Source of the DNA: an uncultured Desulfobacter sp.
GTDB taxonomy: Bacteria > Desulfobacterota > Desulfobacteria > Desulfobacterales > Desulfobacteraceae
Assembly: GCA_963665095.1 (NCBI GenBank)
Contig: OY762069.1
Span: 4,576,001-4,640,000 of the forward strand
Direction of reading: 5' to 3'
DNA: 64,000 bases
Of this stretch, positions 1 through 64,000 are shown in pieces. The position numbers and the translations under genes were made by a program. Each line of letters opens with the position of its first letter. Position 1 is the stretch's first letter. The notes beneath the pieces are model-generated. The model saw only the letters and a list, made by a program, of their open reading frames with translations, did no database searches and was not told the DNA's origin.

Positions 1-559
1 CGTTGAGCTCCCTGAATCGCAGAAAATTGGTCAGGGCAATGGCGCAGGGTTTGTCTAAAAGACCCAGCAGTTCCATATGATCCGGGGTGAATTTCTGCCG
101 GCTGTCGCTGAATATCGAAAAAATCCCCAGCATGGTGCGTTCCAGCACCAGATCAATAATTACAGCGGAGACATCTATGGCATTCAGCCGTCTGGCCACA
201 GGGCCTGTTATGGGATCCCGGCCCAGGTGATCTACGAATCTGACCCTTTCAAAGCTCCTGTCCTCAATGCGTTTACGGCCCTCCCTGGAAAGCTGGGTTT
301 TAATGGAAACGGCCCGACCCTGGTCTGGTTCAGCCAGGGCCACGGTCTCCACAACCCCGGAATCACTGTTGTACACATGGAACCCCATTTCCCGGGCCGG
401 CATGAACTGCCGGACATATACCAGGCACTGGTGCAGTGCCCTTTCCACATCAAGGGTGGAGCAGAGCGTGAGGGTGGCCTGGGTAAAAAAATCGTATTTA
501 TCAATGGGTTTGGGAGGGGGGATTGCCTGGGACCTGGTTAGCTGACTGTTAAAAATCAT
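1..559 (-). CDS. N-terminal (GAF-like) part of a probable sigma-54-dependent transcriptional activator, running off the window edge
   Basis: Not in the ORF track. My translation is MIFNSQLTRSQAIPPPKPIDKYDFFTQATLTLCSTLDVERALHQCLVYVRQFMPA...CAIALTNFLRFRELN, open to base 1, with GGAG upstream of the ATG. It resembles N-termini of deltaproteobacterial GAF-bEBPs and is divergent from a sigma-54 promoter. The AAA+ domain would lie outside the window. Confidence 0.65.
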   Translation of the reverse strand, partial: MIFNSQLTRSQAIPPPKPIDKYDFFTQATLTLCSTLDVERALHQCLVYVRQFMPAREMGFHVYNSDSGVVETVALAEPDQGRAVSIKTQLSREGRKRIEDRSFERVRFVDHLGRDPITGPVARRLNAIDVSAVIIDLVLERTMLGIFSIFSDSRQKFTPDHMELLGLLDKPCAIALTNFLRFRELN

Positions 560-602
560 GGTCATCTCCGTGCGGTAAACTCAATGACATAAAGCCGATA
601 GA

Positions 603-668
603 CTGTACTATGAGACAGAATACACCAGATCTGTAATATAGAACAGGAAAAACTGCTCTATGGGACAA
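603..668. promoter_or_regulatory. Three CTGt-N8-ACAg boxes, candidate upstream activator sites
   Basis: CTGTACTATGAGACAG (603-618), CTGTAATATAGAACAG (631-646) and CTGCTCTATGGGACAA (653-668), 50-120 bp upstream of a -24/-12 promoter. Confidence 0.55.
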
Positions 669-719
669 TAATCTGATGGTCCTACACATACAATACCGTT
701 AAACAGCGCTCTCTTTTTC

Positions 720-735
720 TGGCATGACTTTTGCT
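720..735 (+). promoter_or_regulatory. Sigma-54 (-24/-12) promoter of the hbd-acd-thl operon
   Basis: TGGCATGACTTTTGCT, exact GG-N10-GC spacing. Confidence 0.8.
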
Positions 736-798
736 CATAATTCCCTGGTTGCGATCGTATTTAAAATTCATTTACTCACCATTAAAGGAGACAGCCCA

Positions 799-1656
799 AT
801 GGAAATTAAACAGATCTGCGTTTTAGGAGCCGGGATCATGGGTGCGGGTATTGCCCAGTGTGCGGCCCAGGCCGGTTTTGACGTCAGTTTAAGGGATATG
901 GAGGACCGGTTTGTGGAAAACGGCCTGACCACCATTAAATCCAACCTTGCAAAAGCCGTGTCCAAGGGAAAAATGACGGCAGATGATGCCGATGCCATCA
1001 TGGACAGAGTGACCGGCACCACCGACCTGACCATGGCGGCCCGGGATGCTGACCTGGTCATTGAAGCTATCATTGAGGTGATGGATGTAAAAAAACAGGT
1101 GTTCCGGGAACTGGATGCCATTTGCAAAAAAGAGGCGGTGTTTGCGTCCAATACATCCGGACTCTCCATCACAGAAATGGCGGCAGCCACAAGCCGGCCG
1201 GACAAATTCATCGGCATGCATTATTTCAATCCCGTCCCGGTGATGCGCCTTGTGGAGCTGATCAAGGGATTTGGCACATCCGATGAAACCCTGGCCATGT
1301 GTACTGAGTATGTGGATAAAATCAACAAGACCGCCATTGAAGTCAAGGAGGCCCCGGGCTTTGCCGTCAACCGGATTCTGTGCCCCATGATCAACGAAGC
1401 CATCTTTGTCCTGGCCGAAGACATTGCCAGCGCCAAGGACATTGACAATGCCATGACCTTAGGGGCCAACATGCCCATCGGCCCTCTGGCCCTGGCAGAC
1501 ATGGTGGGTCTGGACACCCTGCTCCTGGTGCTGCAGGGCTTTCATGACGAGCTTGGCGAAGACAAATACCGGCCCGCCCCCCTGCTTAAAAAGATGGTGC
1601 GCGCCGGGTACCTGGGCCGCAAATCGGGAAAAGGATTTTACGATTACACAAGATAA
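799..1656 (+). CDS. hbd: 3-hydroxybutyryl-CoA / 3-hydroxyacyl-CoA dehydrogenase
   Basis: GAGIMG Rossmann motif, ASNTS, GMHYFNP, PGFAVNR and [21 protein letters not shown] before ATG 799. Confidence 0.95.
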
Positions 1657-1738
1657 GGCGCTTGAAGCGTTACGCCCGACAGGAAAGCATAGCGCTTGAA
1701 GATCAAGGGAATAGTATATTTTTTAAGGAGGAGAACCC

Positions 1739-3550
1739 ATGGCACAACAGGTTGCAGACCGCAGGGATGTGGATTTTGTTCTGCATGAGCAGTTCAATGT
1801 GGAGGCGTTGAGCGAGCATGAACTTTTCGCGGATTTTAACAAAAAAACTGTGGATATGGTGGTGTCCGAAGCCAGAAACCTGGCAATCAAAGAGCTGTTG
1901 CCCCACCTGAAGGAAGCTGACGAGCAGGGCTGTATTTTTGACAACGGAAAAGTCACGGTGCCTGAGGTGTTCCACCGGGCCTATGAACTGTTCTCCGAGG
2001 GCGAATGGATCGCCATGTGTGATGATCCGGAGTGGGGTGGCCAGGGAATGCCCGCCACCGTGGCCCTGGCAGCCAACAATTATTTTAACGGGGCCAACTA
2101 CCCGTTCATGCTTCACAACATCCTGGCCCATGGTGCGGGCAAGCTGGTGGAAAAGTTCGGCACGGACGAACAGAAGAACCTGTTTCTGAAAAAGATGTAC
2201 ACCGGCGTCTGGGGCGGCTCCATGCTGCTCACCGAGCCTGAAGCAGGTTCTGATGTCGGTGCCTTGACCACCAAAGCCGTTCCCAACGGTGACGGCACCT
2301 ACAGCATCACCGGCAACAAGATTTTTATCTCTTCAGGTGAAAACGACCTGGTGGAAAACATCATCCATCCGGTGCTGGCCCGTATTGAAGGTGCCCCTGC
2401 AGGGACCGCCGGTATCTCGCTCTTCCTGGTGCCCAAGATCTGGGTGAACGAAGACGGATCCCTGGGTGAACCCAATGATATTGTCTGCACCGGCATTGAA
2501 GAAAAAATGGGCATTCACGGCAGCCCCACCTGTTCCATGGCGTTGGGCTCCAAAGGCAAATGTATCGGCACCCTGCTGGGTCAGGCCAACAAGGGCATGA
2601 GCGCAATGTTTGTCATGATGAATGAGGCACGGCTCCACGTGGGCATGCAGGGCTTTGCCTGTGCATCCGCCTCCTATCTCAACGCTCTGAACTATGCCAA
2701 AGAGCGGATCCAGAGCCCGGCCCTCACCGCACCCAAGGGTTCCCCCGGGGTTGCCATTATCCAGCACCCTGATGTCCGGCGGATGCTTCTGAACATGAAA
2801 GCCTACACCGAAGGCATGCGCTCCACCCTCTTTTATGTGGGGTATCTGGAAGACCAGATCCGGATCGCCAAAACCGACGAAGACAAAGCCACTTACCAGG
2901 GCCTTATTGACGTACTCATCCCCGTGGCCAAGGGTTATATTACGGACCGGGCCTTTGAGCTGTGCTCCGACGGGGTTCAGATCTTTGGCGGATACGGATT
3001 CACCAAGGAATATCCCCAGGAGCAGCTGCTGCGCGACTGCAAAATTACCCAGATCTACGAAGGCACCAACGGCATCCAGGCCATGGACCTTCTGGGCAGG
3101 AAGCTGGGGCTGAACAAGGGTAAGGCCTTTACCGATCTTCTGGCCCTTGTCACCAAAGCCATCAATCAGGCCAGAGAGATGGAGGCAATCGCCCCCCAGG
3201 CCCAGGCCCTTGAAGCGGCGTTGAACAAACTGATGGAAACCGCCAAAGCCCTGGGCGGCATCATGGGTAAGGGAGGCGTGGAGCAGGCGTTTGCCCAGGC
3301 CCATCCCTTCCTGACAGTTACAGGAGACGTGCTTATGGCCTGGATGCTCTTATGGCGGGCCGCCATTGCCGTTGAAAAACTGGCTGACAAACCTAAGAAA
3401 AAAGATGTGGCCTTTTATAACGGTGTTCTGGCCTCTGCCCGATTTTTCTGCGCAAGCGTTCTGCCGGCCACCATGGGCAAAATGGATGCCATCGCCGAGG
3501 CCGACACCAGCGCTCTGGATATTGAAGAAGATGCTTTTGCCTCAAAATAA
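1739..3550 (+). CDS. Acyl-CoA dehydrogenase (long ~600 aa type)
   Basis: LTEPEAGSDVG, GNKIFIS, EEKMGIHGSPT, QIFGGYG and IYEGTNGIQAMDL motifs. Confidence 0.95.
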   Translation: MAQQVADRRDVDFVLHEQFNVEALSEHELFADFNKKTVDMVVSEARNLAIKELLPHLKEADEQGCIFDNGKVTVPEVFHRAYELFSEGEWIAMCDDPEWGGQGMPATVALAANNYFNGANYPFMLHNILAHGAGKLVEKFGTDEQKNLFLKKMYTGVWGGSMLLTEPEAGSDVGALTTKAVPNGDGTYSITGNKIFISSGENDLVENIIHPVLARIEGAPAGTAGISLFLVPKIWVNEDGSLGEPNDIVCTGIEEKMGIHGSPTCSMALGSKGKCIGTLLGQANKGMSAMFVMMNEARLHVGMQGFACASASYLNALNYAKERIQSPALTAPKGSPGVAIIQHPDVRRMLLNMKAYTEGMRSTLFYVGYLEDQIRIAKTDEDKATYQGLIDVLIPVAKGYITDRAFELCSDGVQIFGGYGFTKEYPQEQLLRDCKITQIYEGTNGIQAMDLLGRKLGLNKGKAFTDLLALVTKAINQAREMEAIAPQAQALEAALNKLMETAKALGGIMGKGGVEQAFAQAHPFLTVTGDVLMAWMLLWRAAIAVEKLADKPKKKDVAFYNGVLASARFFCASVLPATMGKMDAIAEADTSALDIEEDAFASK

Positions 3551-3570
3551 ATTAATTAAAGGATATTCTT

Positions 3571-4821
3571 ATGAAAGATGTTGTTATTGTTTCAGCCTGC
3601 CGCACAGCCATAGGGGCTTTTGGCGGCACGTTAAAAGACTTGAATGGCGCCTATCTTGCCAGCATCACCATGAAAGAGGCCATTAAACGGGCCGGTATTG
3701 ATCCTGCTATTATTGATGATGTGCGCTACGGCACTTGTGTAGAACACCACGACACCCTGAACACTACCCGTGTAGGGGCGCTGATGGCCGGTATTCCGGA
3801 TACGGTTCCCGCGGTCACCATCAACCGGGTATGCATCTCCGGCATGGAGGCGGTACTGTCCGGCATGGCCATGATCCAGGCCGGTATGGCTGATGTGGTC
3901 CTGGCGGGCGGCACCGAGCACATGTCCGGCGTTCCCTATGCCGTACCCAAAGCCCGCTGGGGATGCCGCCTCCAGGATGCCACTTTTGTGGACGCCCTGA
4001 TCCACGCTTTGCACTGCGGTTCTTATGTCATGCCCTTTGATGAAACCTCACCTGTGGACACCACCCAGGCACCGGCATGCCATTTCCTGGGCAAACCATA
4101 CATCATGGGCCATACTGCGGAGTTCATTGCCCAGCTACTGGATATCAGCAGGGAGGAGATGGATGAAGTGGCACTGCGTTCCCATAACAACGCGGAACGG
4201 GCCACCAACGATGGCAGTTTCGCCGAAGAGATTGTGCCCGTTGAAGTTCCCCAGCGCAAAAAAGATCCCCTCATCTTTGACAAGGACGAACATTTCCGGC
4301 CCGGCATGACCCTGGAAAAACTGGCAGCATTACCGCCTGCTTTTATTCCCAAAACCGGCAAGGTCACTGCCGGCAACGCCTCAGGCATCAACGACGGATC
4401 CACCGGCATGGTGATCATGTCCGCAGACAAGGCAAAAGAGCTGGGGCTGACCCCCATCGCAAAAATTAAAGCCACGGGCATGGGCGCATGTCATCCTTCG
4501 GTCATGGGGCTCTCTCCGGTTCCGGCTGTCAAGGACCTGGTGGCAAAATCCGGTATTGCCATCAGTGATTTTGACCTCATTGAAGTGAACGAAGCCTTTG
4601 CCGCCCAGTACCTGGGATGCGAAAAGGAACTGAACCTGAACCGGGAGATCACCAATGTGAACGGGTCAGGCATCGGACTGGGCCATCCGGTTGGCTCCAC
4701 CGGCGCCCGGGTCATGACCACGTTGATGTATGCCATGAAAAACAAAGGCAAAAATTTAGGTCTTGCCACCCTTTGCGGCGGCGGCGGGGTTTCCATGGCC
4801 TGCGCCATTGAAATGCTTTAA
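3571..4821 (+). CDS. Acetyl-CoA C-acyltransferase (thiolase)
   Basis: INRVCISG (catalytic Cys), NEAFA, GHPVGSTG and LCGGGG motifs. Confidence 0.95.
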   Translation: MKDVVIVSACRTAIGAFGGTLKDLNGAYLASITMKEAIKRAGIDPAIIDDVRYGTCVEHHDTLNTTRVGALMAGIPDTVPAVTINRVCISGMEAVLSGMAMIQAGMADVVLAGGTEHMSGVPYAVPKARWGCRLQDATFVDALIHALHCGSYVMPFDETSPVDTTQAPACHFLGKPYIMGHTAEFIAQLLDISREEMDEVALRSHNNAERATNDGSFAEEIVPVEVPQRKKDPLIFDKDEHFRPGMTLEKLAALPPAFIPKTGKVTAGNASGINDGSTGMVIMSADKAKELGLTPIAKIKATGMGACHPSVMGLSPVPAVKDLVAKSGIAISDFDLIEVNEAFAAQYLGCEKELNLNREITNVNGSGIGLGHPVGSTGARVMTTLMYAMKNKGKNLGLATLCGGGGVSMACAIEML

Positions 4822-4854
4822 TACAGCCTTTGATTGATAATCATATTTAATGCG

Positions 4855-4888
4855 AAAGTCACCAGGCTCAAAACCCCTGGTGACTTTT
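4855..4888 (+). terminator. Intrinsic terminator-like hairpin between the convergent thiolase and MCP genes
   Basis: AAAGTCACCAGG-N9-CCTGGTGACTTTT. Confidence 0.7.
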
Positions 4889-5089
4889 GATTTTCATGAA
4901 TAATAACCCAAAAATAAACAGGCTTAGGTGCAGATTTGCTGCAACCACCGGTAAGGATATTTGCGCAAAAATGGCTTTTCATATTAAAAGCCCGGGCGAT
5001 TTGTGCCACAGCCCTGTCAATATCCGGCTTTGTAATAATGACCAGGGGCGGGGCAAACCGGAGGGTAACTGAAAAACGCCTGAAGCGGA

Positions 5090-7186
5090 TCACCTCTCCT
5101 CTTTCAGCCGTTCCTTCCGGTCAGGGGAGGCTATCTCCCCTGTATTGAAATAGGATATGGTCTTCTGGAGCTTCTCTGCCTGGGCAGACAGCTCTTCTGC
5201 TGTTGATGATATCTCCTGTGAAGACCCTGCGTTCTGCTGAATGATCTTGTCAAGCTTGTTCAACGCGGTGTTGATCTGGTCCGCCCCAGTACTCTGTTCA
5301 GCAGATGCCGCATTAATTTCCTGCACCAGTTCGGCAGTTTTGCGGATATCAGGTACAATTTTATTCAGCATAATCCCTGCAGCTTCGGCAATTTCAACAC
5401 TGGAGGTAGACAGGTTGCTGATTTCACTTGCAGCAGCCTGACTTCTTTCAGCAAGCTTTCTTACGGCGTCTGCAACCACGGCAAAGCCCTTGCCGTGTTC
5501 CCCTGCCCGGGCCGCTTCTATGGCTGCATTCAACGCCAGCATATTGGTCTGCCTTGCAATCTCTTCTATAATGAGAATTTTTTCGGCAATTTTTTTCATT
5601 GCATCCACTGTTTTTGCCACAGCATCGCCACCTTGTTCTGCCTCCTGGGCCACATGGACAGCAAGCTGTTCTGTCTGCCGGGCATTATCCGCATTTTGCT
5701 TGATATTGCCTGACATCTCACCCATGGATGACGATGCCTGCCCCGCGGAAGCGGACTGCTCAATAGCACCATGGGACAACTGTTCTGATGTGGAACTGAG
5801 CTCCTGACTGCCTGACGCCACACTGCCGACAGCTGCCTGGACCTCTCTTACAATGGATGTCAGTGATGCGACCATCTTTTTCATTGCTGCCTGCAGCCTG
5901 CCGATTTCATCATTTGAATTAACATCAATGTTTATGTTCAGGTTTCCATGGGCCAGTGTGCCGGCCATGGAAACAACTTCTGAAAGGGGGCTTTCAATGT
6001 ACTTTCTGGACATAAAGGCCACCCAGAGAAACGCAGCAATAACCAGCACACTGATGGTGACGACCATAAAGATAATATGGTTTCTGATTTTCCTTTTTAT
6101 CTGTTCCTCTTTTTGTGCAATTTTATCATACAGCTCTCCCATATAAACACCAGTTGCCAATATCCAGTCCCATTGTTTAACATACTTAAAATAGACGATT
6201 TTAAGTTCAGGCTGATCAGATCCGAGTTTCGGCCACAAATATTCTAAATCCCCCTGGCCATTGGATTTTGCCTTGGAAACCAGCTCCCTGATAAAATATT
6301 TGCCGGTGACATCTTTCTGGTCTGTGAGTATCCGCCCTCTCATTTCCGGGTCAAGATGCGCCATCACTTCACCGTTTCCGTCCAGAATATAAAAATAATC
6401 ATCATCTCCATACCGGGTGTTGTTAATAAGGGCAATGGCTTCTTTCCGGGCCCTTTCTTTTGCTTCTTCCACACTGATGCCGGTTCCTATAACCCAGTCC
6501 CAGGGTTCAAAATGACGGACATAAGAAACTTTTTTCATCAGCTTTGAATTATCCTCAGCCGAAGGCCATAAATATTGGATAAAACCACCACCCGACTTAT
6601 TACTCACGTTTGCGGCTTCAACAAATAAGGGGGTATTGGTCCCTTCAGCCATAATTATATTGCCGTTTTTAGTGAACTTTGAAATATCCTTGCCATTCAA
6701 TTGCGGAACTGTGGGATGATTGATCATCTTAGGCTCCATATTCTGAATCCAGAAATAATTCTGATTGGCATAGCGAATTTCGCCGATGGATTCCGCCGCA
6801 TGAGTCTTGGCTACAGACATCAGATCGTCGGCCGATTCCGGGGCAAATAGTGTCGACTGTTTGGCATCACGGTAGTTTTTATTAATTATGGAATAGGGGA
6901 TATCCACAAGGTTTTTTAATCCCTCTCCATACTGTTTTTCAAGCCCTTCTGTGGTCACGGCCTGGTTGTAAATATGCATTAGCATGGTATAGGCGACTTC
7001 CATCAGACTTTTCGCCTGTTGCCTGGAGCCCGCCATTATTTGCGATTTATAAAGTACAATGTCCTCATTGCCTGATCTAATGGTGCTGTACAGAGAATAA
7101 CCGCCAATAACGGATACGGAAACAATGATTGTCAAAATGACGATAATAATAATTTTGGTTTTAATTTGAAAATCTTTGAAACGCAT
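5090..7186 (-). CDS. Methyl-accepting chemotaxis protein with two Cache sensor domains
   Basis: Two TM segments, two YF(W/Y)I...YLWP...WDW(V/I) Cache repeats, a HAMP domain and the [30 protein letters not shown] signalling tip. Confidence 0.95.
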
Positions 7187-7822
7187 TCTGCACCCCTTTA
7201 AAGATATTTTTGATTGGACACTGCCTCAAAACACTTTCTGGCCATAATTTTAGAGCGTTAATACCAAGAGTTCAAAAGAGGCCTGTGCTTGCGATATCGT
7301 CTAATATACCGGCAAAACTCTTTTTGTCATGTCTACGACGGTATGAACTGGTTATGGTAGATCAGCTGCAGCTTTTCGCCTGTGCATATGGGCAGCCTTG
7401 TAGACATGCGCCCCTTTTGAAAGCTGTCCAAACACGGATTTTCGCTCAGGCATCATATAAGATCCCAGCGACATCTCCGGACTGAATCAGAATTTTTTAA
7501 TGTATTATTTATATATCAGGTATATACGCATACAAGCGGGTTTGTCAATCCCGTTCCGCCATCAAGGCCTTATAAGCCGGCTGATTTAGCAGCCCCCCAT
7601 ACGCTGTGTCAGGCGATGCAGCGTATATCGTCAAATTAAAAATACCGAACGATTTATCTGCCATATCCGGCTCAAATATATGCTTGAGCCGGAGGCATGG
7701 TCACCCTTGCCATTGCAGTGCCCCTTATCTGATCGTCTGTGATTGCATTAGTACCATGGCAACCCGGCAGCCGCAAGATGATATCTGCCCGCCCTGTTGG
7801 AGAAGGCCGGCCGTTATAAATA

Positions 7823-7835
7823 GGTGACCCCATGA
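7823..7835 (+). repeat. Left copy of 13-bp direct repeat GGTGACCCCATGA
   Basis: Identical to 11768-11780; both copies are preceded by CCGGCC and followed by (A)CCATG. Confidence 0.75.
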
Positions 7836-8004
7836 CCATGACCCTGATGCTGGCAAGCTTTAATAATTAATTATGTATCGTGTCCCCAGAATTAATATTA
7901 TATTGTCAATTATTCGTATTTTTTTATATTTACTGATATGATATTATCATTAATAACAATAATGATTGCCTGGGAACACATTGAAAACATCCTTCAATAT
8001 AAAA

Positions 8005-8292
8005 ATGCCTGTTGAAACCAGCCGGGAACTGGCCTTAAAAACCAGGCGCCTCCGGCTTGAAAAGAGATGGACCCGGCGCACTCTGTCTAAAAGATCCGGG
8101 GTACCGGAATCAACCTTACGGCGCTTTGAGGACACAGGTAAAATTTCCCTGGAAAGCTTTTTAAAATTGATGAACGCACTGGGCCGACTCCACGAAACAA
8201 ATGATTTATTAACACCGGAACCGGCTGTCTCAATGGAGGATTTAAAAAGACAGGCCCAAAAGAATCATCTGCCCCAAAGGGGATCTGTATGA
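8005..8292 (+). CDS. HipB-like XRE-family HTH antitoxin (start uncertain, 7966-8005)
   Basis: WTRRTLSKRSGVPESTLRRFEDTGKISLESF HTH; ATGA overlap with hipA. Confidence 0.85.
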   Translation: MPVETSRELALKTRRLRLEKRWTRRTLSKRSGVPESTLRRFEDTGKISLESFLKLMNALGRLHETNDLLTPEPAVSMEDLKRQAQKNHLPQRGSV

Positions 8293-9521
8293 AATTTTTA
8301 AATGTTTTCCTCAAACTGTCTCCTTCTCAAAAGATCCTCGTGGGAACCCTGGCCGAAGACAGGCAAAAAATTCGATTCCAATATGACTCGCAGTTTTTAA
8401 AAAATCCTGTGTGGCTCTCTCCGTACAAACTGCCGCCTCAACCTGGGATGTTTGAACATAAAGACAGGGAATTCGGGCCGATTTTCGGTCTGTTTGACAA
8501 TTCTTTGCCTGACGGCTGGGGCCTGTTATTAATGGATAGGTATTTGAGGAAAAAAGGTATTGATGTCGATACCCTCACCGTACTTGACAGATTATCGTTT
8601 TTGGGGGCATCAACTATGGGCGCACTGATTTATGAGCCATCCTCCGGGGAGGATTGTTTTAACCGCCTGATCGATCTTCAGGAGATGTACAGGCACTCAG
8701 TCAAAATCATAGAAAGTGACAGTACTGACATCATCCCCGTACTCATGAAAATGGGTGGCAGCCCCCAGGGTGCAAGGCCCAAAATCCAGGTGGGAGTTAA
8801 AGATGGCAAGCTGATGACCGGTGCTGATGATTTACCGGAAGGCTATGAACACTGGCTGATCAAATTTCCATCTCCAAAGGATTTCAAGGATGCAGGGAAA
8901 GTTGAAAAAGCCTATGCATTAATGGCGGAAGACGCCGGGATCATGATGCCGACAACCCGTTTATTTGAGGTTGAATCCGGTGATTCTTTTTTCGGCATAA
9001 AGCGTTTTGACCGCAATGGCAACCAGCGGTTCCATGTTCACTCGTTGGGGGGATTAATCCACTCCAACTTCAGAATACCTGGATGCGATTACCAGATATT
9101 TTTAAGGGTCATCTCCGATCTAACCCAAAAACAGGAAGATGTGGAAAGGGGATTCCGGCAGATGGTCTTCAACATAATGGGCAATAACCGCGACGACCAT
9201 GTGAAAAATTTTTCCTTTTTAATTGATGCCGATGGAGAGTGGACCCTGTCGCCGGCCTACGACCTGATCTACTCCCCAGGTCCGGGCGGCGAACACTCCA
9301 TGAGCGTTTCAGGAGAAGGCCGGTCACCAGGATTGGACCAGGTCAAAGCACTGGGACTTGAAATTGGCCTTAAGCCCCAAAAAATTCAGGATATTATCGA
9401 TCAATCCGCCGAAGCGGTACGTTACTGGGAGAGTTATGCTGATGAGTTAAATATCTCACAGGAAAGCATGAATAGCATTCGGATAAAGATTAATGAAAAC
9501 TTAAAACGGTTTCAGCTCTGA
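8289..9521 (+). CDS. hipA: HipA-family Ser/Thr kinase toxin
   Basis: SLPDGWG, GSPQGARPK, WLIKF, KRFDR, NRDDHVKNFSF and LSPAYDL motifs are all intact. Confidence 0.93.
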   Translation: MKFLNVFLKLSPSQKILVGTLAEDRQKIRFQYDSQFLKNPVWLSPYKLPPQPGMFEHKDREFGPIFGLFDNSLPDGWGLLLMDRYLRKKGIDVDTLTVLDRLSFLGASTMGALIYEPSSGEDCFNRLIDLQEMYRHSVKIIESDSTDIIPVLMKMGGSPQGARPKIQVGVKDGKLMTGADDLPEGYEHWLIKFPSPKDFKDAGKVEKAYALMAEDAGIMMPTTRLFEVESGDSFFGIKRFDRNGNQRFHVHSLGGLIHSNFRIPGCDYQIFLRVISDLTQKQEDVERGFRQMVFNIMGNNRDDHVKNFSFLIDADGEWTLSPAYDLIYSPGPGGEHSMSVSGEGRSPGLDQVKALGLEIGLKPQKIQDIIDQSAEAVRYWESYADELNISQESMNSIRIKINENLKRFQL

Positions 9522-9541
9522 TGGATTTAACATAACAACCT

Positions 9542-9937
9542 TTAATAAAATGCCAAGTTAATCACTCTGGCCATACTTAAAAAATCCCTGTCATTGTGCA
9601 GCAGCAACAAGTCCTGTTCCATGGCGATCTGGGCGATCAGGCAGTCAATGGTACTTCTGATTGTGATACCGCTTTTTCTGCAGGCAAAATAGATCCCGGC
9701 AGCCTGGGCATAAGAAGAGACTGCATCCAGAGGCTGATAAAATCTTTGGCATCCCAGATACGTCTCCAGAAGCTCATATTCTTTCTTGTTCCTGGCTCCT
9801 TGCAGGATTTCCTGGTAAATAACGGATGTAATGCCAAACGGGATATCCCGTTCAATGATTTCTTTCAAACGATCCGCAGGCGAATTTGACATCCCTTTAA
9901 AGAAATCAACCAGGACAGAGGTGTCAACAAGTATCAT
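9542..9937 (-). CDS. vapC: VapC PIN-domain ribonuclease toxin
   Basis: ILVDTSV, QEILQG, STIDCLIA and LLHNDRDF motifs; ATGA overlap with vapB at 9934-9937. Confidence 0.92.
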   Translation of the reverse strand: MILVDTSVLVDFFKGMSNSPADRLKEIIERDIPFGITSVIYQEILQGARNKKEYELLETYLGCQRFYQPLDAVSSYAQAAGIYFACRKSGITIRSTIDCLIAQIAMEQDLLLLHNDRDFLSMARVINLAFY

Positions 9938-10134
9938 TGTCCCTGCCGACACGCCTTGTAATCATAATCATCCTGGAATTTTATTTTCCCGGAAAGCTCA
10001 AGAAGATTCCGTCTTTTCCTGGTCTGAACGAACTCCTGCAGCGCCATGGAAATTATCTCCTTTTTAGTCCTCAAGCCGCTTAAGGCCATAGCCTCCTGCA
10101 TAAGCATATCGTCAAGTATAACGTTTGTTCTCAT
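9934..10134 (-). CDS. vapB: VapB-type antitoxin
   Basis: MRTNVILDDMLMQEAM...TKKEII RHH-like N-terminus, AGGAGGT RBS, directly upstream of the PIN gene. Confidence 0.88.
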   Translation of the reverse strand: MRTNVILDDMLMQEAMALSGLRTKKEIISMALQEFVQTRKRRNLLELSGKIKFQDDYDYKACRQGQ

Positions 10135-10157
10135 TTATACACCTCCTTATACACACA

Positions 10158-10186
10158 ACCATACACATTCGTGTTGATCTTGTCAA
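10158..10186 (-). promoter_or_regulatory. Sigma-70 promoter of vapBC
   Basis: TTGACA-N17-TATGGT on the minus strand; GTGTAT repeats overlap the -10/leader (possible operator). Confidence 0.65.
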
Positions 10187-10220
10187 TTCGAGAATGGGAC
10201 TTTTAGCGACCACAAACAAA

Positions 10221-10376
10221 TCATCATCAAGCCGTTGTGACTTGGACAAGGGGAGGACAATTCCAACGGTTCGGCGGGCCGCCAGGGTCGCCAGGCTATT
10301 AGGACAATCAGAAAAAATATGGGTTCCATTGGCTGGTGAGGATTCTTTCGTTGATGCGGGCTTTTCCGCAGCATAA
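10221..10376 (+). pseudogene. Relic of an XRE/HigA-like HTH antitoxin (C-terminal half)
   Basis: SSRCDLDKGRTIPTVRRAARVARLLGQSEKIWVPLAGEDSFVDAGF resembles the CDIEKGR..P...A.++AR.LG.SE..WV.LA pattern of XRE proteins; no N-terminal half or start. Confidence 0.5.
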
Positions 10377-10719
10377 CGCCCTTTTAAAACCAAAGTCACC
10401 AGCAACAGCTGGATTCCATCGGCAAAAGCGGTAAGGTTTCTCAGCCCTATTTTAAAATAAGGTTTAATTCTGACAGTGGCGGCCGCCTTTGTAGGAAGAA
10501 CGATATTATTGGCGCTTGAACCTTTATTTGAATTTGTTCGGGTTTAAAATGGATGGGTGCTACAAGAAAGGTGGGTGGTTGAATTTTCAGCATATATTGG
10601 GGATAAGGCAAAGAGGGCTTAAACTCAGTATTTTTACCCTCAAAACAGGCGGCTAAGACAATATACAGACGTGAAATAAAAACAATTATTTATAATTACA
10701 GATAGATAGCTTGGTCTGA

Positions 10720-10791
10720 CCCTACCCAGACACATTGATTCGCCTGGGAGAACAGATAATTGGGTTGGCCGAATATTTACGCTCCACCTGA
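10720..10791 (+). pseudogene. Possible decayed PEP-CTERM sorting-tail fragment
   Basis: PYPDTLIRLGEQIIGLAEYLRST* aligns without gaps to PEPGTMFLLGLGLIGFAGIGRRR of 12078-12974 and is followed by a terminator. Confidence 0.4.
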
Positions 10792-10798
10792 AAGTAAA

Positions 10799-10838
10799 AC
10801 GGGTTCTGCATACTTTCGTGTGCAGAACCCGTACTTTT
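10799..10838 (+). terminator. Strong hairpin terminator with no intact gene upstream
   Basis: ACGGGTTCTGCATAC-TTTC-GTGTGCAGAACCCGT-ACTTTT. Confidence 0.65.
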
Positions 10839-10877
10839 ATAAGGGTAAAAAAGATGTGTTTAATTATAATTACAGCA

Positions 10878-11346
10878 AACATTCTGCCGGAAGGCTGCAT
10901 TTATCCTCGGGAAGAAAGAGCTGTCCGGGATATTTTACGCCGAAGACTTTTGTTTGTGCAGCAAAGAACAACTCAAATTTTGAGTTTACAAAGCATGATA
11001 ACAAGGCAACTTGGCATAAAAATGTCAGGCAATGCGATCAAAAAATTGAAGGAACCTGAGGTTCATCAAATGTTCGATTCAAATCAGGGGTTCATGGCAG
11101 CACTTCAGATCAGGACCATCAAGGACCTGAGTAATTCCATCAAAGAGATTGAACGACAGGCGCTTTCCCAGGTGAAAATGAAAAAAGCCTTTGAAATACT
11201 TAAAACAATACCGGGTGTCGGCAATATTCTGGCACTGACTATCATGCTTGAGGTTGGCGAGATCAAACGGTTTGCCAAGGTAGGATGCTATTCTTCCTAT
11301 TGCCGTTGTGATCCCCTTTGATGAGGTAGGGCTTTTTTGCCGGTAA
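10878..11346 (+). pseudogene. IS110-family transposase pseudogene
   Basis: ILPEGCIYPREERAVRDILRRR...LKTIPGVGNILALTIMLEVGEIKRFAKVGCYSSYCRC, then a frame jump at ~11310 into the C-terminal IPFDEVGLFCR*. The DEDD RuvC domain and the catalytic-Ser segment are missing. Confidence 0.85.
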
Positions 11347-11351
11347 ATTAA

Positions 11352-11640
11352 GGCTGCAGCAGCGAACCATTTCAGGGGTTGGTATGAACCATTAGGTTTG
11401 ATTGGCAACTGCTGCAGCCACACAGTTTTTATATCCTGATTCGCCTGTGCCGTGAGCCTGTACGGGATTGGTTAACAACCATAAGATTTGAAAACAAACA
11501 ATTAGCCACGGTACGGCACTGAAGATTTTCTGGGGTCTGAACGGACCAGGGGCCGTGTACCACGCATTTTGCCTGGTACACATCTGGCTTGAACCTGATG
11601 GGTGACTGGTGCGGATCATTTCCGTGAACCACACGACGAA
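11352..11640 (+). ncRNA. Candidate IS110/IS1111 bridge (seek) RNA with three related stem-loop modules
   Basis: Three GA(A/G)CC-N9-10-(T/C)TGGT-loop-ACCA modules at 11364, 11454 and 11591; closing stems GGCTGCAGCAG/CTGCTGCAGCC and GTGCCGT/ACGGCAC; module 3 contains ATGGGTGAC, identical to the element end at 11765-11773. Confidence 0.6.
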
Positions 11641-11767
11641 ATAACAGGCGCGGACAGGGAAAAAAGCTGTTGGTTTAAAACCAATTTACAAAATAGTGTG
11701 TGGGTCAAGAAAAAAAGGAGATTTTTTCTTAGGGGAGGTGTTTTTTCTCTTGACCCGGCCTTTAATG

Positions 11768-11780
11768 GGTGACCCCATGA
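11768..11780 (+). repeat. Right copy of 13-bp direct repeat GGTGACCCCATGA, at the IS110 right junction
   Basis: Identical to 7823-7835. Confidence 0.75.
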
Positions 11781-11814
11781 ACCATGAAAGATGTTGGAAC
11801 TCCGATAATATGAT

Positions 11815-11830
11815 TGTGAAAATTTTTACA
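11815..11830. promoter_or_regulatory. TGT-N10-ACA enhancer-like box upstream of the PEP-CTERM gene
   Basis: TGTGAAAATTTTTACA, ~170 bp upstream of a -24/-12 promoter. Confidence 0.5.
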
Positions 11831-12000
11831 CAACTAATAAAAAATTTCCCAATAATTGGAGACTTGTTGTAATGTTTTGTAAAGGTACAGCAAACTGCAA
11901 AATATGATGGCCAAGGACATTGCATCTATAACACACTTAAAATACAAAATATTTTTCATATATTGTATTTTTAACTATTTACGCTGCAGCTTTTATTTCT

Positions 12001-12017
12001 TTGGCCTCCTTTTTGCA
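12001..12017 (+). promoter_or_regulatory. Sigma-54 promoter of the PEP-CTERM gene
   Basis: TTGGCCTCCTTTTTGCA, GG-N10-GC. Confidence 0.7.
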
Positions 12018-12077
12018 TATGTATACATGCAGGCAAAGGGCCTATTTTAAAAGATCTAAATTATCTAAAGAAGGAGA

Positions 12078-12974
12078 ATGATTATGAAATTCTTAAAATT
12101 GTTATTAGTATTAGCGTTTTTATTATTTTCAACAAGTTCAGCTTATGCCGAAAGCTTCGGTGTCAATTTAGACAATGATGCCGATTTGGAAATCTGGACA
12201 AATGGGGATGACAAGTTAATGGAGGGAGGAACCGGTGCCGTTATTTTAACCTCTTCTGATACTTTTTATGAAGTGGCTGTTGGAACTATTAGTGCTTTTT
12301 TGGATAATAATGTTTTTCCTAACAATCAGAGTTCCGATGCATATGCTAACAATGTACTTACGTATGTTCTTGAAGGAACAGGAAACGTAGACATAACGGC
12401 TAGTGAGCATTCTTTTGATTTTACCGATGCAACCATTTCTTTTTATCTTACCCCCACCAGCACCGCCACAGATTCCTACCTCTTGGCAGAGTCGTTAGCT
12501 ACTGGCGACGCAATTGCTACCTTCAGCCTGACGAGCGGTTCCGGGACGCTTCAAACAACACCGGGAGAGACCGATGGCCTTGATATCTTTGCCTTGGACA
12601 ATGCAGATATAGACAATGATGTTTTTTTCTTCATCAATTCAGATGGTACTCTGTCAGATTGGGCTGATCTGAATATCGTCACTAGTCTTTTTATAGAAAT
12701 CTGGATCGATACAAAAAATATGCTTATCACTAATGAAGACGATCAAGATTCATTAGATGAGACTCAAGCTGTTTTTACGGAGTTGTTCACAGCTGTTGCT
12801 ACCGGAGCCCTTGACGGTGCGACTCCCGATTCTACTGTAGACGACAACATGTTTATCGTACGTACTCAAGGTGGAGGAGTGAGTGCCTCAATAGTCCCTG
12901 AGCCGGGAACAATGTTCCTCCTCGGTTTGGGTCTTATCGGTTTTGCGGGCATAGGAAGAAGAAGGGTTAACTAA
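12078..12974 (+). CDS. PEP-CTERM sorting-domain surface protein
   Basis: Signal peptide (SSAYA), acidic Asp/Thr/Ser-rich body and a VPEPGTMFLLGLGLIGFAGIGRRRVN tail. Confidence 0.95.
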   Translation: MIMKFLKLLLVLAFLLFSTSSAYAESFGVNLDNDADLEIWTNGDDKLMEGGTGAVILTSSDTFYEVAVGTISAFLDNNVFPNNQSSDAYANNVLTYVLEGTGNVDITASEHSFDFTDATISFYLTPTSTATDSYLLAESLATGDAIATFSLTSGSGTLQTTPGETDGLDIFALDNADIDNDVFFFINSDGTLSDWADLNIVTSLFIEIWIDTKNMLITNEDDQDSLDETQAVFTELFTAVATGALDGATPDSTVDDNMFIVRTQGGGVSASIVPEPGTMFLLGLGLIGFAGIGRRRVN

Positions 12975-13013
12975 AAACGACTTCTTAATTACTATCCTCC
13001 CATAAAAATTAAC

Positions 13014-13048
13014 AAAAGCCGGCGGGTTAAAAACCCGCCGGCTTTTTT
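13014..13048 (+). terminator. Intrinsic terminator
   Basis: AAAAGCCGGCGGGTT-AAA-AACCCGCCGGCTTTTTT. Confidence 0.9.
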
Positions 13049-13543
13049 GTTTTAGATTAAAATCTTAGAGTCCATACCGGCCAATGGCTTTTAGATAGAC
13101 GGGCTTTGTCCCGTAACCGGGAGGCCTCATGATCATGAAGCCCCATAGTTATAAGGAAAGCCCCGTTAGTTCTAACTGGTTTCTGTCCTGTCTTCTCCTC
13201 ATATCGGTTGCAAGTTACGACCATTACGCTACCTCATTAAGCCTAACTTTACTGATACAATATCCTCGATTGAGCCCAACAAAAATTCAGACCAGTTGAC
13301 TTTTCATTATCCAGTATCCACCTATGAACCCTCACGGCACTATCCCCTTCAGGAAACCGATTGTCTTTGCGACACTGTATTGCAGGAGGGCTTTTAAGAA
13401 CAAAGACATTTCTGTCTGCATAGTTCTCGGAACATCTCGCCAACCTCTCTTGGGAATTTTACATATAGTTTCTTTTGTCTGCATTTTGGTACAAACTACC
13501 ACAGAATCTTTTCAATCCGATCTTAAGAGAGTTTAAGGCCAGA

Positions 13544-15538
13544 CTAAAACCGCCATATAATATCAAAATAAACAAAATCATAGTTCCCAAACCGCCCCAA
13601 CCAGGTATCGGTGTCTCCGAAAAAAAAACCTGCCCCGGCCCGGCATTCCAGATTAGTGACATATGTATATTTCAGATACGGATTATAATAGGCTCCGTTG
13701 TTGTTCAGGTTTCTGGTAAACTCGAAGCAGGCTTTCAGCCAGTCTGAAATTATATCTACACTTAATTTTCCCATTATGGAATAGGTATCCTGCTCAAAGA
13801 ACAGCACGGAAGAGTCGTGGTCGGAGATATGCTTGTGGCCGAACTGAAGGTTCAGGTAGGTGTTACCGGCTGTGGTGTAATCTGCGCCAATGATATAAAA
13901 CAGAGATGGCAACCGTTTGGAGGTCAGGCTGTCTGTCAGAAAAGACTCTTTTTCCCGCCATGCCGCCTCACCACGTACCCCCAGTCCGGAAAGGGTGGTT
14001 TCAAATTCAAAGCCGAAAATATTGGTTCGCTTGTATTCAATCTCGATATCTTCGTTTGTGAAATCCGCCGGGGAAACGCTGCTCAGGGCGACAGACAGCG
14101 AATCAACGGAGAATCCGTCTGTCAGCTTAAGATTTTTAATGGGAAAACTGGATATATACGGCAGGTCTTCATTGGCCCGGTGATAGGTCAGCCCCAAATC
14201 CACAGACGCTATGGTGGCAGCGATCCTTGCGCCCCATTCCTTTTCGTTGGAAGGCTGAGTCTCATGGATGGCCATATTGTTAAAATAGCTTTTCAGGTAA
14301 TCCGGTACACTGGCGTTGGAAATCTCTTTTTTGATATGGCCGAACATGGACCAGTTGGTCTTGTAATAGTCCATGTTCGCTTTTTCAAAAAACGGAATAA
14401 AAACACCTTCCACGCTGAAGTTATCTGTACGAAGGGTGAGGTCTGCCATCCACACCGGCATTTTACGCTCCTCGTAATCAGGGATGACAAATTCTCTTAA
14501 ATCCTCCGGGTTCAGGGTGTCCACAGGGCTCATCTGGTCTGTCTTTCCCCAGCGGATGATCTGTTTACCCAGGGAAAGATCGGCATGGTCCCCGTGGACC
14601 ATCCATTTGGCTTCATAGATCTCCGCATCATAATCATCTGTCCGGTCTTCCTGGCCAAAATAAATATAGTCCGATCTTACTGATAAAAGAATGACATCTT
14701 TATAGGCACCTTCTACTGTTACCTTGTTCCTGAAAGAGGTTCTGTTTTCCACCCCGTCCCGATCCCTGATGGTTAATATGGGCCGGATCTGAATCTTTCC
14801 GCCAACAGAAAAATTTGAGGGTTCTTCATCCTGCTGCGTATCTGCAAAAATATCGTCCGGCATCCCTGTATCCAGCAGCGCTCCCTGGGGCATTGTATCC
14901 TGACTGGCTGAATCCTTATCTTCTGTGTTCTGAAGATCGTTGTCCAGCACCTCAGCTACTTGTACATTCTCACTCTGATCATCAACAGTTCCGGGTTGCG
15001 GGATTTCCTCAGCGGGCGGTGTTGACTGCGATACCCCCCCTTGTTGTTCAGGTGCGTTCGCTTCTAATTCCTTTTTAGAGAGGTTTTCTTGATTTTCCGG
15101 AATAACAGTCTTGGGAGAGCCGGATACAGAGATTTCAATTCCAAAGGCAGGAGAGCCGGACCGGGCAATGGAATAGGAGTAGTTGGAGCCTTCTTGAATT
15201 ACCAGAACCACACGGACTTTTTGTGTTGTATTTTGCCCGGCCCTTATCAAATTGATCAAAGCCCCGTTCGTCTGCCGTTCAAAACGCACTTCCGGAATCA
15301 CGCAATCGTCAATGTCCACGACGATTCTCTCGGGCTGATGGAGGACAAAATGAGAATAGTGAAAGGCTCTGCTAAGCTCAATATTAATCGTTTCGCCGGA
15401 GGCGGTTTCCTGACTTTCAACTTGAACAATCCGGCTCGCAGCCTGAGCTTTTCCAGCAGAGCAGAAAAACAGGCAAACAAAAACGCAAAAGAACAAATTT
15501 AAAGCTGTCCATACGAAATTTACAATAATTGATCGCAT
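13544..15538 (-). CDS. Exported protein: AMIN domain, acidic linker and outer-membrane beta-barrel (DUF1302-like)
   Basis: Signal peptide, PERIVVDI...IRAGQ...VRVVL AMIN motif, LGKQIIRWGKTD..SPVD.LNP motif and a terminal Phe (IIWRF). Confidence 0.75.
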   Translation of the reverse strand: MRSIIVNFVWTALNLFFCVFVCLFFCSAGKAQAASRIVQVESQETASGETINIELSRAFHYSHFVLHQPERIVVDIDDCVIPEVRFERQTNGALINLIRAGQNTTQKVRVVLVIQEGSNYSYSIARSGSPAFGIEISVSGSPKTVIPENQENLSKKELEANAPEQQGGVSQSTPPAEEIPQPGTVDDQSENVQVAEVLDNDLQNTEDKDSASQDTMPQGALLDTGMPDDIFADTQQDEEPSNFSVGGKIQIRPILTIRDRDGVENRTSFRNKVTVEGAYKDVILLSVRSDYIYFGQEDRTDDYDAEIYEAKWMVHGDHADLSLGKQIIRWGKTDQMSPVDTLNPEDLREFVIPDYEERKMPVWMADLTLRTDNFSVEGVFIPFFEKANMDYYKTNWSMFGHIKKEISNASVPDYLKSYFNNMAIHETQPSNEKEWGARIAATIASVDLGLTYHRANEDLPYISSFPIKNLKLTDGFSVDSLSVALSSVSPADFTNEDIEIEYKRTNIFGFEFETTLSGLGVRGEAAWREKESFLTDSLTSKRLPSLFYIIGADYTTAGNTYLNLQFGHKHISDHDSSVLFFEQDTYSIMGKLSVDIISDWLKACFEFTRNLNNNGAYYNPYLKYTYVTNLECRAGAGFFFGDTDTWLGRFGNYDFVYFDIIWRF

Positions 15539-15602
15539 TGCTTAAATCCCCGGTTAAGATATGTTTGGTTATTATCGGTATGACAGGGGATAAAATTTAG
15601 AA

Positions 15603-16385
15603 CTACAGCGGCGTTTCCAGTTTATTTCTGGAAACATCATCTTTGGTTATACCTTTATTATAGTCTACACTTTCAAGCTTGATATAGGTGGTATGCTTTT
15701 TTTTAAGATCTGACATACTGATCACCATTTCCGTAAAAATACCCTGGACATTTTCAAGCTTCATTACCTTATAGGTCTTAATGTGCGTGCCTTTATCATC
15801 AAAATACTCCGCAACCAGCGGGACATAGGACTCTTTGGTAACATGGGAGATGGTTTTCGAATACTGGGACTCAACACCTGGTTTTGGGGATGATTCCAGG
15901 ATGTAGCACTCTATATCGCCCACCTTTGCAGAGCCTGTGATTTTATATGTGTAATTATCCACAGGGTGCCGCTCCATGTCCTCATAGGTGAAATCCGTAT
16001 TCACAAACCGGCTGGATTTCTGGGAGGCGACGATTCGCCGGGTTCGCCGCAGGGCCGGCAGATATAAGAACTGCTCTGTTTCCCAGCCCGGCTGCTCAAT
16101 GGTTAAAAAACCGGTCCCTTTAATATCTGCCGGGTCTGTGAACTGAAGCAGCTGCTGTTCAAGCCCATTTTCCGTCACACGCAGGGTGACAAGTTTTCTG
16201 GCCTTTTTTTTCCCGGAAGAATTGACCAGAACCATCTGGGCGGAGGATGTCACATCCTGGCCTCTGTCCCGGTCAAAAACCTTCTGGGCCAGCTGCTGCC
16301 CTGTCAGATCAGATGCAGCTGCCGTACATGTAAAAAAAACCGTGAAAGCCGGAATGATTAACCAACGTGCCGTCAATTTCATCAT
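15603..16385 (-). CDS. Outer-membrane lipoprotein-sorting (LolA-like) protein
   Basis: F.DPADIKGTGFL, QFLYLPALRRTRRI and FVNTDFTYEDM motifs. Confidence 0.85.
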   Translation of the reverse strand: MMKLTARWLIIPAFTVFFTCTAAASDLTGQQLAQKVFDRDRGQDVTSSAQMVLVNSSGKKKARKLVTLRVTENGLEQQLLQFTDPADIKGTGFLTIEQPGWETEQFLYLPALRRTRRIVASQKSSRFVNTDFTYEDMERHPVDNYTYKITGSAKVGDIECYILESSPKPGVESQYSKTISHVTKESYVPLVAEYFDDKGTHIKTYKVMKLENVQGIFTEMVISMSDLKKKHTTYIKLESVDYNKGITKDDVSRNKLETPL

Positions 16386-18667
16386 TTTTTAATTTCCTCC
16401 ATCAGTTTTTCTGCGTCTTCGGCCCCGGCAAAATCCTTGCTGATTTTAAGGGCCTCATTAAGATTATCTAACGCCTGTTTATCGTCGCCTCTTTTATGGA
16501 GAGCAAGGGCGAGATGATACAGGATCACTGGATTATCCGGAACTTTTTTAAGGCTGTCAGTGTATTCGGCAATGGCATTGCCATATAATCCTTTTTTATA
16601 ATAGGCATATCCCATGGTGTCCATGATATTGGGATCTTCAGGAAACCGGGCCTTGGCTTTCTGCGCATAAAGCAGGGCTTCTTCCTCTTTCTGGGTGTGC
16701 ATTGACAAAAGGTAAGACAGGTTATTGGCGGCTGCCGCATTATCCGGATTACTCTCAAGGGCGTTGCGGTAATAATCTTCTGCTGCCTGGAAATCTTTTT
16801 CCGACTCTGCCAGGATGCCGAGCATCATATAGGCCCCGGACTGCTTGGGGTTGTGCTCAATAACAGTCTTGTACTGGGCCTTGGCCTGTGCCACATCTTT
16901 TTCCGCAATATAGATGGCAGCCAGAGCATTATAGGCTTTTATATAATCCGGATCTGTGGAGATCGCCTCATTTAAAACCTGCTTTGCCTCCTCCGGCTTC
17001 TTCTCGGCAAGGAAGACACTTGCTTGAGTGCCAAGGATCATGGCTGAAACCCGCTTATTCTCCTCTGCAATGTTTAGCTGGTCCTGGCAGATATCATGGG
17101 CCCGGTCAAACTGCTTCCGGGCCACGGCGGTTCTGACTCTCAAGTTAAAGACATCCAGCAGTTTATTGTTTAAAGCATAGGCCTTGTCAAGAAGCGTATC
17201 CGATGCCTCCCAGTCTTTCATGGCTGCCTTCAGAGCGCCCAGGCGATAAAACCCGGTGGGGTTTTCCGGATCAATTTCCGTTAATTTCAGGAGATCCTGC
17301 TCTGCTTCTTTGACTTCCCGGGTAACCAATAAGGCTTCCGACCGCATTAGCCGGGCCCTGTAATTGTCAGGGGCAAGCTTGAGAAGCTCACTTGTCTGGT
17401 TGATGCACAAGTCAAAGGATTTCTGGCGAAGATACAGTTCTGACAGCAGCAGTCGTGCCGAGCTGCTATTGGGATTTAATTCAACGGCTTTATACACATT
17501 AGCCGCTGCCTGGTTCAAATCCCCCATCCCCATATAACAAAGCCCTTTTAGATATTTTACACGGGAGTCACTGGGCGCTTCTTTTTCAAGATCTGTCAAG
17601 ATATTGATGGTAGACTGAAATTCTTTATTACGCATGCGGATCTCAGCATCAAGCATTCTGGCGGAAGGGAAACGGGGACGTTTTGCCAGGATATCTTTTA
17701 CCATCTTACCGGCCTTATCCACCTCTTTTGTTTCATAGAGCAAGCGGGCCACGGTCATCTGGATATTTATGTTGTCCGGATCCAGGGACTGGGCTTTTTC
17801 AAGCTGCTCATAGGCTTTGTCATCCTCTCCGGTTGCCTTGTAGAAGGCTGCCAGTTTTATCAGGGGCTCGGGTTTATCCGGATCACACGCTACAGCATCT
17901 TGAAAAGCCGCTTCAGCAGCGTCATTTTTCTTTATTCTTTGATAGAAATTTGCCAGGACGATTCTGTGAGAACCACTGTCAGGGTGCTCTTCTGCTGAGG
18001 CCAGTAATTGTTCCTCAGCTTTATCCAGCTTCTTTTGTGCGATATAGAATCTGGCCAGGTTCATTCTGGGCTTGGTTTTGTCTTCAGCCGCAGCCACCGC
18101 TTTTGCCAGAAATGATTCTGCCTGTTCAAACTCCCTGTGTTGTATTTTGATCCCGGCCATTGCCTGAAGGGCTGCCACATGCCCGTCATCAATGCCCAGT
18201 ATTTTCTCAAAAACCCCCTGGGCATTGTCCCATTGTTTTTCCAGAACAAGAACCTGCCCCCGGATCAAAAGGGCCTCCAGGTTCTCCGGGTCCTTTTCCA
18301 GCACCTTGTCAATTCGCTGCCGGGTTTCACCAAATTTTTTACCCAGAAGAAAAAACCTGGCCAGTTTAATCAGGCATTCTGTATTGCTGTTGTCCGCTTT
18401 TTCCACCTGGAGATACAGGGCAAACGCCTGTTTGACCTGACCCAGCTTCATGTAGGTATCCCCAAGTTTCATCAGGGTATCGGGCCCGGCTTTGCCCGTC
18501 TGAAGGGCGTTTTTATATTCTATTTCCGCCTTTTTATAGTCGTTTTGAGCAAAATATTTATCTGCCTTTTCAATAAACTTCTCCTTTTTATGCTCCGGTG
18601 ATGAACATCCTAAAGAACAAACCAGAATCATTAGAAGAGCCCGGACGAACACAGGACGGAATTTCAT
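16382..18667 (-). CDS. PrsT-like TPR-repeat lipoprotein
   Basis: Lipobox SLGC, KAEIEYKNALQ, many TPRs, NNLSYLL...MDTMGYAYYKKG; GGAGG RBS before ATG 18667. Confidence 0.85.
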   Translation of the reverse strand: MKFRPVFVRALLMILVCSLGCSSPEHKKEKFIEKADKYFAQNDYKKAEIEYKNALQTGKAGPDTLMKLGDTYMKLGQVKQAFALYLQVEKADNSNTECLIKLARFFLLGKKFGETRQRIDKVLEKDPENLEALLIRGQVLVLEKQWDNAQGVFEKILGIDDGHVAALQAMAGIKIQHREFEQAESFLAKAVAAAEDKTKPRMNLARFYIAQKKLDKAEEQLLASAEEHPDSGSHRIVLANFYQRIKKNDAAEAAFQDAVACDPDKPEPLIKLAAFYKATGEDDKAYEQLEKAQSLDPDNINIQMTVARLLYETKEVDKAGKMVKDILAKRPRFPSARMLDAEIRMRNKEFQSTINILTDLEKEAPSDSRVKYLKGLCYMGMGDLNQAAANVYKAVELNPNSSSARLLLSELYLRQKSFDLCINQTSELLKLAPDNYRARLMRSEALLVTREVKEAEQDLLKLTEIDPENPTGFYRLGALKAAMKDWEASDTLLDKAYALNNKLLDVFNLRVRTAVARKQFDRAHDICQDQLNIAEENKRVSAMILGTQASVFLAEKKPEEAKQVLNEAISTDPDYIKAYNALAAIYIAEKDVAQAKAQYKTVIEHNPKQSGAYMMLGILAESEKDFQAAEDYYRNALESNPDNAAAANNLSYLLSMHTQKEEEALLYAQKAKARFPEDPNIMDTMGYAYYKKGLYGNAIAEYTDSLKKVPDNPVILYHLALALHKRGDDKQALDNLNEALKISKDFAGAEDAEKLMEEIKK

Positions 18668-18823
18668 GAAGAACGCCTCCAAAGCCATGATTCTTTACTT
18701 GAATGATGAAGTAAATTATGGCTTTTTTAGTTGCATTATGGTATCGCAAGTTTTTTAGATGTCTCAAAGAACTTAAATATTATGCGGGAAGCTGCTTTGT
18801 CAATTAAAAACTCGTTTCCAATA

Positions 18824-19672
18824 ATGTCCGCTAAAGCTTGTATATTAAATCTCACGTTCCTGACACTCTTTAATGTGGCCCCTGTAACAGTTCATGGATT
18901 TTATCATTTTCAACAGCAGGCTGAGCAAATATGGCTACCTGATTTTAACAGCCCCGATCAGGTGCCGGCCCCATCTAAATCATATGTTATTCAACAAAAC
19001 AGGGATGGGAACGCAGAAACCAGTTATTTACAACTGAAATCATCTGTATCAGATGCTGTTGCAGCAATGGAACTAAACGTTGATATCCCTTTTAATCTGC
19101 TGGCCCAAACCACGGCAGGACCTCAATTCTCCCTTGACCGGCAGATTGCTTCAAGCATGAGACTGAAAAATATTATGGATGAATATCTGGCACTAACAAG
19201 AAGAAGTGCTGAGTTGATGAAGTCGCTTGATATACCATACCTGAACAGATCATTTTCTGATAAAACCCAGAGCCAAGAGACTTCCCAGCCGGCACGGGAA
19301 GATTTTAAAAACGCCCTTCTGCTGAAAAAAGAACTTACCGGCATTGTACGGTATCAGGGCAGTAGACAGAACACTTCAGCTGCCGATTTTCCGCATCCTG
19401 CAATGGACCTGGTTCAGGGGCAAGGAGAAAAGGTAAGGCAGCCTCCCGGGGGCCTTCGTCCGTACAGGACCGGACAGAACTATGATGTTGCGACAAAACC
19501 AGCATCATACTATGTCAATTCCGTGCCGGGGAATCAGGACCAGCTGCCCTGGATATTTACCCTGGCCCTTAGTATTATCCGCTACATCACTGAGAATAAA
19601 GTTGAAATTCTTTTGTGCGTCCTGCTATCGGCAATGGTGTTAAGTTTTGGTATCGCAGTGATTAAAAAATGA
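18824..19672 (+). CDS. Hypothetical exported protein with C-terminal membrane anchor (start uncertain)
   Basis: Hydrophobic N-terminus; C-terminal LPWIF...ILLCVLLSAMVLSFGIAVIKK; ATGA overlap with the next gene. Confidence 0.65.
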   Translation: MSAKACILNLTFLTLFNVAPVTVHGFYHFQQQAEQIWLPDFNSPDQVPAPSKSYVIQQNRDGNAETSYLQLKSSVSDAVAAMELNVDIPFNLLAQTTAGPQFSLDRQIASSMRLKNIMDEYLALTRRSAELMKSLDIPYLNRSFSDKTQSQETSQPAREDFKNALLLKKELTGIVRYQGSRQNTSAADFPHPAMDLVQGQGEKVRQPPGGLRPYRTGQNYDVATKPASYYVNSVPGNQDQLPWIFTLALSIIRYITENKVEILLCVLLSAMVLSFGIAVIKK

Positions 19673-22023
19673 AAAAAAGAACCGGACAGACCCATTTTAA
19701 AAGGCGTATGGGCATAACCATGGTTTTGGCCACGGTGGTTGCCGTGGGTATCATCCTCCTGATGTTTTCTACCCTTCCCCGGTTTGCAGACTGGTCAGCA
19801 GACTGTGAGGAAAAAGGAGAGCAGGCATTCCAATCCGGGGAATATGCTGCCGCTCTTGGATATTGGCTGAAATCTGAGAAAGGAACCGGAAACAGGCTGC
19901 AATTATATGAGAAAATAGCCTCAGCCAGCCTCAAACTCTCTAATCTTGATCTGGCAGAGACCTATTTAAAAAAAATTCTGGAGATAACATCCAACAATCT
20001 GGTCAGTCAAAAACAACTGATCCGGATCTACCTGCTTAAAGGTGATCTGATAAATGCGGAGAAAAATCTTTCCCAGCTCAAAACCAGTGGCAAAGCCGAT
20101 GATTATGAGATGATGATCCTCCGGGGTGATCTTTACCTGTTACAGGCAGACATGCCAAAAGCAGAATCTGCCTACAGGATCGCAGTTGATATGGCTCCGG
20201 ATATCTTGAGGCCTCAAATTAAGCTTGCCATCTGTTTGAATAAGCAGGGGAACCTTCCTTCAGATGGAACCGCGTCCCTTTCAGGCGTTGACGTCAATGC
20301 CATTACCTCAGCTGAAGACCTGATGCTGATGTCAGATTATTTTGCCCTTAAAAAAAGACTTCTCCTGGCAGAAGCGTGTATCCGAAAGGCCGTTGCCTTT
20401 GACCCGGGCAATCTTGAGATTAAAACACAGCTGTGCCGGTTCTATCTTTCATACGGCATGCTTCACAAGGCTGAGCAATATCTGGAACTGCTTTCCGGAC
20501 AGAACCCTGAACATCGCGGATTTCAACTCATGCTTACAGATGCCCGGTTGTCCTTGCTGCATATGGATCTGGCAGAAGAGATGCTTATCAGCCCAGACAT
20601 TAAAAGATTTGATGATGCAGGATATAATCTGCTCATGGGTAAATTCTGGTTATTCAAAGGCAGACATTCCCATGCTGTCTCTTATTTAAAATCAGCGCTG
20701 GAAAAAAATTTCGGAATGGCATCTGTTCATTATCTGCTGGGGGTCGCCTATTTTGCAGGCGGCCAGTTTAAACTGGCGGAAAAGGCACTGAACAACTCCC
20801 TTGCTGTCAGCCCAAACCACCCAGATCCCCTGCTGGCCATGGCGGCACTTCATTACAAGCAAAAAGAGTATGCACTTTCAGAGCAGTATCTGAATGATAT
20901 ATTTGCCATGGACCCGGCCAGCGCCCAGGCATGGCTGGTAAGGGGGCTGTGTCTCTTTGAACAGAAAGATTATGAAAAAGCCACCCAGGCCTTTTCCAAT
21001 GCATGGCACATGGGGGCGGGGCTCCAGGCCCTGTTCTTTCTGGGTCAGTCTTTTGAACACAGGCAAATGCCCAAGGAAGCCCTGAAGAGTTATGAATCCA
21101 TTCTTGAAAAATCTCCGGATCACTTTGAAGCACTGAACCGTTATTGCATGCTGCTGGCCGGAAACGGAGATCCGGACCGGGCAATCAGCGTAATTGAGGA
21201 GTGGCTTGATACAAAAAAGGGGGGAAGCCCAGGCCCTGAGATCCTTTACACAGGGGCAAAAATCTGTCTGCAGGCCAAAAAGCGGCACGCTTGCTGCCGG
21301 TTTCTTGATCTTGCCCGGCAAAAAAATTTATTCAGCGGGGACTTTTATATCCTCCAGGCTGATCTCTGGAAGGCAAGGGGAGAGGCAAAAAAACGCCTGG
21401 AAACCCTGACTGCCTGCACTGAAAACGAACCGCTGTTTTTAAAGGGATGGCAGATGCTGACAGACGATTATATTTCACAGAAAAACTTTACCCTGGCGGA
21501 GCAGACTCTGGAAAAGGCAGTGACCCATTTCCCGGATGACCCCGTACTGTCAGGAAATCTCGCGTGGCTTTTGCTTGAAAAAGAGCTGCCTGATACTGAC
21601 CGGGCCTTCAGGATGGCGCGTAAAGCCTATGACCATATGCAGCAGCCGTGGCTGATGGACACCCTGGGCTGGGCCTATTATCATAAAGGCAGATTTTCCC
21701 AGGCAGAATGGATGCTGACCCAGGCCCGGGAAAAACTTCCCGACAACGCAGCGGTCACCTGCCATCTCGGGATGGCGCTTTACAAACAGGGCCGGCTGTC
21801 AGAAGCCAAAAAAATACTGGAGAATGCAATGGAAATGAAAGGATTGTCTTCTGCCCAGCAAGACGACATTGAGCAGGTTTTTGAAATGTTCAAAAAGGTG
21901 GCTGATACAGACGATTCCACGGATCCTTTCAGTATTGCTCCGGACAATAGCGGACAGAACAAGGATACTTCAATGGGGGAAGATAGCCTGGATATGGATA
22001 TCGACAAACTATTTATTGAATAA
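19669..22023 (+). CDS. Membrane-anchored TPR protein (diverged PrsT-like)
   Basis: N-terminal TM, TPRs, GNLAWLL...MDTLGWAYYHKG and an acidic tail. Confidence 0.8.
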   Translation: MKKRTGQTHFKRRMGITMVLATVVAVGIILLMFSTLPRFADWSADCEEKGEQAFQSGEYAAALGYWLKSEKGTGNRLQLYEKIASASLKLSNLDLAETYLKKILEITSNNLVSQKQLIRIYLLKGDLINAEKNLSQLKTSGKADDYEMMILRGDLYLLQADMPKAESAYRIAVDMAPDILRPQIKLAICLNKQGNLPSDGTASLSGVDVNAITSAEDLMLMSDYFALKKRLLLAEACIRKAVAFDPGNLEIKTQLCRFYLSYGMLHKAEQYLELLSGQNPEHRGFQLMLTDARLSLLHMDLAEEMLISPDIKRFDDAGYNLLMGKFWLFKGRHSHAVSYLKSALEKNFGMASVHYLLGVAYFAGGQFKLAEKALNNSLAVSPNHPDPLLAMAALHYKQKEYALSEQYLNDIFAMDPASAQAWLVRGLCLFEQKDYEKATQAFSNAWHMGAGLQALFFLGQSFEHRQMPKEALKSYESILEKSPDHFEALNRYCMLLAGNGDPDRAISVIEEWLDTKKGGSPGPEILYTGAKICLQAKKRHACCRFLDLARQKNLFSGDFYILQADLWKARGEAKKRLETLTACTENEPLFLKGWQMLTDDYISQKNFTLAEQTLEKAVTHFPDDPVLSGNLAWLLLEKELPDTDRAFRMARKAYDHMQQPWLMDTLGWAYYHKGRFSQAEWMLTQAREKLPDNAAVTCHLGMALYKQGRLSEAKKILENAMEMKGLSSAQQDDIEQVFEMFKKVADTDDSTDPFSIAPDNSGQNKDTSMGEDSLDMDIDKLFIE

Positions 22024-23887
22024 CCACAATTTCCACACGACGGTTCATGGTACGTCCCCAGGCAGTTTTGTTTGACTGGATGGGTTTTTTGCCTCCCATC
22101 CCTACGACTTCCATCTGGTCGTTTTTAACGCCTACTCCGAGAAAATAGCTTTTAACTATGTTTGCCCTGAATTCAGACAGCCTTACATTATACGATTCAG
22201 ATCCAAGGTCGTCTGTATGGCCGGTGATCTTAATCCTGGCTTCCGGGTGGGCGGCCAGAATTTTTGAAAACCGGTTAAGGGCTTCCAGGCCTTCATCGGT
22301 AAAATCATTGGCATTATATTTAAAACGAATGAGAACAGGATCCTTGGGCAGCACCGGAAATATGTGAACCCCAGAATTTTCAACAGCTACTGATTCTGCC
22401 GAATCTGAAATGCCTTCCTTTGATCTGCTGTCCACCGCTTCAGGCGGGTTGGCCTCATCTGTTTCCCCCAAAGCGTCTGGCGATTTCAAAGATCTATTAT
22501 TTCCCGGGGGGGCATTTTGGATTGATGAGGTTTCAGGCAGAATCCTGGACTCAGGCCGGACAGGAACCACAACAACAGGGCTGTCCTGACCGTCTGCCTT
22601 CAGAGACCCATCTAAAGTTTCTTTCAGCCTTTTGGATTGTTCATCCTGTTGCCCCCCCTCATTAGAACTTTGATTATCTATCTGAGAAGGACTTTTAAGC
22701 CCTGAGTTTTCCGGTTTTGTTTCCGATGATCTCTCCGCCTCTTTTGAAAACCCCGGGATACCGCCATCTTTAACACCCTGCACGGTTGTTTCAATGCGAT
22801 ACCTTAAGTCAGCCGTGGTCTGGGCAAAATGCTCAGGAAACATAAAATACCAGGCAAAAATCGCAAATGCCATAAGCAGAAGGCCTTCAATCCATGGTAC
22901 GCCTCTTTTCCCTTCAGGAGGTACCGGTACCGGCGGTGGGGGTGACACCTGGGTATAGGCCCGGGGATGGGACGGGGCTGACGGGCTTCCAGCTGCTGTC
23001 TGGTTTTTTAAAGCAGGCCGGCTCTCCTTTGAAGGATCAGGCTCGTCATCGTAAAAGTCATTGACAGTCCTGTTTTTGACATATGCCGGTATTTTCAAAT
23101 CCCTGGCACATTCCCTGACTATTTTTGCATCAATGATCCGCTGATCTTTGACAAATCCTGACACAAGGGAGTGGTCGCACAGGATATTGATTCTTCGGGG
23201 AAACCCACCTGAATACAGATATATTTCCTGAACCGCATCCTGCCCAAAAATTATTTCGGTGGTGCCGGCAACCTTCAGACGGTGACAGATATAAGCTTCC
23301 ACCTCCTCTGATACCAAGGGCTCTATATTATAATTCAGGGTCATTCGCTGGCGCAGAGCACGGTTCTGGGTCCGATTCAGGACTTCATTGAATTCATTCT
23401 GCCCGATGAAAAAAATATTAATCAGCTTGGCATCTGCTTTTTCAATATTTGACAGCAGTCGTATCTCTTCAAGCATATCCTGGGACAGCAGCTGGGCTTC
23501 ATCAATAATCAGCAGCACCTTTTTATTGTTCTGGCTGGCCTGCATTAAGAAATTCCTGAAAACGCCCAGAAAGCCGCCCTTCGTCTGAAATTCCTGATTT
23601 ATACCGAATGCCGAGGCAATATAATTAAAAAAATCCATCCGTTCAAGATTCGGATCCGGTACTGAGGCACAAAGGATATCCTCCTTAAGCCCCTGAACCA
23701 GTGCATTTATCAACGAGGTTTTACCGGTACCCACATCGCCTGTGAGCAAAAGAAAGCCTTTATTGTCAAGAATCCCGTATCTAAGGATGGCTAACGCTTC
23801 TTTATGCTTCTCTCCAAACCATAAAAACCTGGGGTCGGAACTGATCTGAAACGGCTTGAACTTGAGATTGTAATATTCATTATACAT
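22013..23887 (-). CDS. ExeA/GspA-type AAA ATPase fused to a TM segment and an OmpA-like peptidoglycan-binding domain
   Basis: MYNEYYNLKFKPF, GDVGTGKT, LIIDEAQ, GFPRRINILCD, TM, GHTDDLG...NRRVE. Confidence 0.9.
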   Translation of the reverse strand: MYNEYYNLKFKPFQISSDPRFLWFGEKHKEALAILRYGILDNKGFLLLTGDVGTGKTSLINALVQGLKEDILCASVPDPNLERMDFFNYIASAFGINQEFQTKGGFLGVFRNFLMQASQNNKKVLLIIDEAQLLSQDMLEEIRLLSNIEKADAKLINIFFIGQNEFNEVLNRTQNRALRQRMTLNYNIEPLVSEEVEAYICHRLKVAGTTEIIFGQDAVQEIYLYSGGFPRRINILCDHSLVSGFVKDQRIIDAKIVRECARDLKIPAYVKNRTVNDFYDDEPDPSKESRPALKNQTAAGSPSAPSHPRAYTQVSPPPPVPVPPEGKRGVPWIEGLLLMAFAIFAWYFMFPEHFAQTTADLRYRIETTVQGVKDGGIPGFSKEAERSSETKPENSGLKSPSQIDNQSSNEGGQQDEQSKRLKETLDGSLKADGQDSPVVVVPVRPESRILPETSSIQNAPPGNNRSLKSPDALGETDEANPPEAVDSRSKEGISDSAESVAVENSGVHIFPVLPKDPVLIRFKYNANDFTDEGLEALNRFSKILAAHPEARIKITGHTDDLGSESYNVRLSEFRANIVKSYFLGVGVKNDQMEVVGMGGKKPIQSNKTAWGRTMNRRVEIVVIQ

Positions 23888-25044
23888 TATAAGCTCTGAA
23901 GGTACTCCATGTCTCTGGGCTGGGTGTTTTTGGTGCCAATAAGAACCACTTCAGTCCGGTTGGGGTGTTTTGAAAAATAGAGGCGGCCGTTATAAGCAAA
24001 CAAAACTTCAAAACAGGTGGTTTTATGTTTTTTCCCGGAAAAGACTTTTCGTTTGATGGTTACCGAGTCAGGGTCGGTGTCCAGCTGAAAAACAATCTCC
24101 TCCGCTTTGATCTGCAGATCTTCTGTCAGATTCATAAAACCATCCATGGCCTTTTTGCTCATTTCAACATTTTTATACAACGCGCTGAACCTTTTGGAAA
24201 AAAAATCAAAATCACTGCGCTTTGACTTTATTCCCTTTTTACGCTCATATTTTTCAATGGCCGATTTAAGTTCAGTAATTTCATTTTCCTGGCTGTTTTT
24301 CAACTCAATAAATGAATTGATCTGTTCTTCAAGGGTGACAATCTCGTTGAACATCTCATCTTCATTGACCTTGGCTTTATCCTTGTCTTTCTGGTACTTC
24401 TCATTGAGAATCCGAATATTTTCAAACAAATGCTTTCTTTCAGAACTTAAATGACGGACCATCTCTTCATGGCGGCGTTCATCCTGTTTTAAATTCTCAA
24501 TCAGTTTTTTCTGCTTCTGCCTGTCTTTTTCCGCCTTCCGGCTCCCCCTTTTATAAAACAGAAACAAAATGCAGAAAGAGACAGCGGAGTACAGTGCCAG
24601 AACAGCATTGGAAAGGGCTGCACCATGATTTAAGTACAGATGGACTTTTGGCTTAAGATCTGAGTTCAAAATCTCAAAGTTTTCCTGGGCAACTTTTTGT
24701 GAATTCAGATATGATTCCGGCTCATTGGACTTCCCCTCTTCAGAATTAATAACCGTCGGGTAGATGATCCGTCCCTGTTCAGTGACAATCTGGACGTCAA
24801 GGACAATCCCTCCTTTGCGGAGCAATAAATCCTGGTCCAGCAGGCTCTGAATATTCTTCGCAATCTGATCCTCAATACGGACAGACCCGTTTAGAAGCGG
24901 AGTGGCGTTAGCAATAAATACATTCTGGATTTTCTGAAGATAAAAGGCCTCCAGCCGGTTCTGGCACCCTGTTATCGTGGCAATATACAACACCGGGGTC
25001 AGAACAAGACAGAGTATGGCAGTTTTAAACGGAAAAAAATTCAT
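23887..25044 (-). CDS. Hypothetical membrane protein: 2 TM, coiled coil, RelE/ParE-like C-terminal domain
   Basis: Two hydrophobic segments, a K/E-rich coil and VEMSKKAMDGF...FEVLFAYNGRLYFSKHPNRTEVVLIGTKN. Confidence 0.7.
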   Translation of the reverse strand: MNFFPFKTAILCLVLTPVLYIATITGCQNRLEAFYLQKIQNVFIANATPLLNGSVRIEDQIAKNIQSLLDQDLLLRKGGIVLDVQIVTEQGRIIYPTVINSEEGKSNEPESYLNSQKVAQENFEILNSDLKPKVHLYLNHGAALSNAVLALYSAVSFCILFLFYKRGSRKAEKDRQKQKKLIENLKQDERRHEEMVRHLSSERKHLFENIRILNEKYQKDKDKAKVNEDEMFNEIVTLEEQINSFIELKNSQENEITELKSAIEKYERKKGIKSKRSDFDFFSKRFSALYKNVEMSKKAMDGFMNLTEDLQIKAEEIVFQLDTDPDSVTIKRKVFSGKKHKTTCFEVLFAYNGRLYFSKHPNRTEVVLIGTKNTQPRDMEYLQSL

Positions 25045-25139
25045 GGGTTTGGTTCCGGAGGTCAACAACGGCGCGGATCAGCCTGTCTTGGCTGGCATCA
25101 CGTTACGCATACCAAAAAACAACATGTGAACATATATCT

Positions 25140-25727
25140 TTATGCCTGCTTATAGCGGTCCTTTGAAGGAATTATGATATCATAATAAGCGTCCCTGCTT
25201 CCTTCCTTTTTTTTAAACTGCACGGTACCATTGAGCTTATTTTTTGCAAGATAAAAATCGGGTGCCAGTTTTGACGGGTCTGAAACAGACAACGTGTCCT
25301 GGTAAACAATACATAAATGGCCCTCAACAATGGATGCCTTAATGTGGATTAAAGGCGCACCGGTACCGGAGACCGAACTTTCAACCAGCTTTTCCAGCAT
25401 CGTAAAGACCGGATTAAACCCACACCTGAACGGTCCGCCGTCAGAATCTTTAAAGCTTATTTCAAACGTTACATCACCATATTTGGCACCAAGCTTTTTA
25501 AACAACAATGCCATGTCCAGAATTTCCGGCTGAAACATCTCCCGGCTTTCACCGTAAATGGCCTCAATCATCTCCGTTTCAACCGCCTGGATTTTCTCAC
25601 ACAACGCGTCAGGGATCACCATGACCTCCTTATTACGTTTATCCAGAGAGCCCATGGTTAATACGCCGTGCTGTTCCTTTATCCAGATCCCTTTTTCAAA
25701 TAAGGGTTTCTTTTGTTTCGGATCCAT
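25140..25727 (-). CDS. Hypothetical protein, possibly a degenerate HATPase-like fold
   Basis: GGAG RBS; LEKLVESSV...IHIKASIVEGHLCIVYQD...LAKNKLNGTV...YDIIIP has the HATPase layout without the N/G boxes. Confidence 0.6.
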   Translation of the reverse strand: MDPKQKKPLFEKGIWIKEQHGVLTMGSLDKRNKEVMVIPDALCEKIQAVETEMIEAIYGESREMFQPEILDMALLFKKLGAKYGDVTFEISFKDSDGGPFRCGFNPVFTMLEKLVESSVSGTGAPLIHIKASIVEGHLCIVYQDTLSVSDPSKLAPDFYLAKNKLNGTVQFKKKEGSRDAYYDIIIPSKDRYKQA

Positions 25728-25907
25728 ATATCTTCTCCATCCATGGTTGATGTAGAATAAGAATTTAAACATGGAAACAGTAGGTTACAAGGGTACCTGC
25801 ATCTATTAAAAAGCGCAAGAATTTTATCCGTGGAGACCTCCTGGCAAACCAGAGCCCAATGCTGCAATACAAGGAGTCGGCATACCTGATACACCCTGCC
25901 ATTTCTC

Positions 25908-25936
25908 TTGATAAATCAAATATTTTATTATAGACT
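25908..25936 (+). promoter_or_regulatory. Sigma-70 promoter of dnaN
   Basis: TTGATA-N17-TAGACT. Confidence 0.6.
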
Positions 25937-25972
25937 TACTCGGATCAACAGATGATAAGAAAAGGATTTTAA

Positions 25973-29517
<3,545 letters not shown>

Positions 29518-29573
29518 TTTCAAAAAGCTGGAAACGTAATTAAGAATATAGATCCCCAAAAGGAGTATTAAAT

Positions 29574-30098
29574 ATGGCAGGTTTAAATAAGGTTATTCTC
29601 ATCGGCAACCTTGGACGAGATCCTGAAATTCGTTATTCTCAGCAGGGCTTGGCTGTGGTGAATTTTCCCATAGCCACCACAGAAGCCTGGACGGATCGAA
29701 ATACAGGGGAGCGCCAGGAAAAAACTGAATGGCACAAGATCGTGGTTTTTGGTAAACAGGCTGAAACCTGTGAAAAATACCTATCAAAGGGCCGGCAGGT
29801 TTATGTGGAAGGCCGGCTGCAGACACGCTCCTGGGAGAAAGACGGGCAGACCCACTATACAACAGAAATCGTGGTTTCTAACTTTATGTTCCTTGGCGGA
29901 CGCGGAGACAACAACCAGGGTGGCGGCGGGTACCAGGGCGGAGGCGGGTACCAGGGGAAACCGGTCAGATCAGAGCCAGGAAACGGCTATCCCCAGAACC
30001 GACCGGCCCCCAATTCAGATAATTTTCAGGGCCATACACAGCCCGGCATGCCTGATGGATATGACAACACCATCCCGGACGATGACATCCCCTTCTGA
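29574..30098 (+). CDS. ssb: Single-stranded DNA-binding protein
   Basis: [18 protein letters not shown] and a DDDIPF tail. Confidence 0.97.
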
Positions 30099-30127
30099 CA
30101 TTACCCTGGCCGTCGCAAACACATTCT

Positions 30128-30154
30128 AAAGAGCCCTGTTACAGGGCTCTTTTT
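30128..30154 (+). terminator. Intrinsic terminator
   Basis: AAAGAGCCCTG-TTA-CAGGGCTCTTTTT. Confidence 0.85.
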
Positions 30155-30476
30155 GTTTTCCGTCCTATCCTGGAAAGACCGACCATGCAGTGCAGCAGAT
30201 GATATTCTATTGGCCTGTCAGGAAAGTTCATCACCCTTGACATTCCAATCATTAATCACTTATGATAGGAACACTTTTTTAAGGCGCACCGACACTGATG
30301 AAAATGCAGGAGATGGGAGCCTGCCGGGTTTTCAAACAAGCTTTTCAAAAAATTTCATCGCTTATCATGAACGCGATGAAATGATATGTATCCAGTTGTA
30401 GCTTTTTCAGGCTTTCATCAACAAGCCTGCCACATAAGGGCATACCCCAGAACGTATTCAAAGCAATAGAGGTGAC

Positions 30477-30956
30477 ATGGAACATATTGTAGGTGTAGCA
30501 GACATGAAAGTCAGCAATCAGGCAGGAGACACCATTGTAACATACTCACTTGGTTCCTGTATCGGGCTTGCGATATATGATCCCAAAGCCAGGGTAGGGG
30601 GAGTGCTTCATTATATGCTGCCAGACTCTACCATTGATGAGAACAAGGCCCAAAATAATCCCTTCATGTTCGCTAATACCGGGATTCCCACACTGTTTAA
30701 ACAGGTATATATGCTGGGTGCTGATAAATCCAGGATCAGAGTTTTTGTGGCCGGAGGCGCTGAAATCATGGATCAGGAGGGCGTGTTTAATATTGGACGG
30801 CGCAATTATACGGCCCTGATGCAGATATTGACCCGGAACAATATTTCCATCTGGAAACAGGCTGTGGGGGGCAATTCAAACCGCACCATCAGAATGGACA
30901 TCACCACCGGTAACATCCATTTGAAAACATCCGGACAGGGTGAGGTGCAATTATGA
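30477..30956 (+). CDS. cheD: Chemoreceptor glutamine deamidase CheD
   Basis: TYSLGSCIG, LHYMLP, VAGGA, IGRRN and VGGNSNR motifs. Confidence 0.93.
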   Translation: MEHIVGVADMKVSNQAGDTIVTYSLGSCIGLAIYDPKARVGGVLHYMLPDSTIDENKAQNNPFMFANTGIPTLFKQVYMLGADKSRIRVFVAGGAEIMDQEGVFNIGRRNYTALMQILTRNNISIWKQAVGGNSNRTIRMDITTGNIHLKTSGQGEVQL

Positions 30957-31801
30957 TAAACCTCCAGGATCTGGTCAGGGAAATAAAAAATTTAACACCC
31001 ATCCCTGCTGTGGTCATGACCTTGCTGGACGTGGTGGAAGACCCCAACAAGACCATGGACGATGTCACCAATATTATTCAGTATGATCCGGCCATCACCG
31101 CTGATGTGCTTCGAACAGCCAACTCTGCATACTTTGGCTTAAAATACCCGGCTGAAACCATCACAGAAGCGGCCAGAATGCTGGGTACGGACCGACTTGT
31201 TGAGCTTGTTTTACTGAAAGTGGCTTCCAAGGTAACAAAAGGACCGCTTGGGGGATACGATCTTCACGAAGGGGCTTTGTGGAAGTATTCTGTATCATCA
31301 GCCATTATCGCCAAACAGGTGGCAGCGAAGATGGACCTGCCCCATAAATGCAGCATCTTCACCGCATCCCTTCTCAAAGATATCGGCAAAACTGTTATGG
31401 ATAAATATGTCCAGGACGCCTATGAAACAATTTCCAGCCTGGTCATGAATGAAAACTTCAGCTTCATGGAAGCAGAAAAAAAGGTACTTGGTGTAGACCA
31501 CGCAGAACTGGGCGGGATGATTGCCAAAATGTGGAAATTCTCTCCCAAAATGGTAAAAATCATCCGCAATCACCACCTCACCAGTGAAACCATGGTCAGA
31601 GATAAAGATATTGCCGTAGTCTACCTTGCCGACTGCATCTGTATGATGATGGGCATGGGGGTTGGTGCCGACGGCCTGGCATACAGGTTCCACCACCAGG
31701 CCATGGAGCATATTGGTATTTCAGCAGACGATACCGTAAAAATCATTGCTGATTTCGCCCTTCAAATGCAGGAATTAGAAAAGCTGTTACAGATTTCCTG
31801 A
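30953..31801 (+). CDS. HDOD domain protein
   Basis: DPAITADVLRTANSAYFG, LLKDIGK and HAELGGMIAKMWKF motifs. Confidence 0.9.
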   Translation: MINLQDLVREIKNLTPIPAVVMTLLDVVEDPNKTMDDVTNIIQYDPAITADVLRTANSAYFGLKYPAETITEAARMLGTDRLVELVLLKVASKVTKGPLGGYDLHEGALWKYSVSSAIIAKQVAAKMDLPHKCSIFTASLLKDIGKTVMDKYVQDAYETISSLVMNENFSFMEAEKKVLGVDHAELGGMIAKMWKFSPKMVKIIRNHHLTSETMVRDKDIAVVYLADCICMMMGMGVGADGLAYRFHHQAMEHIGISADDTVKIIADFALQMQELEKLLQIS

Positions 31802-31831
31802 GCTGTCGGGCACCAGGCAGACTGCCTGGTG

Positions 31832-33421
31832 CTATCTGCGCACCTCAATCCCCTCCTGAGCCAGATGCGCCTTAACCGACTGAATGGGGACCTCTTCCCT
31901 GTGGAAAATACCAGCAGCCAGGGCGGCTTCCGCTTTGGTCTTTTTAAACACTTCTGAAAAGTGCGCCTCGCACCCGGCCCCGGAAGAGGCGATCACGGGT
32001 ATCGTCACATGGCTGCGCACGGCATTGATCAGATCAAGATCAAATCCCGAATTAGTGCCGTCTTTATCTATGCAGTTTAAAAGAATTTCTCCGGCACCAA
32101 GTTCCTCACATGCCGTTGCCAGGGCAACCGCATCAAGATCCATGGCCTTGCGCCCGCCGCTGACCGTGCACTGGTACCAGCAGAAAGTTTCGCCATTGGG
32201 CCCCGTCTCCCCGGAGGTCACAGGCATGACATGATGCTTTGGGGCATCATCCGCACTTTTAACCCAGACTCTTCTCGGATCAACGGAAATCACCACAGCC
32301 TGGGCACCATAAACCCTTGAAATTTCTTCGATGGCTGATTTCCCGGTTTTTTCCCCGGTTTCAAGATATGCCATGGCAATGGTGACCGCATCGGATCCAA
32401 TGGAAATCTTGTCTGCACCGGCTCTGAAATACCTGGTTGCGACATCCAGAGAGGAGTAGTGCCGGCCGTCTGTATCGGTGAATTCCCGGATGCCTCCGCC
32501 GATGGTCAATGGAACAAACACCTGTTTTGAGGTCTCTTCCAGCACCTGGAGCATGGGCATGTCCTCCAGCGGAAAGTCCCGGAATCCTGTAATATTCAAA
32601 AAGGTAATCTCGTCCGCCCCCTGTTCGTAATACTTTTTGGCCAGGGCCACGGGCTTGCCAAGATTTCTGACATTACCCTCTTCCCGGACATCGTACTGGT
32701 CCCCTTTGGTGACCACAAGGTCGCCATTATCGTTGGACCGGACATCTAGACAGGCGATCACCCTTTTGGACAGACCTCTGGAGGGAACGTCTGCCGGCCC
32801 CCGGGCCCGAAGACTGTCTGAATGAATAAAATTATCCAGCAGTGTCATGCCGGCAGCTCCGCTTTTTTCAGGGTGAAACTGGGTGCCGATGACATTGCCC
32901 TGCTGAACAGCCGAGGCATACGGGTAGTCATAGGTGGTAGTGGTGAGCACCACATCAGGGTCGTCAGGTACGATATGGTAAGAATGAACAAAATAAAATT
33001 TGGTATCCGGGTCAACACCGTCAAGAAAAGGGGAATCCTGTTTGATATGAATCCCGTTCCAGCCAATGTGTGGAACAGACAGCTCGGTTCTGAAGCGTTT
33101 GACCCGGCCTTTAAAAAAGGCAATGCTCTCATTGGGAACCAGCTCTTCCTCACTGCCTTCAAAAAGTGCCTGCATGCCCACACAAATCCCTAAAAAGGGT
33201 CTGTCCGCCGCCAGATACTCTCGCAGCGGCGCAACAAACCCGCGCTCGTGCAGGATCTCAAGCATGGCTCCATAGTTTCCCACGCCCGGAAAAATAAGTT
33301 TTTCAGCCTTCAGGATATCATCCGGTGTTTCAACCATTTTGACCCGGCCACCCATTTTCTCCACAGCATTGATCAGGCTGCGCACATTGCCGGCCCCATA
33401 GTCTAATACGGTAACTCTCAT
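31832..33421 (-). CDS. hisHF: Bifunctional imidazole glycerol phosphate synthase (HisH-HisF fusion)
   Basis: Glutaminase motifs LDYGAGN, GICVGMQ and QFHPEKS fused to cyclase motifs RVIACLDVRSNDNGDLVVTKGDQYDV and NCIDKDG. Confidence 0.95.
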   Translation of the reverse strand: MRVTVLDYGAGNVRSLINAVEKMGGRVKMVETPDDILKAEKLIFPGVGNYGAMLEILHERGFVAPLREYLAADRPFLGICVGMQALFEGSEEELVPNESIAFFKGRVKRFRTELSVPHIGWNGIHIKQDSPFLDGVDPDTKFYFVHSYHIVPDDPDVVLTTTTYDYPYASAVQQGNVIGTQFHPEKSGAAGMTLLDNFIHSDSLRARGPADVPSRGLSKRVIACLDVRSNDNGDLVVTKGDQYDVREEGNVRNLGKPVALAKKYYEQGADEITFLNITGFRDFPLEDMPMLQVLEETSKQVFVPLTIGGGIREFTDTDGRHYSSLDVATRYFRAGADKISIGSDAVTIAMAYLETGEKTGKSAIEEISRVYGAQAVVISVDPRRVWVKSADDAPKHHVMPVTSGETGPNGETFCWYQCTVSGGRKAMDLDAVALATACEELGAGEILLNCIDKDGTNSGFDLDLINAVRSHVTIPVIASSGAGCEAHFSEVFKKTKAEAALAAGIFHREEVPIQSVKAHLAQEGIEVRR

Positions 33422-33538
33422 TCTTTTATTCCAACCACTTTTTATTTAAACCTTTTTACGCTACCCCGCAGCAAAACACCAACTCCCCAGAAACAAAAAA
33501 AGCAGGATAGCCCAATTTCCAACAGGTGTCCACCCGCG

Positions 33539-34918
33539 TTAGAAATCAATGGACCCGGGCGTTCTTGGAAATGCAATCACATCCCGGATATTGGTGATCC
33601 CGGTGATCATCATCAAAAACCGCTCAAACCCCATACCGAACCCTGAATGGGGTACCGTTCCAAACCTGCGGGAGTCCAGGTACCACCAGTAGGCGGATTT
33701 ATCCAACTCCATCTCATCCATCCGGGCTTCCAGCCGGTCCAGGCGCTCTTCCCTCTGGCTGCCCCCAATGAGTTCACCGATGCCCGGCACCAGAAGATCC
33801 ACTGCAGCCACAGTGTTGCCGTCATCATTCATCCGCATGTAAAAAGGTTTGATCTCTTTGGGGTAATCTGTGAGAAACACCGGGGTTTTGCAATACTCCT
33901 CCGCCAGAAACCGCTCATGTTCCGACTGAAGATCAATACCGTATGTAACAGGAAACTCAAAGGTCTGGCCTGATTTTTCCAGAATATTCACGGCTTCAGT
34001 ATATGTCAGCCGGGCAAAGGGTTTATTGACAAGAATCTCCAGCCGGGGGGCCAGTGTCTTATCCACAAACCGTGTAAACAGCCCGAGATCCTCTTCACAA
34101 TCCGCCATGGCTGTTTTGACCAGATGCGTCACCAGCTCCTCAGCATGATCCATGTTGCCGTCAAGGTCGCAGAAAGCCATCTCCGGTTCCAGCATCCAGA
34201 ATTCTGCCACATGGCGGCGGGTATTGGAATTTTCCGCCCTGAAGGCCGGGGAAAAAGTATAGACATCACCAAGCGCCATGGCAAACATTTCAGCAGAGAG
34301 CTGTCCAGACACTGTCAGGTTGGCTTCCTGCCCGAAAAAATCCCTGGAAAAATCCATTTTCCCCTGTTTTTGCACATCTTCCGGATTAAGGCTTGTGACC
34401 CGGAACATCTCCCCGGCCCCTTCACAATCCGAGCCGGTTATCAGAGGGGAGTGCAGGTAAAAAAAGCCTTTTTCACGGTAAAAGGCGTGAATGGCCTGGG
34501 CCATAACAGATCGGATCCTGAATGCAGCCCCGTATTTGTTGGTCCGCGGCCTGAGATGGGCAATGGATCTTAAAAATTCATCCGAATGCCGCTTTTTCTG
34601 CAGGGGGTAATCTTCCGGGGCAAAGCTGATTACCTCAAGTGAGGTTGCCTTAATTTCCCATTTCTGGCCCTTGCCCGGGGACTCTGCCAGATGCCCTGCC
34701 ACACTAATGGCCGAGCCGGTGGTCAGCTTTTCCACCTGGCTGTAATTGGCCAGACTGTTTTCAGCGATCACCTGGATATTGGAAAGGGTTGAACCGTCAT
34801 TGAGTTCAAGAAAAGAAAACTCTTTTGAGTCCCGTCTTGTCCTCACCCAGCCCTGTACAAAAACCTCCCCCGGGGAGGCCGTCATCTTCAGAAGTACCTT
34901 GATCTTGGTTCTTTTCAT
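33539..34918 (-). CDS. asnS: Asparagine--tRNA ligase
   Basis: GWVRTRR, SDCEGAGEMF, LTVSGQL, FRAENSNT and ELIGGSQRE motifs. Confidence 0.97.
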   Translation of the reverse strand: MKRTKIKVLLKMTASPGEVFVQGWVRTRRDSKEFSFLELNDGSTLSNIQVIAENSLANYSQVEKLTTGSAISVAGHLAESPGKGQKWEIKATSLEVISFAPEDYPLQKKRHSDEFLRSIAHLRPRTNKYGAAFRIRSVMAQAIHAFYREKGFFYLHSPLITGSDCEGAGEMFRVTSLNPEDVQKQGKMDFSRDFFGQEANLTVSGQLSAEMFAMALGDVYTFSPAFRAENSNTRRHVAEFWMLEPEMAFCDLDGNMDHAEELVTHLVKTAMADCEEDLGLFTRFVDKTLAPRLEILVNKPFARLTYTEAVNILEKSGQTFEFPVTYGIDLQSEHERFLAEEYCKTPVFLTDYPKEIKPFYMRMNDDGNTVAAVDLLVPGIGELIGGSQREERLDRLEARMDEMELDKSAYWWYLDSRRFGTVPHSGFGMGFERFLMMITGITNIRDVIAFPRTPGSIDF

Positions 34919-35001
34919 TGCAATTTCCGTATAAAAATTCTATAGTTATTGATTTTTTAGTAAACACAGACAAATAATTAAACCATAGAAAAATCAGTAT
35001 C

Positions 35002-37524
35002 ATGCACAAACAAAATTATCAATATATCCTTAACCGGGTGCAGACTCCGACCCGGTATTCCGGCAATGAAATCAATGCCGTAAAAAAAAATCATGATGAT
35101 GTCCAACTGACCTTTGCACTGGCCTTTCCTGACCTGTATGAAATCGGGACCTCTCACTTTGGCCTTCAGATCCTTTACTCCATCCTAAATGCCAGGCAGG
35201 ACATCGCGGCCGAACGATTTTTTACCCCTGCCCCGGATATGGAGGCCCTGATGCGGGAAAGACAGGTACCCTGCCTTTCCATGGAGACCCGGACCCCTAT
35301 GCGCAAGTTTGATATCATCGGGGTCAGCCTGCTGTATGAACTTAATTTTACCAATATTCTGACCCTGTTTGATCTTTCCGGCATCCCTTTTTATGCAGAC
35401 CAGCGGGACGACAGCTACCCCCTGATCATTGCCGGAGGCCCCTGCGCCTTTAACCCGGAGCCCCTGGCTGATTTTTTTGACGCCTTTGTCATTGGTGACG
35501 GAGAAGAGACAATCACCCAGGTGGCTGATGCGGTAATCGCATTCAAACAGGAAGGGGATAAAAAAAAAACAACCCTTCTGAAGCAGCTTTCTCAAATCCA
35601 GGGGGTCTATGTTCCCTCCTTTTTCACAGCGTCCCGGGATGCAGCCGGCTGCCAGATTCTCACACCGAACTGCCAGGACCATAGCCGCATCCGACGGGCC
35701 ATTGTGCCGGAACTGACCCTGGCCCATTTTCCCATAGCCCCCATTGTGCCATACGCCAAGCCGGTCCATGACCGCCTGCGCCTGGAAATTGCCCGGGGAT
35801 GTTCCAGGGGGTGCCGGTTCTGCCAGGCCGGGATGATCTACCGGCCGGTGCGGGAGCGAAGCCTGAAAGACCTTATGGATATAACCCATGCCTCCCTGGC
35901 TGCCACGGGATATTCAGACATTTCACTTCTCTCCTTAAGTACCGGAGATTATTCTGAACTTTCCGTATTAATGGAAGCACTGCTTGCAGCCAGCACCGGC
36001 CAGTGCAATGCCATCTCCCTTCCCTCCATCCGGGCTGAAAAACTGACCCCCCGGCTGATGGAACTGATTAAAAGCGTACGCAAAACAGGATTTACCATCG
36101 CCCCGGAGGCCGGCACCCAGCGCCTGCGTGACATTATCAACAAAAACCTGACCGAAGAGAGTATTGCCAAAACCGTTGAAAATGCTCTGGCTTTGGGCTG
36201 GAAAAATATCAAACTGTACTTTATGACAGGCCTGCCCTTTGAGCAGATGGCGGATATCCAGGGAATTGCCGACCTCTCCCGGCGGCTGGCATCGGCCCAT
36301 GCCAAAGGAAAACAGATGATCCATGTCTCGGCCACCTGTTTTATCCCCAAAGCCCATACCCCGTTCCAGCGCCATGCCCAGATGCATTTGGAGGAGACCC
36401 TTGAAAAACTGCAGTTTCTGAAAGACAATTTAAGACATCCAAAGGTCAAGTTGAAATGGCAGGACCCGAAAATGAGCCTTCTGGAAGGTGTCTGGGCCAG
36501 AGGAGACCGCAGAATTGCACCGTTACTGGTTAAAGCATATGAACTTGGCTGCCGCCTGGACGGGTGGAGCGACCATTTTAACTTTAATCTGTGGGAAGCG
36601 GCGTTTGACGCCACAGGTATTGATCCGGCCTTCTATACCTCACGGCCGCGCACACCGGAGGAACCCCTGCCATGGGATCACATTGATTCGGGCATTAAGG
36701 CACAGTTTCTGGAAAATGAATTTAAAAAAGCAGAAAAGATGGCCCTGACACCGGACTGCCGGGAAACCAGCTGCACAGGATGCGGAATCTGCGATTTTAA
36801 AACCATCCAGCCGGTAATACAAAATAGTAGTGAGAACCATCAGGATTCAAACCTGCCCAAAAAAACAGAAGCACCTTCTCAGCCATCCCCTTTCTCAGAC
36901 GAGGCCTTTATCAAGTATGAAATCAGGTTTTCAAAACTGGATGACGCCCGCTTTTTCGGCCATCTTGAAATGGCCACCATTTTTGAAAGGGCCGTGAAGC
37001 GTGCAGGCCTTGCCGCGAAATATTCCAGAGGATTCAACCCTGCCATGCGTATCTCTTTTGATACAGCCCTGCCTTTAGGCATGGAAAGTGAAGATGAAAT
37101 CCTCTACATCTACTTTGAAAAAGGGAAAAAACCTGAAAAGATCATGGCAGCCCTGAATGCTCAGTTGCCGGAAGGATTCCGTGTTACCACAAGCCTGCTT
37201 TATTCCAAAAAGCGACAGATAAAAAAACCGGACCAGGCGTACCAGGTTTTTTTTAATACGCCTTGTATCAGCCAGCCCGATATAGACCGGTTTCTGGATT
37301 TGTCTGAATTTCTGGTTGAAGATATCAGCAAAAAAGGTAAAATCCGTAAGACGGATTTGCGAAAAACACTTTCATCCATCCAGCTGACCGCACCGGACAA
37401 CCTGGAAATGACGCTGACACCTTACAATGAGCGGACCGTTAGGCCCTCAGAAATTTTAACCAAAGGGTTTGGGCTGGATGAGGCCGTTATCCACGATGCG
37501 AGAATAAAAAAACTCAAAATGTAA
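35002..37524 (+). CDS. B12-binding radical SAM protein fused to a radical-SAM-linked C-terminal domain (TIGR03960/TIGR03936-like)
   Basis: FPDLYEIGTS, RGCSRGCRFC, LPWDHI, CTGCGIC, then RFFGHLE...YSRGFNP...ALPLGMESE. Confidence 0.9.
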   Translation: MHKQNYQYILNRVQTPTRYSGNEINAVKKNHDDVQLTFALAFPDLYEIGTSHFGLQILYSILNARQDIAAERFFTPAPDMEALMRERQVPCLSMETRTPMRKFDIIGVSLLYELNFTNILTLFDLSGIPFYADQRDDSYPLIIAGGPCAFNPEPLADFFDAFVIGDGEETITQVADAVIAFKQEGDKKKTTLLKQLSQIQGVYVPSFFTASRDAAGCQILTPNCQDHSRIRRAIVPELTLAHFPIAPIVPYAKPVHDRLRLEIARGCSRGCRFCQAGMIYRPVRERSLKDLMDITHASLAATGYSDISLLSLSTGDYSELSVLMEALLAASTGQCNAISLPSIRAEKLTPRLMELIKSVRKTGFTIAPEAGTQRLRDIINKNLTEESIAKTVENALALGWKNIKLYFMTGLPFEQMADIQGIADLSRRLASAHAKGKQMIHVSATCFIPKAHTPFQRHAQMHLEETLEKLQFLKDNLRHPKVKLKWQDPKMSLLEGVWARGDRRIAPLLVKAYELGCRLDGWSDHFNFNLWEAAFDATGIDPAFYTSRPRTPEEPLPWDHIDSGIKAQFLENEFKKAEKMALTPDCRETSCTGCGICDFKTIQPVIQNSSENHQDSNLPKKTEAPSQPSPFSDEAFIKYEIRFSKLDDARFFGHLEMATIFERAVKRAGLAAKYSRGFNPAMRISFDTALPLGMESEDEILYIYFEKGKKPEKIMAALNAQLPEGFRVTTSLLYSKKRQIKKPDQAYQVFFNTPCISQPDIDRFLDLSEFLVEDISKKGKIRKTDLRKTLSSIQLTAPDNLEMTLTPYNERTVRPSEILTKGFGLDEAVIHDARIKKLKM

Positions 37525-37546
37525 ATATAAACCCTAAGGATATACC

Positions 37547-39121
37547 ATGCTCAAGGAACTTGTTGTAAATTGGGCCCCCCATGAGACCCGGGTGGCCCTT
37601 CTGGAAAACGGCACCATTGCAGAAGTTTTTATTGAACGCAGGGATGAAACAAGCATTGCCGGAAATATTTATAAAGGCCGGGTCCAGCGGGTGTTGCCGG
37701 GTATGCAGGCCGCATTCGTAGACATTGGATTTGACCAGGCCGCATTTATTTATGTGGATGATGTGCTGGATTCAGCCAGTCTTAAGTTGTGCAAGCAGTT
37801 TGAACAGGACGCTTACAGTGATGACGACCGTGAAGAAGGCAGCATGGATGTCGGCCGTCTTGAAGATGAATCTGAATCCTGGGAACCAATGGCACCGGAC
37901 TGTGCCATTGAAGGGCTTTTAACCGAGGGGCAGGAAATACTGGTCCAGGTGGCAAAATCCTCCATCGGTTCCAAAGGCCCCAGGGTCACCACCCATATCT
38001 CCCTGGCCGGCAGGTATATGGTGCTTATGCCCACTGTGGATCATATCGGTATTTCCAGACGAATCACAGACGAGACCGAGCGTACCCGTCTCAAGGAGAT
38101 GCTGCTTAAAATACGAAAAAGCAATTTCGGATACATATTCAGAACCCAGGCCAGGGATATTGATGAAGCCACTTTGACCAAGGAGCTGGAATTCTTAAAC
38201 AACACCTGGCAGGACATCCAGGATAAAAGCCAGACCCTTTCCGCCACCGCCCTGATTTACAAAGACCTGAATGCCACATTCCGCGCGGTCAGAGATCTGC
38301 TTGCCAATGAGGCGGACAAACTTATCATTGATTCCAGAGAAGAATACGATAATGTCCAGAATTTTCTAAAAAAGCTGATGCCAGACGTCAACCTTTCCGT
38401 TGAACTGTACGAAGGAAAGGAATCCATATTCGACGCATATAATATCGAAGGAGACATCACCCGGGCATTAAAAAAGAAGGTCTGGCTAAAATCCGGCGGC
38501 TATATTGTTATTGAGCAGACAGAGGCTCTGGTGGCCATTGATGTGAACACAGGCAGGTATGTGGGCAAGCGCAATTTTGATGAAACCATCCTTAAAACCA
38601 ACCTGGAAGCGGTAAAGGAAATCGCCTACCAGGTCCGGCTGCGCAACATCGGCGGTATCATTATTATTGATTTTATCGACATGCGTAAAAACTCCCACAA
38701 GGAAAAGGTCATGGCCCAGCTGCACGAAGCAGTGAAAAAAGACAAGAGCCAGACAAACATCCTGCCCCTCACCGAGCTGGGCCTGGTCCAGATGACGCGC
38801 AAGCGCACCCGGCGCAACCTGACCCGGACCTTGTGCGAGCCCTGTTTTTACTGCAACGGCAACGGATACCTGCTGTCCGGCAAATCCATCTGTTACAAAA
38901 TTTACAGAGATCTGATCTCAGAGGCTAAAGACATGATGGGAAATCAGTTTACCGTCAAAGTACACCCTGAAATCGCCCAGCTCCTTCATGGCAGTGAAAA
39001 TCATCTGCTGGTCGGTCTTGAATCCAGATTCTCAAAGCCTATTGCCATTTATCCGGAACCCCATTATCACATTGAGGAGTACCATATCTTTGAATCCCTG
39101 ACACCAAGACCTGGAAATTGA
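37547..39121 (+). CDS. rng: Rne/Rng family ribonuclease (RNase G)
   Basis: GNIYKGRVQRVLPGMQAAFVDIG, AIDVNTG, GGIIIIDFIDM and a CFYC zinc link. Confidence 0.93.
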   Translation: MLKELVVNWAPHETRVALLENGTIAEVFIERRDETSIAGNIYKGRVQRVLPGMQAAFVDIGFDQAAFIYVDDVLDSASLKLCKQFEQDAYSDDDREEGSMDVGRLEDESESWEPMAPDCAIEGLLTEGQEILVQVAKSSIGSKGPRVTTHISLAGRYMVLMPTVDHIGISRRITDETERTRLKEMLLKIRKSNFGYIFRTQARDIDEATLTKELEFLNNTWQDIQDKSQTLSATALIYKDLNATFRAVRDLLANEADKLIIDSREEYDNVQNFLKKLMPDVNLSVELYEGKESIFDAYNIEGDITRALKKKVWLKSGGYIVIEQTEALVAIDVNTGRYVGKRNFDETILKTNLEAVKEIAYQVRLRNIGGIIIIDFIDMRKNSHKEKVMAQLHEAVKKDKSQTNILPLTELGLVQMTRKRTRRNLTRTLCEPCFYCNGNGYLLSGKSICYKIYRDLISEAKDMMGNQFTVKVHPEIAQLLHGSENHLLVGLESRFSKPIAIYPEPHYHIEEYHIFESLTPRPGN

Positions 39122-39150
39122 TTGACAATATTAGATATATGAATTAGTAT
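39122..39150 (+). promoter_or_regulatory. Sigma-70 promoter of the rpmH operon
   Basis: TTGACA-N17-TAGTAT. Confidence 0.75.
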
Positions 39151-39222
39151 TTTTTGTTTATTGTGGCCAGTGTGGTCATTTGCAACTGACAAAAACCTGA
39201 CAGGACAAGGAAACAAAAACCC

Positions 39223-39360
39223 ATGAAACGGACTTATCAGCCAAGCAACCGGAAAAGAACCAGAAAACACGGATTCCTGAAAAGAATGTCTACCCCGGGC
39301 GGCAAACGCATTATCAACGCCAGACGTGCCAAGGGAAGAAAAAGACTGACCACGGTGTAA
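39223..39360 (+). CDS. rpmH: 50S ribosomal protein L34 (not in the ORF track)
   Basis: [45 protein letters not shown]. Confidence 0.97.
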
Positions 39361-39375
39361 CTTCTCAGGGGTTTA

Positions 39376-39723
39376 TTGACTAACTTTTCTTTACCCAAAG
39401 ATGTTCGGCTCCTGAAGCGGGCCGATTTTTTAAAGCTTTCACAACATGGCAGAAAGATACGAACCGGTTATTTTATAGCCGCTGTTTCCAAGGGAACAGA
39501 AAAAAACAATCGAATTGGAATTACCGTATCGAAAAAAGTGGGGAATGCAGTCGCGCGTAACAGAATAAAAAGGCTTATAAGAGAATATTTCAGACACAGG
39601 AAAAATAGTTTACCCGGAACAAACGACATCAGCATTATTGCACGCAAAGGTCTGACAACACTGTCCAATAAACAGATTAATGAAAAGCTTGATAAACTTT
39701 TCCAAAAAATACCATTAGTATAA
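39376..39723 (+). CDS. rnpA: Ribonuclease P protein component
   Basis: RIGITVSKKVGNAVARNRIKR motif; synteny with rpmH. Confidence 0.95.
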   Translation: MTNFSLPKDVRLLKRADFLKLSQHGRKIRTGYFIAAVSKGTEKNNRIGITVSKKVGNAVARNRIKRLIREYFRHRKNSLPGTNDISIIARKGLTTLSNKQINEKLDKLFQKIPLV

Positions 39724-39936
39724 ATGATCAGACAGCTGTTAACCATATTGATCAGATTTTATCAGATTTTTATATCTCCGCTTTTAGGGACCCATTGCAG
39801 ATATGAACCAACATGTTCTGCCTATGCCCTTGAAGCGGTTAATAAATACGGCAGTATTAAAGGTGGCGCCATGGCATTGAAACGCATTCTGCGCTGCCAC
39901 CCGTTCCGACCCGGCGGCTATGATCCGGTTCCTTAA
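39724..39936 (+). CDS. yidD: Membrane protein insertion efficiency factor
   Basis: [10 protein letters not shown] and [15 protein letters not shown] motifs. Confidence 0.95.
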
Positions 39937-40020
39937 ATCGCCTTTTAGAACAAACTGTTAGCCATCTTCTGCATCCCTCTTCTTTAAATTTAGACATTTT
40001 GCTTTTTATTAGGAGAGAAG

Positions 40021-41697
40021 ATGGACGAGCAAAAACGATTATTACTCGCTGTGGTGCTGTCAATTATAGTCCTGTTGGGCTACCAGTATTTTTTTGCACC
40101 CGCTCCCCAGCCTGATAATCCCGCCCAAAATACCCCCTCCCAGGCCCAGCAGGAAACCAGCCAGAACGGTTCTCCAAAGGTATCGGATTATACCCCTCAG
40201 ACAGCGCCAGCACAAGCTAAGACACCCCCGGCAGACACCAGAGAATTTCGGACCATCACCTTATCCACGCCACTGTATACCATTGCGCTCAGCGAGCATC
40301 TGGCCACCGTCACCAGCCTGACGCTGAAAGATTACAAGGAGACCATGGCTGAGGACTCTGCCCAGAAACAGCTGGTCTCTAAGGAACTTGCAGACCAAAC
40401 TGGCGGGGTTTTTACCCTGGATACGGAACAGGGCAGCATCAGGGGCCTGAACGATGCGGTTTACTCCTCAGACACTCCCGAAACGGCTCTGACGCTGAAT
40501 GAAGGAGAAAAAACCATTACCTTCTCCTGGACTAATCCAGACGGAATCACGGTCAAAAAGGTGCTTACATTCAAAGCAGATACCTACCTGATCCATTGCG
40601 ACATCCTGGTTCAGAACGGATCAAACATGCCTGTCAATGACAGCATGATTATCAGCGTACCAGGATATTTTCCTGAAGAGGCCAAGCACCGTTCACGGTT
40701 TGCCTTTGAGGGCCCGGTGGCCTACCTTGACAGCTCCTTTACCACCATCAAGCCGGATGACATTGAAGACAAAGATACGTACACCGGCACTGTGGACTGG
40801 GCCGGTTACACCACCCGGTATTTTCTGACGGCTGTGTCACCGGACGTACCGGAATCCGCCACGTTAAAACTCTCCTTTGCCAATGAAGTCGTGACCAGCC
40901 GGCTCATAGCCAAAATGCCCCGCCTTGACCCCGAAAAGCAAAACCGTTATGCCTGCACCCTTTACATGGGCCCGAAAAGCCATAAAATTTTGAGTCAGTA
41001 TGACAATCTGCTGAAAAAAGCCGTAAATTTTGGATTTTTCGATATTCTGGCAAAGCCGCTGCTTATCGGCATGAACTTTATCCATGGCATTATTCCCAAC
41101 TACGGGATAGCCATCATTCTTCTGACCGTTATCATAAAGTTGATCTTCTGGCCCCTTGGCACCAAAAGTTACAAGTCCATGAACGAGATGAAAAAGGTGC
41201 AGCCCCTGATGATGGAACTCAGGGAAAAGTACAAGGATGACAAGCAGCGTATGAACCAGGAGATTATGGGCCTTTATAAAACCTACAAGGTCAACCCGGC
41301 GTCAGGCTGCCTGCCCCTGCTGGTTCAGATGCCCATTTTCTTTGCTCTTTACCGCATGCTGTACATGGCCATTGAACTGCGCCATGCCCCATTTATTGGA
41401 TGGATCACAGACCTGTCCGGGCCTGACCGCCTGTTTCACTTTAACTTCAGCATTCCATTTATGGAGCCCCCATACGGGATTCCTGTGCTGACCCTGATCA
41501 TGGGTGCATCGTTCCTGATTCAGCAGAAAATGACACCGACTGCCGGTGATCCCATGCAGGCCAAAATGATGATGCTCATGCCCATATTCATGACCGTCCT
41601 GTTTATCAATTTTCCGGCAGGTCTGGTTTTGTACATGTTCGTCAACAACATCATCTCAATGGGCCAGCAGTATTACACACAAAAGATATTAGCCTAA
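40021..41697 (+). CDS. yidC: Membrane protein insertase YidC
   Basis: NYGIAIILLT, GCLPLLVQMPIFFALY and PAGLVLY motifs. Confidence 0.96.
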   Translation: MDEQKRLLLAVVLSIIVLLGYQYFFAPAPQPDNPAQNTPSQAQQETSQNGSPKVSDYTPQTAPAQAKTPPADTREFRTITLSTPLYTIALSEHLATVTSLTLKDYKETMAEDSAQKQLVSKELADQTGGVFTLDTEQGSIRGLNDAVYSSDTPETALTLNEGEKTITFSWTNPDGITVKKVLTFKADTYLIHCDILVQNGSNMPVNDSMIISVPGYFPEEAKHRSRFAFEGPVAYLDSSFTTIKPDDIEDKDTYTGTVDWAGYTTRYFLTAVSPDVPESATLKLSFANEVVTSRLIAKMPRLDPEKQNRYACTLYMGPKSHKILSQYDNLLKKAVNFGFFDILAKPLLIGMNFIHGIIPNYGIAIILLTVIIKLIFWPLGTKSYKSMNEMKKVQPLMMELREKYKDDKQRMNQEIMGLYKTYKVNPASGCLPLLVQMPIFFALYRMLYMAIELRHAPFIGWITDLSGPDRLFHFNFSIPFMEPPYGIPVLTLIMGASFLIQQKMTPTAGDPMQAKMMMLMPIFMTVLFINFPAGLVLYMFVNNIISMGQQYYTQKILA

Positions 41698-41706
41698 GGA
41701 GGAGAC

Positions 41707-42666
41707 ATGAACCAACCTCTTGAATTTACAGGAAAAGACGTCAACCTGGCTGTTGAGAAAGCCTGCAAGGAACTTAAACTGGCCAAAAAAGAACTGAAGT
41801 ATGATGTCATTTCCACCGGGACCTCCGGTATTTTTGGCATTGTGGGCCGTAAAGATGCCCGTATCCGGGTAACGGTTCCCAAAGCGCAAACTAAAAAAAC
41901 AACTGAGGATAAAGAAGGAATTCTTTCCATTGTGGATGAGGCTTTTGGTCAGGACACTCGGATTGAACCCAAAAAACCGGCACCAGCACCTAAAAAAGCA
42001 GCGCCCATTCCAGCACCTGAACAGGAAACGGATGAAACCGACACAGAGTTATGGTCTGATGAACCTGATGTGGACAGCGATGACGATTATGAAGATGAAG
42101 ATACCGGCCGCTGGGATGCCCACCCGGCACCAAGATCGGGAGAGCCTGATGTGGAAGAGCTTCCGCCGGTACCTGTATCCCAGGCATCCATTGATTTAGG
42201 GGTTGAAGCCGTGCAGAAAATGGCAGACCTGATAACAGAGGATGCCCATGTAGACGCTGTCACCCAGGAGGACAGGCTGACCCTTCAGATCACGGGGGGA
42301 AACACCGGCATCCTTATCGGACGCAAGGGCCAGACCCTTGATGCCATGCAGTTTCTTGCAGATAAAATCATCAACCGTCAAAGCGAGGCACGGGTACGGG
42401 TTAAAGTCGACATTGAAGGCTATATGGAAACCCGGAAAGCCAATTTAAGGCACCTGGCCCTGAAAATGGCGGAAAAAGCAAAAAAGACCGGTCGGCCGGC
42501 CACCATCAACCAGATGAGCGCCCAGGACCGCCGCATTGTGCACCTGGCTCTGAAAGAGGATTCCCAGGTCCGGACCCAGAGTATGGGAGACGGGTATTAC
42601 AGACGGCTGGTAATTTTCCCGAAAAAACGTAACAGTTTCAGGGGAAAGAAACGGTTCAAAAAATAA
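41707..42666 (+). CDS. jag: Jag/EloR (KhpB) RNA-binding protein
   Basis: Jag N-domain, KH motif LIGRKGQTLDAMQ and R3H motif RRIVH. Confidence 0.93.
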   Translation: MNQPLEFTGKDVNLAVEKACKELKLAKKELKYDVISTGTSGIFGIVGRKDARIRVTVPKAQTKKTTEDKEGILSIVDEAFGQDTRIEPKKPAPAPKKAAPIPAPEQETDETDTELWSDEPDVDSDDDYEDEDTGRWDAHPAPRSGEPDVEELPPVPVSQASIDLGVEAVQKMADLITEDAHVDAVTQEDRLTLQITGGNTGILIGRKGQTLDAMQFLADKIINRQSEARVRVKVDIEGYMETRKANLRHLALKMAEKAKKTGRPATINQMSAQDRRIVHLALKEDSQVRTQSMGDGYYRRLVIFPKKRNSFRGKKRFKK

Positions 42667-44037
42667 ATGGATACAATTGCCGCCATAGCCACCCCTTTTG
42701 GAAGCGGCGGTATCGGGGTTATCCGGGTGTCAGGCCCAAAATCCTTTGAGCTGGCATCCCGAATTTTTTCAAAGACACCGTGCCGGGTGACAAAAAGCCT
42801 GACTTTTGAGTCTCATAAGGTAATTCACGGATTCATATGCGACGGTGACAGTGTGGTGGATGAAGTGCTTGTCATTCCCATGAAGAGCCCCCGTTCCTAC
42901 ACAGCCGAAGATGTTGTTGAGATCCAGGCACATGCCGGCACCATAGTTCTGCGGCGTATCCTGGATCTGCTGTTCAGTCTCGGGATCCGGCCGGCAGAGC
43001 CGGGAGAGTTTACCCGGCGGGCATTTCTGAACGGCCGCATTGACCTTACCCAGGCTGAGGCCGTGGCCGATATTATCAATGCCCGGTCAGATTCCGCTCT
43101 GAAATTTGCAGCTGCCCAGAACCGGGGCACCCTGCGCATCCGCATCGAGGAAATGACAACCGTTCTAACCACCCTGCTTGCCCGGCTTGAAGCAGCCATT
43201 GATTTTCCAGACGATGCCGGTATGTTTTCCTACACCGAGGAAGACGAAAAAGAGCTTAATACCATTGAAGACAAATGTGCGGAGCTTATCCGGCAACATG
43301 AAGACGCCTGCTTTTTAAAAAGCGGAATACGGCTGGCCATCTGCGGCGAACCCAATGTGGGCAAATCCAGTATCATGAACAGAATACTGGATAAAGAAAA
43401 GTCGATCATCACCGCCGTTCCCGGAACCACCCGTGACCCCATTGAAGACAGCATGAACATTGAAGGGGTTCCCTTTGTCATTGTCGACACTGCAGGCATC
43501 CACCAGACAGATGACCTTGTGGAGATCATCGGCATTGAAAAGGCCAGGGATCAGATTAAGGTAGCTGATCTGATATTATTTGTGCTTGAGCCGGGAAAAC
43601 CCTTTTGCACCAAAACTGCATCAAAAATTTTGCCTGATGGGAAACAGGTTATCTATGTCATAAATAAAATGGACCTGGCCGATGAACTGCCTGTACCGGA
43701 ACTACCGGAAGCAGTGGCTGCATCCCGGCCGGTGGAAGTCAGTGCATTGACCGGGAAAGGCATTAACACGTTGCGCGCAAGGATTATGGAAACCTGTATT
43801 GGCAGCCTTGAGATTGAAAATAATACGGTGATACCCAACCTGCGTCACAAAAACGCCCTGGTCCAGGCGCTTGCCAGTATCACCACGGCCATGAAGGGCT
43901 TTCGCAGGGGCCAGGAAGAAGAGACCCTGGCAATAGATATAAAGAACGGTATTGATCATCTGGGCACCATTACCGGGGCAACAGCACCGCCGGATATCCT
44001 GGATGCTGTTTTTAATAACTTTTGCATCGGAAAATAA
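42667..44037 (+). CDS. mnmE: tRNA modification GTPase MnmE
   Basis: DTIAAIAT, GEPNVGKSS, PGTTRD, DTAG and FCIGK motifs. Confidence 0.97.
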   Translation: MDTIAAIATPFGSGGIGVIRVSGPKSFELASRIFSKTPCRVTKSLTFESHKVIHGFICDGDSVVDEVLVIPMKSPRSYTAEDVVEIQAHAGTIVLRRILDLLFSLGIRPAEPGEFTRRAFLNGRIDLTQAEAVADIINARSDSALKFAAAQNRGTLRIRIEEMTTVLTTLLARLEAAIDFPDDAGMFSYTEEDEKELNTIEDKCAELIRQHEDACFLKSGIRLAICGEPNVGKSSIMNRILDKEKSIITAVPGTTRDPIEDSMNIEGVPFVIVDTAGIHQTDDLVEIIGIEKARDQIKVADLILFVLEPGKPFCTKTASKILPDGKQVIYVINKMDLADELPVPELPEAVAASRPVEVSALTGKGINTLRARIMETCIGSLEIENNTVIPNLRHKNALVQALASITTAMKGFRRGQEEETLAIDIKNGIDHLGTITGATAPPDILDAVFNNFCIGK

Positions 44038-44107
44038 CGGTAGCGGGCACGCCTGGTTTTATCCCGGCCACAACCCGCAACCAAACAGAAAAGATAAAGG
44101 TTTTTCC

Positions 44108-44758
44108 ATGGATTTAGATAAACATTTTGTTAAATACGAAGCTGTGGTCAGTATGGTGGACCAGGTATTTGACCGGGTCAAAAAAGAATTTCCAAAAGAG
44201 GTGTTCTGCAGGGAAAAATGTTCGGACTGCTGCTATGCTATTTTTGATCTGACCCTGATTGAGGCCTTGTACCTGAACCACAAGTTTAAGGAAAAATATA
44301 CCGGACATGAAAAAGCTGAGCTCGTTGCCATTGCGGATAAAACGGACCGGGCACTGGTAAAAATGAAACGGGAGGCCTATAAAAAGGTCAAGGAAGGGGC
44401 TGATCAGCTTGAAATTGTGGGGAGAATGTCCCAGGAGCGGGTCCGGTGTCCCCTGCTGGGGGAAAACAACCTTTGCCTGATGTATGAGTATCGACCCATC
44501 ACCTGCAGGGTTTACGGCATTCCGACGTCTACAGCCGGCGCTTCCCATATCTGCGGCAGAACCAATTTTGTCCAGGGAAAGGCTTATCCCACCCTGAATA
44601 TGGATAAAATCTACACCCAGCTCCAGCTGTTGTCCGCAGAATTGGTCAAGGAGATTAAATCCACCAATATCCGTATGCATGAACTGCTTATTCCGGTGTC
44701 CATGGCCATGATAACTGATTTCAATGATGACTTTCTTGGAGTGAAAAAAGATGAGTGA
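44108..44758 (+). CDS. YkgJ-family cysteine-cluster protein
   Basis: CREKCSDCC, CPLL, CLMYEYRPITCRVYG motifs. Confidence 0.85.
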   Translation: MDLDKHFVKYEAVVSMVDQVFDRVKKEFPKEVFCREKCSDCCYAIFDLTLIEALYLNHKFKEKYTGHEKAELVAIADKTDRALVKMKREAYKKVKEGADQLEIVGRMSQERVRCPLLGENNLCLMYEYRPITCRVYGIPTSTAGASHICGRTNFVQGKAYPTLNMDKIYTQLQLLSAELVKEIKSTNIRMHELLIPVSMAMITDFNDDFLGVKKDE

Positions 44759-45110
44759 AACACACTTCACCCCGGAAGAGGTTGAGGCAAGAAAAAAGGC
44801 GATTTTCGATGCCATGGGAAAACGGGGTCAGCGCCAGATAATGAAAAAGGGTTATGACCAGTGGGACCCGTTTCAGGAACCCAAAGATCCCATTGATATC
44901 AGAAAGGATAAAACAAAGCGCACCTCACAGGAGCTGATCAGGGAGTTTCTCACTGCCATTGATGCAGATGAATACTCCAACAGCTACGCCCAGGGTGCCC
45001 TTGAGATGTGCCTTGGCATCATCAATGATGAGGAGAAAATACGGGGCATGTTCGATTTTGCCCACTGGTATGCAAGGTTGCTTGAAAAAGAGGGACATGA
45101 CCCCCTCTGA
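44751..45110 (+). CDS. Hypothetical protein
   Basis: 119 aa ORF overlapping both neighbours, with a GGAG RBS. Confidence 0.75.
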   Translation: MSETHFTPEEVEARKKAIFDAMGKRGQRQIMKKGYDQWDPFQEPKDPIDIRKDKTKRTSQELIREFLTAIDADEYSNSYAQGALEMCLGIINDEEKIRGMFDFAHWYARLLEKEGHDPL

Positions 45111-45909
45111 GAGATCCAAAGCCCTTGAAATCCTTTTTAATGCCACCTCACGGCTGACTGCCGGGGCATATATCCTTGCAATCAGTAAAGCGCTGTCACT
45201 GCCCAGGGCTATGGCAAAAAAACTTCTCAGGCAGCTCGTGGAAAACCAGGATGTGGCCTACCAGGATCTTTACGGGGCTACCTATGTCATGGAAGGCTTT
45301 TCAAAGCCGGTACGGATAACGGACCGGTTTTACATTCTCCCCCCTGACATTCCCGGCACCCCTGACACCCATAGCATTGATATTCGAATTGCCGCCGGAA
45401 TCTCCTTTGGCACAGGACATCACCCAACCACCCGACTGTGCCTGAATGCCCTTGACAGACTTTTTTTTTCATCCTCCTGCCGGCATCGCCTATATAGCGG
45501 CAGGGCTGCTGATATCGGCACTGGGTCAGGCATACTGGCTATAGCAGCCTGCCTTGCCGGCATTTCGTCCTGCACGGCCTTTGAAACCGACCTCAATGCC
45601 GTGAGTGAGGCAGACCGGAATGTGGCAGCCAATGACCTTAAGGGTAGAATTGATGTGGTCCACGGCCCCATGGTTCCTTTGGACAAACCTCTGTCTATGA
45701 TCATGGCAAACTTAAGATTTCCAACACTTAAGCAGCTGGCCCCAGATATTCATAGCCTTCTTGAGCCCAACGGCACCCTGGTGCTTTCCGGTGCCAGGGA
45801 ATGGGAAATGAAGGATCTTTGCACCCATTATAAAAGCACCGGTTTTATTGTTGACTGGAAAAAAATAGAAAAGCAGTGGGGTGTGCTGATCCTGACGCGC
45901 ACACCGTAA
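45097..45909 (+). CDS. PrmA-like SAM-dependent methyltransferase with an atypical N-terminus
   Basis: SFGTGHHPTTRLCL, DIGTGSGILAI, MANL and LVLSG motifs. Confidence 0.8.
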   Translation: MTPSERSKALEILFNATSRLTAGAYILAISKALSLPRAMAKKLLRQLVENQDVAYQDLYGATYVMEGFSKPVRITDRFYILPPDIPGTPDTHSIDIRIAAGISFGTGHHPTTRLCLNALDRLFFSSSCRHRLYSGRAADIGTGSGILAIAACLAGISSCTAFETDLNAVSEADRNVAANDLKGRIDVVHGPMVPLDKPLSMIMANLRFPTLKQLAPDIHSLLEPNGTLVLSGAREWEMKDLCTHYKSTGFIVDWKKIEKQWGVLILTRTP

Positions 45910-46082
45910 TACCTCAACGCGCCTTTTAAAGGCTTTCACCTTGCAGCATCGCATCAAAGTTTCACAACATCCTTTTAATTCAAACCCAGTTGCCATTAAA
46001 ATTTGTTTTATACTTTATTCAGAAGGCAGCTTCGGGTACACTTTCTAAAATCACAATAATTCAAAGCCTTGCAGGAAAATCA

Positions 46083-46700
46083 ATGCGGCCTGTTTTACAA
46101 ATGTTCCTATTCCTGATTCTGGTATTAAGCCTCTCCCATGCGAAAGGGGAGGTCTATTTCTGGACCGATGATAACGGGATTCGGCATTTTTCAAATGTCT
46201 GCGCGCCAGCTGGTAAAAAAGTGAAACAGCTTCCTGAATCCAAAGCTTCTGTTCTGGATGAATCACCGTTTACAGTAACAAAGGTTTTTGACGGAGATAC
46301 CATAGAGGTTCAGGGAGAGGATCTGGAAATCAGAATCCGTTTAGTGGCCATTGATGCCCCTGAAACAGGCGGTGGCAGACAAAATTGGCAGCCCTACTCC
46401 CGAAGGGCGAAAAACAGGTTAACAGAACTTGTCCGGGGCAAAAAGATTCGTTTAAAACAATACGGCACTGGCGGATACAACAGAATTCTGGCTGAAGTAT
46501 TCTGCCGGGGAGAAAATATTAACCTGACCATGATCCGCCAAGGCCTGGCTGAAGTTTATCGGGGCAGGTTTCCGGATAATCTGAATATTTCTGAATATAA
46601 AAATGCTGAAAAAGAGGCCCGGCAGAAACGGAAAGGGATCTGGTCCCAGGGAAGCTCTTATAAAAGCCCTAAAATATGGCGAAAAGAAAACCCCAGATAA
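46083..46700 (+). CDS. Exported thermonuclease (SNase-like) with a DUF4124-like N-domain
   Basis: Signal peptide, VYFWTDDNGIRHFSN, VFDGDT, IRLVAIDAPE, YNRILA and GIW motifs. Confidence 0.88.
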   Translation: MRPVLQMFLFLILVLSLSHAKGEVYFWTDDNGIRHFSNVCAPAGKKVKQLPESKASVLDESPFTVTKVFDGDTIEVQGEDLEIRIRLVAIDAPETGGGRQNWQPYSRRAKNRLTELVRGKKIRLKQYGTGGYNRILAEVFCRGENINLTMIRQGLAEVYRGRFPDNLNISEYKNAEKEARQKRKGIWSQGSSYKSPKIWRKENPR

Positions 46701-46706
46701 CCTTAG

Positions 46707-47798
46707 CTACAAACTTAACGAACAACTCGTGGAAGCCGCATCATTATACTCAGGCAGTTCTTGTCTGTGTACCTTTATCAGGCCCGGCATAACCGTGTTC
46801 CTGCCGTTAAGCTTTGCCTTGTACAGCATGGCATCGGCATCCTCCACCAGCTTTGTAATATCGGAATTCGGGGTCATCTGTGCGACACCAAAGCTGGCTG
46901 TTACCGGTATGGTGGTATTATTAAAAGAAATATTCAGTGCCGCTATTTTCTGCCGAAGCCTGTCTGCCAGTTCCATGGCACGGGCTTTATCTGTTTCCGG
47001 GAGAATGGCAATAAACTCTTCCCCTCCAAACCTGGCAAGCACATCCTCCGTCCTCATATTCTGGCGAACCAGCCGGCTCACTTCCCTTAATACCTGATCT
47101 CCTCCCAAATGACCGTATGTATCGTTTACTGATTTAAAGTGGTCAAGATCAAACATAAATACGGACAAAGAATTTTTATGGCGTTCGGCTGCTGCAACAT
47201 ATCCTTTGATCTGGTCTTCAAAGGCTCGGCGGTTGTAACATTTTGTTAACGGATCTATGACGGCTGCATCCTGAAGATGCTGCATTTTAATTTGCCTGGA
47301 AAGGGCTGTGGTGCATCCCTGAAGAACAATGCGAATCACTTCATCGTGAAAGACTGTAATGGGCCGGCTGTGCATCATATACAGCCGTGAATAACAATTT
47401 TCTTCTTTATGATCGTAATGGACCAATGACTCAAGGGAAAATTTTTCCAGGCACTCCTCCCGGCCGGGGTTTAGATAATTTAAATCAGCAGCGCTTTCAA
47501 CCTGAAAGTCCTTAAGAATAATGTCTTCTATAGAGTTTTTATACATTCTTGGATCCAGCCAGACATCCATACCACCTGTATTTTTTTTAACCACAAAGGC
47601 AAAAAGGCGATAGCCAAGGATATCCTTGAGGCAGTCGGCCACTTCAGTGATGATTTCTGCGGAGCCGGATTTTTGACTTAAGGCCACAATATGGCGGGCA
47701 AGCTTGTTCTGCGTCTCGGCCCTTTGCAGGGAAGATCCGAATACCAGTCCCATGAAGGCGGATAATTTATGGCTGAATTTGTCAAGTGTATTATTCAT
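46707..47798 (-). CDS. Diguanylate cyclase (GGDEF)
   Basis: DPLTKCYNRR, DLDHFKSVNDTYGH and RTEDVLARFGGEEF (RxxD I-site present). Confidence 0.93.
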   Translation of the reverse strand: MNNTLDKFSHKLSAFMGLVFGSSLQRAETQNKLARHIVALSQKSGSAEIITEVADCLKDILGYRLFAFVVKKNTGGMDVWLDPRMYKNSIEDIILKDFQVESAADLNYLNPGREECLEKFSLESLVHYDHKEENCYSRLYMMHSRPITVFHDEVIRIVLQGCTTALSRQIKMQHLQDAAVIDPLTKCYNRRAFEDQIKGYVAAAERHKNSLSVFMFDLDHFKSVNDTYGHLGGDQVLREVSRLVRQNMRTEDVLARFGGEEFIAILPETDKARAMELADRLRQKIAALNISFNNTTIPVTASFGVAQMTPNSDITKLVEDADAMLYKAKLNGRNTVMPGLIKVHRQELPEYNDAASTSCSLSL

Positions 47799-47852
47799 GG
47801 TTCTTCCTTTAGCTCTAAAATTACAGGTGGCTGACCAACAACCTGAGTATTG

Positions 47853-47869
47853 AGCAACAAATATGCCAA
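47853..47869 (-). promoter_or_regulatory. Sigma-54 promoter of the diguanylate cyclase gene
   Basis: TTGGCATATTTGTTGCT, GG-N10-GC. Confidence 0.75.
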
Positions 47870-47930
47870 ACCCCTATAAAAAGGAAGATTACACTATATT
47901 TCAACGCGTTATCAAAAATCTATTCGGTTA

Positions 47931-47957
47931 CAATTTTTGCCGGACCGGCAAAAATTG
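47931..47957. repeat. 27-bp perfect palindrome
   Basis: CAATTTTTGCCGG-A-CCGGCAAAAATTG. Confidence 0.8.
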
Positions 47958-48024
47958 CAGCTTTAACCGTCAGGGATCAGCCGGAACCTGCCAAAGCCGT
48001 GACGCTTTATGCCATCTGCTCAGT

Positions 48025-48606
48025 TCAAAGGTTCCCTTTTAAACCAATCTGCTCAGCCACAGGCAGCATGCCGGCAATGGTCTGGGTAATCAGCTCAGAC
48101 AGTTCCATATCCAGCATTTTTGCCCCGTTACGGATCACCTCCCTGTCCACGGCAGCAGCAAAGGATTTATCCTTGAATTTTTTCTGTACCGATTTTGCTT
48201 TAATATCCAGAATGCTTTTAGAGGGACGGACTAACGCGGCACTGGCCACAAGGCCTGTGAGTTCATCAGTGGCATACAGCGTTTTTTCAAGCAGGTTTTG
48301 GGGCTCCACATCGCTGCAGATGCCCCAGCCATGACTGACAACCGCCCGGATATACTCCTGTGGCCAGTTATGAAATTCAAACAGCTCGACACATTTCACA
48401 CAATGCTGGTCCGGATACATTTCGTAATCCAGATCATGAACCAGACCCACCACCTTCCATTTTTCAATATCTTTCTGATCAAAATGTTTTGCAAAATGTC
48501 CCATGACTGATTCCACGCACAGGGCATGGCGAATCAGGCTCTCTTTTGAGTTATATTTTTTAAGCAGGTTAAAAGCTTCTTCACGGGTCGGTGTATAAGT
48601 GGTCAT
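48025..48606 (-). CDS. HD-superfamily hydrolase
   Basis: RHALCV, VHDLDYE, SHG and ATDELTGL motifs. Confidence 0.88.
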   Translation of the reverse strand: MTTYTPTREEAFNLLKKYNSKESLIRHALCVESVMGHFAKHFDQKDIEKWKVVGLVHDLDYEMYPDQHCVKCVELFEFHNWPQEYIRAVVSHGWGICSDVEPQNLLEKTLYATDELTGLVASAALVRPSKSILDIKAKSVQKKFKDKSFAAAVDREVIRNGAKMLDMELSELITQTIAGMLPVAEQIGLKGNL

Positions 48607-48704
48607 GATATTTCCTTGTAATCAGTTGCGTTTCAAGTTATGGAATTACAATTTATTATCGATTAATCGATTTTAAGTCAATGAATGAAACAGGTCGAAA
48701 ATGA

Positions 48705-50447
48705 ATGCATTTTCCGGATAAAAAGAATGGCGTTCTCTCCTTTCCCAGATTCAGAACCCTGTTAAAAAAAATTATAGGGGTCTTACGTATCTGGGCTGTC
48801 TTGTCGGCGACTTCCCTTGTTGTGGTATTTCTTATGCCCGCTCAGGCATGCAAACCTTTTTTTATAGCATTTCTGCTTCTCAACGGCCTGTGCCTCATCT
48901 TGATTTTTTCCCGGTTCCGGGCATTTAACAGATTAACAGACGAGATTCGATTTTTATTGTCACATACCAGAAACATGATGTGGACCATGGATTCCCAGCT
49001 GATGATCACAGGAATCTGCGGAAATGTTAAGCATATCACCGGAAAAGACGGCTTGGCGTTGATGAACACAACGCTGTCCGCCTTTCTGCCGGGCAATGCC
49101 CTGGAAGAGTTCAATGGGTTAATTCGTAAAAACAAAGCGTTCAGCATGGAATGCACCATTTGCACAGACCCTCAAAAACCACTGCCGGTGCAGATCCAGG
49201 TCACGCCCATTCATGGACTTGGCCAGGACGCTTTCCAGGGTATTATACAAGATGTATCAGATCAGGTAAAAATCCGGCACCTTGAAAAAAAACTTAAAGA
49301 CGGTAACAAGTTAAAAAATTTAGGCGTCATTGCCGGCAGCGTTGCCCATGATCTGAACAACATCCTGGCCGGCATGGCCACATTCCCGGAAATACTTCTT
49401 CTGGACAATACGCTACCGACCAAAGTCAGGGAAAGTTTAACTATTATCAAGGATTCCGGACAAAAGGCATCAACAGTGGTAGGGGATCTTTTAACTATTT
49501 CCAGAGGAATTAAAGCGGACCGGCAAATACTTAATATCAATGCAGTGATTCAGCGATTCATCACTGCGCCGGAATTTAAAAAAATTCGACAGTCCTTCAG
49601 CCAGACATGTCTGGATATTGATCTTGAGCCGGAGCTGCTGAATATCAGCGGCTCTTATATCCATATTGAAAGAACCATCATGAATCTTCTGGTCAATGCC
49701 TTTGAACAGACAGCAACCATGGAAAATGGAGACATTGTCCTGTCCACAGCAAATTTTTATGTAAATGAGACCTGTACGTTTAACAGTGAAATAAAGCCGG
49801 TACCGGGGGAGTATGTGATGCTTATGGTGTCAGATAATGGTCCGGGCATTCCCCAAGGCTGCCTTGATAACATTTTCGATCCTTTTTTTACCAGTAAAGA
49901 ATTAGGGCTCTCAGGCACTGGCCTTGGCCTGACGGTGGTATTAAATACAGTTGAAGATCACAGAGGCGACATCCAGGTGGCGTCCAGTTCAAAGGGTACC
50001 CGGTTCACACTTTTGTTTCCGGCTGTCCGTGCAGAAATTCCGGCCGCAGCCCAGCCCGTATCTCTTGAAGAAATAACTGGAAATGCACAAACCATTCTGG
50101 TGGTTGACGATCTTTCCACCCAGCGCAAGATTGCCGAGGCCATTCTTACCCGGCTTAACTACAGGGTTTTTTCAGTGGCTGACGGGCTCTCTGCCATTGA
50201 ATTCATTAAACAAACCCCTGTGGATCTTATTTTACTTGATGTGTTCTTAGGTCCCGGGCTTTCCGGGCTTGAGGCCCTTGAACAGATCAGGGAGATCAAC
50301 CCCGGCCAGAAGGCCATCATTGCAAGTGGACATTCAGAGTCAGAAGAGGTATTAAAAGCCCAGGAACTCGGTAAAGATGCTTTTGTAAAAAAACCATTCA
50401 CTGTTATGGAAATGGGCATTGCCGTAAAAGAGGAACTTGACGGATAG
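48705..50447 (+). CDS. Hybrid sensor histidine kinase (TM-PAS-HisKA-HATPase-REC)
   Basis: VAHDLNN, NLLVNA, DNGPG, GTGLGL and receiver LILLD motifs. Confidence 0.92.
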   Translation: MHFPDKKNGVLSFPRFRTLLKKIIGVLRIWAVLSATSLVVVFLMPAQACKPFFIAFLLLNGLCLILIFSRFRAFNRLTDEIRFLLSHTRNMMWTMDSQLMITGICGNVKHITGKDGLALMNTTLSAFLPGNALEEFNGLIRKNKAFSMECTICTDPQKPLPVQIQVTPIHGLGQDAFQGIIQDVSDQVKIRHLEKKLKDGNKLKNLGVIAGSVAHDLNNILAGMATFPEILLLDNTLPTKVRESLTIIKDSGQKASTVVGDLLTISRGIKADRQILNINAVIQRFITAPEFKKIRQSFSQTCLDIDLEPELLNISGSYIHIERTIMNLLVNAFEQTATMENGDIVLSTANFYVNETCTFNSEIKPVPGEYVMLMVSDNGPGIPQGCLDNIFDPFFTSKELGLSGTGLGLTVVLNTVEDHRGDIQVASSSKGTRFTLLFPAVRAEIPAAAQPVSLEEITGNAQTILVVDDLSTQRKIAEAILTRLNYRVFSVADGLSAIEFIKQTPVDLILLDVFLGPGLSGLEALEQIREINPGQKAIIASGHSESEEVLKAQELGKDAFVKKPFTVMEMGIAVKEELDG

Positions 50448-51295
50448 TGGATATTTTAAAAACAAAATCAGATATGCAGGCCTGGTCCGCTGCTAAAAAA
50501 AGGCAGGGAAAAACCATCAGTTTTGTTCCCACCATGGGATATCTTCACAAAGGCCATGTTTCATTGCTGGACATAGGAAAACCCTTAAGTGATGAACTGG
50601 TTTTAAGCATTTTTGTCAATCCCACCCAGTTTGGCCCCAATGAGGATCTCGACGCCTACCCCAGTGATATTGGGAATGATCTGGATTTGGCTGAAACAGC
50701 CGGCGTAACAGCCGTGTTTCTGCCCAACAGGGAAGAGATGTACGAATCCGGGTACCAGACCCATGTTTTCCTTGATCATCTGCCCAACTACCTGTGCGGT
50801 AAATCAAGACCGGTTCACTTCGGCGGCGTGGCCACAGTGGTCACCAAACTTTTTAACATAGTCCTGCCCGATGTGGCCGTTTTCGGCAAAAAGGATTTCC
50901 AGCAGCTGGCCATTATCCGGCAGATGGTAAAAGATCTGGATTTCAATATTCAAATTATTGGCGGAGAGATCATCCGGGAAGACGACGGTCTGGCCATGAG
51001 TTCACGCAATGCTTATCTGGACGCGGATCAACGCCAATCTGCCGTATGCCTTTCCCGGGCCATCACCCGTGTCAGGGACCAGGTGGCACAGGGAGTCAGA
51101 TCTGTAACAGCCCTGAAAAGAGACACTGAGGCCTTTATTCACACCTTTAATCATACCCGGGTGGATTATATAGAGTTATGCGATCCCGGCACGCTTGAGC
51201 CGGTGCAAACCATTGCCACCACAACGCTCATGGCCCTGGCAGTACAGGTGGGTAAATCCAGGCTGATTGACAACGGACTTATTGAGCCGGACTAA
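50447..51295 (+). CDS. panC: Pantoate--beta-alanine ligase
   Basis: VPTMGYLHKGH, FVNPTQF, FGKKDFQQ, GLAMSSRN and RLIDN motifs. Confidence 0.97.
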   Translation: MDILKTKSDMQAWSAAKKRQGKTISFVPTMGYLHKGHVSLLDIGKPLSDELVLSIFVNPTQFGPNEDLDAYPSDIGNDLDLAETAGVTAVFLPNREEMYESGYQTHVFLDHLPNYLCGKSRPVHFGGVATVVTKLFNIVLPDVAVFGKKDFQQLAIIRQMVKDLDFNIQIIGGEIIREDDGLAMSSRNAYLDADQRQSAVCLSRAITRVRDQVAQGVRSVTALKRDTEAFIHTFNHTRVDYIELCDPGTLEPVQTIATTTLMALAVQVGKSRLIDNGLIEPD

Positions 51296-52154
51296 ACGGT
51301 TTCACCAGAATAACCACCCGGCACTCCTTTAAAAAGGCATGGCGTTCCGTGGCCCGGTCCAGTGTCTTGGCGTCCGCCATGCTGACTACAATAGCACCCG
51401 TTTTGTCCCCGGTTTTCCGTAAGGCCTTGAATATCAGTGGATTCGGACCGATCCGATCCACGTTATTTTTTGCATCCCCATCACACACATAAGCGCAAAC
51501 ACCATACTGAACCGCAAACTCACGGCTTACAAAAAGGGAGGAATAAATTTCTTTTCCCTGCTCACTTACAATGGTGGGGTAAAGAACCGGTTCGAGTTTC
51601 AACCCTCTTGCATCCACAACAAGTCCTGTATAAGGCACGGTGCCAACGGGAGCAGTCACCTCGTTTTGCTCCTGCTTTTTCGGGTCGGGTTTAAGTTCAC
51701 TGATTTTTGGAATCTGCCGGATATGATCCGGCAATACCAGTTGAAGAAATCCGCCGTACAGAGATACCGTCATCCGAACCTCCACATCCAGGGCAGAGGT
51801 ATACAGCTGACGCTTTATCTGAACGTCCTGGGCAATCTTTTCAATTCCGGCAAGAATAACATCATGGCTTGACGCATATTCACCTACGGTCAGGCTTCCG
51901 GAAATCTTTATCTGTTTGAGAACGGCGATGAGATTGCGGATGGCAGAAGCCCTGGCTGACCCCGGCATGGTCACAGCATTGCCCTCTGCGTTTATTTCAG
52001 GCAATGCCCGGCCTGTGGTGGTTACAAGGCCTGACGCCCAGTCAATAGTACTGTTTTCAAACACCTGCAGGCACTGAGACCAGGCCAGGTCCCAGGGCAG
52101 GGCCATACTAAAAATAAAAAAAAAACATACTGTTACAACGGCATGCTTTCTCAC
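51279..52154 (-). CDS. Exported hypothetical protein (LPP20-like)
   Basis: Signal peptide, IDWASG, YTGLVVDARGL and YPTIVSEQG motifs. Confidence 0.7.
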   Translation of the reverse strand: MRKHAVVTVCFFFIFSMALPWDLAWSQCLQVFENSTIDWASGLVTTTGRALPEINAEGNAVTMPGSARASAIRNLIAVLKQIKISGSLTVGEYASSHDVILAGIEKIAQDVQIKRQLYTSALDVEVRMTVSLYGGFLQLVLPDHIRQIPKISELKPDPKKQEQNEVTAPVGTVPYTGLVVDARGLKLEPVLYPTIVSEQGKEIYSSLFVSREFAVQYGVCAYVCDGDAKNNVDRIGPNPLIFKALRKTGDKTGAIVVSMADAKTLDRATERHAFLKECRVVILVKPFSPAQ

Positions 52155-52669
52155 AACGGCCCCGCTGTTGACAATCGTCCAGATAGATAGCGGCTTTCAA
52201 TCAGATCAGAAAGAAGAACCGTTTCATCAAGACCAAATACCGGTTTTGGGGGGCTGATATCCGTATCTGTTACAAAGGCCACAAGCTCAGGATCTTCAAG
52301 ACATAGAGGTGTTTTATGAGGGCCATCTTTCCTGAACACCTCAATCTTGGGCAAAGACAGTGTTTTAAACCCTTCAGCAAGGATGATATCCATGTCACCC
52401 AGATAGTCAAAAAACCTATCCCGTGGGGGCCGGCTGTCTTCTTTTACGAGTGCCACCCTGGTCTCTGTTATCACAAGGGAAGATTTTGCACCGGCATTTT
52501 TATGGCGCCAGCTGTCTTTTCCCTCTTTATCAAAATCAAATTTGTCATGGGTGTGTTTTGCCGAGCCCACGCGATAACCGCGTCGGCTTAATTCCCGGAT
52601 GAGCTTTTCCATCAGGGTGGTTTTGCCTGAATTGGATTTGCCAACAATTAAAATTATTTGGGGCATCAT
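52151..52669 (-). CDS. mobB: Molybdopterin-guanine dinucleotide biosynthesis protein B
   Basis: GKSNSGKTT, KHTH, GKDSWRH and EGFK motifs. Confidence 0.92.
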   Translation of the reverse strand: MMPQIILIVGKSNSGKTTLMEKLIRELSRRGYRVGSAKHTHDKFDFDKEGKDSWRHKNAGAKSSLVITETRVALVKEDSRPPRDRFFDYLGDMDIILAEGFKTLSLPKIEVFRKDGPHKTPLCLEDPELVAFVTDTDISPPKPVFGLDETVLLSDLIESRYLSGRLSTAGPL

Positions 52670-52866
52670 TTCACCACTCATTGCTGTCGGGCTTGAACTC
52701 AAATGTTTCAGACCATGGGGATTAAAAAATCAGGCTAAAGATAAAATGGGGGGGTAAGAAAGTCAAGGCAGCCTGTTTATCATAATTTTCCTTGCCTTTT
52801 GCTTTTGTAATGATAAATAAAGACATATTAATTTTCACTATTTATTTCTTTTATCTGGAGTCCTGT

Positions 52867-55140
52867 ATGAAGCGTATATACCCTCTTTTTTTTCTGATCC
52901 TTTTCATTGCAGCCGGATGCGGTTCTGAACAGCAAAACGCGGAAAAATATATTAAAGAAGGAAAAACGTATTTTGAAAACCAGGAGTTTGCAAAAGCTGA
53001 AATCCAGCTTAAAAATGCACTAAAAATTGCACCTGATTCCATAGAAGCGTACAAGCTGATCAGCCAGACCTTTATGAAGCAGTCCAAGACAAAAGAAGCC
53101 TTTAACGCTTATTTAAGGCTGGAACAGCTGGCTCCCGATGACCTGGAAACCAAACTGGTTCTTGCCTCCCTGTTTATTCTGGCCAAAAAACCATCAGAAG
53201 CAGAAACGCGGATTGATCACGTCCTTAAAGTTGAGCCTGACAATATCAAAGCGCTTCTGGTCAAAGCCGGGATTCTGGCAGCAAATAAAAAAGATATACA
53301 GGAAGCTGAAACCCTTTTGAAACGAATTCTGGAGATTGATTCCGGGCAGACCCAGGCCATGGGGGTATTGGCCAAGCTCTATCTTCAGACAGGACAGATG
53401 CCCAAAGCGGAAGAGATGCTCAAAAAAGCCATTGCCACAGATCCGGACAACGCCAGTTTCCAGACAAGCCTGTTTTATTTATACCTGAAAAATAAACAGG
53501 TGGACCAGGCCCAGGGTGTGCTTGAAACCATGGTGGAACACCATCCGGATCAAATTGAACCCCGGGCCATGCTGGGCAATTTTCATGCGGCAAGAAGGGA
53601 GCTGGACCAGGCAGAGGCGCAGTTTCTAAAAATTATAGAAATGGCGCCGGAAAAAAGCATTTCCCATCTGCTTGCGGCACGCTTCTACAACTCCATAGAA
53701 GAACCCGATAAAGCCGAAAACTATATCAAAAAAGCCCTGGAGCTGGACCCGGAAGATGCCGGGGTCAAGACAGCCTATTCAGAATTTCTTTTTCTGCATA
53801 AAAAATTCGATGAATCAGAAAAAATGGTGGATGAGGTATTGGCCAAACGGCCGGATTATCCCCAGGCAAAGGTTATTAAAGGCAAGCTTTTCATGGTCGG
53901 TAAAAAATGGGATCAGGCCCAGACTATATTTACCTCGCTGTTGGAAGAAGAGCCGGAGTCCGCTGAATACAACTTTCTTTTAGGATCTGTTTTCCTTGAA
54001 AAAAATGATCCCGGCCAGGCCAAACCCTATCTGTCAAAGACCCTTGAGACAAATCCCAGACATTTCAAAGCCCGTCTGATCATGGCGGACCTCTATTTCA
54101 GAAGCCGGGACTTTTTCCTGGCAGAAACAGAGATCAACACAGCATTGAAATTTAAACCCGATGATTACAGGGCTCATTTGCTTAAAGGCCGTATCCTGAC
54201 CGCCCAGAAAGAACTGGATAATGCCATGGCAGAATATGAGGGGCTGATCCAAAAGCATCCCGACATGCCGGCAGCCTATTTTTCAATGGGCAACCTCAAG
54301 CTGAGCCAGGGGGACGAGACATCTGCTCTGGCATTTTATAACCAGGCATTGGACATCAATCCCGCACTCCTTGATGTCTTCACCAATGTCATCCGCATCC
54401 ATATGCACAAAAAAGAGTTCAAAACCGCCCTGGCCAAATGTGATGACAAAATCGTACTGTTCTCAGACCAGACCATTGCCCGCGCTGTGGTTCTTGCCCT
54501 GAAAGGTAAAATTTTAGCGGCAACCAAGGACCTGAGCGGGGCTAAAGCCGCTTTTAGCCAGGCCATTGAAGACAATCCCAAATTTCCTCAGCCCTATTTG
54601 GATCTGGCGGCTGTTTACACCATTGAAAACAACGATTCCGAATTGGTCACGCTGTATAAAAAGCTGATTGCCAACAGGCCGGACCAACCCATTGCCCACA
54701 CCCAGCTCGGAGCCCTTTACGAAAAATCCGGGGAACCCGGTCTTGCTGAAGATTGTTATAAAAATGCCCTGGCTCAGAATCCGCAATATATCCCCGCCCT
54801 TAATAATCTGGCCTATCTGTATGCTGACGGAAACAGAGAAATGAACAAGGCCCTGGAATATGCCAGAAAGGCCAGAGGCCTGGCGGGCGAAGTGCCGCCG
54901 GTCATGGATACTTTGGGATGGGTTTATTACAAAAAGGAGCTCTATGACTCTGCCATTGAGGAATTTAAACTCTGTGTGGAAAAAGAGCCTGAAAATCCGG
55001 TTTTTAACTACCACATAGGCCTGGCATATCAAAAGAAGTGGGATGATGCCAATGCAAAAAAATATTTATCCAGGGCCCTTGAACTTGACAGTTCGTTTAA
55101 AGGCGCTGATAACGCCAGGAATATATTAAAAAAGCTTTAA
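52867..55140 (+). CDS. PrsT-like TPR-repeat lipoprotein (paralog of 16382-18667)
   Basis: Lipobox AAGC, KAEIQLKNAL, TPRs and NNLAYLY...MDTLGWVYYKK. Confidence 0.85.
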   Translation: MKRIYPLFFLILFIAAGCGSEQQNAEKYIKEGKTYFENQEFAKAEIQLKNALKIAPDSIEAYKLISQTFMKQSKTKEAFNAYLRLEQLAPDDLETKLVLASLFILAKKPSEAETRIDHVLKVEPDNIKALLVKAGILAANKKDIQEAETLLKRILEIDSGQTQAMGVLAKLYLQTGQMPKAEEMLKKAIATDPDNASFQTSLFYLYLKNKQVDQAQGVLETMVEHHPDQIEPRAMLGNFHAARRELDQAEAQFLKIIEMAPEKSISHLLAARFYNSIEEPDKAENYIKKALELDPEDAGVKTAYSEFLFLHKKFDESEKMVDEVLAKRPDYPQAKVIKGKLFMVGKKWDQAQTIFTSLLEEEPESAEYNFLLGSVFLEKNDPGQAKPYLSKTLETNPRHFKARLIMADLYFRSRDFFLAETEINTALKFKPDDYRAHLLKGRILTAQKELDNAMAEYEGLIQKHPDMPAAYFSMGNLKLSQGDETSALAFYNQALDINPALLDVFTNVIRIHMHKKEFKTALAKCDDKIVLFSDQTIARAVVLALKGKILAATKDLSGAKAAFSQAIEDNPKFPQPYLDLAAVYTIENNDSELVTLYKKLIANRPDQPIAHTQLGALYEKSGEPGLAEDCYKNALAQNPQYIPALNNLAYLYADGNREMNKALEYARKARGLAGEVPPVMDTLGWVYYKKELYDSAIEEFKLCVEKEPENPVFNYHIGLAYQKKWDDANAKKYLSRALELDSSFKGADNARNILKKL

Positions 55141-55212
55141 GCATCTCATAGATTAAAGTTGTGGTTCCAGTTTCAAACTTGCGTTTTAAGCTGGAAGACA
55201 CGTCACCCCGTT

Positions 55213-57909
55213 ATGACAAGCGCTTTGAATGAATGTCTTTCTTTGTTGCCGGCGTCAGTAAAAAACAGTCCCGGCACCACGGAACTGCCCGTTGTAGCTG
55301 TACTGAAACAGCTGGAAAAGGCTTTGGATAAAACCGGGCGGGCACTGTTCCAGGCCCCGCCCGGGGCCGGAAAAACCACACTTGTGCCCCTGGCACTCAT
55401 GAGCCGCCCCTGGCTTGAAAACAAAAAAATTATCATGCTGGAGCCCCGACGTCTGGCTGCCAGAGCCTGTGCCGCACATATGGCGGCCCTTCTTGGAGAA
55501 TCTGTTGGACAGACCATTGGATACCAGGTGCGTATGGACCGGTGTGTTTCAGATTCAACCCGGGTGGAAGTTGTCACGGAGGGTATTCTGACCCGCAGAA
55601 TACAGCATGATCCAGGGCTTGAGGGGGTGGGGCTTGTAATCTTTGATGAATTTCATGAACGCCACCTTCACGGAGACCTTGCCCTGGCCTTATGCCTTGA
55701 TGCGGCTGAGGTCTTTTGCCCCGATCTGCGTCTCCTGATCATGTCCGCCACCCTGGATACCAGTGCGTTGTCACGGCTTTTGGGCGATGCCCCGGTGATA
55801 ACCTCCAAAGGAAAAGCCTGGCCTGTTGAAACAAAATATGTGGACCCTCAACATCAAAAGGGAACCGGTATCCGGAATAGTGGATCAGGCCCTAAATGGG
55901 CGCGGATTTTACCCACATGCCTGAACACCATCATAAAGGCTTTGGCTGGCCATGACGGCGATATTCTGGTTTTTCTGCCAGGTGCCGCTTCCATCCGGGC
56001 GCTTGCAGAAAAATTGAATACAATCTTCAAATCGGACCCGAAGATCCGGATCTACCCGTTGTTTGGCAATCTGTCCTACAAAGAACAGCAAGCTGCCATT
56101 GTGCCGGCTCCAGCCGGAACCAGAAAAATTGTTCTTGCCACCCCGATTGCCGAGACCTCCTTGACAATCCAGGGCGTCCGGATCGTGGTGGATACAGGTC
56201 TGGTAAACCAGCCGGAATTTTCACCCGGCCGGGGTATGACACGGCTGGAAACCCGACCAGTGTCCCGGGCGTCGGCGGACCAGCGCAGGGGCCGGGCCGG
56301 ACGTACAGCTCCCGGTATCTGCTTTCGGCTGTGGCCGGAACATGTACACCAGGGACTGCTCCCTTTTAACCGGCCTGAAATTTTAATGACGGATTTAACC
56401 CACCTGATGCTTGAACTCAGTCTGTGGGGGGTAACAGACCCTGCTGATCTCAAGTGGCTGGATGCGCCTGCCGGACCTGCTGTTGACAGCGCACGTGCCC
56501 AGCTTATCTCCCTGAACGCCATGGACCCACACTACCGGATCACCAGTCATGGACGCCGGATGCTCACTGCAGGTATCCATCCCCGCCTGGCTCACATGAT
56601 AATTCGTGCCAAAGAGATGGGGCACGGGTTTCTGGGGTGCTGCCTGTGCGCTCTGTTTGAAGAGCGGGATATTATTGCTTCCGGTCGCGGCCGCATGGAT
56701 CCGGACATTGTGCTGCGTCTTGAGATCCTGGAGCAGTTGTCACAGGCCCCAAGGCAGGAAAACTCCCCAGGTCATCCGGATCGGGCTCGGTCCGTCCTTG
56801 CCCAGGCCCGGCGCCTGGCCACCATGTTAAAAATTTCGGACCGGCCGGGAAAAACGTCGGACGCAAAAATTTCTGCCTGGGATTTGTCGGCGGCAGGAAG
56901 GCTTCTGGCTCAGGCGTTTCCAGATCGAGTTGCGGCCCGGCGCACTCAAAAAGGCCTGTCATATTTAACTGCAGCTGGCAGCGGCGTCTTTTTTGAAGCA
57001 GAAAATGCCTTATCCAACCAGGAATTCATTGTAGCGTTTGAGGTGGATGGGAATCCGAAAAATGCCCGTGTTTTTCTGGCGGCCGCCCTGGACCGGACCG
57101 ATCTTGAACATGATTTTGCTCATGATCTGATCCTTCGGGATGTGGTGGCCTGGGATAGTGCGTCTCGGATTGTTAAAGCCGTGTCTCAGACCTGCCTGGG
57201 CGCCATCGTGGTCAGGGAGACGCCTTTGTCCTGTCCGGACCCGGAAAGGGTTCAGGACGCTTTGATGCAAGGTGTCAGAGAGACAGGGCTTCAGATGTTT
57301 GACTGGCCAAAAAAGACAGTGGATTTCAGGCACAGGGTGCTTTTTTTAAAATCGTTGGCAACAGACAGCACGTTAAATCCCACCTTGCTACGGTTCTCTC
57401 AGTTGCCGGATGTAAGCGATCAGGGCCTTGTTAAAACCCTGGAGAGATGGCTTGGGCCATTTATTTCGGGGACAGCATCCGGGGCCGGGCTAAAGCACCT
57501 GGATCTGGATGCCGCGGTAAAAAGTCTTTTTACCTGGAATCAGCTCACACTGATAGACCAGGAGACACCTACCCATTTCCGGGTGCCATCAGGTTCGTCC
57601 ATACCCATCCGCTACACAGACAAAAACGGTCCACTGGCCTCTCCTGTACTGGCGGTCAGAATCCAGGAAATATTCGGGATGACCGCTACACCGGCCATTG
57701 CCGGCGGTCATGTGCATCTCACCCTTCACCTGCTGTCTCCGGCGTCCCGCCCTGTCCAGATCACCACAGACCTTGCGAATTTTTGGGCACACACCTATCA
57801 GGAGGTTAAAAAAGATCTCATGGGACGTTACCCAAAACATTTCTGGCCACAAGACCCGTTATCCGCCCCTGCCACATCGCGGGCAAAACCACGGAAACAG
57901 CACCGGTGA
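55213..57909 (+). CDS. hrpB: ATP-dependent helicase HrpB
   Basis: APPGAGKTT, EPRRLAA, DEFHER, MSAT, QRRGRAGR and GRYPKHFWP motifs. Confidence 0.95.
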   Translation: MTSALNECLSLLPASVKNSPGTTELPVVAVLKQLEKALDKTGRALFQAPPGAGKTTLVPLALMSRPWLENKKIIMLEPRRLAARACAAHMAALLGESVGQTIGYQVRMDRCVSDSTRVEVVTEGILTRRIQHDPGLEGVGLVIFDEFHERHLHGDLALALCLDAAEVFCPDLRLLIMSATLDTSALSRLLGDAPVITSKGKAWPVETKYVDPQHQKGTGIRNSGSGPKWARILPTCLNTIIKALAGHDGDILVFLPGAASIRALAEKLNTIFKSDPKIRIYPLFGNLSYKEQQAAIVPAPAGTRKIVLATPIAETSLTIQGVRIVVDTGLVNQPEFSPGRGMTRLETRPVSRASADQRRGRAGRTAPGICFRLWPEHVHQGLLPFNRPEILMTDLTHLMLELSLWGVTDPADLKWLDAPAGPAVDSARAQLISLNAMDPHYRITSHGRRMLTAGIHPRLAHMIIRAKEMGHGFLGCCLCALFEERDIIASGRGRMDPDIVLRLEILEQLSQAPRQENSPGHPDRARSVLAQARRLATMLKISDRPGKTSDAKISAWDLSAAGRLLAQAFPDRVAARRTQKGLSYLTAAGSGVFFEAENALSNQEFIVAFEVDGNPKNARVFLAAALDRTDLEHDFAHDLILRDVVAWDSASRIVKAVSQTCLGAIVVRETPLSCPDPERVQDALMQGVRETGLQMFDWPKKTVDFRHRVLFLKSLATDSTLNPTLLRFSQLPDVSDQGLVKTLERWLGPFISGTASGAGLKHLDLDAAVKSLFTWNQLTLIDQETPTHFRVPSGSSIPIRYTDKNGPLASPVLAVRIQEIFGMTATPAIAGGHVHLTLHLLSPASRPVQITTDLANFWAHTYQEVKKDLMGRYPKHFWPQDPLSAPATSRAKPRKQHR

Positions 57910-58367
57910 TCAGGCTAAAACTAAAAATGTAGATTTAAAACAACCCGTTTTGTTTCAAATGGTGGCAAAAGTAGTCTAATTCATCCATTCATCGAATTTC
58001 CACATAAAACCTGAAATAATTTATTGAATTCTAAGTGAATCGGTGCTAAGAAACCTATCCTGTAGAATAGAATGTTTTGCCTCTCCTACAGGCAACCGAC
58101 GCGAAGCGATTGCAACAGGACTGAGCAGGTATTGAACTGGTTTTATGGAAGGTTTTTGATTTATTAACTTTTGAACGGCATCTGAACTTGTAACGGATTA
58201 CGGCAATAGCGGCGTTGCGTTTCTTTTAGGGCAATACCCAAAATATATAAAATTTTTGCGTATCCCAAATATTGAAGCATACAATTCCTATTTCCATATA
58301 GTTTACCAAGGGCCTTGTTGCGGCCTTAGAAATAAGCAGGTGCCGGAAATTTTAAAAAGGATTTATA

Positions 58368-59672
58368 ATGGAAGGCGCACTGATCCCCATTATTGTGTTT
58401 CTGGCTGTATACGCGGTAATTACCTTTGAGCTTGTCAACAAGGCTGTGGCCGCTTTATTAGGCGTTATGGTACTGCTGATTCTCCACGTTGTGGATGAAC
58501 ATGAAGCCGTACAGATGATTGATTTTGAAACCATCATGCTGCTGCTGGGCATGATGTCCATTGTGGCAATTCTGCGACGGTCCGGTGTGTTTGCCATGCT
58601 TTCGGTCAAAATCGCCAGTCTGACCGGTGGCAATCCCTTAAAAATCCTGGTGCTGTTTTCCGTTGTGACGGCAGTCATGTCTGCATTTCTTGATAATGTT
58701 ACCACTGTTCTGATCATTATTCCCATCATTATTGAACTGTCCAAGGGCATGGGGCTGGATCCCAAAATTTTTGTCATCAGCCAGGCCGTGATCTCCAATA
58801 TCGGTGGAACCGCCACCCTCATTGGTGATCCGCCCAATATTATCATTGGTTCAAAGGTGGGATTGTCCTTTAATCAGTTTATGATTTATCTGACAGGGCC
58901 TGTTGTTGTGACATTTTTCGTTGCACTGTTCTACCTGTGGTACACCAATCGGGACAAATTCAAACCCATTGATGACAGCCTTGTGAAACTGTTCAATATC
59001 CAGCTGCTGCTGGAAAAAATAAAAATAGAATTTGTAAATACCAAAATCGATAAAAAGATGATGATCAAGGGCCTTGCCTGTCTTGGCATCGCCATTCTGC
59101 TTTTTGTGACCCAAACCATTACCAAAATGTCCCCGGGCGTGGTGGCCGTATTTATGGCCATGATTCTGTTCGTTGTTTCCGGTGCTGATGTTGAGCACAT
59201 GCTTGAGGATGTGGAATGGTCCACGCTGCTGTTCTTTGCCGGTCTTTTCATTCTTGTTGGGGTCCTGGAGCATAAAGGCGTTATTGAGTGGGTGGCCCAC
59301 AAAGTCTTTTTACGCATCGGTGACAATCCGTATGTCATGGTACTCACAGTATTGTGGGTATCGGGAATCGTGTCCGGTTTTCTGGATAACATCCCCTTTA
59401 CCATTACCATGATCCCCATTGTTCACCTGATGCTCGAGAACACCCCTATTCCCCACAACATTCTGTGGTGGGCGTTAAGTTTAGGGGCGTGTTTTGGCGG
59501 CAACCTGACCATGATCGGGGCGTCTGCCAATATTGTATCGGTGGGCATCGCCAAACAGTCCAAGGTGAACATCAGTTTTCTTGAGTTCATGAAGGTGGGC
59601 GCTGCTGTAACGTTTATCAGTTTAATTATCAGTTCTATCCTTTTAACCCTATTTTTATGGTGGGCATTATAA
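58368..59672 (+). CDS. ArsB/NhaD (ion transporter superfamily) permease
   Basis: SAFLDNVTT, IGGTATLIGDPPN, GFLDNIPF and GGNLTMIGASAN motifs; many TM segments. Confidence 0.9.
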   Translation: MEGALIPIIVFLAVYAVITFELVNKAVAALLGVMVLLILHVVDEHEAVQMIDFETIMLLLGMMSIVAILRRSGVFAMLSVKIASLTGGNPLKILVLFSVVTAVMSAFLDNVTTVLIIIPIIIELSKGMGLDPKIFVISQAVISNIGGTATLIGDPPNIIIGSKVGLSFNQFMIYLTGPVVVTFFVALFYLWYTNRDKFKPIDDSLVKLFNIQLLLEKIKIEFVNTKIDKKMMIKGLACLGIAILLFVTQTITKMSPGVVAVFMAMILFVVSGADVEHMLEDVEWSTLLFFAGLFILVGVLEHKGVIEWVAHKVFLRIGDNPYVMVLTVLWVSGIVSGFLDNIPFTITMIPIVHLMLENTPIPHNILWWALSLGACFGGNLTMIGASANIVSVGIAKQSKVNISFLEFMKVGAAVTFISLIISSILLTLFLWWAL

Positions 59673-60643
59673 TGAATAAAAAAAACCAAGCCAATATGTA
59701 TAAGCTGATCCGGGACCTCAGCGAAGTCCAGGGGACAGCCCGGATTACCGAAATGTGTTTAAAAGCCTTTATTGAGTCCATTCGTCTGCTTAAATGCAAA
59801 CGGGACCAAATGGTGGCGCTTTACCGGGATCTGGCCCGGGCCATCCGCTCTTCCCAACCGGCCATCATTCCCCTGATCCGTCTGCTGGAGTACTTTGAGT
59901 CGGATATGGAACGTGAAATTAAACCTGAAATGGATGTTGATGAGGTTAAGAAGGTCAGCATCAGAAGCCTTGAGGAACGGATTTCCCAGTTCCGTCGTAA
60001 TACCACCCGGGTGACTGAAAACGGCCTGGCTTATGTGAAAAATCGTGACGTGATCATTGTCCATTCCCCCAGCACCGTGGTTAACAATATCCTGGTCCAG
60101 GCCAGAAAAGAGCTGAAGCGGGAGTTCAAGGTGATTGTTCTTGACCTGCTGACTGAAAGGACCCGCCAGACCGTTCAGGCTCTTCAGGATGCCGGTGTGG
60201 AATATATTGTAACTCCGGCCCATAACTTAAGCCACCATGTTGACAATGCAAACAAAATGTTTCTCGGTGCCATGACCATTACCAAGGACCGCAAAATTGT
60301 GGCACCTGTTGGTATGGCCGGTTCTGTATCCATGTGCCGTCATCACGGTGTTGAGGTCCATCTGTTTGCCAATACCCTGAACTGGTCCACCAGAACCTCG
60401 GCAGAACAGAACATTTTTCAGGCTGAGGAAGCCGCTCAGATCGGCAGTACGGATTTTTCCATGACCACCCATTCCCACAGTCTGGTCAGCCTTGATTTGA
60501 TTGACCATATTGTTACAGAAATCGGAGAGGTCTCTGCTGAAGGCAAACTGGTGATTCCGCCCGTTGAAGCGACATCCGGCGTTCCCAACGATGAAAAAAT
60601 GTCGTTTACAACAACAGGTATACCGGAAATGTCTCCATCCTGA
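59672..60643 (+). CDS. eIF2B alpha/beta/delta / ribose-1,5-bisphosphate isomerase-like protein with a degenerate active site
   Basis: Helical N-domain, DVIIVHSPSTVV, MFLGAMTIT and LIDHIVTEIG; TAATG coupling to the transporter. Confidence 0.8.
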   Translation: MNKKNQANMYKLIRDLSEVQGTARITEMCLKAFIESIRLLKCKRDQMVALYRDLARAIRSSQPAIIPLIRLLEYFESDMEREIKPEMDVDEVKKVSIRSLEERISQFRRNTTRVTENGLAYVKNRDVIIVHSPSTVVNNILVQARKELKREFKVIVLDLLTERTRQTVQALQDAGVEYIVTPAHNLSHHVDNANKMFLGAMTITKDRKIVAPVGMAGSVSMCRHHGVEVHLFANTLNWSTRTSAEQNIFQAEEAAQIGSTDFSMTTHSHSLVSLDLIDHIVTEIGEVSAEGKLVIPPVEATSGVPNDEKMSFTTTGIPEMSPS

Positions 60644-60728
60644 TGAAAATCCAAAAGACGACTGCGGTCGTATTTTAAGGAACACTGCGTCACACCCAGA
60701 TAACACTGGGTGACGGCAGGCAATAGAT

Positions 60729-60769
60729 ATATCCCGTCCGGGGTCACAACCCGGTCGGGATATTTTTTT
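60729..60769 (+). terminator. Intrinsic terminator
   Basis: ATATCCCGTCCGGG-GTCACAA-CCCGGTCGGGATATTTTTTT. Confidence 0.8.
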
Positions 60770-60869
60770 AAGGCCTGTGTACGAACATCTCTTTTATGCA
60801 CCTTTTAATATGTACGGATTTCCAGGCGATATGCCACGGGAAGCTCTTCTGGTCTCTTGAAAAATTCGC

Positions 60870-60898
60870 TTTACATCCCTGGACCGCCATCGTATTAT
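60870..60898 (+). promoter_or_regulatory. Sigma-70 promoter upstream of a long leader for the hybrid kinase
   Basis: TTTACA-N17-TATTAT. Confidence 0.55.
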
Positions 60899-61150
60899 TC
60901 TACCATATGGTGCCTGGCATACCTTACAACCGGGGAGTAGTCAGGCGCTCTGTCGTTTACATTCGCTCACACTAGAAAACTGCAATCCCAAAAATCTTGA
61001 CCTTATACACTTAAAGCGAAGAGGGTTGAAATATAAAGACAGACGTTCGTCTTCAGGAAATATTTCGCTATTTCTTATCGTCCCGATAAGATGTGGCGGG
61101 CTTTCTTTATATCAGCCGGTATTTTGAAGCAATAGCCAAGGAGATGCAGG

Positions 61151-63625
61151 ATGTCTCATACTGCAAAAATTTTGATTGTTAATGACGACAAACATGTTCG
61201 ACAAAGCGTTGACAGTTTTTGCCAGTCCCTTGGATTTGAATCTGTCTGCGCAGAAAACGGCCAGGCAGGCCTGCATCTTCTTGAGGCCCAGAATCCGGAT
61301 CTGATACTGCTGGATCTTGAGATTTCCGATATGAACGGCCTGGACATACTGGCGCAAAGCAGAAAAATAGTCCCTGACACCCCCGTGATTGCAATCGCTG
61401 AAAAAAAACTGGCGGAAAAAATGGTGCAGGCCTTGAAACTTGGGGCTTGTGACTGTCTGAAAAAACCAATTCACAATTTTTCAATTTTAGAGCACTCAAT
61501 CAAAGAGGCCCTGGATAAAGCCCGGTTAATTAAAGAAAATCAGGATTACCAGTTTCATCTGGAAAAAATGGTCAAAAATCGAACGGCAGAGCTTGAAAAG
61601 GTCAATTCGAATTTAACTCTTTTTAACAACCGGTTGCACTCACTTGTGGAGACCATCGGGGGGCTGGCCTTGTGCAAAGACATGGTTCAATACCCCGGCC
61701 TGGTCCTGGAAAAATTTTCAGCACAGATAGAGGCAGACGGCGGTAGCCTCTATGTGGTAAATGAACACGGGTTAAGGCTTATGGCAGCCATAGATCCCGG
61801 TCATGCCGCCATATCCCTTCCTTTTCCTTTGCCTGCCGGCTCCATTCTCCATCAGGTACTTGCCCAAAAAAAGCCGTTGCTGGTAAAGGATATTACCCAG
61901 GTTGAAGATATCAGGCCCAGCTCATGGCACGGGTATACGGACGGCTCCCTGCTCAGTTTTCCGGTCCTTGATGCCAGCGGCGGCCAGGTAGAGGCGGTTA
62001 TCAGCCTGCACAGCAGGCAAAATGCCCCGTTTACAGAACAGGATAAAGAGATCGGCACTATCCTGGCGTCCTATTCAAGCGAAACCCTGCGGGCTGTCCG
62101 GGCCTTTTATGCGGTTCAGAAAAGCGAGGTCCGTTACCGGACACTTTTTGAAAAATCAAACGATGCTATATTTATCGTGGATAAGCACACCGGACAGTAC
62201 AGGGACTGTAACAAAGCAGGTGCTGCCCTTGTCGGCCGCCCGATTAACGAGATCAGGAAGCTGACCAGAAACGATTTAACGGCCGAAGTGGAGGCTTCCC
62301 AGGGGCGACGACAAGGGACAAGGCGAGCCCCATCGCATCTGTTACCGCCGGAGACCGTCATGTACCTGCGTCCGGATAGCACCCGTCGGCCTGCAAAGGT
62401 AAATATTGTTCCTCTGGATAAACAGCTGGAAATCGAGATTGCAAGGGATATCTCCCAGGACCTTGAAATGGAACGGCAGCTTAGACACTCCAGAAAAATG
62501 GAGGCCATTGGCACCCTGGCAGGCGGCATTGCCCATGATTTTAATAATATTCTGTCCGGTATTCTTGGATATTCCCAGCTTGTGGAGATCCATGCGGATA
62601 ACCCGGAGGCCGTTAAAAGAAACCTGGCACAGGTAATCAAGGGGGCTGCCCGGGCCGGAGAATTGGTTCAGCAGATTCTGACTTTCAGCCGCCAGGTGGA
62701 GCACGAGCCCAAACCCCTTCGGCTCTACCTTATCGTTAAGGAGGCTGTAAAGTTTTTACGGTCATCCATTCCCTCAAGCATTGAAATTATAGAGAAAATC
62801 ACCAGTCGTAACCAGGTCATGGCAGATGCCACCCAGGTCCACCAGGTAATCATCAACCTGTGTACCAATGCCTACCATGCCATTGGCGACCATTGCCAGG
62901 GCCGGATGACGGTTGCCCTGGAAGATATTGAGCTGGATCAGACACAGGCCCGGCATGGCTGCGACCCCGGCCGCTACGTCCGGTTACGGGTGGCAGATAC
63001 AGGAAAAGGCATCGACCAGAGTATCATAGACAGAATTTTTGACCCCTATTTTACCACCAAGGAGATGAGCCAGGGCACCGGGCTCGGCCTGGCTGTGGTG
63101 GACGGCATTGTAAAAAAACACAATGGATTTATCAGGGTTAACACCCAGGCGGACCATGGGACTGAGTTCAGCGTGTTCTTTCCCGAGGCCGACATGGCTG
63201 TGAACACTGCTGAAGACCGGCCTGCGTCCCGGGAACTTGTAAAAGGATCCGGGCATGTACTGCTGGTGGAGGATGAGGTGCCCATTCTTGACACAGTCTG
63301 TAAAATTTTAGAAAAAATCGGATACCAGGTGGACGATTTCCTGGACGGAAAATCTGCCATGACGGCTTTTGAACAGGACCCGCACAGATACGACATTGTC
63401 ATAACTGACATGAGCATGCCCCAGATGAACGGAAGGGACCTGGCAAGGGGAATTCTGGCATTACGGCCTGATATGCCCATTATCCTCTGCACAGGATTTC
63501 ACGAAACCTTTACCCGGGAAAAGGCGCTTAAGGAGGGCATCAGGCGGTATATCCAGAAGCCGGTCACCGGCCGGGAGCTGTCTGTCATTATCAAAGAGGA
63601 GATCTGTGGAAGAAAAGGCCGATGA
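61151..63625 (+). CDS. Cytoplasmic hybrid histidine kinase (REC-GAF-PAS-HisKA-HATPase-REC)
   Basis: LILLD receiver, GAF, PAS (FEKSNDAIF), IAHDFNN, NLCTNA, GTGLGL and IVITDMSMP motifs. Confidence 0.93.
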   Translation: MSHTAKILIVNDDKHVRQSVDSFCQSLGFESVCAENGQAGLHLLEAQNPDLILLDLEISDMNGLDILAQSRKIVPDTPVIAIAEKKLAEKMVQALKLGACDCLKKPIHNFSILEHSIKEALDKARLIKENQDYQFHLEKMVKNRTAELEKVNSNLTLFNNRLHSLVETIGGLALCKDMVQYPGLVLEKFSAQIEADGGSLYVVNEHGLRLMAAIDPGHAAISLPFPLPAGSILHQVLAQKKPLLVKDITQVEDIRPSSWHGYTDGSLLSFPVLDASGGQVEAVISLHSRQNAPFTEQDKEIGTILASYSSETLRAVRAFYAVQKSEVRYRTLFEKSNDAIFIVDKHTGQYRDCNKAGAALVGRPINEIRKLTRNDLTAEVEASQGRRQGTRRAPSHLLPPETVMYLRPDSTRRPAKVNIVPLDKQLEIEIARDISQDLEMERQLRHSRKMEAIGTLAGGIAHDFNNILSGILGYSQLVEIHADNPEAVKRNLAQVIKGAARAGELVQQILTFSRQVEHEPKPLRLYLIVKEAVKFLRSSIPSSIEIIEKITSRNQVMADATQVHQVIINLCTNAYHAIGDHCQGRMTVALEDIELDQTQARHGCDPGRYVRLRVADTGKGIDQSIIDRIFDPYFTTKEMSQGTGLGLAVVDGIVKKHNGFIRVNTQADHGTEFSVFFPEADMAVNTAEDRPASRELVKGSGHVLLVEDEVPILDTVCKILEKIGYQVDDFLDGKSAMTAFEQDPHRYDIVITDMSMPQMNGRDLARGILALRPDMPIILCTGFHETFTREKALKEGIRRYIQKPVTGRELSVIIKEEICGRKGR

Positions 63626-63642
63626 TCGTCGTAAGTTGTTCT

Positions 63643-63666
63643 CCGGCACAGAAAAATCTGTGCCGG
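63643..63666. terminator. Hairpin between the convergent kinase and ilvC genes
   Basis: CCGGCACAGA-AAAA-TCTGTGCCGG. Confidence 0.65.
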
Positions 63667-63760
63667 AAATTTTGCCGTGTCGCATCTGGCAGGGATTTTC
63701 CGGCAGAACAAAGGATTGTAAGATAGAGGGAATCTCTTTTGCAATGCCGAAAAACTTCAG

Positions 63761-64000
63761 TTAACGCAATGCTTTCATGGCACCCATATAGCCGCGCAGC
63801 TTTTTGCCCACAATTTCAACAGGATGGTTACGAATGGCCTCATTGACTTTAATCAGCCGGATATTATCGCAGCCGTTGTCGGAAAGATCAGGTCCTTTTC
63901 CAATAACATCAATATCAAGGCCTTCCATAAACTCTTTAAGCAGGGGTACTGCTGTATGGGCAAACAGGTAACAGCCGTATTCCGCAGTATCTGAAATCAC
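63761..64000 (-). CDS. ilvC: Ketol-acid reductoisomerase, C-terminal end (long-form type; partial)
   Basis: [12 protein letters not shown]...[21 protein letters not shown]. Confidence 0.88.

Follow-up and report, generated by a model that had tools for sequence, protein, structure and literature searches.

Several insertion sequences of the IS1111 group are known to target sites that belong to other elements, namely IS4321/IS5075 (Tn21 terminal repeats), the IS1111-attC group and ISPa11 (REP), according to the relevant part of PMC11187229. Canonical excision of such elements joins LT-RD with LD-RT. Short repeats of the TIRYT type carry the consensus GGGGWSAS, which we took from a section of PMC3733652. 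Here, we analyzed a 64,000-nucleotide stretch of an uncultured Desulfobacter sp. (contig OY762069.1; hereafter, the window), in which ~3.9 kb with toxin-antitoxin (TA) genes lies between two copies of a 13-bp direct repeat. The right copy is the end of a broken RNA-guided IS, next to the site at which such elements usually land, and IS1111 probably does not move the 3.9 kb as a unit at present. The TA genes look like a slow build-up at a mobile-DNA hotspot rather than a single moving package.

A direct repeat whose right copy is an IS1111 junction

The 13-mer GGTGACCCCATGA occurs at 7823-7835 and 11768-11780 on the same strand, as the initial annotation had claimed, and these are its only two exact copies in the genome (6,906,358 bp), with 11 sites at up to one mismatch and 164 at up to two. 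Within the window, the two matches at up to one mismatch compare with an average of 0.20 in shuffled sequence, where two matches arose in 1 of 100 shuffles. Across the genome, 13-mer direct repeats of any sequence spaced 1-5 kb apart are common (1486 cases, ~2 per 10 kb). The similarity of the flanks, also pointed out previously, holds up well: among 1050 non-IS TGACCCC sites, the left site with its flanks matches the right junction best (score 26, the next being 16). A target-site duplication was considered and ruled out because the 13-mer includes the end of the IS as well as the target half, and removing another copy of the IS leaves nothing but the core. The right-hand features are as follows.

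10877-11338, plus strand: IS1111-type transposase relic (amino acids 107-250 of a 338-aa protein), followed by a 230-bp deletion at 11310
11339-11770, plus strand: IS right non-coding end, predicted bridge/seek RNA (alignment, fold, covariation)
11375-11378 and 11394-11401, plus strand: target guides of the predicted RNA (alignment, covariation)
11598-11605, plus strand: donor guide of the predicted RNA
11755-11766, plus strand: subterminal inverted repeat at the IS right end
11768-11787, plus strand: right repeat copy (final bases of the IS, GA core at 11771-11772, CCCC as target half, stuttered flank)
12078-12974, plus strand: PEP-CTERM gene, right of the segment (Pfam PEP-CTERM)

The coincidence of the repeat with an IS110 junction is borne out at the right copy, where a decayed IS1111-type element has its right junction. 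The relic lacks the IS left end and transposase amino acids 1-106; it is 98% identical to two intact, mutually identical copies located elsewhere in the genome, with 97% identity over amino acids 107-250. The intact 338-aa transposase scores above the cut-off for NF033542, identifying it as an IS110-family DEDD transposase. An 884-codon frame is restored when the 1622 bp of an intact IS are excised from core to core; this restoration and the table of flanks reveal a specific target with no duplication beyond the core, as in IS1111 elements. Subterminal inverted repeats of the expected length (~11-13 bp) are also present, with TAAAGGCCAGG near the left end pairing with CCGGCCTTTA near the right at one mismatch. 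The stuttered flank at the right copy is 41 bp longer in two strains.

The long non-coding region 3' of the transposase gene carries target-matching segments with the top-strand complement first, as expected of IS1111, and the predicted RNA (fold z -2.2) has one stem-loop with both target guides opposite each other. The left-target guide covaries with the left flank in six genomes (G000, G004, G040, G342, G375 and G408), and in G342 and G375 the IS is inserted in an arm of a GGGGTCAG…CTGACCCC palindrome. Among the 48 other-than-tandem IS ends, 46 have CC after the core and 35 have a fourth C; the landing site of this clade is the GA|CCCC end of TIRYT-type repeats (GGGGWSAS). Separately, we observed that short right-end footprints, or a doubling of the last 19 bp, are frequent in this clade.

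The left copy and the toxin-antitoxin genes

The remaining features of the segment, and those to its left, are listed below.

7367-7459, no strand assigned: decayed repeated non-coding element, left of the left repeat (four other blastn matches in the genome, 72-79%)
7602-7740, minus strand: frameshifted Rpn/YhgA-like relic, also left of the left copy (340-aa ORF of L007, tblastn E 3e-08)
7807-7841, plus strand: left repeat copy with the 13-mer (7823-7835), weakly similar to an IS end, with a GA core and CCCC followed by stuttered ATGACC units
7869-7893, plus strand: TIRYT-type repeat end (GTGTCCCC at 7880-7887, the reverse of GGGGWSAS), ~75 bp before hipB
7966-8292, plus strand: HipB-like XRE antitoxin, intact (Pfam HTH_3 above cut-off; weak NCBIfam HipB match below cut-off)
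8289-9521, plus strand: HipA-family kinase toxin, intact frame (Pfam HipA_C 3.7e-48, Couple_hipA)
9542-9952, minus strand: VapC PIN toxin, intact frame (NCBIfam NF047959 above cut-off; Pfam PIN)
9934-10134, minus strand: VapB antitoxin, intact (Pfam VapB_antitoxin 1e-16)
10221-10367, plus strand: XRE antitoxin-like relic, C-terminal half only (78% to amino acids 45-93 of the L004 protein)

Accordingly, HipBA, VapBC, an XRE relic and the IS110 relic with its RNA end lie between the copies, as originally described. Relic DNA also extends to the left of the left copy (7602-7740 and 7367-7459). The DNA of the Rpn relic is 77-85% identical to genes in four relatives (the Rpn/YhgA-like name of the L007 ORF comes from its sequence, not from a family scan), the element at 7367-7459 has matches in several relatives as well, and the XRE relic DNA is 74% identical to G000 6190218. 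The stretch 10340-10900 has no relative in 150 genomes save one weak 42-bp match, and Rfam gave nothing near gathering score within the segment.

As an IS end, the left site ranks 9 of 2624 (6 bits vs. 34 for true ends). Its upstream likeness to the right junction is in the top 0.2-0.6% of sites, and downstream of the core it equals the right junction over 19 bp in strains X6 and X8; this both-sided likeness points to one duplication, not independent events. The suggestion that the left copy is the right junction of an older IS110 may hold only for a short decayed footprint; no second RNA end or IS body was found there by nhmmer with the RNA-end alignment or by blastn. The upstream arm of the left copy matches none of the repeat families of this genome; as the end of another IS, it had a match with three mismatches in one of 300 further genomes (control also 1), and the left context had 0 exact matches in metagenome contigs. 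A scrap of the local RAYT gene, with which the left context has 13 bp in common, was also considered and rejected, there being no tblastn match and no upstream likeness. GGGGWSAS is present in the left copy (reverse strand GGGGTCAC at 7824-7831) and again at 7880-7887 (reverse strand GGGGACAC), in a second repeat end 45 bp away. The 7880 motif recurs in relatives (G014, G013, G020 and G002) and at other sites of this genome, unlike the arm of the 7823 copy, which does not recur as a multi-copy family.

Related strains and the origin of the segment

Three of four sequencing runs were informative (X6, X8 and X10, from related strains ~99% identical; X13 was left out as too thin), and all three have the segment in place, with variation inside it and to its right. 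Difference rates in the segment are like those of the flanks in all three strains (e.g., in X6, 19/2947 inside vs. 18/2254 and 21/2224 outside). In X10, the PEP-CTERM gene region from ~11779 to 13559 is replaced by other DNA, based on joint and depth; two further X10 joints (7689>9696 and 9732>10220, with 30-33-letter sides) were set aside as unreliable. The empty site or circle proposed for the boundaries was not among the joints listed in these runs (contigs drop rare forms), which hold the segment and show other breakpoints. The same segment was not found at another genomic site in 40 relatives, and none of 82 HipA loci had VapC, VapB or this transposase, nor did any of 80 VapC loci have HipA, HipB or the transposase.

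The closest HipBA found (L063; HipA 68%) lies between 30-bp direct repeats ending in TGACCCC, one of which has been invaded by a same-clade IS right-end relic whose junction has 15 bp in common with the next repeat; at this site, G351, G360 and G375 carry different TA cassettes after each repeat. Bare TGACCCC and TGTCCCC showed no enrichment around VapC relatives (1.15 and 1.74 copies per 10 kb, respectively, vs. 1.53 and 1.32 in controls). The genome studied here has a RAYT-like Y1 gene between TIRYT-type repeats, as well as many solo or paired repeat copies.

Both repeat sites are LD-core-RT, that is, of the right-junction type, and no IS left end or LT-RD left junction was found within the segment; therefore, the 3.9 kb is not arranged for canonical excision. 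Of the three alternatives in the initial annotation, a cargo unit moved by an IS110 recombinase finds no positive support, the segment also being in place in the strains, and a repeated target motif fits best since the shared TGACCCC is the landing motif of the IS clade; the earlier interpretation is upheld in part. Our literature search found no account of non-autonomous IS110 cargo units with toxin-antitoxin genes, and nothing relevant on RAYT-linked cassettes or TGACCCC.

On balance, we lean toward the hypothesis that the segment is a decayed TA cluster, accumulated at repeat ends that are targets of IS1111 as well. In this view, short TIRYT-type repeat ends (…GACCCC / …GTCCCC) would mark the interval from the chemoreceptor gene to the PEP-CTERM gene as a hotspot, where TA pairs and other small mobile genes may have accumulated and then partly decayed. 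The data show that an IS1111 element, with a guide RNA predicted to read left flank, GA and CCCC, entered one such repeat end to give the right copy and afterwards lost its left half. The left copy would be an older sister site, i.e., a repeat end whose stuttered flank is probably shared by local duplication, possibly preceded by a worn IS end footprint, and the intact HipBA and VapBC probably aid the persistence of the stretch, given the usual action of type II TA systems. Weighing against this reading are the two-sided likeness of the left copy to the right junction, its upstream arm without a counterpart among the repeat families, and the lack of heptamer enrichment around VapC relatives; moreover, no ancestral empty allele was found, so that the order of events is our inference. 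More tentatively, it is possible rather than probable that TIRYT-type direct repeat ends are the joints of an integron-like array that acquires and rearranges TA cassettes in this bacterial family, parasitized by the IS1111 clade (its guide retuned per repeat family, leaving 19-bp footprints), with the window locus as a decayed example.

Alternatively, the locus might be a fossil expanded IS1111 locus, whose recombinase captured or duplicated DNA via half-matched donor sites to yield LD-core-RT boundaries around a TA cargo. The left site does agree with the donor guide in 7 of 8 positions and carries CCCC as its target half, the intact identical IS copies could provide the enzyme in trans, and the short right-end footprints show that the clade recombines at non-canonical sites; in addition, a portion of Hu et al. 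(10.64898/2026.08.14.744561) describes LD-only boundaries at expanded IS110 loci and reports half-matched sites as functional for IS110, and, in vitro, the donor loop is sufficient to drive excision (PMC13626964). However, we consider this history unlikely given two LD-RT sites with no left end remaining (vs. canonical LT-RD and LD-RT joining), no empty site or circle among the joints listed in the three informative runs (whose contigs drop rare forms), and TA pairs that never co-occur with the transposase in relatives. Entry of the whole TA block at once, as a cassette between duplicated TIRYT-type ends (by a Y1 (HUH) transposase or repeat recombination) with later IS1111 invasion of the right repeat, would agree with the repeat-delimited cassettes shuffled in G351, G360 and G375, including the closest HipBA relative, and with the local RAYT-like Y1 gene. 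It appears quite improbable, however, as the repeat behind which HipBA begins (GTGTCCCC at 7880) differs in type from the 13-mer, HipBA does not travel with VapBC, and homology beyond the stutter is weak (equalled by 18 of 1048 control sites and by 579 of 5000 shuffles). Finally, although 13-mer repeats at such spacing are frequent, four unrelated sites outscore the left copy as IS ends and its flank TGACCCCATGACC is shared with a repeat end of no relation (L211), a chance look-alike is very improbable for the best non-IS match of 1050 sites, on the same strand and only 3.9 kb away, with 19 bp identical in two strains and another repeat end 45 bp away.

Implications and comparison with known systems

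The locus itself is ordinary, i.e., a decayed IS junction adjoining two TA pairs. The side results are of greater use. The natural IS1111 series, with one target half fixed (CCCC) and the other covarying, represents a test set for bridge-RNA target rules, and its frequent 19-bp footprints represent non-canonical excision as it occurs in nature. Should TIRYT-type repeats really shuffle TA cassettes, their Y1 enzymes would gain a function.

Based on the relevant part of PMC11187229, the element resembles IS4321/IS5075, the IS1111-attC group and ISPa11 in its IS110-family transposase, subterminal inverted repeats, preference for repeat ends, long non-coding end 3' of the gene and guides matching both target strands. 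In contrast to these, its target is the GA|CCCC end of GGGGWSAS-type repeats, and its clade often leaves right-end footprints. With TIRtrons/TIRYT (PMC3733652; subclass 2.1 in PMC6006769), the locus and its genome share the GGGGWSAS motif, a repeat-flanked Y1 gene and solo or paired copies, whereas the left 13-mer belongs to no multi-copy family; the relevant passages of these two accounts contain neither IS110/IS1111 targeting nor TA cassettes. Lastly, as far as the corresponding parts of the sources go, expanded IS110 loci (10.64898/2026.08.14.744561) and ISPpu9 modular circles (10.1101/2025.01.17.633520) offer parallels in LD-only boundaries, partial elements and cargo next to an IS110 module; those systems are defined by empty sites and circles, neither of which was seen for the present segment, and, unlike them, this segment has no IS left boundary.

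The repeat and the IS1111 right junction

The 13-mer described at both ends of the segment is present at both positions and occurs exactly twice in this single-contig, 6.9-Mb genome, and the genes described between the copies are there as well, with HipBA and VapBC intact and the XRE gene and the IS reduced to relics. The repeat is real and its parts are of known kinds; a bare 13-mer repeat nonetheless carries little meaning, since 1486 13-mer direct repeats at 1-5 kb spacing exist genome-wide.

Main features (window positions, or contig C1 of this genome, G000)
7823-7835: left copy of the 13-mer
11768-11780: right copy of the 13-mer
G000:C1:3682870-3684492: intact IS copy splitting an 884-codon reading frame
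G000:C1:4097720-4098600: RAYT-like Y1 gene flanked by inverted GGGGWSAS-type repeats

The left end and aa 1-106 are missing from the IS relic, and 230 bp have been deleted from its interior. It matches two intact elements at 96-98% identity, and these agree with each other at 100% over 1635 bp; hence, the element moved recently. The intact copies encode a 338-aa IS110-family transposase and carry subterminal inverted repeats and a long non-coding end downstream, both marks of the IS1111 group in the available text of PMC11208160 and PMC11187229. Deleting the frame-splitting copy in silico from core to core (1622 bp) rejoins the frame (70 + 814 codons), which fixes the junction position; the 13-mer therefore runs from the final bases of the IS through the core GA and the target half CCCC into four bases of flank. 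The right copy is thus the right-hand junction of an IS1111 element. Directly ahead of the IS break lies a low-GC stretch (window 10340-10876) with a 16-bp direct repeat (10686, 10860).

Target, predicted guide RNA and footprints of the IS1111 clade

Across 49 distinct right ends (sources including 30 loci from 44 matches and 16 earlier loci), the four bases 3' of the core are C in 48, 46, 42 and 35 of the 48 ends counted. The predicted RNA forms a stem-loop with GGGG opposite AGGUUUGA (fold z -2.2; 6 of 200 shuffles equally good), and this second guide segment, opposite GGGG, varies across genomes in step with the left flank of the IS.

Second guide segment by genome (G numbers other than G000 are other genomes)
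AGGTTTGA: G000, G004
AAGCCTGA: G342, G375
AGGCCTGA: G408
TGGCCTGA: G040

The IS sits within an arm of a GGGGTCAG palindrome in G342 and G375, as does one relic IS left end in this genome. The target sites fit the GGGGWSAS motif known for the repeats of TIRYT genes (PMC3733652 and PMC6006769, in the portions available), and repeats of the Y1 gene recur at about 25 other genome sites, where they form palindromes with variable spacers and stuttered flanks; there are also many solo copies, often with a stuttered flank. These data show that repeat ends of the form GA|CCCC are the target of the IS clade. A search of mostly open literature and few subscription journals, with ISfinder outside it, turned up no paper that reports TIRYT-type repeats as IS1111 targets.

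A script flagged 18 of the 49 right ends as being without the usual upstream IS sequence. Sorted by eye, these were 13 short stand-alone footprints, all beginning at an internal GA-CC site of the IS, two doubled ends and three longer remnants. The footprints suggest that the clade frequently undergoes non-canonical excision.

Short IS footprints (L numbers are loci)
Stand-alone, last ~19 bp of IS: L150, L151, L155, L157, L158, L163, L164, L166, L168, L174, L178, L041, L052
Doubled last 19 bp of IS: L159, L176
One further footprint, this genome: G000:C1:6303841-6303871

Separately, an IS relic at G000:C1:3402390-3402485 has its RNA end cut at an internal donor-guide sequence and fused directly to repeat flank, which we read as a deletion between two ATGGGTGA copies.

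The left copy and its toxin-antitoxin neighborhood

The left site with its flanks is the top non-IS match to the right junction (26 vs. 16 for the next among 1050 TGACCCC sites), the likeness being weak past the stutter. It fits GGGGWSAS; stuttered ATGACC units come next and, at 7880, a second, clearly family-type repeat end. Relic DNA extends leftward beyond the left copy, so the accessory region does not begin there; window 7367-7459 holds a degraded copy of a non-coding repeat element, of which several longer copies occur in both this genome and relatives. The initial annotation also offered the left copy as the right junction of an older IS110. Searches there turned up neither another IS body nor another RNA end, and scored as an IS end the site reaches 6 bits vs. 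34 for true ends (ninth of 2624, with four unrelated sites higher), so that what survives of this proposal is a possible worn IS footprint. We favor the left copy being an older sister site, which would have arisen when DNA was duplicated locally within a TA cluster punctuated by repeats and may bear such a footprint; the TA pairs probably help the stretch persist.

The locus was found in none of 40 other genomes. VapC, VapB or the IS transposase was near none of 82 HipA loci, and HipA, HipB or the transposase near none of 80 VapC loci, modest evidence because most loci are distant (35-70%); bare heptamers were not enriched near VapC relatives, which counts against a general repeat-TA link. 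The closest HipBA (L063, also in G375 at 100%) lies between 30-bp direct repeats with TGACCCC ends, one of them interrupted by a right-end remnant of the window's IS clade; the IS junction and the next repeat share 15 bp, an arrangement that the window shows too. At this site, G351, G360 and G375 differ in the cassettes behind each repeat.

Cassettes at the G351/G360/G375 site
TacA/GNAT pair
HipBA
YhgA-like gene
Y1 gene with Phd/ParE pair

In these three genomes (L284, L285 and L274) the TA and YhgA-like cassettes vary in order and content, which resembles integron-like shuffling; each opens immediately downstream of a direct repeat of ~30 bp with a TGACCC(C) end, and they sit behind a probable sulfate adenylyltransferase-like gene. 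Elsewhere, metagenome contig L204 (4884-5760) has three direct repeats ending AAGCCTGACCCC amid HicAB, BrnT, ParE and VapBC, and G000:C1:3227000-3228700 (L182) holds a further TA cluster (PIN pair, RelB/YafQ) adjoining GGGGACAG-type repeats.

Stability of the segment and comparison with IS110 excision

Four of 18 listed runs were compared, as contigs only, and X13 proved too thin. The other three, X6, X8 and X10, represent strains of about 99% identity, and all keep the segment in place, X6 differing at 19/2947 bases inside it and at 18/2254 and 21/2224 outside. X8 carries 137 additional bases at 10841, and in X10 the sequence is thinly covered at about 10600-11100, with a loose end there. In X6 and X8, 11780 is followed by 30 further letters and another TGACCCCATGA; there the left-copy match is 19 bp. 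In X10, other DNA replaces the PEP-CTERM gene (11779 to 13559), beside a DUF1302 gene about 10% divergent; this DNA likely adjoins the segment, the link running through a repeated IS end. DNA behind the DUF1302 gene varies in the six relatives, of seven, that were compared, and the 11779-13559 position varies among relatives too. No empty site or circle appeared among the listed joints of the X6, X8 and X10 contigs, a set that leaves 11 joints unlisted and comes from assemblies that drop rare forms.

Canonical IS110 excision, as described in the available part of PMC13626964, requires an LT-RD and an LD-RT junction (L/R, left/right; D, donor half at the IS end; T, target half) around the core, whereas both sites here are LD-RT, leaving the proposed cargo unit moved by an IS110 recombinase unsupported. 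The same geometry argues against past IS-driven capture of the segment DNA, which we consider unlikely, although, in the accessible portions of the reports, expanded IS110 loci have LD-only boundaries and partial circles (10.64898/2026.08.14.744561) and ISPpu9 makes modular circles (10.1101/2025.01.17.633520). If such capture did take place here, it would be a member of the already described expanded-IS110-locus kind.

Follow-up and report, generated by a model that had tools for sequence, protein, structure and literature searches.

The window analysed here, a stretch of 64,000 nucleotides from the genome of an uncultured Desulfobacter sp., contains what is left of an insertion sequence (IS) and, downstream of its recombinase gene, a non-coding region with several guide-like modules (Table 1). 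The same genome (G000) holds two identical intact copies of this IS, a 1,622-bp IS1111-type element that encodes a recombinase of the IS110 family (338 amino acids), and sequence comparison aligned the window copy with them from position 10877 onward. One intact copy is located on the minus strand at G000 C1 3789455-3791078. The window copy is 5'-truncated and internally deleted: its left end and RuvC domain are gone, and a 230-nt deletion at 11309/11310 removed codons about 251-326, including the conserved Ser257, leaving an open reading frame at 10818-11321. The intact recombinase matched PF01548 and PF02371 in a profile search and scored 178 bits against NF033542 (cut-off 140). Residues D8, E55, D92/93 and D96 were each present in 51/51 of the proteins compared, and S257, presumably the catalytic serine, was present in 49/51. 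The DEDD RuvC domain and the Tnp domain with its conserved Ser are found in the intact copy and are absent from the window remnant, whose transposase a first-pass annotation, made from the sequence alone, had described as dead. Judged by its sequence, the window copy is a decaying, non-autonomous remnant.

Table 1. Features of the IS remnant and its guide-encoding region, in window coordinates.
Feature	Position	Strand	Description
Recombinase gene remnant	10877..11346	+	IS110 family; codons 1-106 (RuvC DEDD residues) gone
Module 1	11352..11419	+	Putative stand-alone target-binding loop; 11-bp stem, box C/D-like CCA/UGG helices; short-seekRNA size
Module 1 5' guide	11370..11379	+	GGGGT (11375-11379) complementary to right target ACCCC, top strand
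Module 1 3' guide	11392..11402	+	Left target AGGTT, core TG and handshake AT (= first two donor bases)
Domain 2	11435..11658	+	One multiloop closed by 11435-11445/11647-11658; contains module 2 and the donor loop
Module 2	11445..11516	+	Target-type loop, the second of two; guides at 11459-11468 (5') and 11482-11490 (3', with core TG at its end)
Segment X	11521..11530	+	Predicted right-donor guide for the left end of the element, to which it is complementary; alternative pairing of its 3' part with 11638-11641
Two hairpins	11534..11589	+	Replace the donor loop's simple central hairpin (multi-loop donor loop)
Module 3	11596..11606	+	Predicted left-donor guide ATGGG, core TG and handshake AC (= first two right-target bases)
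Conserved segment containing GAAA	11638..11645	+	Candidate fold-back (pseudoknot) partner of the right-donor guide
Right end	11750..11771	+	-35-like TTGACC (11750-11755), sub-terminal inverted repeat (about 11755-11767), GG, core TG (11770-11771)
Right target flank ACCCC	11772..11776	+	Host DNA, outside the element

Directly upstream (7966-10134) lie genes for a HipA-type kinase and its HTH partner, followed in the list by a convergently oriented toxin-antitoxin pair of VapBC (PIN) type, and a 129-bp stretch at 10219-10348 is 74% like positions 6190218-6190346 of the host genome. At 10719-10735, about 150 nt upstream of the remnant, is an empty site that resembles the targets of L053 and similar relatives, and a gene for a PEP-CTERM protein follows the element (12078-12974).

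The boundaries of the element were supported by the flanks of the intact copy L002, which restored a 196-codon frame once joined, and by a contig of run X6 that skips exactly 1,622 bases. Because TG is the core common to distant relatives, we read the target as AAGGTT-TG-ACCCC, with TG as core, and predict a circle junction of TAATGGG-TG-ATAATCAT. A core of TGA or GA, which we assumed at first, was dropped, as distant elements have only TG in common. The imperfect sub-terminal inverted repeat of about 13 bp lies around TAAAGGCC with 9 nt outside it in total (6+3), and the non-coding DNA measures about 425 nt 3' of tnp vs about 185 nt 5' of it; sub-terminal inverted repeats with 7(6)+3-nt extensions and a long non-coding region downstream of tnp are the characters by which IS1111 elements are recognized. 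The IS1111-clade motif GL-P----S(t)G reads RCV----SNG in this recombinase, and the nearest named cluster is ISGsu4.

The -35-like box that had been noted near the element end was confirmed. In the predicted junction promoter, TTGACC-15-GATAAT, the spacer is short at 15 bp (17 in several distant relatives), and a promoter scan gave 7 vs 3.7 +/- 2.2 by chance, which is near chance. No circle joint was found among the assembled contigs of four runs, and a 390-nt contig of a relative that spans the region in an RNA library (run X19) had a depth of 4.5, at which it cannot show transcription. The window copy, having no left end, also has no junction promoter, and a terminator-like hairpin (15 bp, 10799-10832) lies just upstream of it. 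Its module 1 guides and donor guides do not differ from the intact ones. Module 2 and one stem of the donor loop are weakened by base changes at 11467 and 11587, the first of which, in the module 2 core, is missing from both intact copies.

The first-pass annotation had described three related modules in the non-coding region (at 11364, 11454 and 11591, with stems at 11352-11362/11409-11419 and 11447-11453/11513-11519) and a 9-nt sequence, ATGGGTGAC, that occurs both in the third module (11598) and at the element end (11765), and all of these motifs were found in place. The region folded better than 100/100 shuffled sequences (z -3.37), and module 1 folded by itself reached z -4.72; modules 2 and 3, each folded by itself, gave a non-significant z of -1.4, and their support comes from covariation. 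Rfam returned no match at any gathering score (two chance matches had E values of 0.57 and 2.9). Two scans yielded 159 loci of 58-77% identity, mostly from MAGs of Desulfobacterota; with the three copies from the host genome counted in, 112 had complete right ends. Phylum-wide searches added few copies, and viral contigs contained no recombinase match and two pattern matches that failed to parse. Among the complete ends, 86 had the layout module 1, module 2, segment X, module 3 (M1-M2-X-M3), 10 carried a duplicated first module (M1-M1-M2-X-M3), 3 lacked everything before module 3, and 13 gave other or noisy parses. Two target-type loops are thus present in 86/112 ends and three in at least 10, which departs from the rule of one target loop and one donor loop. 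The same layout was found in plasmid-borne relatives of 46-53% identity from Burkholderiales, Pseudomonas and Pseudoalteromonas, some of which (46% identity) carry the annotation 'ISGsu4 family'.

An alignment of 31 sequences folded as two domains, namely module 1 alone and the multiloop at 11435-11658. In this alignment, to which the structure was itself fitted, two-sided changes occurred in 30/54 proposed pairs and 96.7% of cells paired; in helix 4, which supports domain 2, 5/8 pairs changed on both sides. Each guide is bracketed by CCA/UGG boxes resembling those reported for TIGR and IS110 RNAs (PMC12045711). The layout counts and the covarying pairs show that the three modules are real and conserved, and they support the earlier proposal of an IS1111-type bridge/seek RNA that has more loops than the usual two. 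The variable 9-10 nt 'cores' that had been assigned to the modules were correctly located, but each covers just the 5' half of its guide loop; the principal target guide is the 3' strand of module 1.

Comparison with the insertion-site flanks showed module 1 to be the putative loop through which the insertion site is read. In 88 elements from 56 clusters (which are not independent samples), its 3' guide agreed with the left flank at 5.60/7 letters, vs 4.19 after shuffling (z 9.4), and among the 15 phylogenetically independent pairs at the most variable position, 9.6 agreed vs 0.5 (median p 0.008). This paired test, performed on a Desulfobacterota-rich set with a 51-protein tree, was significant at 1/4 positions, the other three having too few pairs. 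The 5' guide agreed with the right flank in 24/43 at the one variable position (p 0.0005), and in distant elements it was complementary to the right flank at 29/42 vs 17.9 (7 lineages).

The donor was shown, from matches to both sides of the circle junction, to be read by a predicted branched loop that consists of segment X (11521-11530) and module 3, with a right-donor guide that is imperfect and partly paired internally. An A variant co-occurred in module 3 and the right end in 6 clusters and was discordant in 1, and two rarer variants co-occurred once each; among independent pairs agreement was 3.9 vs 0 of 4, too few for significance. In segment X, G stood opposite a left-end C in 4/4 vs 3/67, and A opposite a left-end T in 3/11 vs 0/60, in clusters that are not independent. 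The core-proximal part of X can also pair with a conserved segment near the 3' end (p 0.001-0.002, 13 lineages), and this fold-back measures 4 bp in this element and 6-7 bp in eight distant relatives. The first-pass reading of module 3 as the donor-binding loop was therefore correct in that this module covaries with, and reads, the element's own right end, but it captured only the left-donor half and missed X. A separate loop formed by module 3 and the downstream ACCA was replaced by the pairing of module 3 with X, whose helices are conserved without two-sided change. The guides of modules 1 and 3 covary with the flank and the right end.

The two bases that follow the core in module 1 equalled the donor bases +1,+2 in 10/10 parsed elements (AT, AG, AA), with three module 1s falling outside the parsing; L197, read by eye, is an exception in that its module 1 handshake mismatches its donor. 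In module 3, the two post-core bases equalled the right-target bases +1,+2 in 12/13 elements (AC, TC, CC). These comparisons showed that the predicted handshake dinucleotides of both modules agree with the DNA that would be their partner once strands are exchanged, following the rule established for IS621, in which handshake pairing is reported to suppress excision (PMC13626964) and the handshake arrangement to favour insertion. Because the module 3 handshake consists of right-target bases, the 9-nt match that had been noted between this module and the element 'terminus' reaches two bases into host DNA: the letters are identical, but the element ends at 11771 and the last two are target DNA. 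In module 2, the post-core bases agreed with the donor in 0/13 and with the target in 0/13 scorable elements, and they read AT in 1/63 clusters.

Module 2 has the same helix topology as module 1, with an inner pair that is C-G in 21 and U-A in 10 of the 31 aligned sequences, and it was weakly matched by the module-1 covariance model. It lacks handshake bases and has about 12-13 extra nt ahead of its closing pair, the distance from core to closing box being 10-14 nt in 48/63 clusters. Across distant lineages, both its 3' guide (35/55 vs 18.8, p 5e-5, 11 lineages) and its 5' guide (31/54 vs 23.6, p 0.0065, 9 lineages) tracked the target; three elements that were close duplicates or had no flank were left out. 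After phylogenetic pairing in the Desulfobacterota-rich set, the tracking was not significant (2.4 vs 0 of 7, 1.1 vs 0 of 6, 0.3 vs 0.3 of 3, and 0 vs 0.1 of 15). Its topology, guide tracking and post-core bases showed module 2 to be a structurally distinct, putative target loop that shares its site with module 1, is free of a handshake and is tied to the donor loop. By eye, its variable 3' extension resembles a copy of the left junction.

Judged by the flanks, module 2 is not the main target selector. The flank followed module 1 at 44 of the 58 positions where the two modules were discordant; the other 14 were split evenly between module 2 and neither module (7 each). The module 2 of this element has A against G in all four known left flanks (its own and those of the closest relative), and in L190/L200 the module 2 5' guide mismatches the target. 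The first-pass annotation had taken modules 1 and 2 to be two further loops that may specify more than one target. Both are indeed target loops, but they aim at the same site. The flank comparison did not support separate sites for the two modules, and we dropped that reading; guides for different sites were seen only in relatives with a duplicated module 1.

Two strong module-1 matches, usually with different guides, were present in 14 loci from 7 clusters among 93 chosen sources. A second module 1 found in L036 by a regular expression had no covariance-model support and was dropped. We compared 15 double-module-1 elements of known flank with their sites (L036 excluded, wobble allowed), and 14/15 fitted one copy without mismatch, while one fitted none. 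The 14 fits involved only the first copy in 7 cases (four of these being copies of one element), only the second in 2, and either a copy or module 2 in 4; the remaining element fitted its first copy, module 2 not being seen there. A single element using two module-1 copies at mutually exclusive sites was not found in five genomes. The element in G003 has sites that exactly match each of its module-1 copies, but this case is not decisive, since wobble lets the first copy read both sites. In L052, L054, L064 and L143, an extra degenerate module-1-like hairpin (17-28 bits), the strands of which mismatch the target, lies right after the stop codon.

This RNA resembles the seekRNAs described for the IS1111 elements ISEc11, ISKpn4, ISPa11 and ISPst6 (Siddiquee et al. 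2024, PMC11187229) in its location in a non-coding region downstream of tnp, in the sub-terminal inverted repeats with 6+3-nt extensions and 338-amino-acid recombinase of its element, and in the order of its guides, the top-strand guide lying 5' of the bottom-strand guide; module 1 (68 nt) is also near the peak seekRNA (82-96 nt) in size and position. It differs from them in that their long RNAs measure 148-172 nt, according to a review table, against about 305 nt of structured RNA here, and in that one target loop is described there (PMC11187229), whereas a second loop and sometimes a duplicated first one are found here. With the bridge RNA of IS621/ISCro4 (Durrant 2024, PMC11208160; Hiraizumi 2024, PMC11208158; Hiraizumi 2026, PMC13626964) it shares four guides around a 2-nt core and handshake dinucleotides that would pair after strand exchange. 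Unlike that RNA as described, it has TG as core, lies at the right end, reverses the guide order, and has three loops rather than two, the extra target loop being handshake-free; the IS621 protein is itself distant from this recombinase (E 4e-7). The CCA and UG(G) boxes around each guide and the several guide units in tandem recall TIGR-Tas arrays and, for the boxes, box C/D RNAs (PMC12045711). The protein here, however, is a recombinase rather than a Tas nuclease (it scored 21.7 against NCBIfam TIGR, where the cut-off is 100), and two or three target units take the place of a regular repeat-spacer array.

Multi-loop donor loops have been reported for many IS1111 orthologues (Durrant 2024, PMC11208160), and Supplementary Table 1 of that paper lists the ISGsu4 cluster. 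In this cluster (ISGsu4, ISGsu5, ISShfr7 and ISShwo5 in ISfinder), the relatives annotated 'ISGsu4 family' have the M1-M2-X-M3 layout, an assignment made via annotations rather than ISfinder entries. The literature searched contained no description of an ISGsu4-cluster RNA, the one paper naming ISGsu4 being concerned with cytochromes. IS110 RNAs have been described as a single two-stem unit (PMC12045711), the accounts consulted give one target and one donor loop, and in one preprint several donor loops are predicted for a single locus. In article text, as distinct from figures and bioRxiv supplements, we found no description of two target loops; Fig. S12 of 10.64898/2026.10.21.760802 may show such an arrangement. 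The class of mechanism is already known, and what appears to be new, as far as sequence comparison can tell, is an IS1111-type clade with a near-universal, structurally specialised, handshake-free second target loop.

Taken as a whole, the region is probably the source of a guide RNA, with three loops that read DNA, for an RNA-guided recombinase of IS1111 type. By analogy with IS621 and ISEc11, the joined ends of the circle would form the promoter, the transcript would be processed or used as separate loops, and one recombinase dimer would be bound per loop; the target and donor loops of one IS621 complex are reported to come from different RNA molecules. As in IS621, module 1 and the donor loop would drive insertion. 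The handshake-free module 2 may allow the recombinase to hold the target halves that flank an inserted copy without a lock, leading to excision or copy-out. We propose this division of roles, with module 1 driving insertion and module 2 permitting excision, only tentatively. Somewhat more doubtful is its extension to a whole IS1111-like clade, which would set the direction of recombination by splitting the work between two target loops: insertion would fall to a free, handshake-bearing loop, expandable to a small array of different guides, and excision or copy-out to a loop that lacks a handshake and is joined to a self-masking donor loop. Against the excision role, the donor-loop handshake would still lock the right junction, and since excision in IS621 can proceed with donor loops only, it does not require a second target loop.

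Module 2 might instead be a back-up insertion guide, slower-changing, consensus-like and with a wider site range, which comes closest to the multi-target idea of the first-pass annotation but seems rather unlikely to us. Its two target guides, the helix topology that it shares with module 1, and the minority of discordant positions (7/58) at which the flank follows it all fit such a guide, as do L190/L200, where its 3' guide beats module 1 on the left target at one position, and the duplicated module 1s, which show that several guides are tolerated and used. The flank nevertheless followed module 1 at 44/58 of those positions, the handshake by which insertion is promoted in IS621 is absent from module 2, and no element's flank fits module 2 alone on both sides, with the arguable exceptions of L031 and L047. 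We also think it unlikely that module 2 serves as a decoy or brake that binds recombinase dimers and the flanking target halves non-productively and so limits transposition: two target-loop dimers cannot recombine in IS621, and the extra 12-13 nt of module 2 distort its 3' strand, but a brake has no obvious need to sit in one domain with the donor loop and to be kept there from Desulfobacterota to Burkholderiales.

It is similarly improbable that module 2 is an ancestral target loop that now serves as a scaffold for folding the donor domain, its guides being target-like through ancestry or conversion from module 1. The weak tracking of module 2 in the close clade is consistent with this reading, and so is its U at the most variable target position, which is fixed in 55/56 clusters. 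A fixed U, however, reads either base by wobble, distant lineages with wholly different targets have rewritten both guides, and the stems of modules 1 and 2 have stayed unlike each other. A use of module 2 in direct, circle-free transfer, with one target loop on the old site and module 1 on the new one, is very unlikely in our judgement. Both loops carry the same target, as this reaction would require, and a target-loop-only RNA of CazIS110-1 is reported to cooperate with a bridge RNA (bioRxiv 10.1101/2025.10.25.684509), but that evidence comes from a preprint on a different clade, and a single loop sequence would do.

The clade bears on two questions: how IS110-family elements excise although the handshake favours insertion, and which RNA does the work, a short seekRNA with the target part only or a full bridge RNA. 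Here a single RNA carries a target loop that stands alone as well as a complete target-plus-donor domain, and because the two target loops differ exactly at the handshake, simple loop deletions would test both questions. Since module 1 occurs in natural duplicates whose guides differ, one transcript may serve several targets, a point of relevance to editing with bridge recombinases.

The first-pass annotation had further suggested that the RNA could be used in trans, which is plausible for the family and unsupported for the window copy. Three near-identical copies in one MAG (L008-L010) have a common deletion of modules 1, 2 and X and occupy three sites (two with the same 82-nt left flank), and the RNA guides of L028, from the same MAG, fit these sites. 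This suggests that the guide RNA of L008-L010 may be supplied in trans, as shown for ISEc11. The window copy offers no such support: it lacks a left end, has the terminator-like hairpin upstream and no new guides in module 1 or the donor loop, and its module 2 and a donor stem are weakened.

Several further remnants and variants were observed. In the host genome, the related remnant L003 (G000 C1 3402022-3402490) has module 3 DNA that runs directly into the CCCC target flank, and looks as if guide-coding DNA had served as the right end or as if a deletion had occurred between the two 9-nt repeats. L004 (G000 C1 6303841-6303871) is a lone 31-bp right end with target flank and no element upstream, and a short right-end remnant resembling it was seen at the L001 site in run X6 (joint 975-2581). 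The last ~16 bp of the right end are tandemly duplicated in L006, L039, L042, L045, L187 and L203, either through left-donor-only recombination or as an assembly artefact. A second, distant IS110-family recombinase frame (L005, G000 C1 1830500-1831530) has 31% identity to the remnant. In many left flanks, such as those of L008, L011, L034 and L085, the target is one arm of a REP-like palindrome (GGGTCAA ... TTGACCCC).
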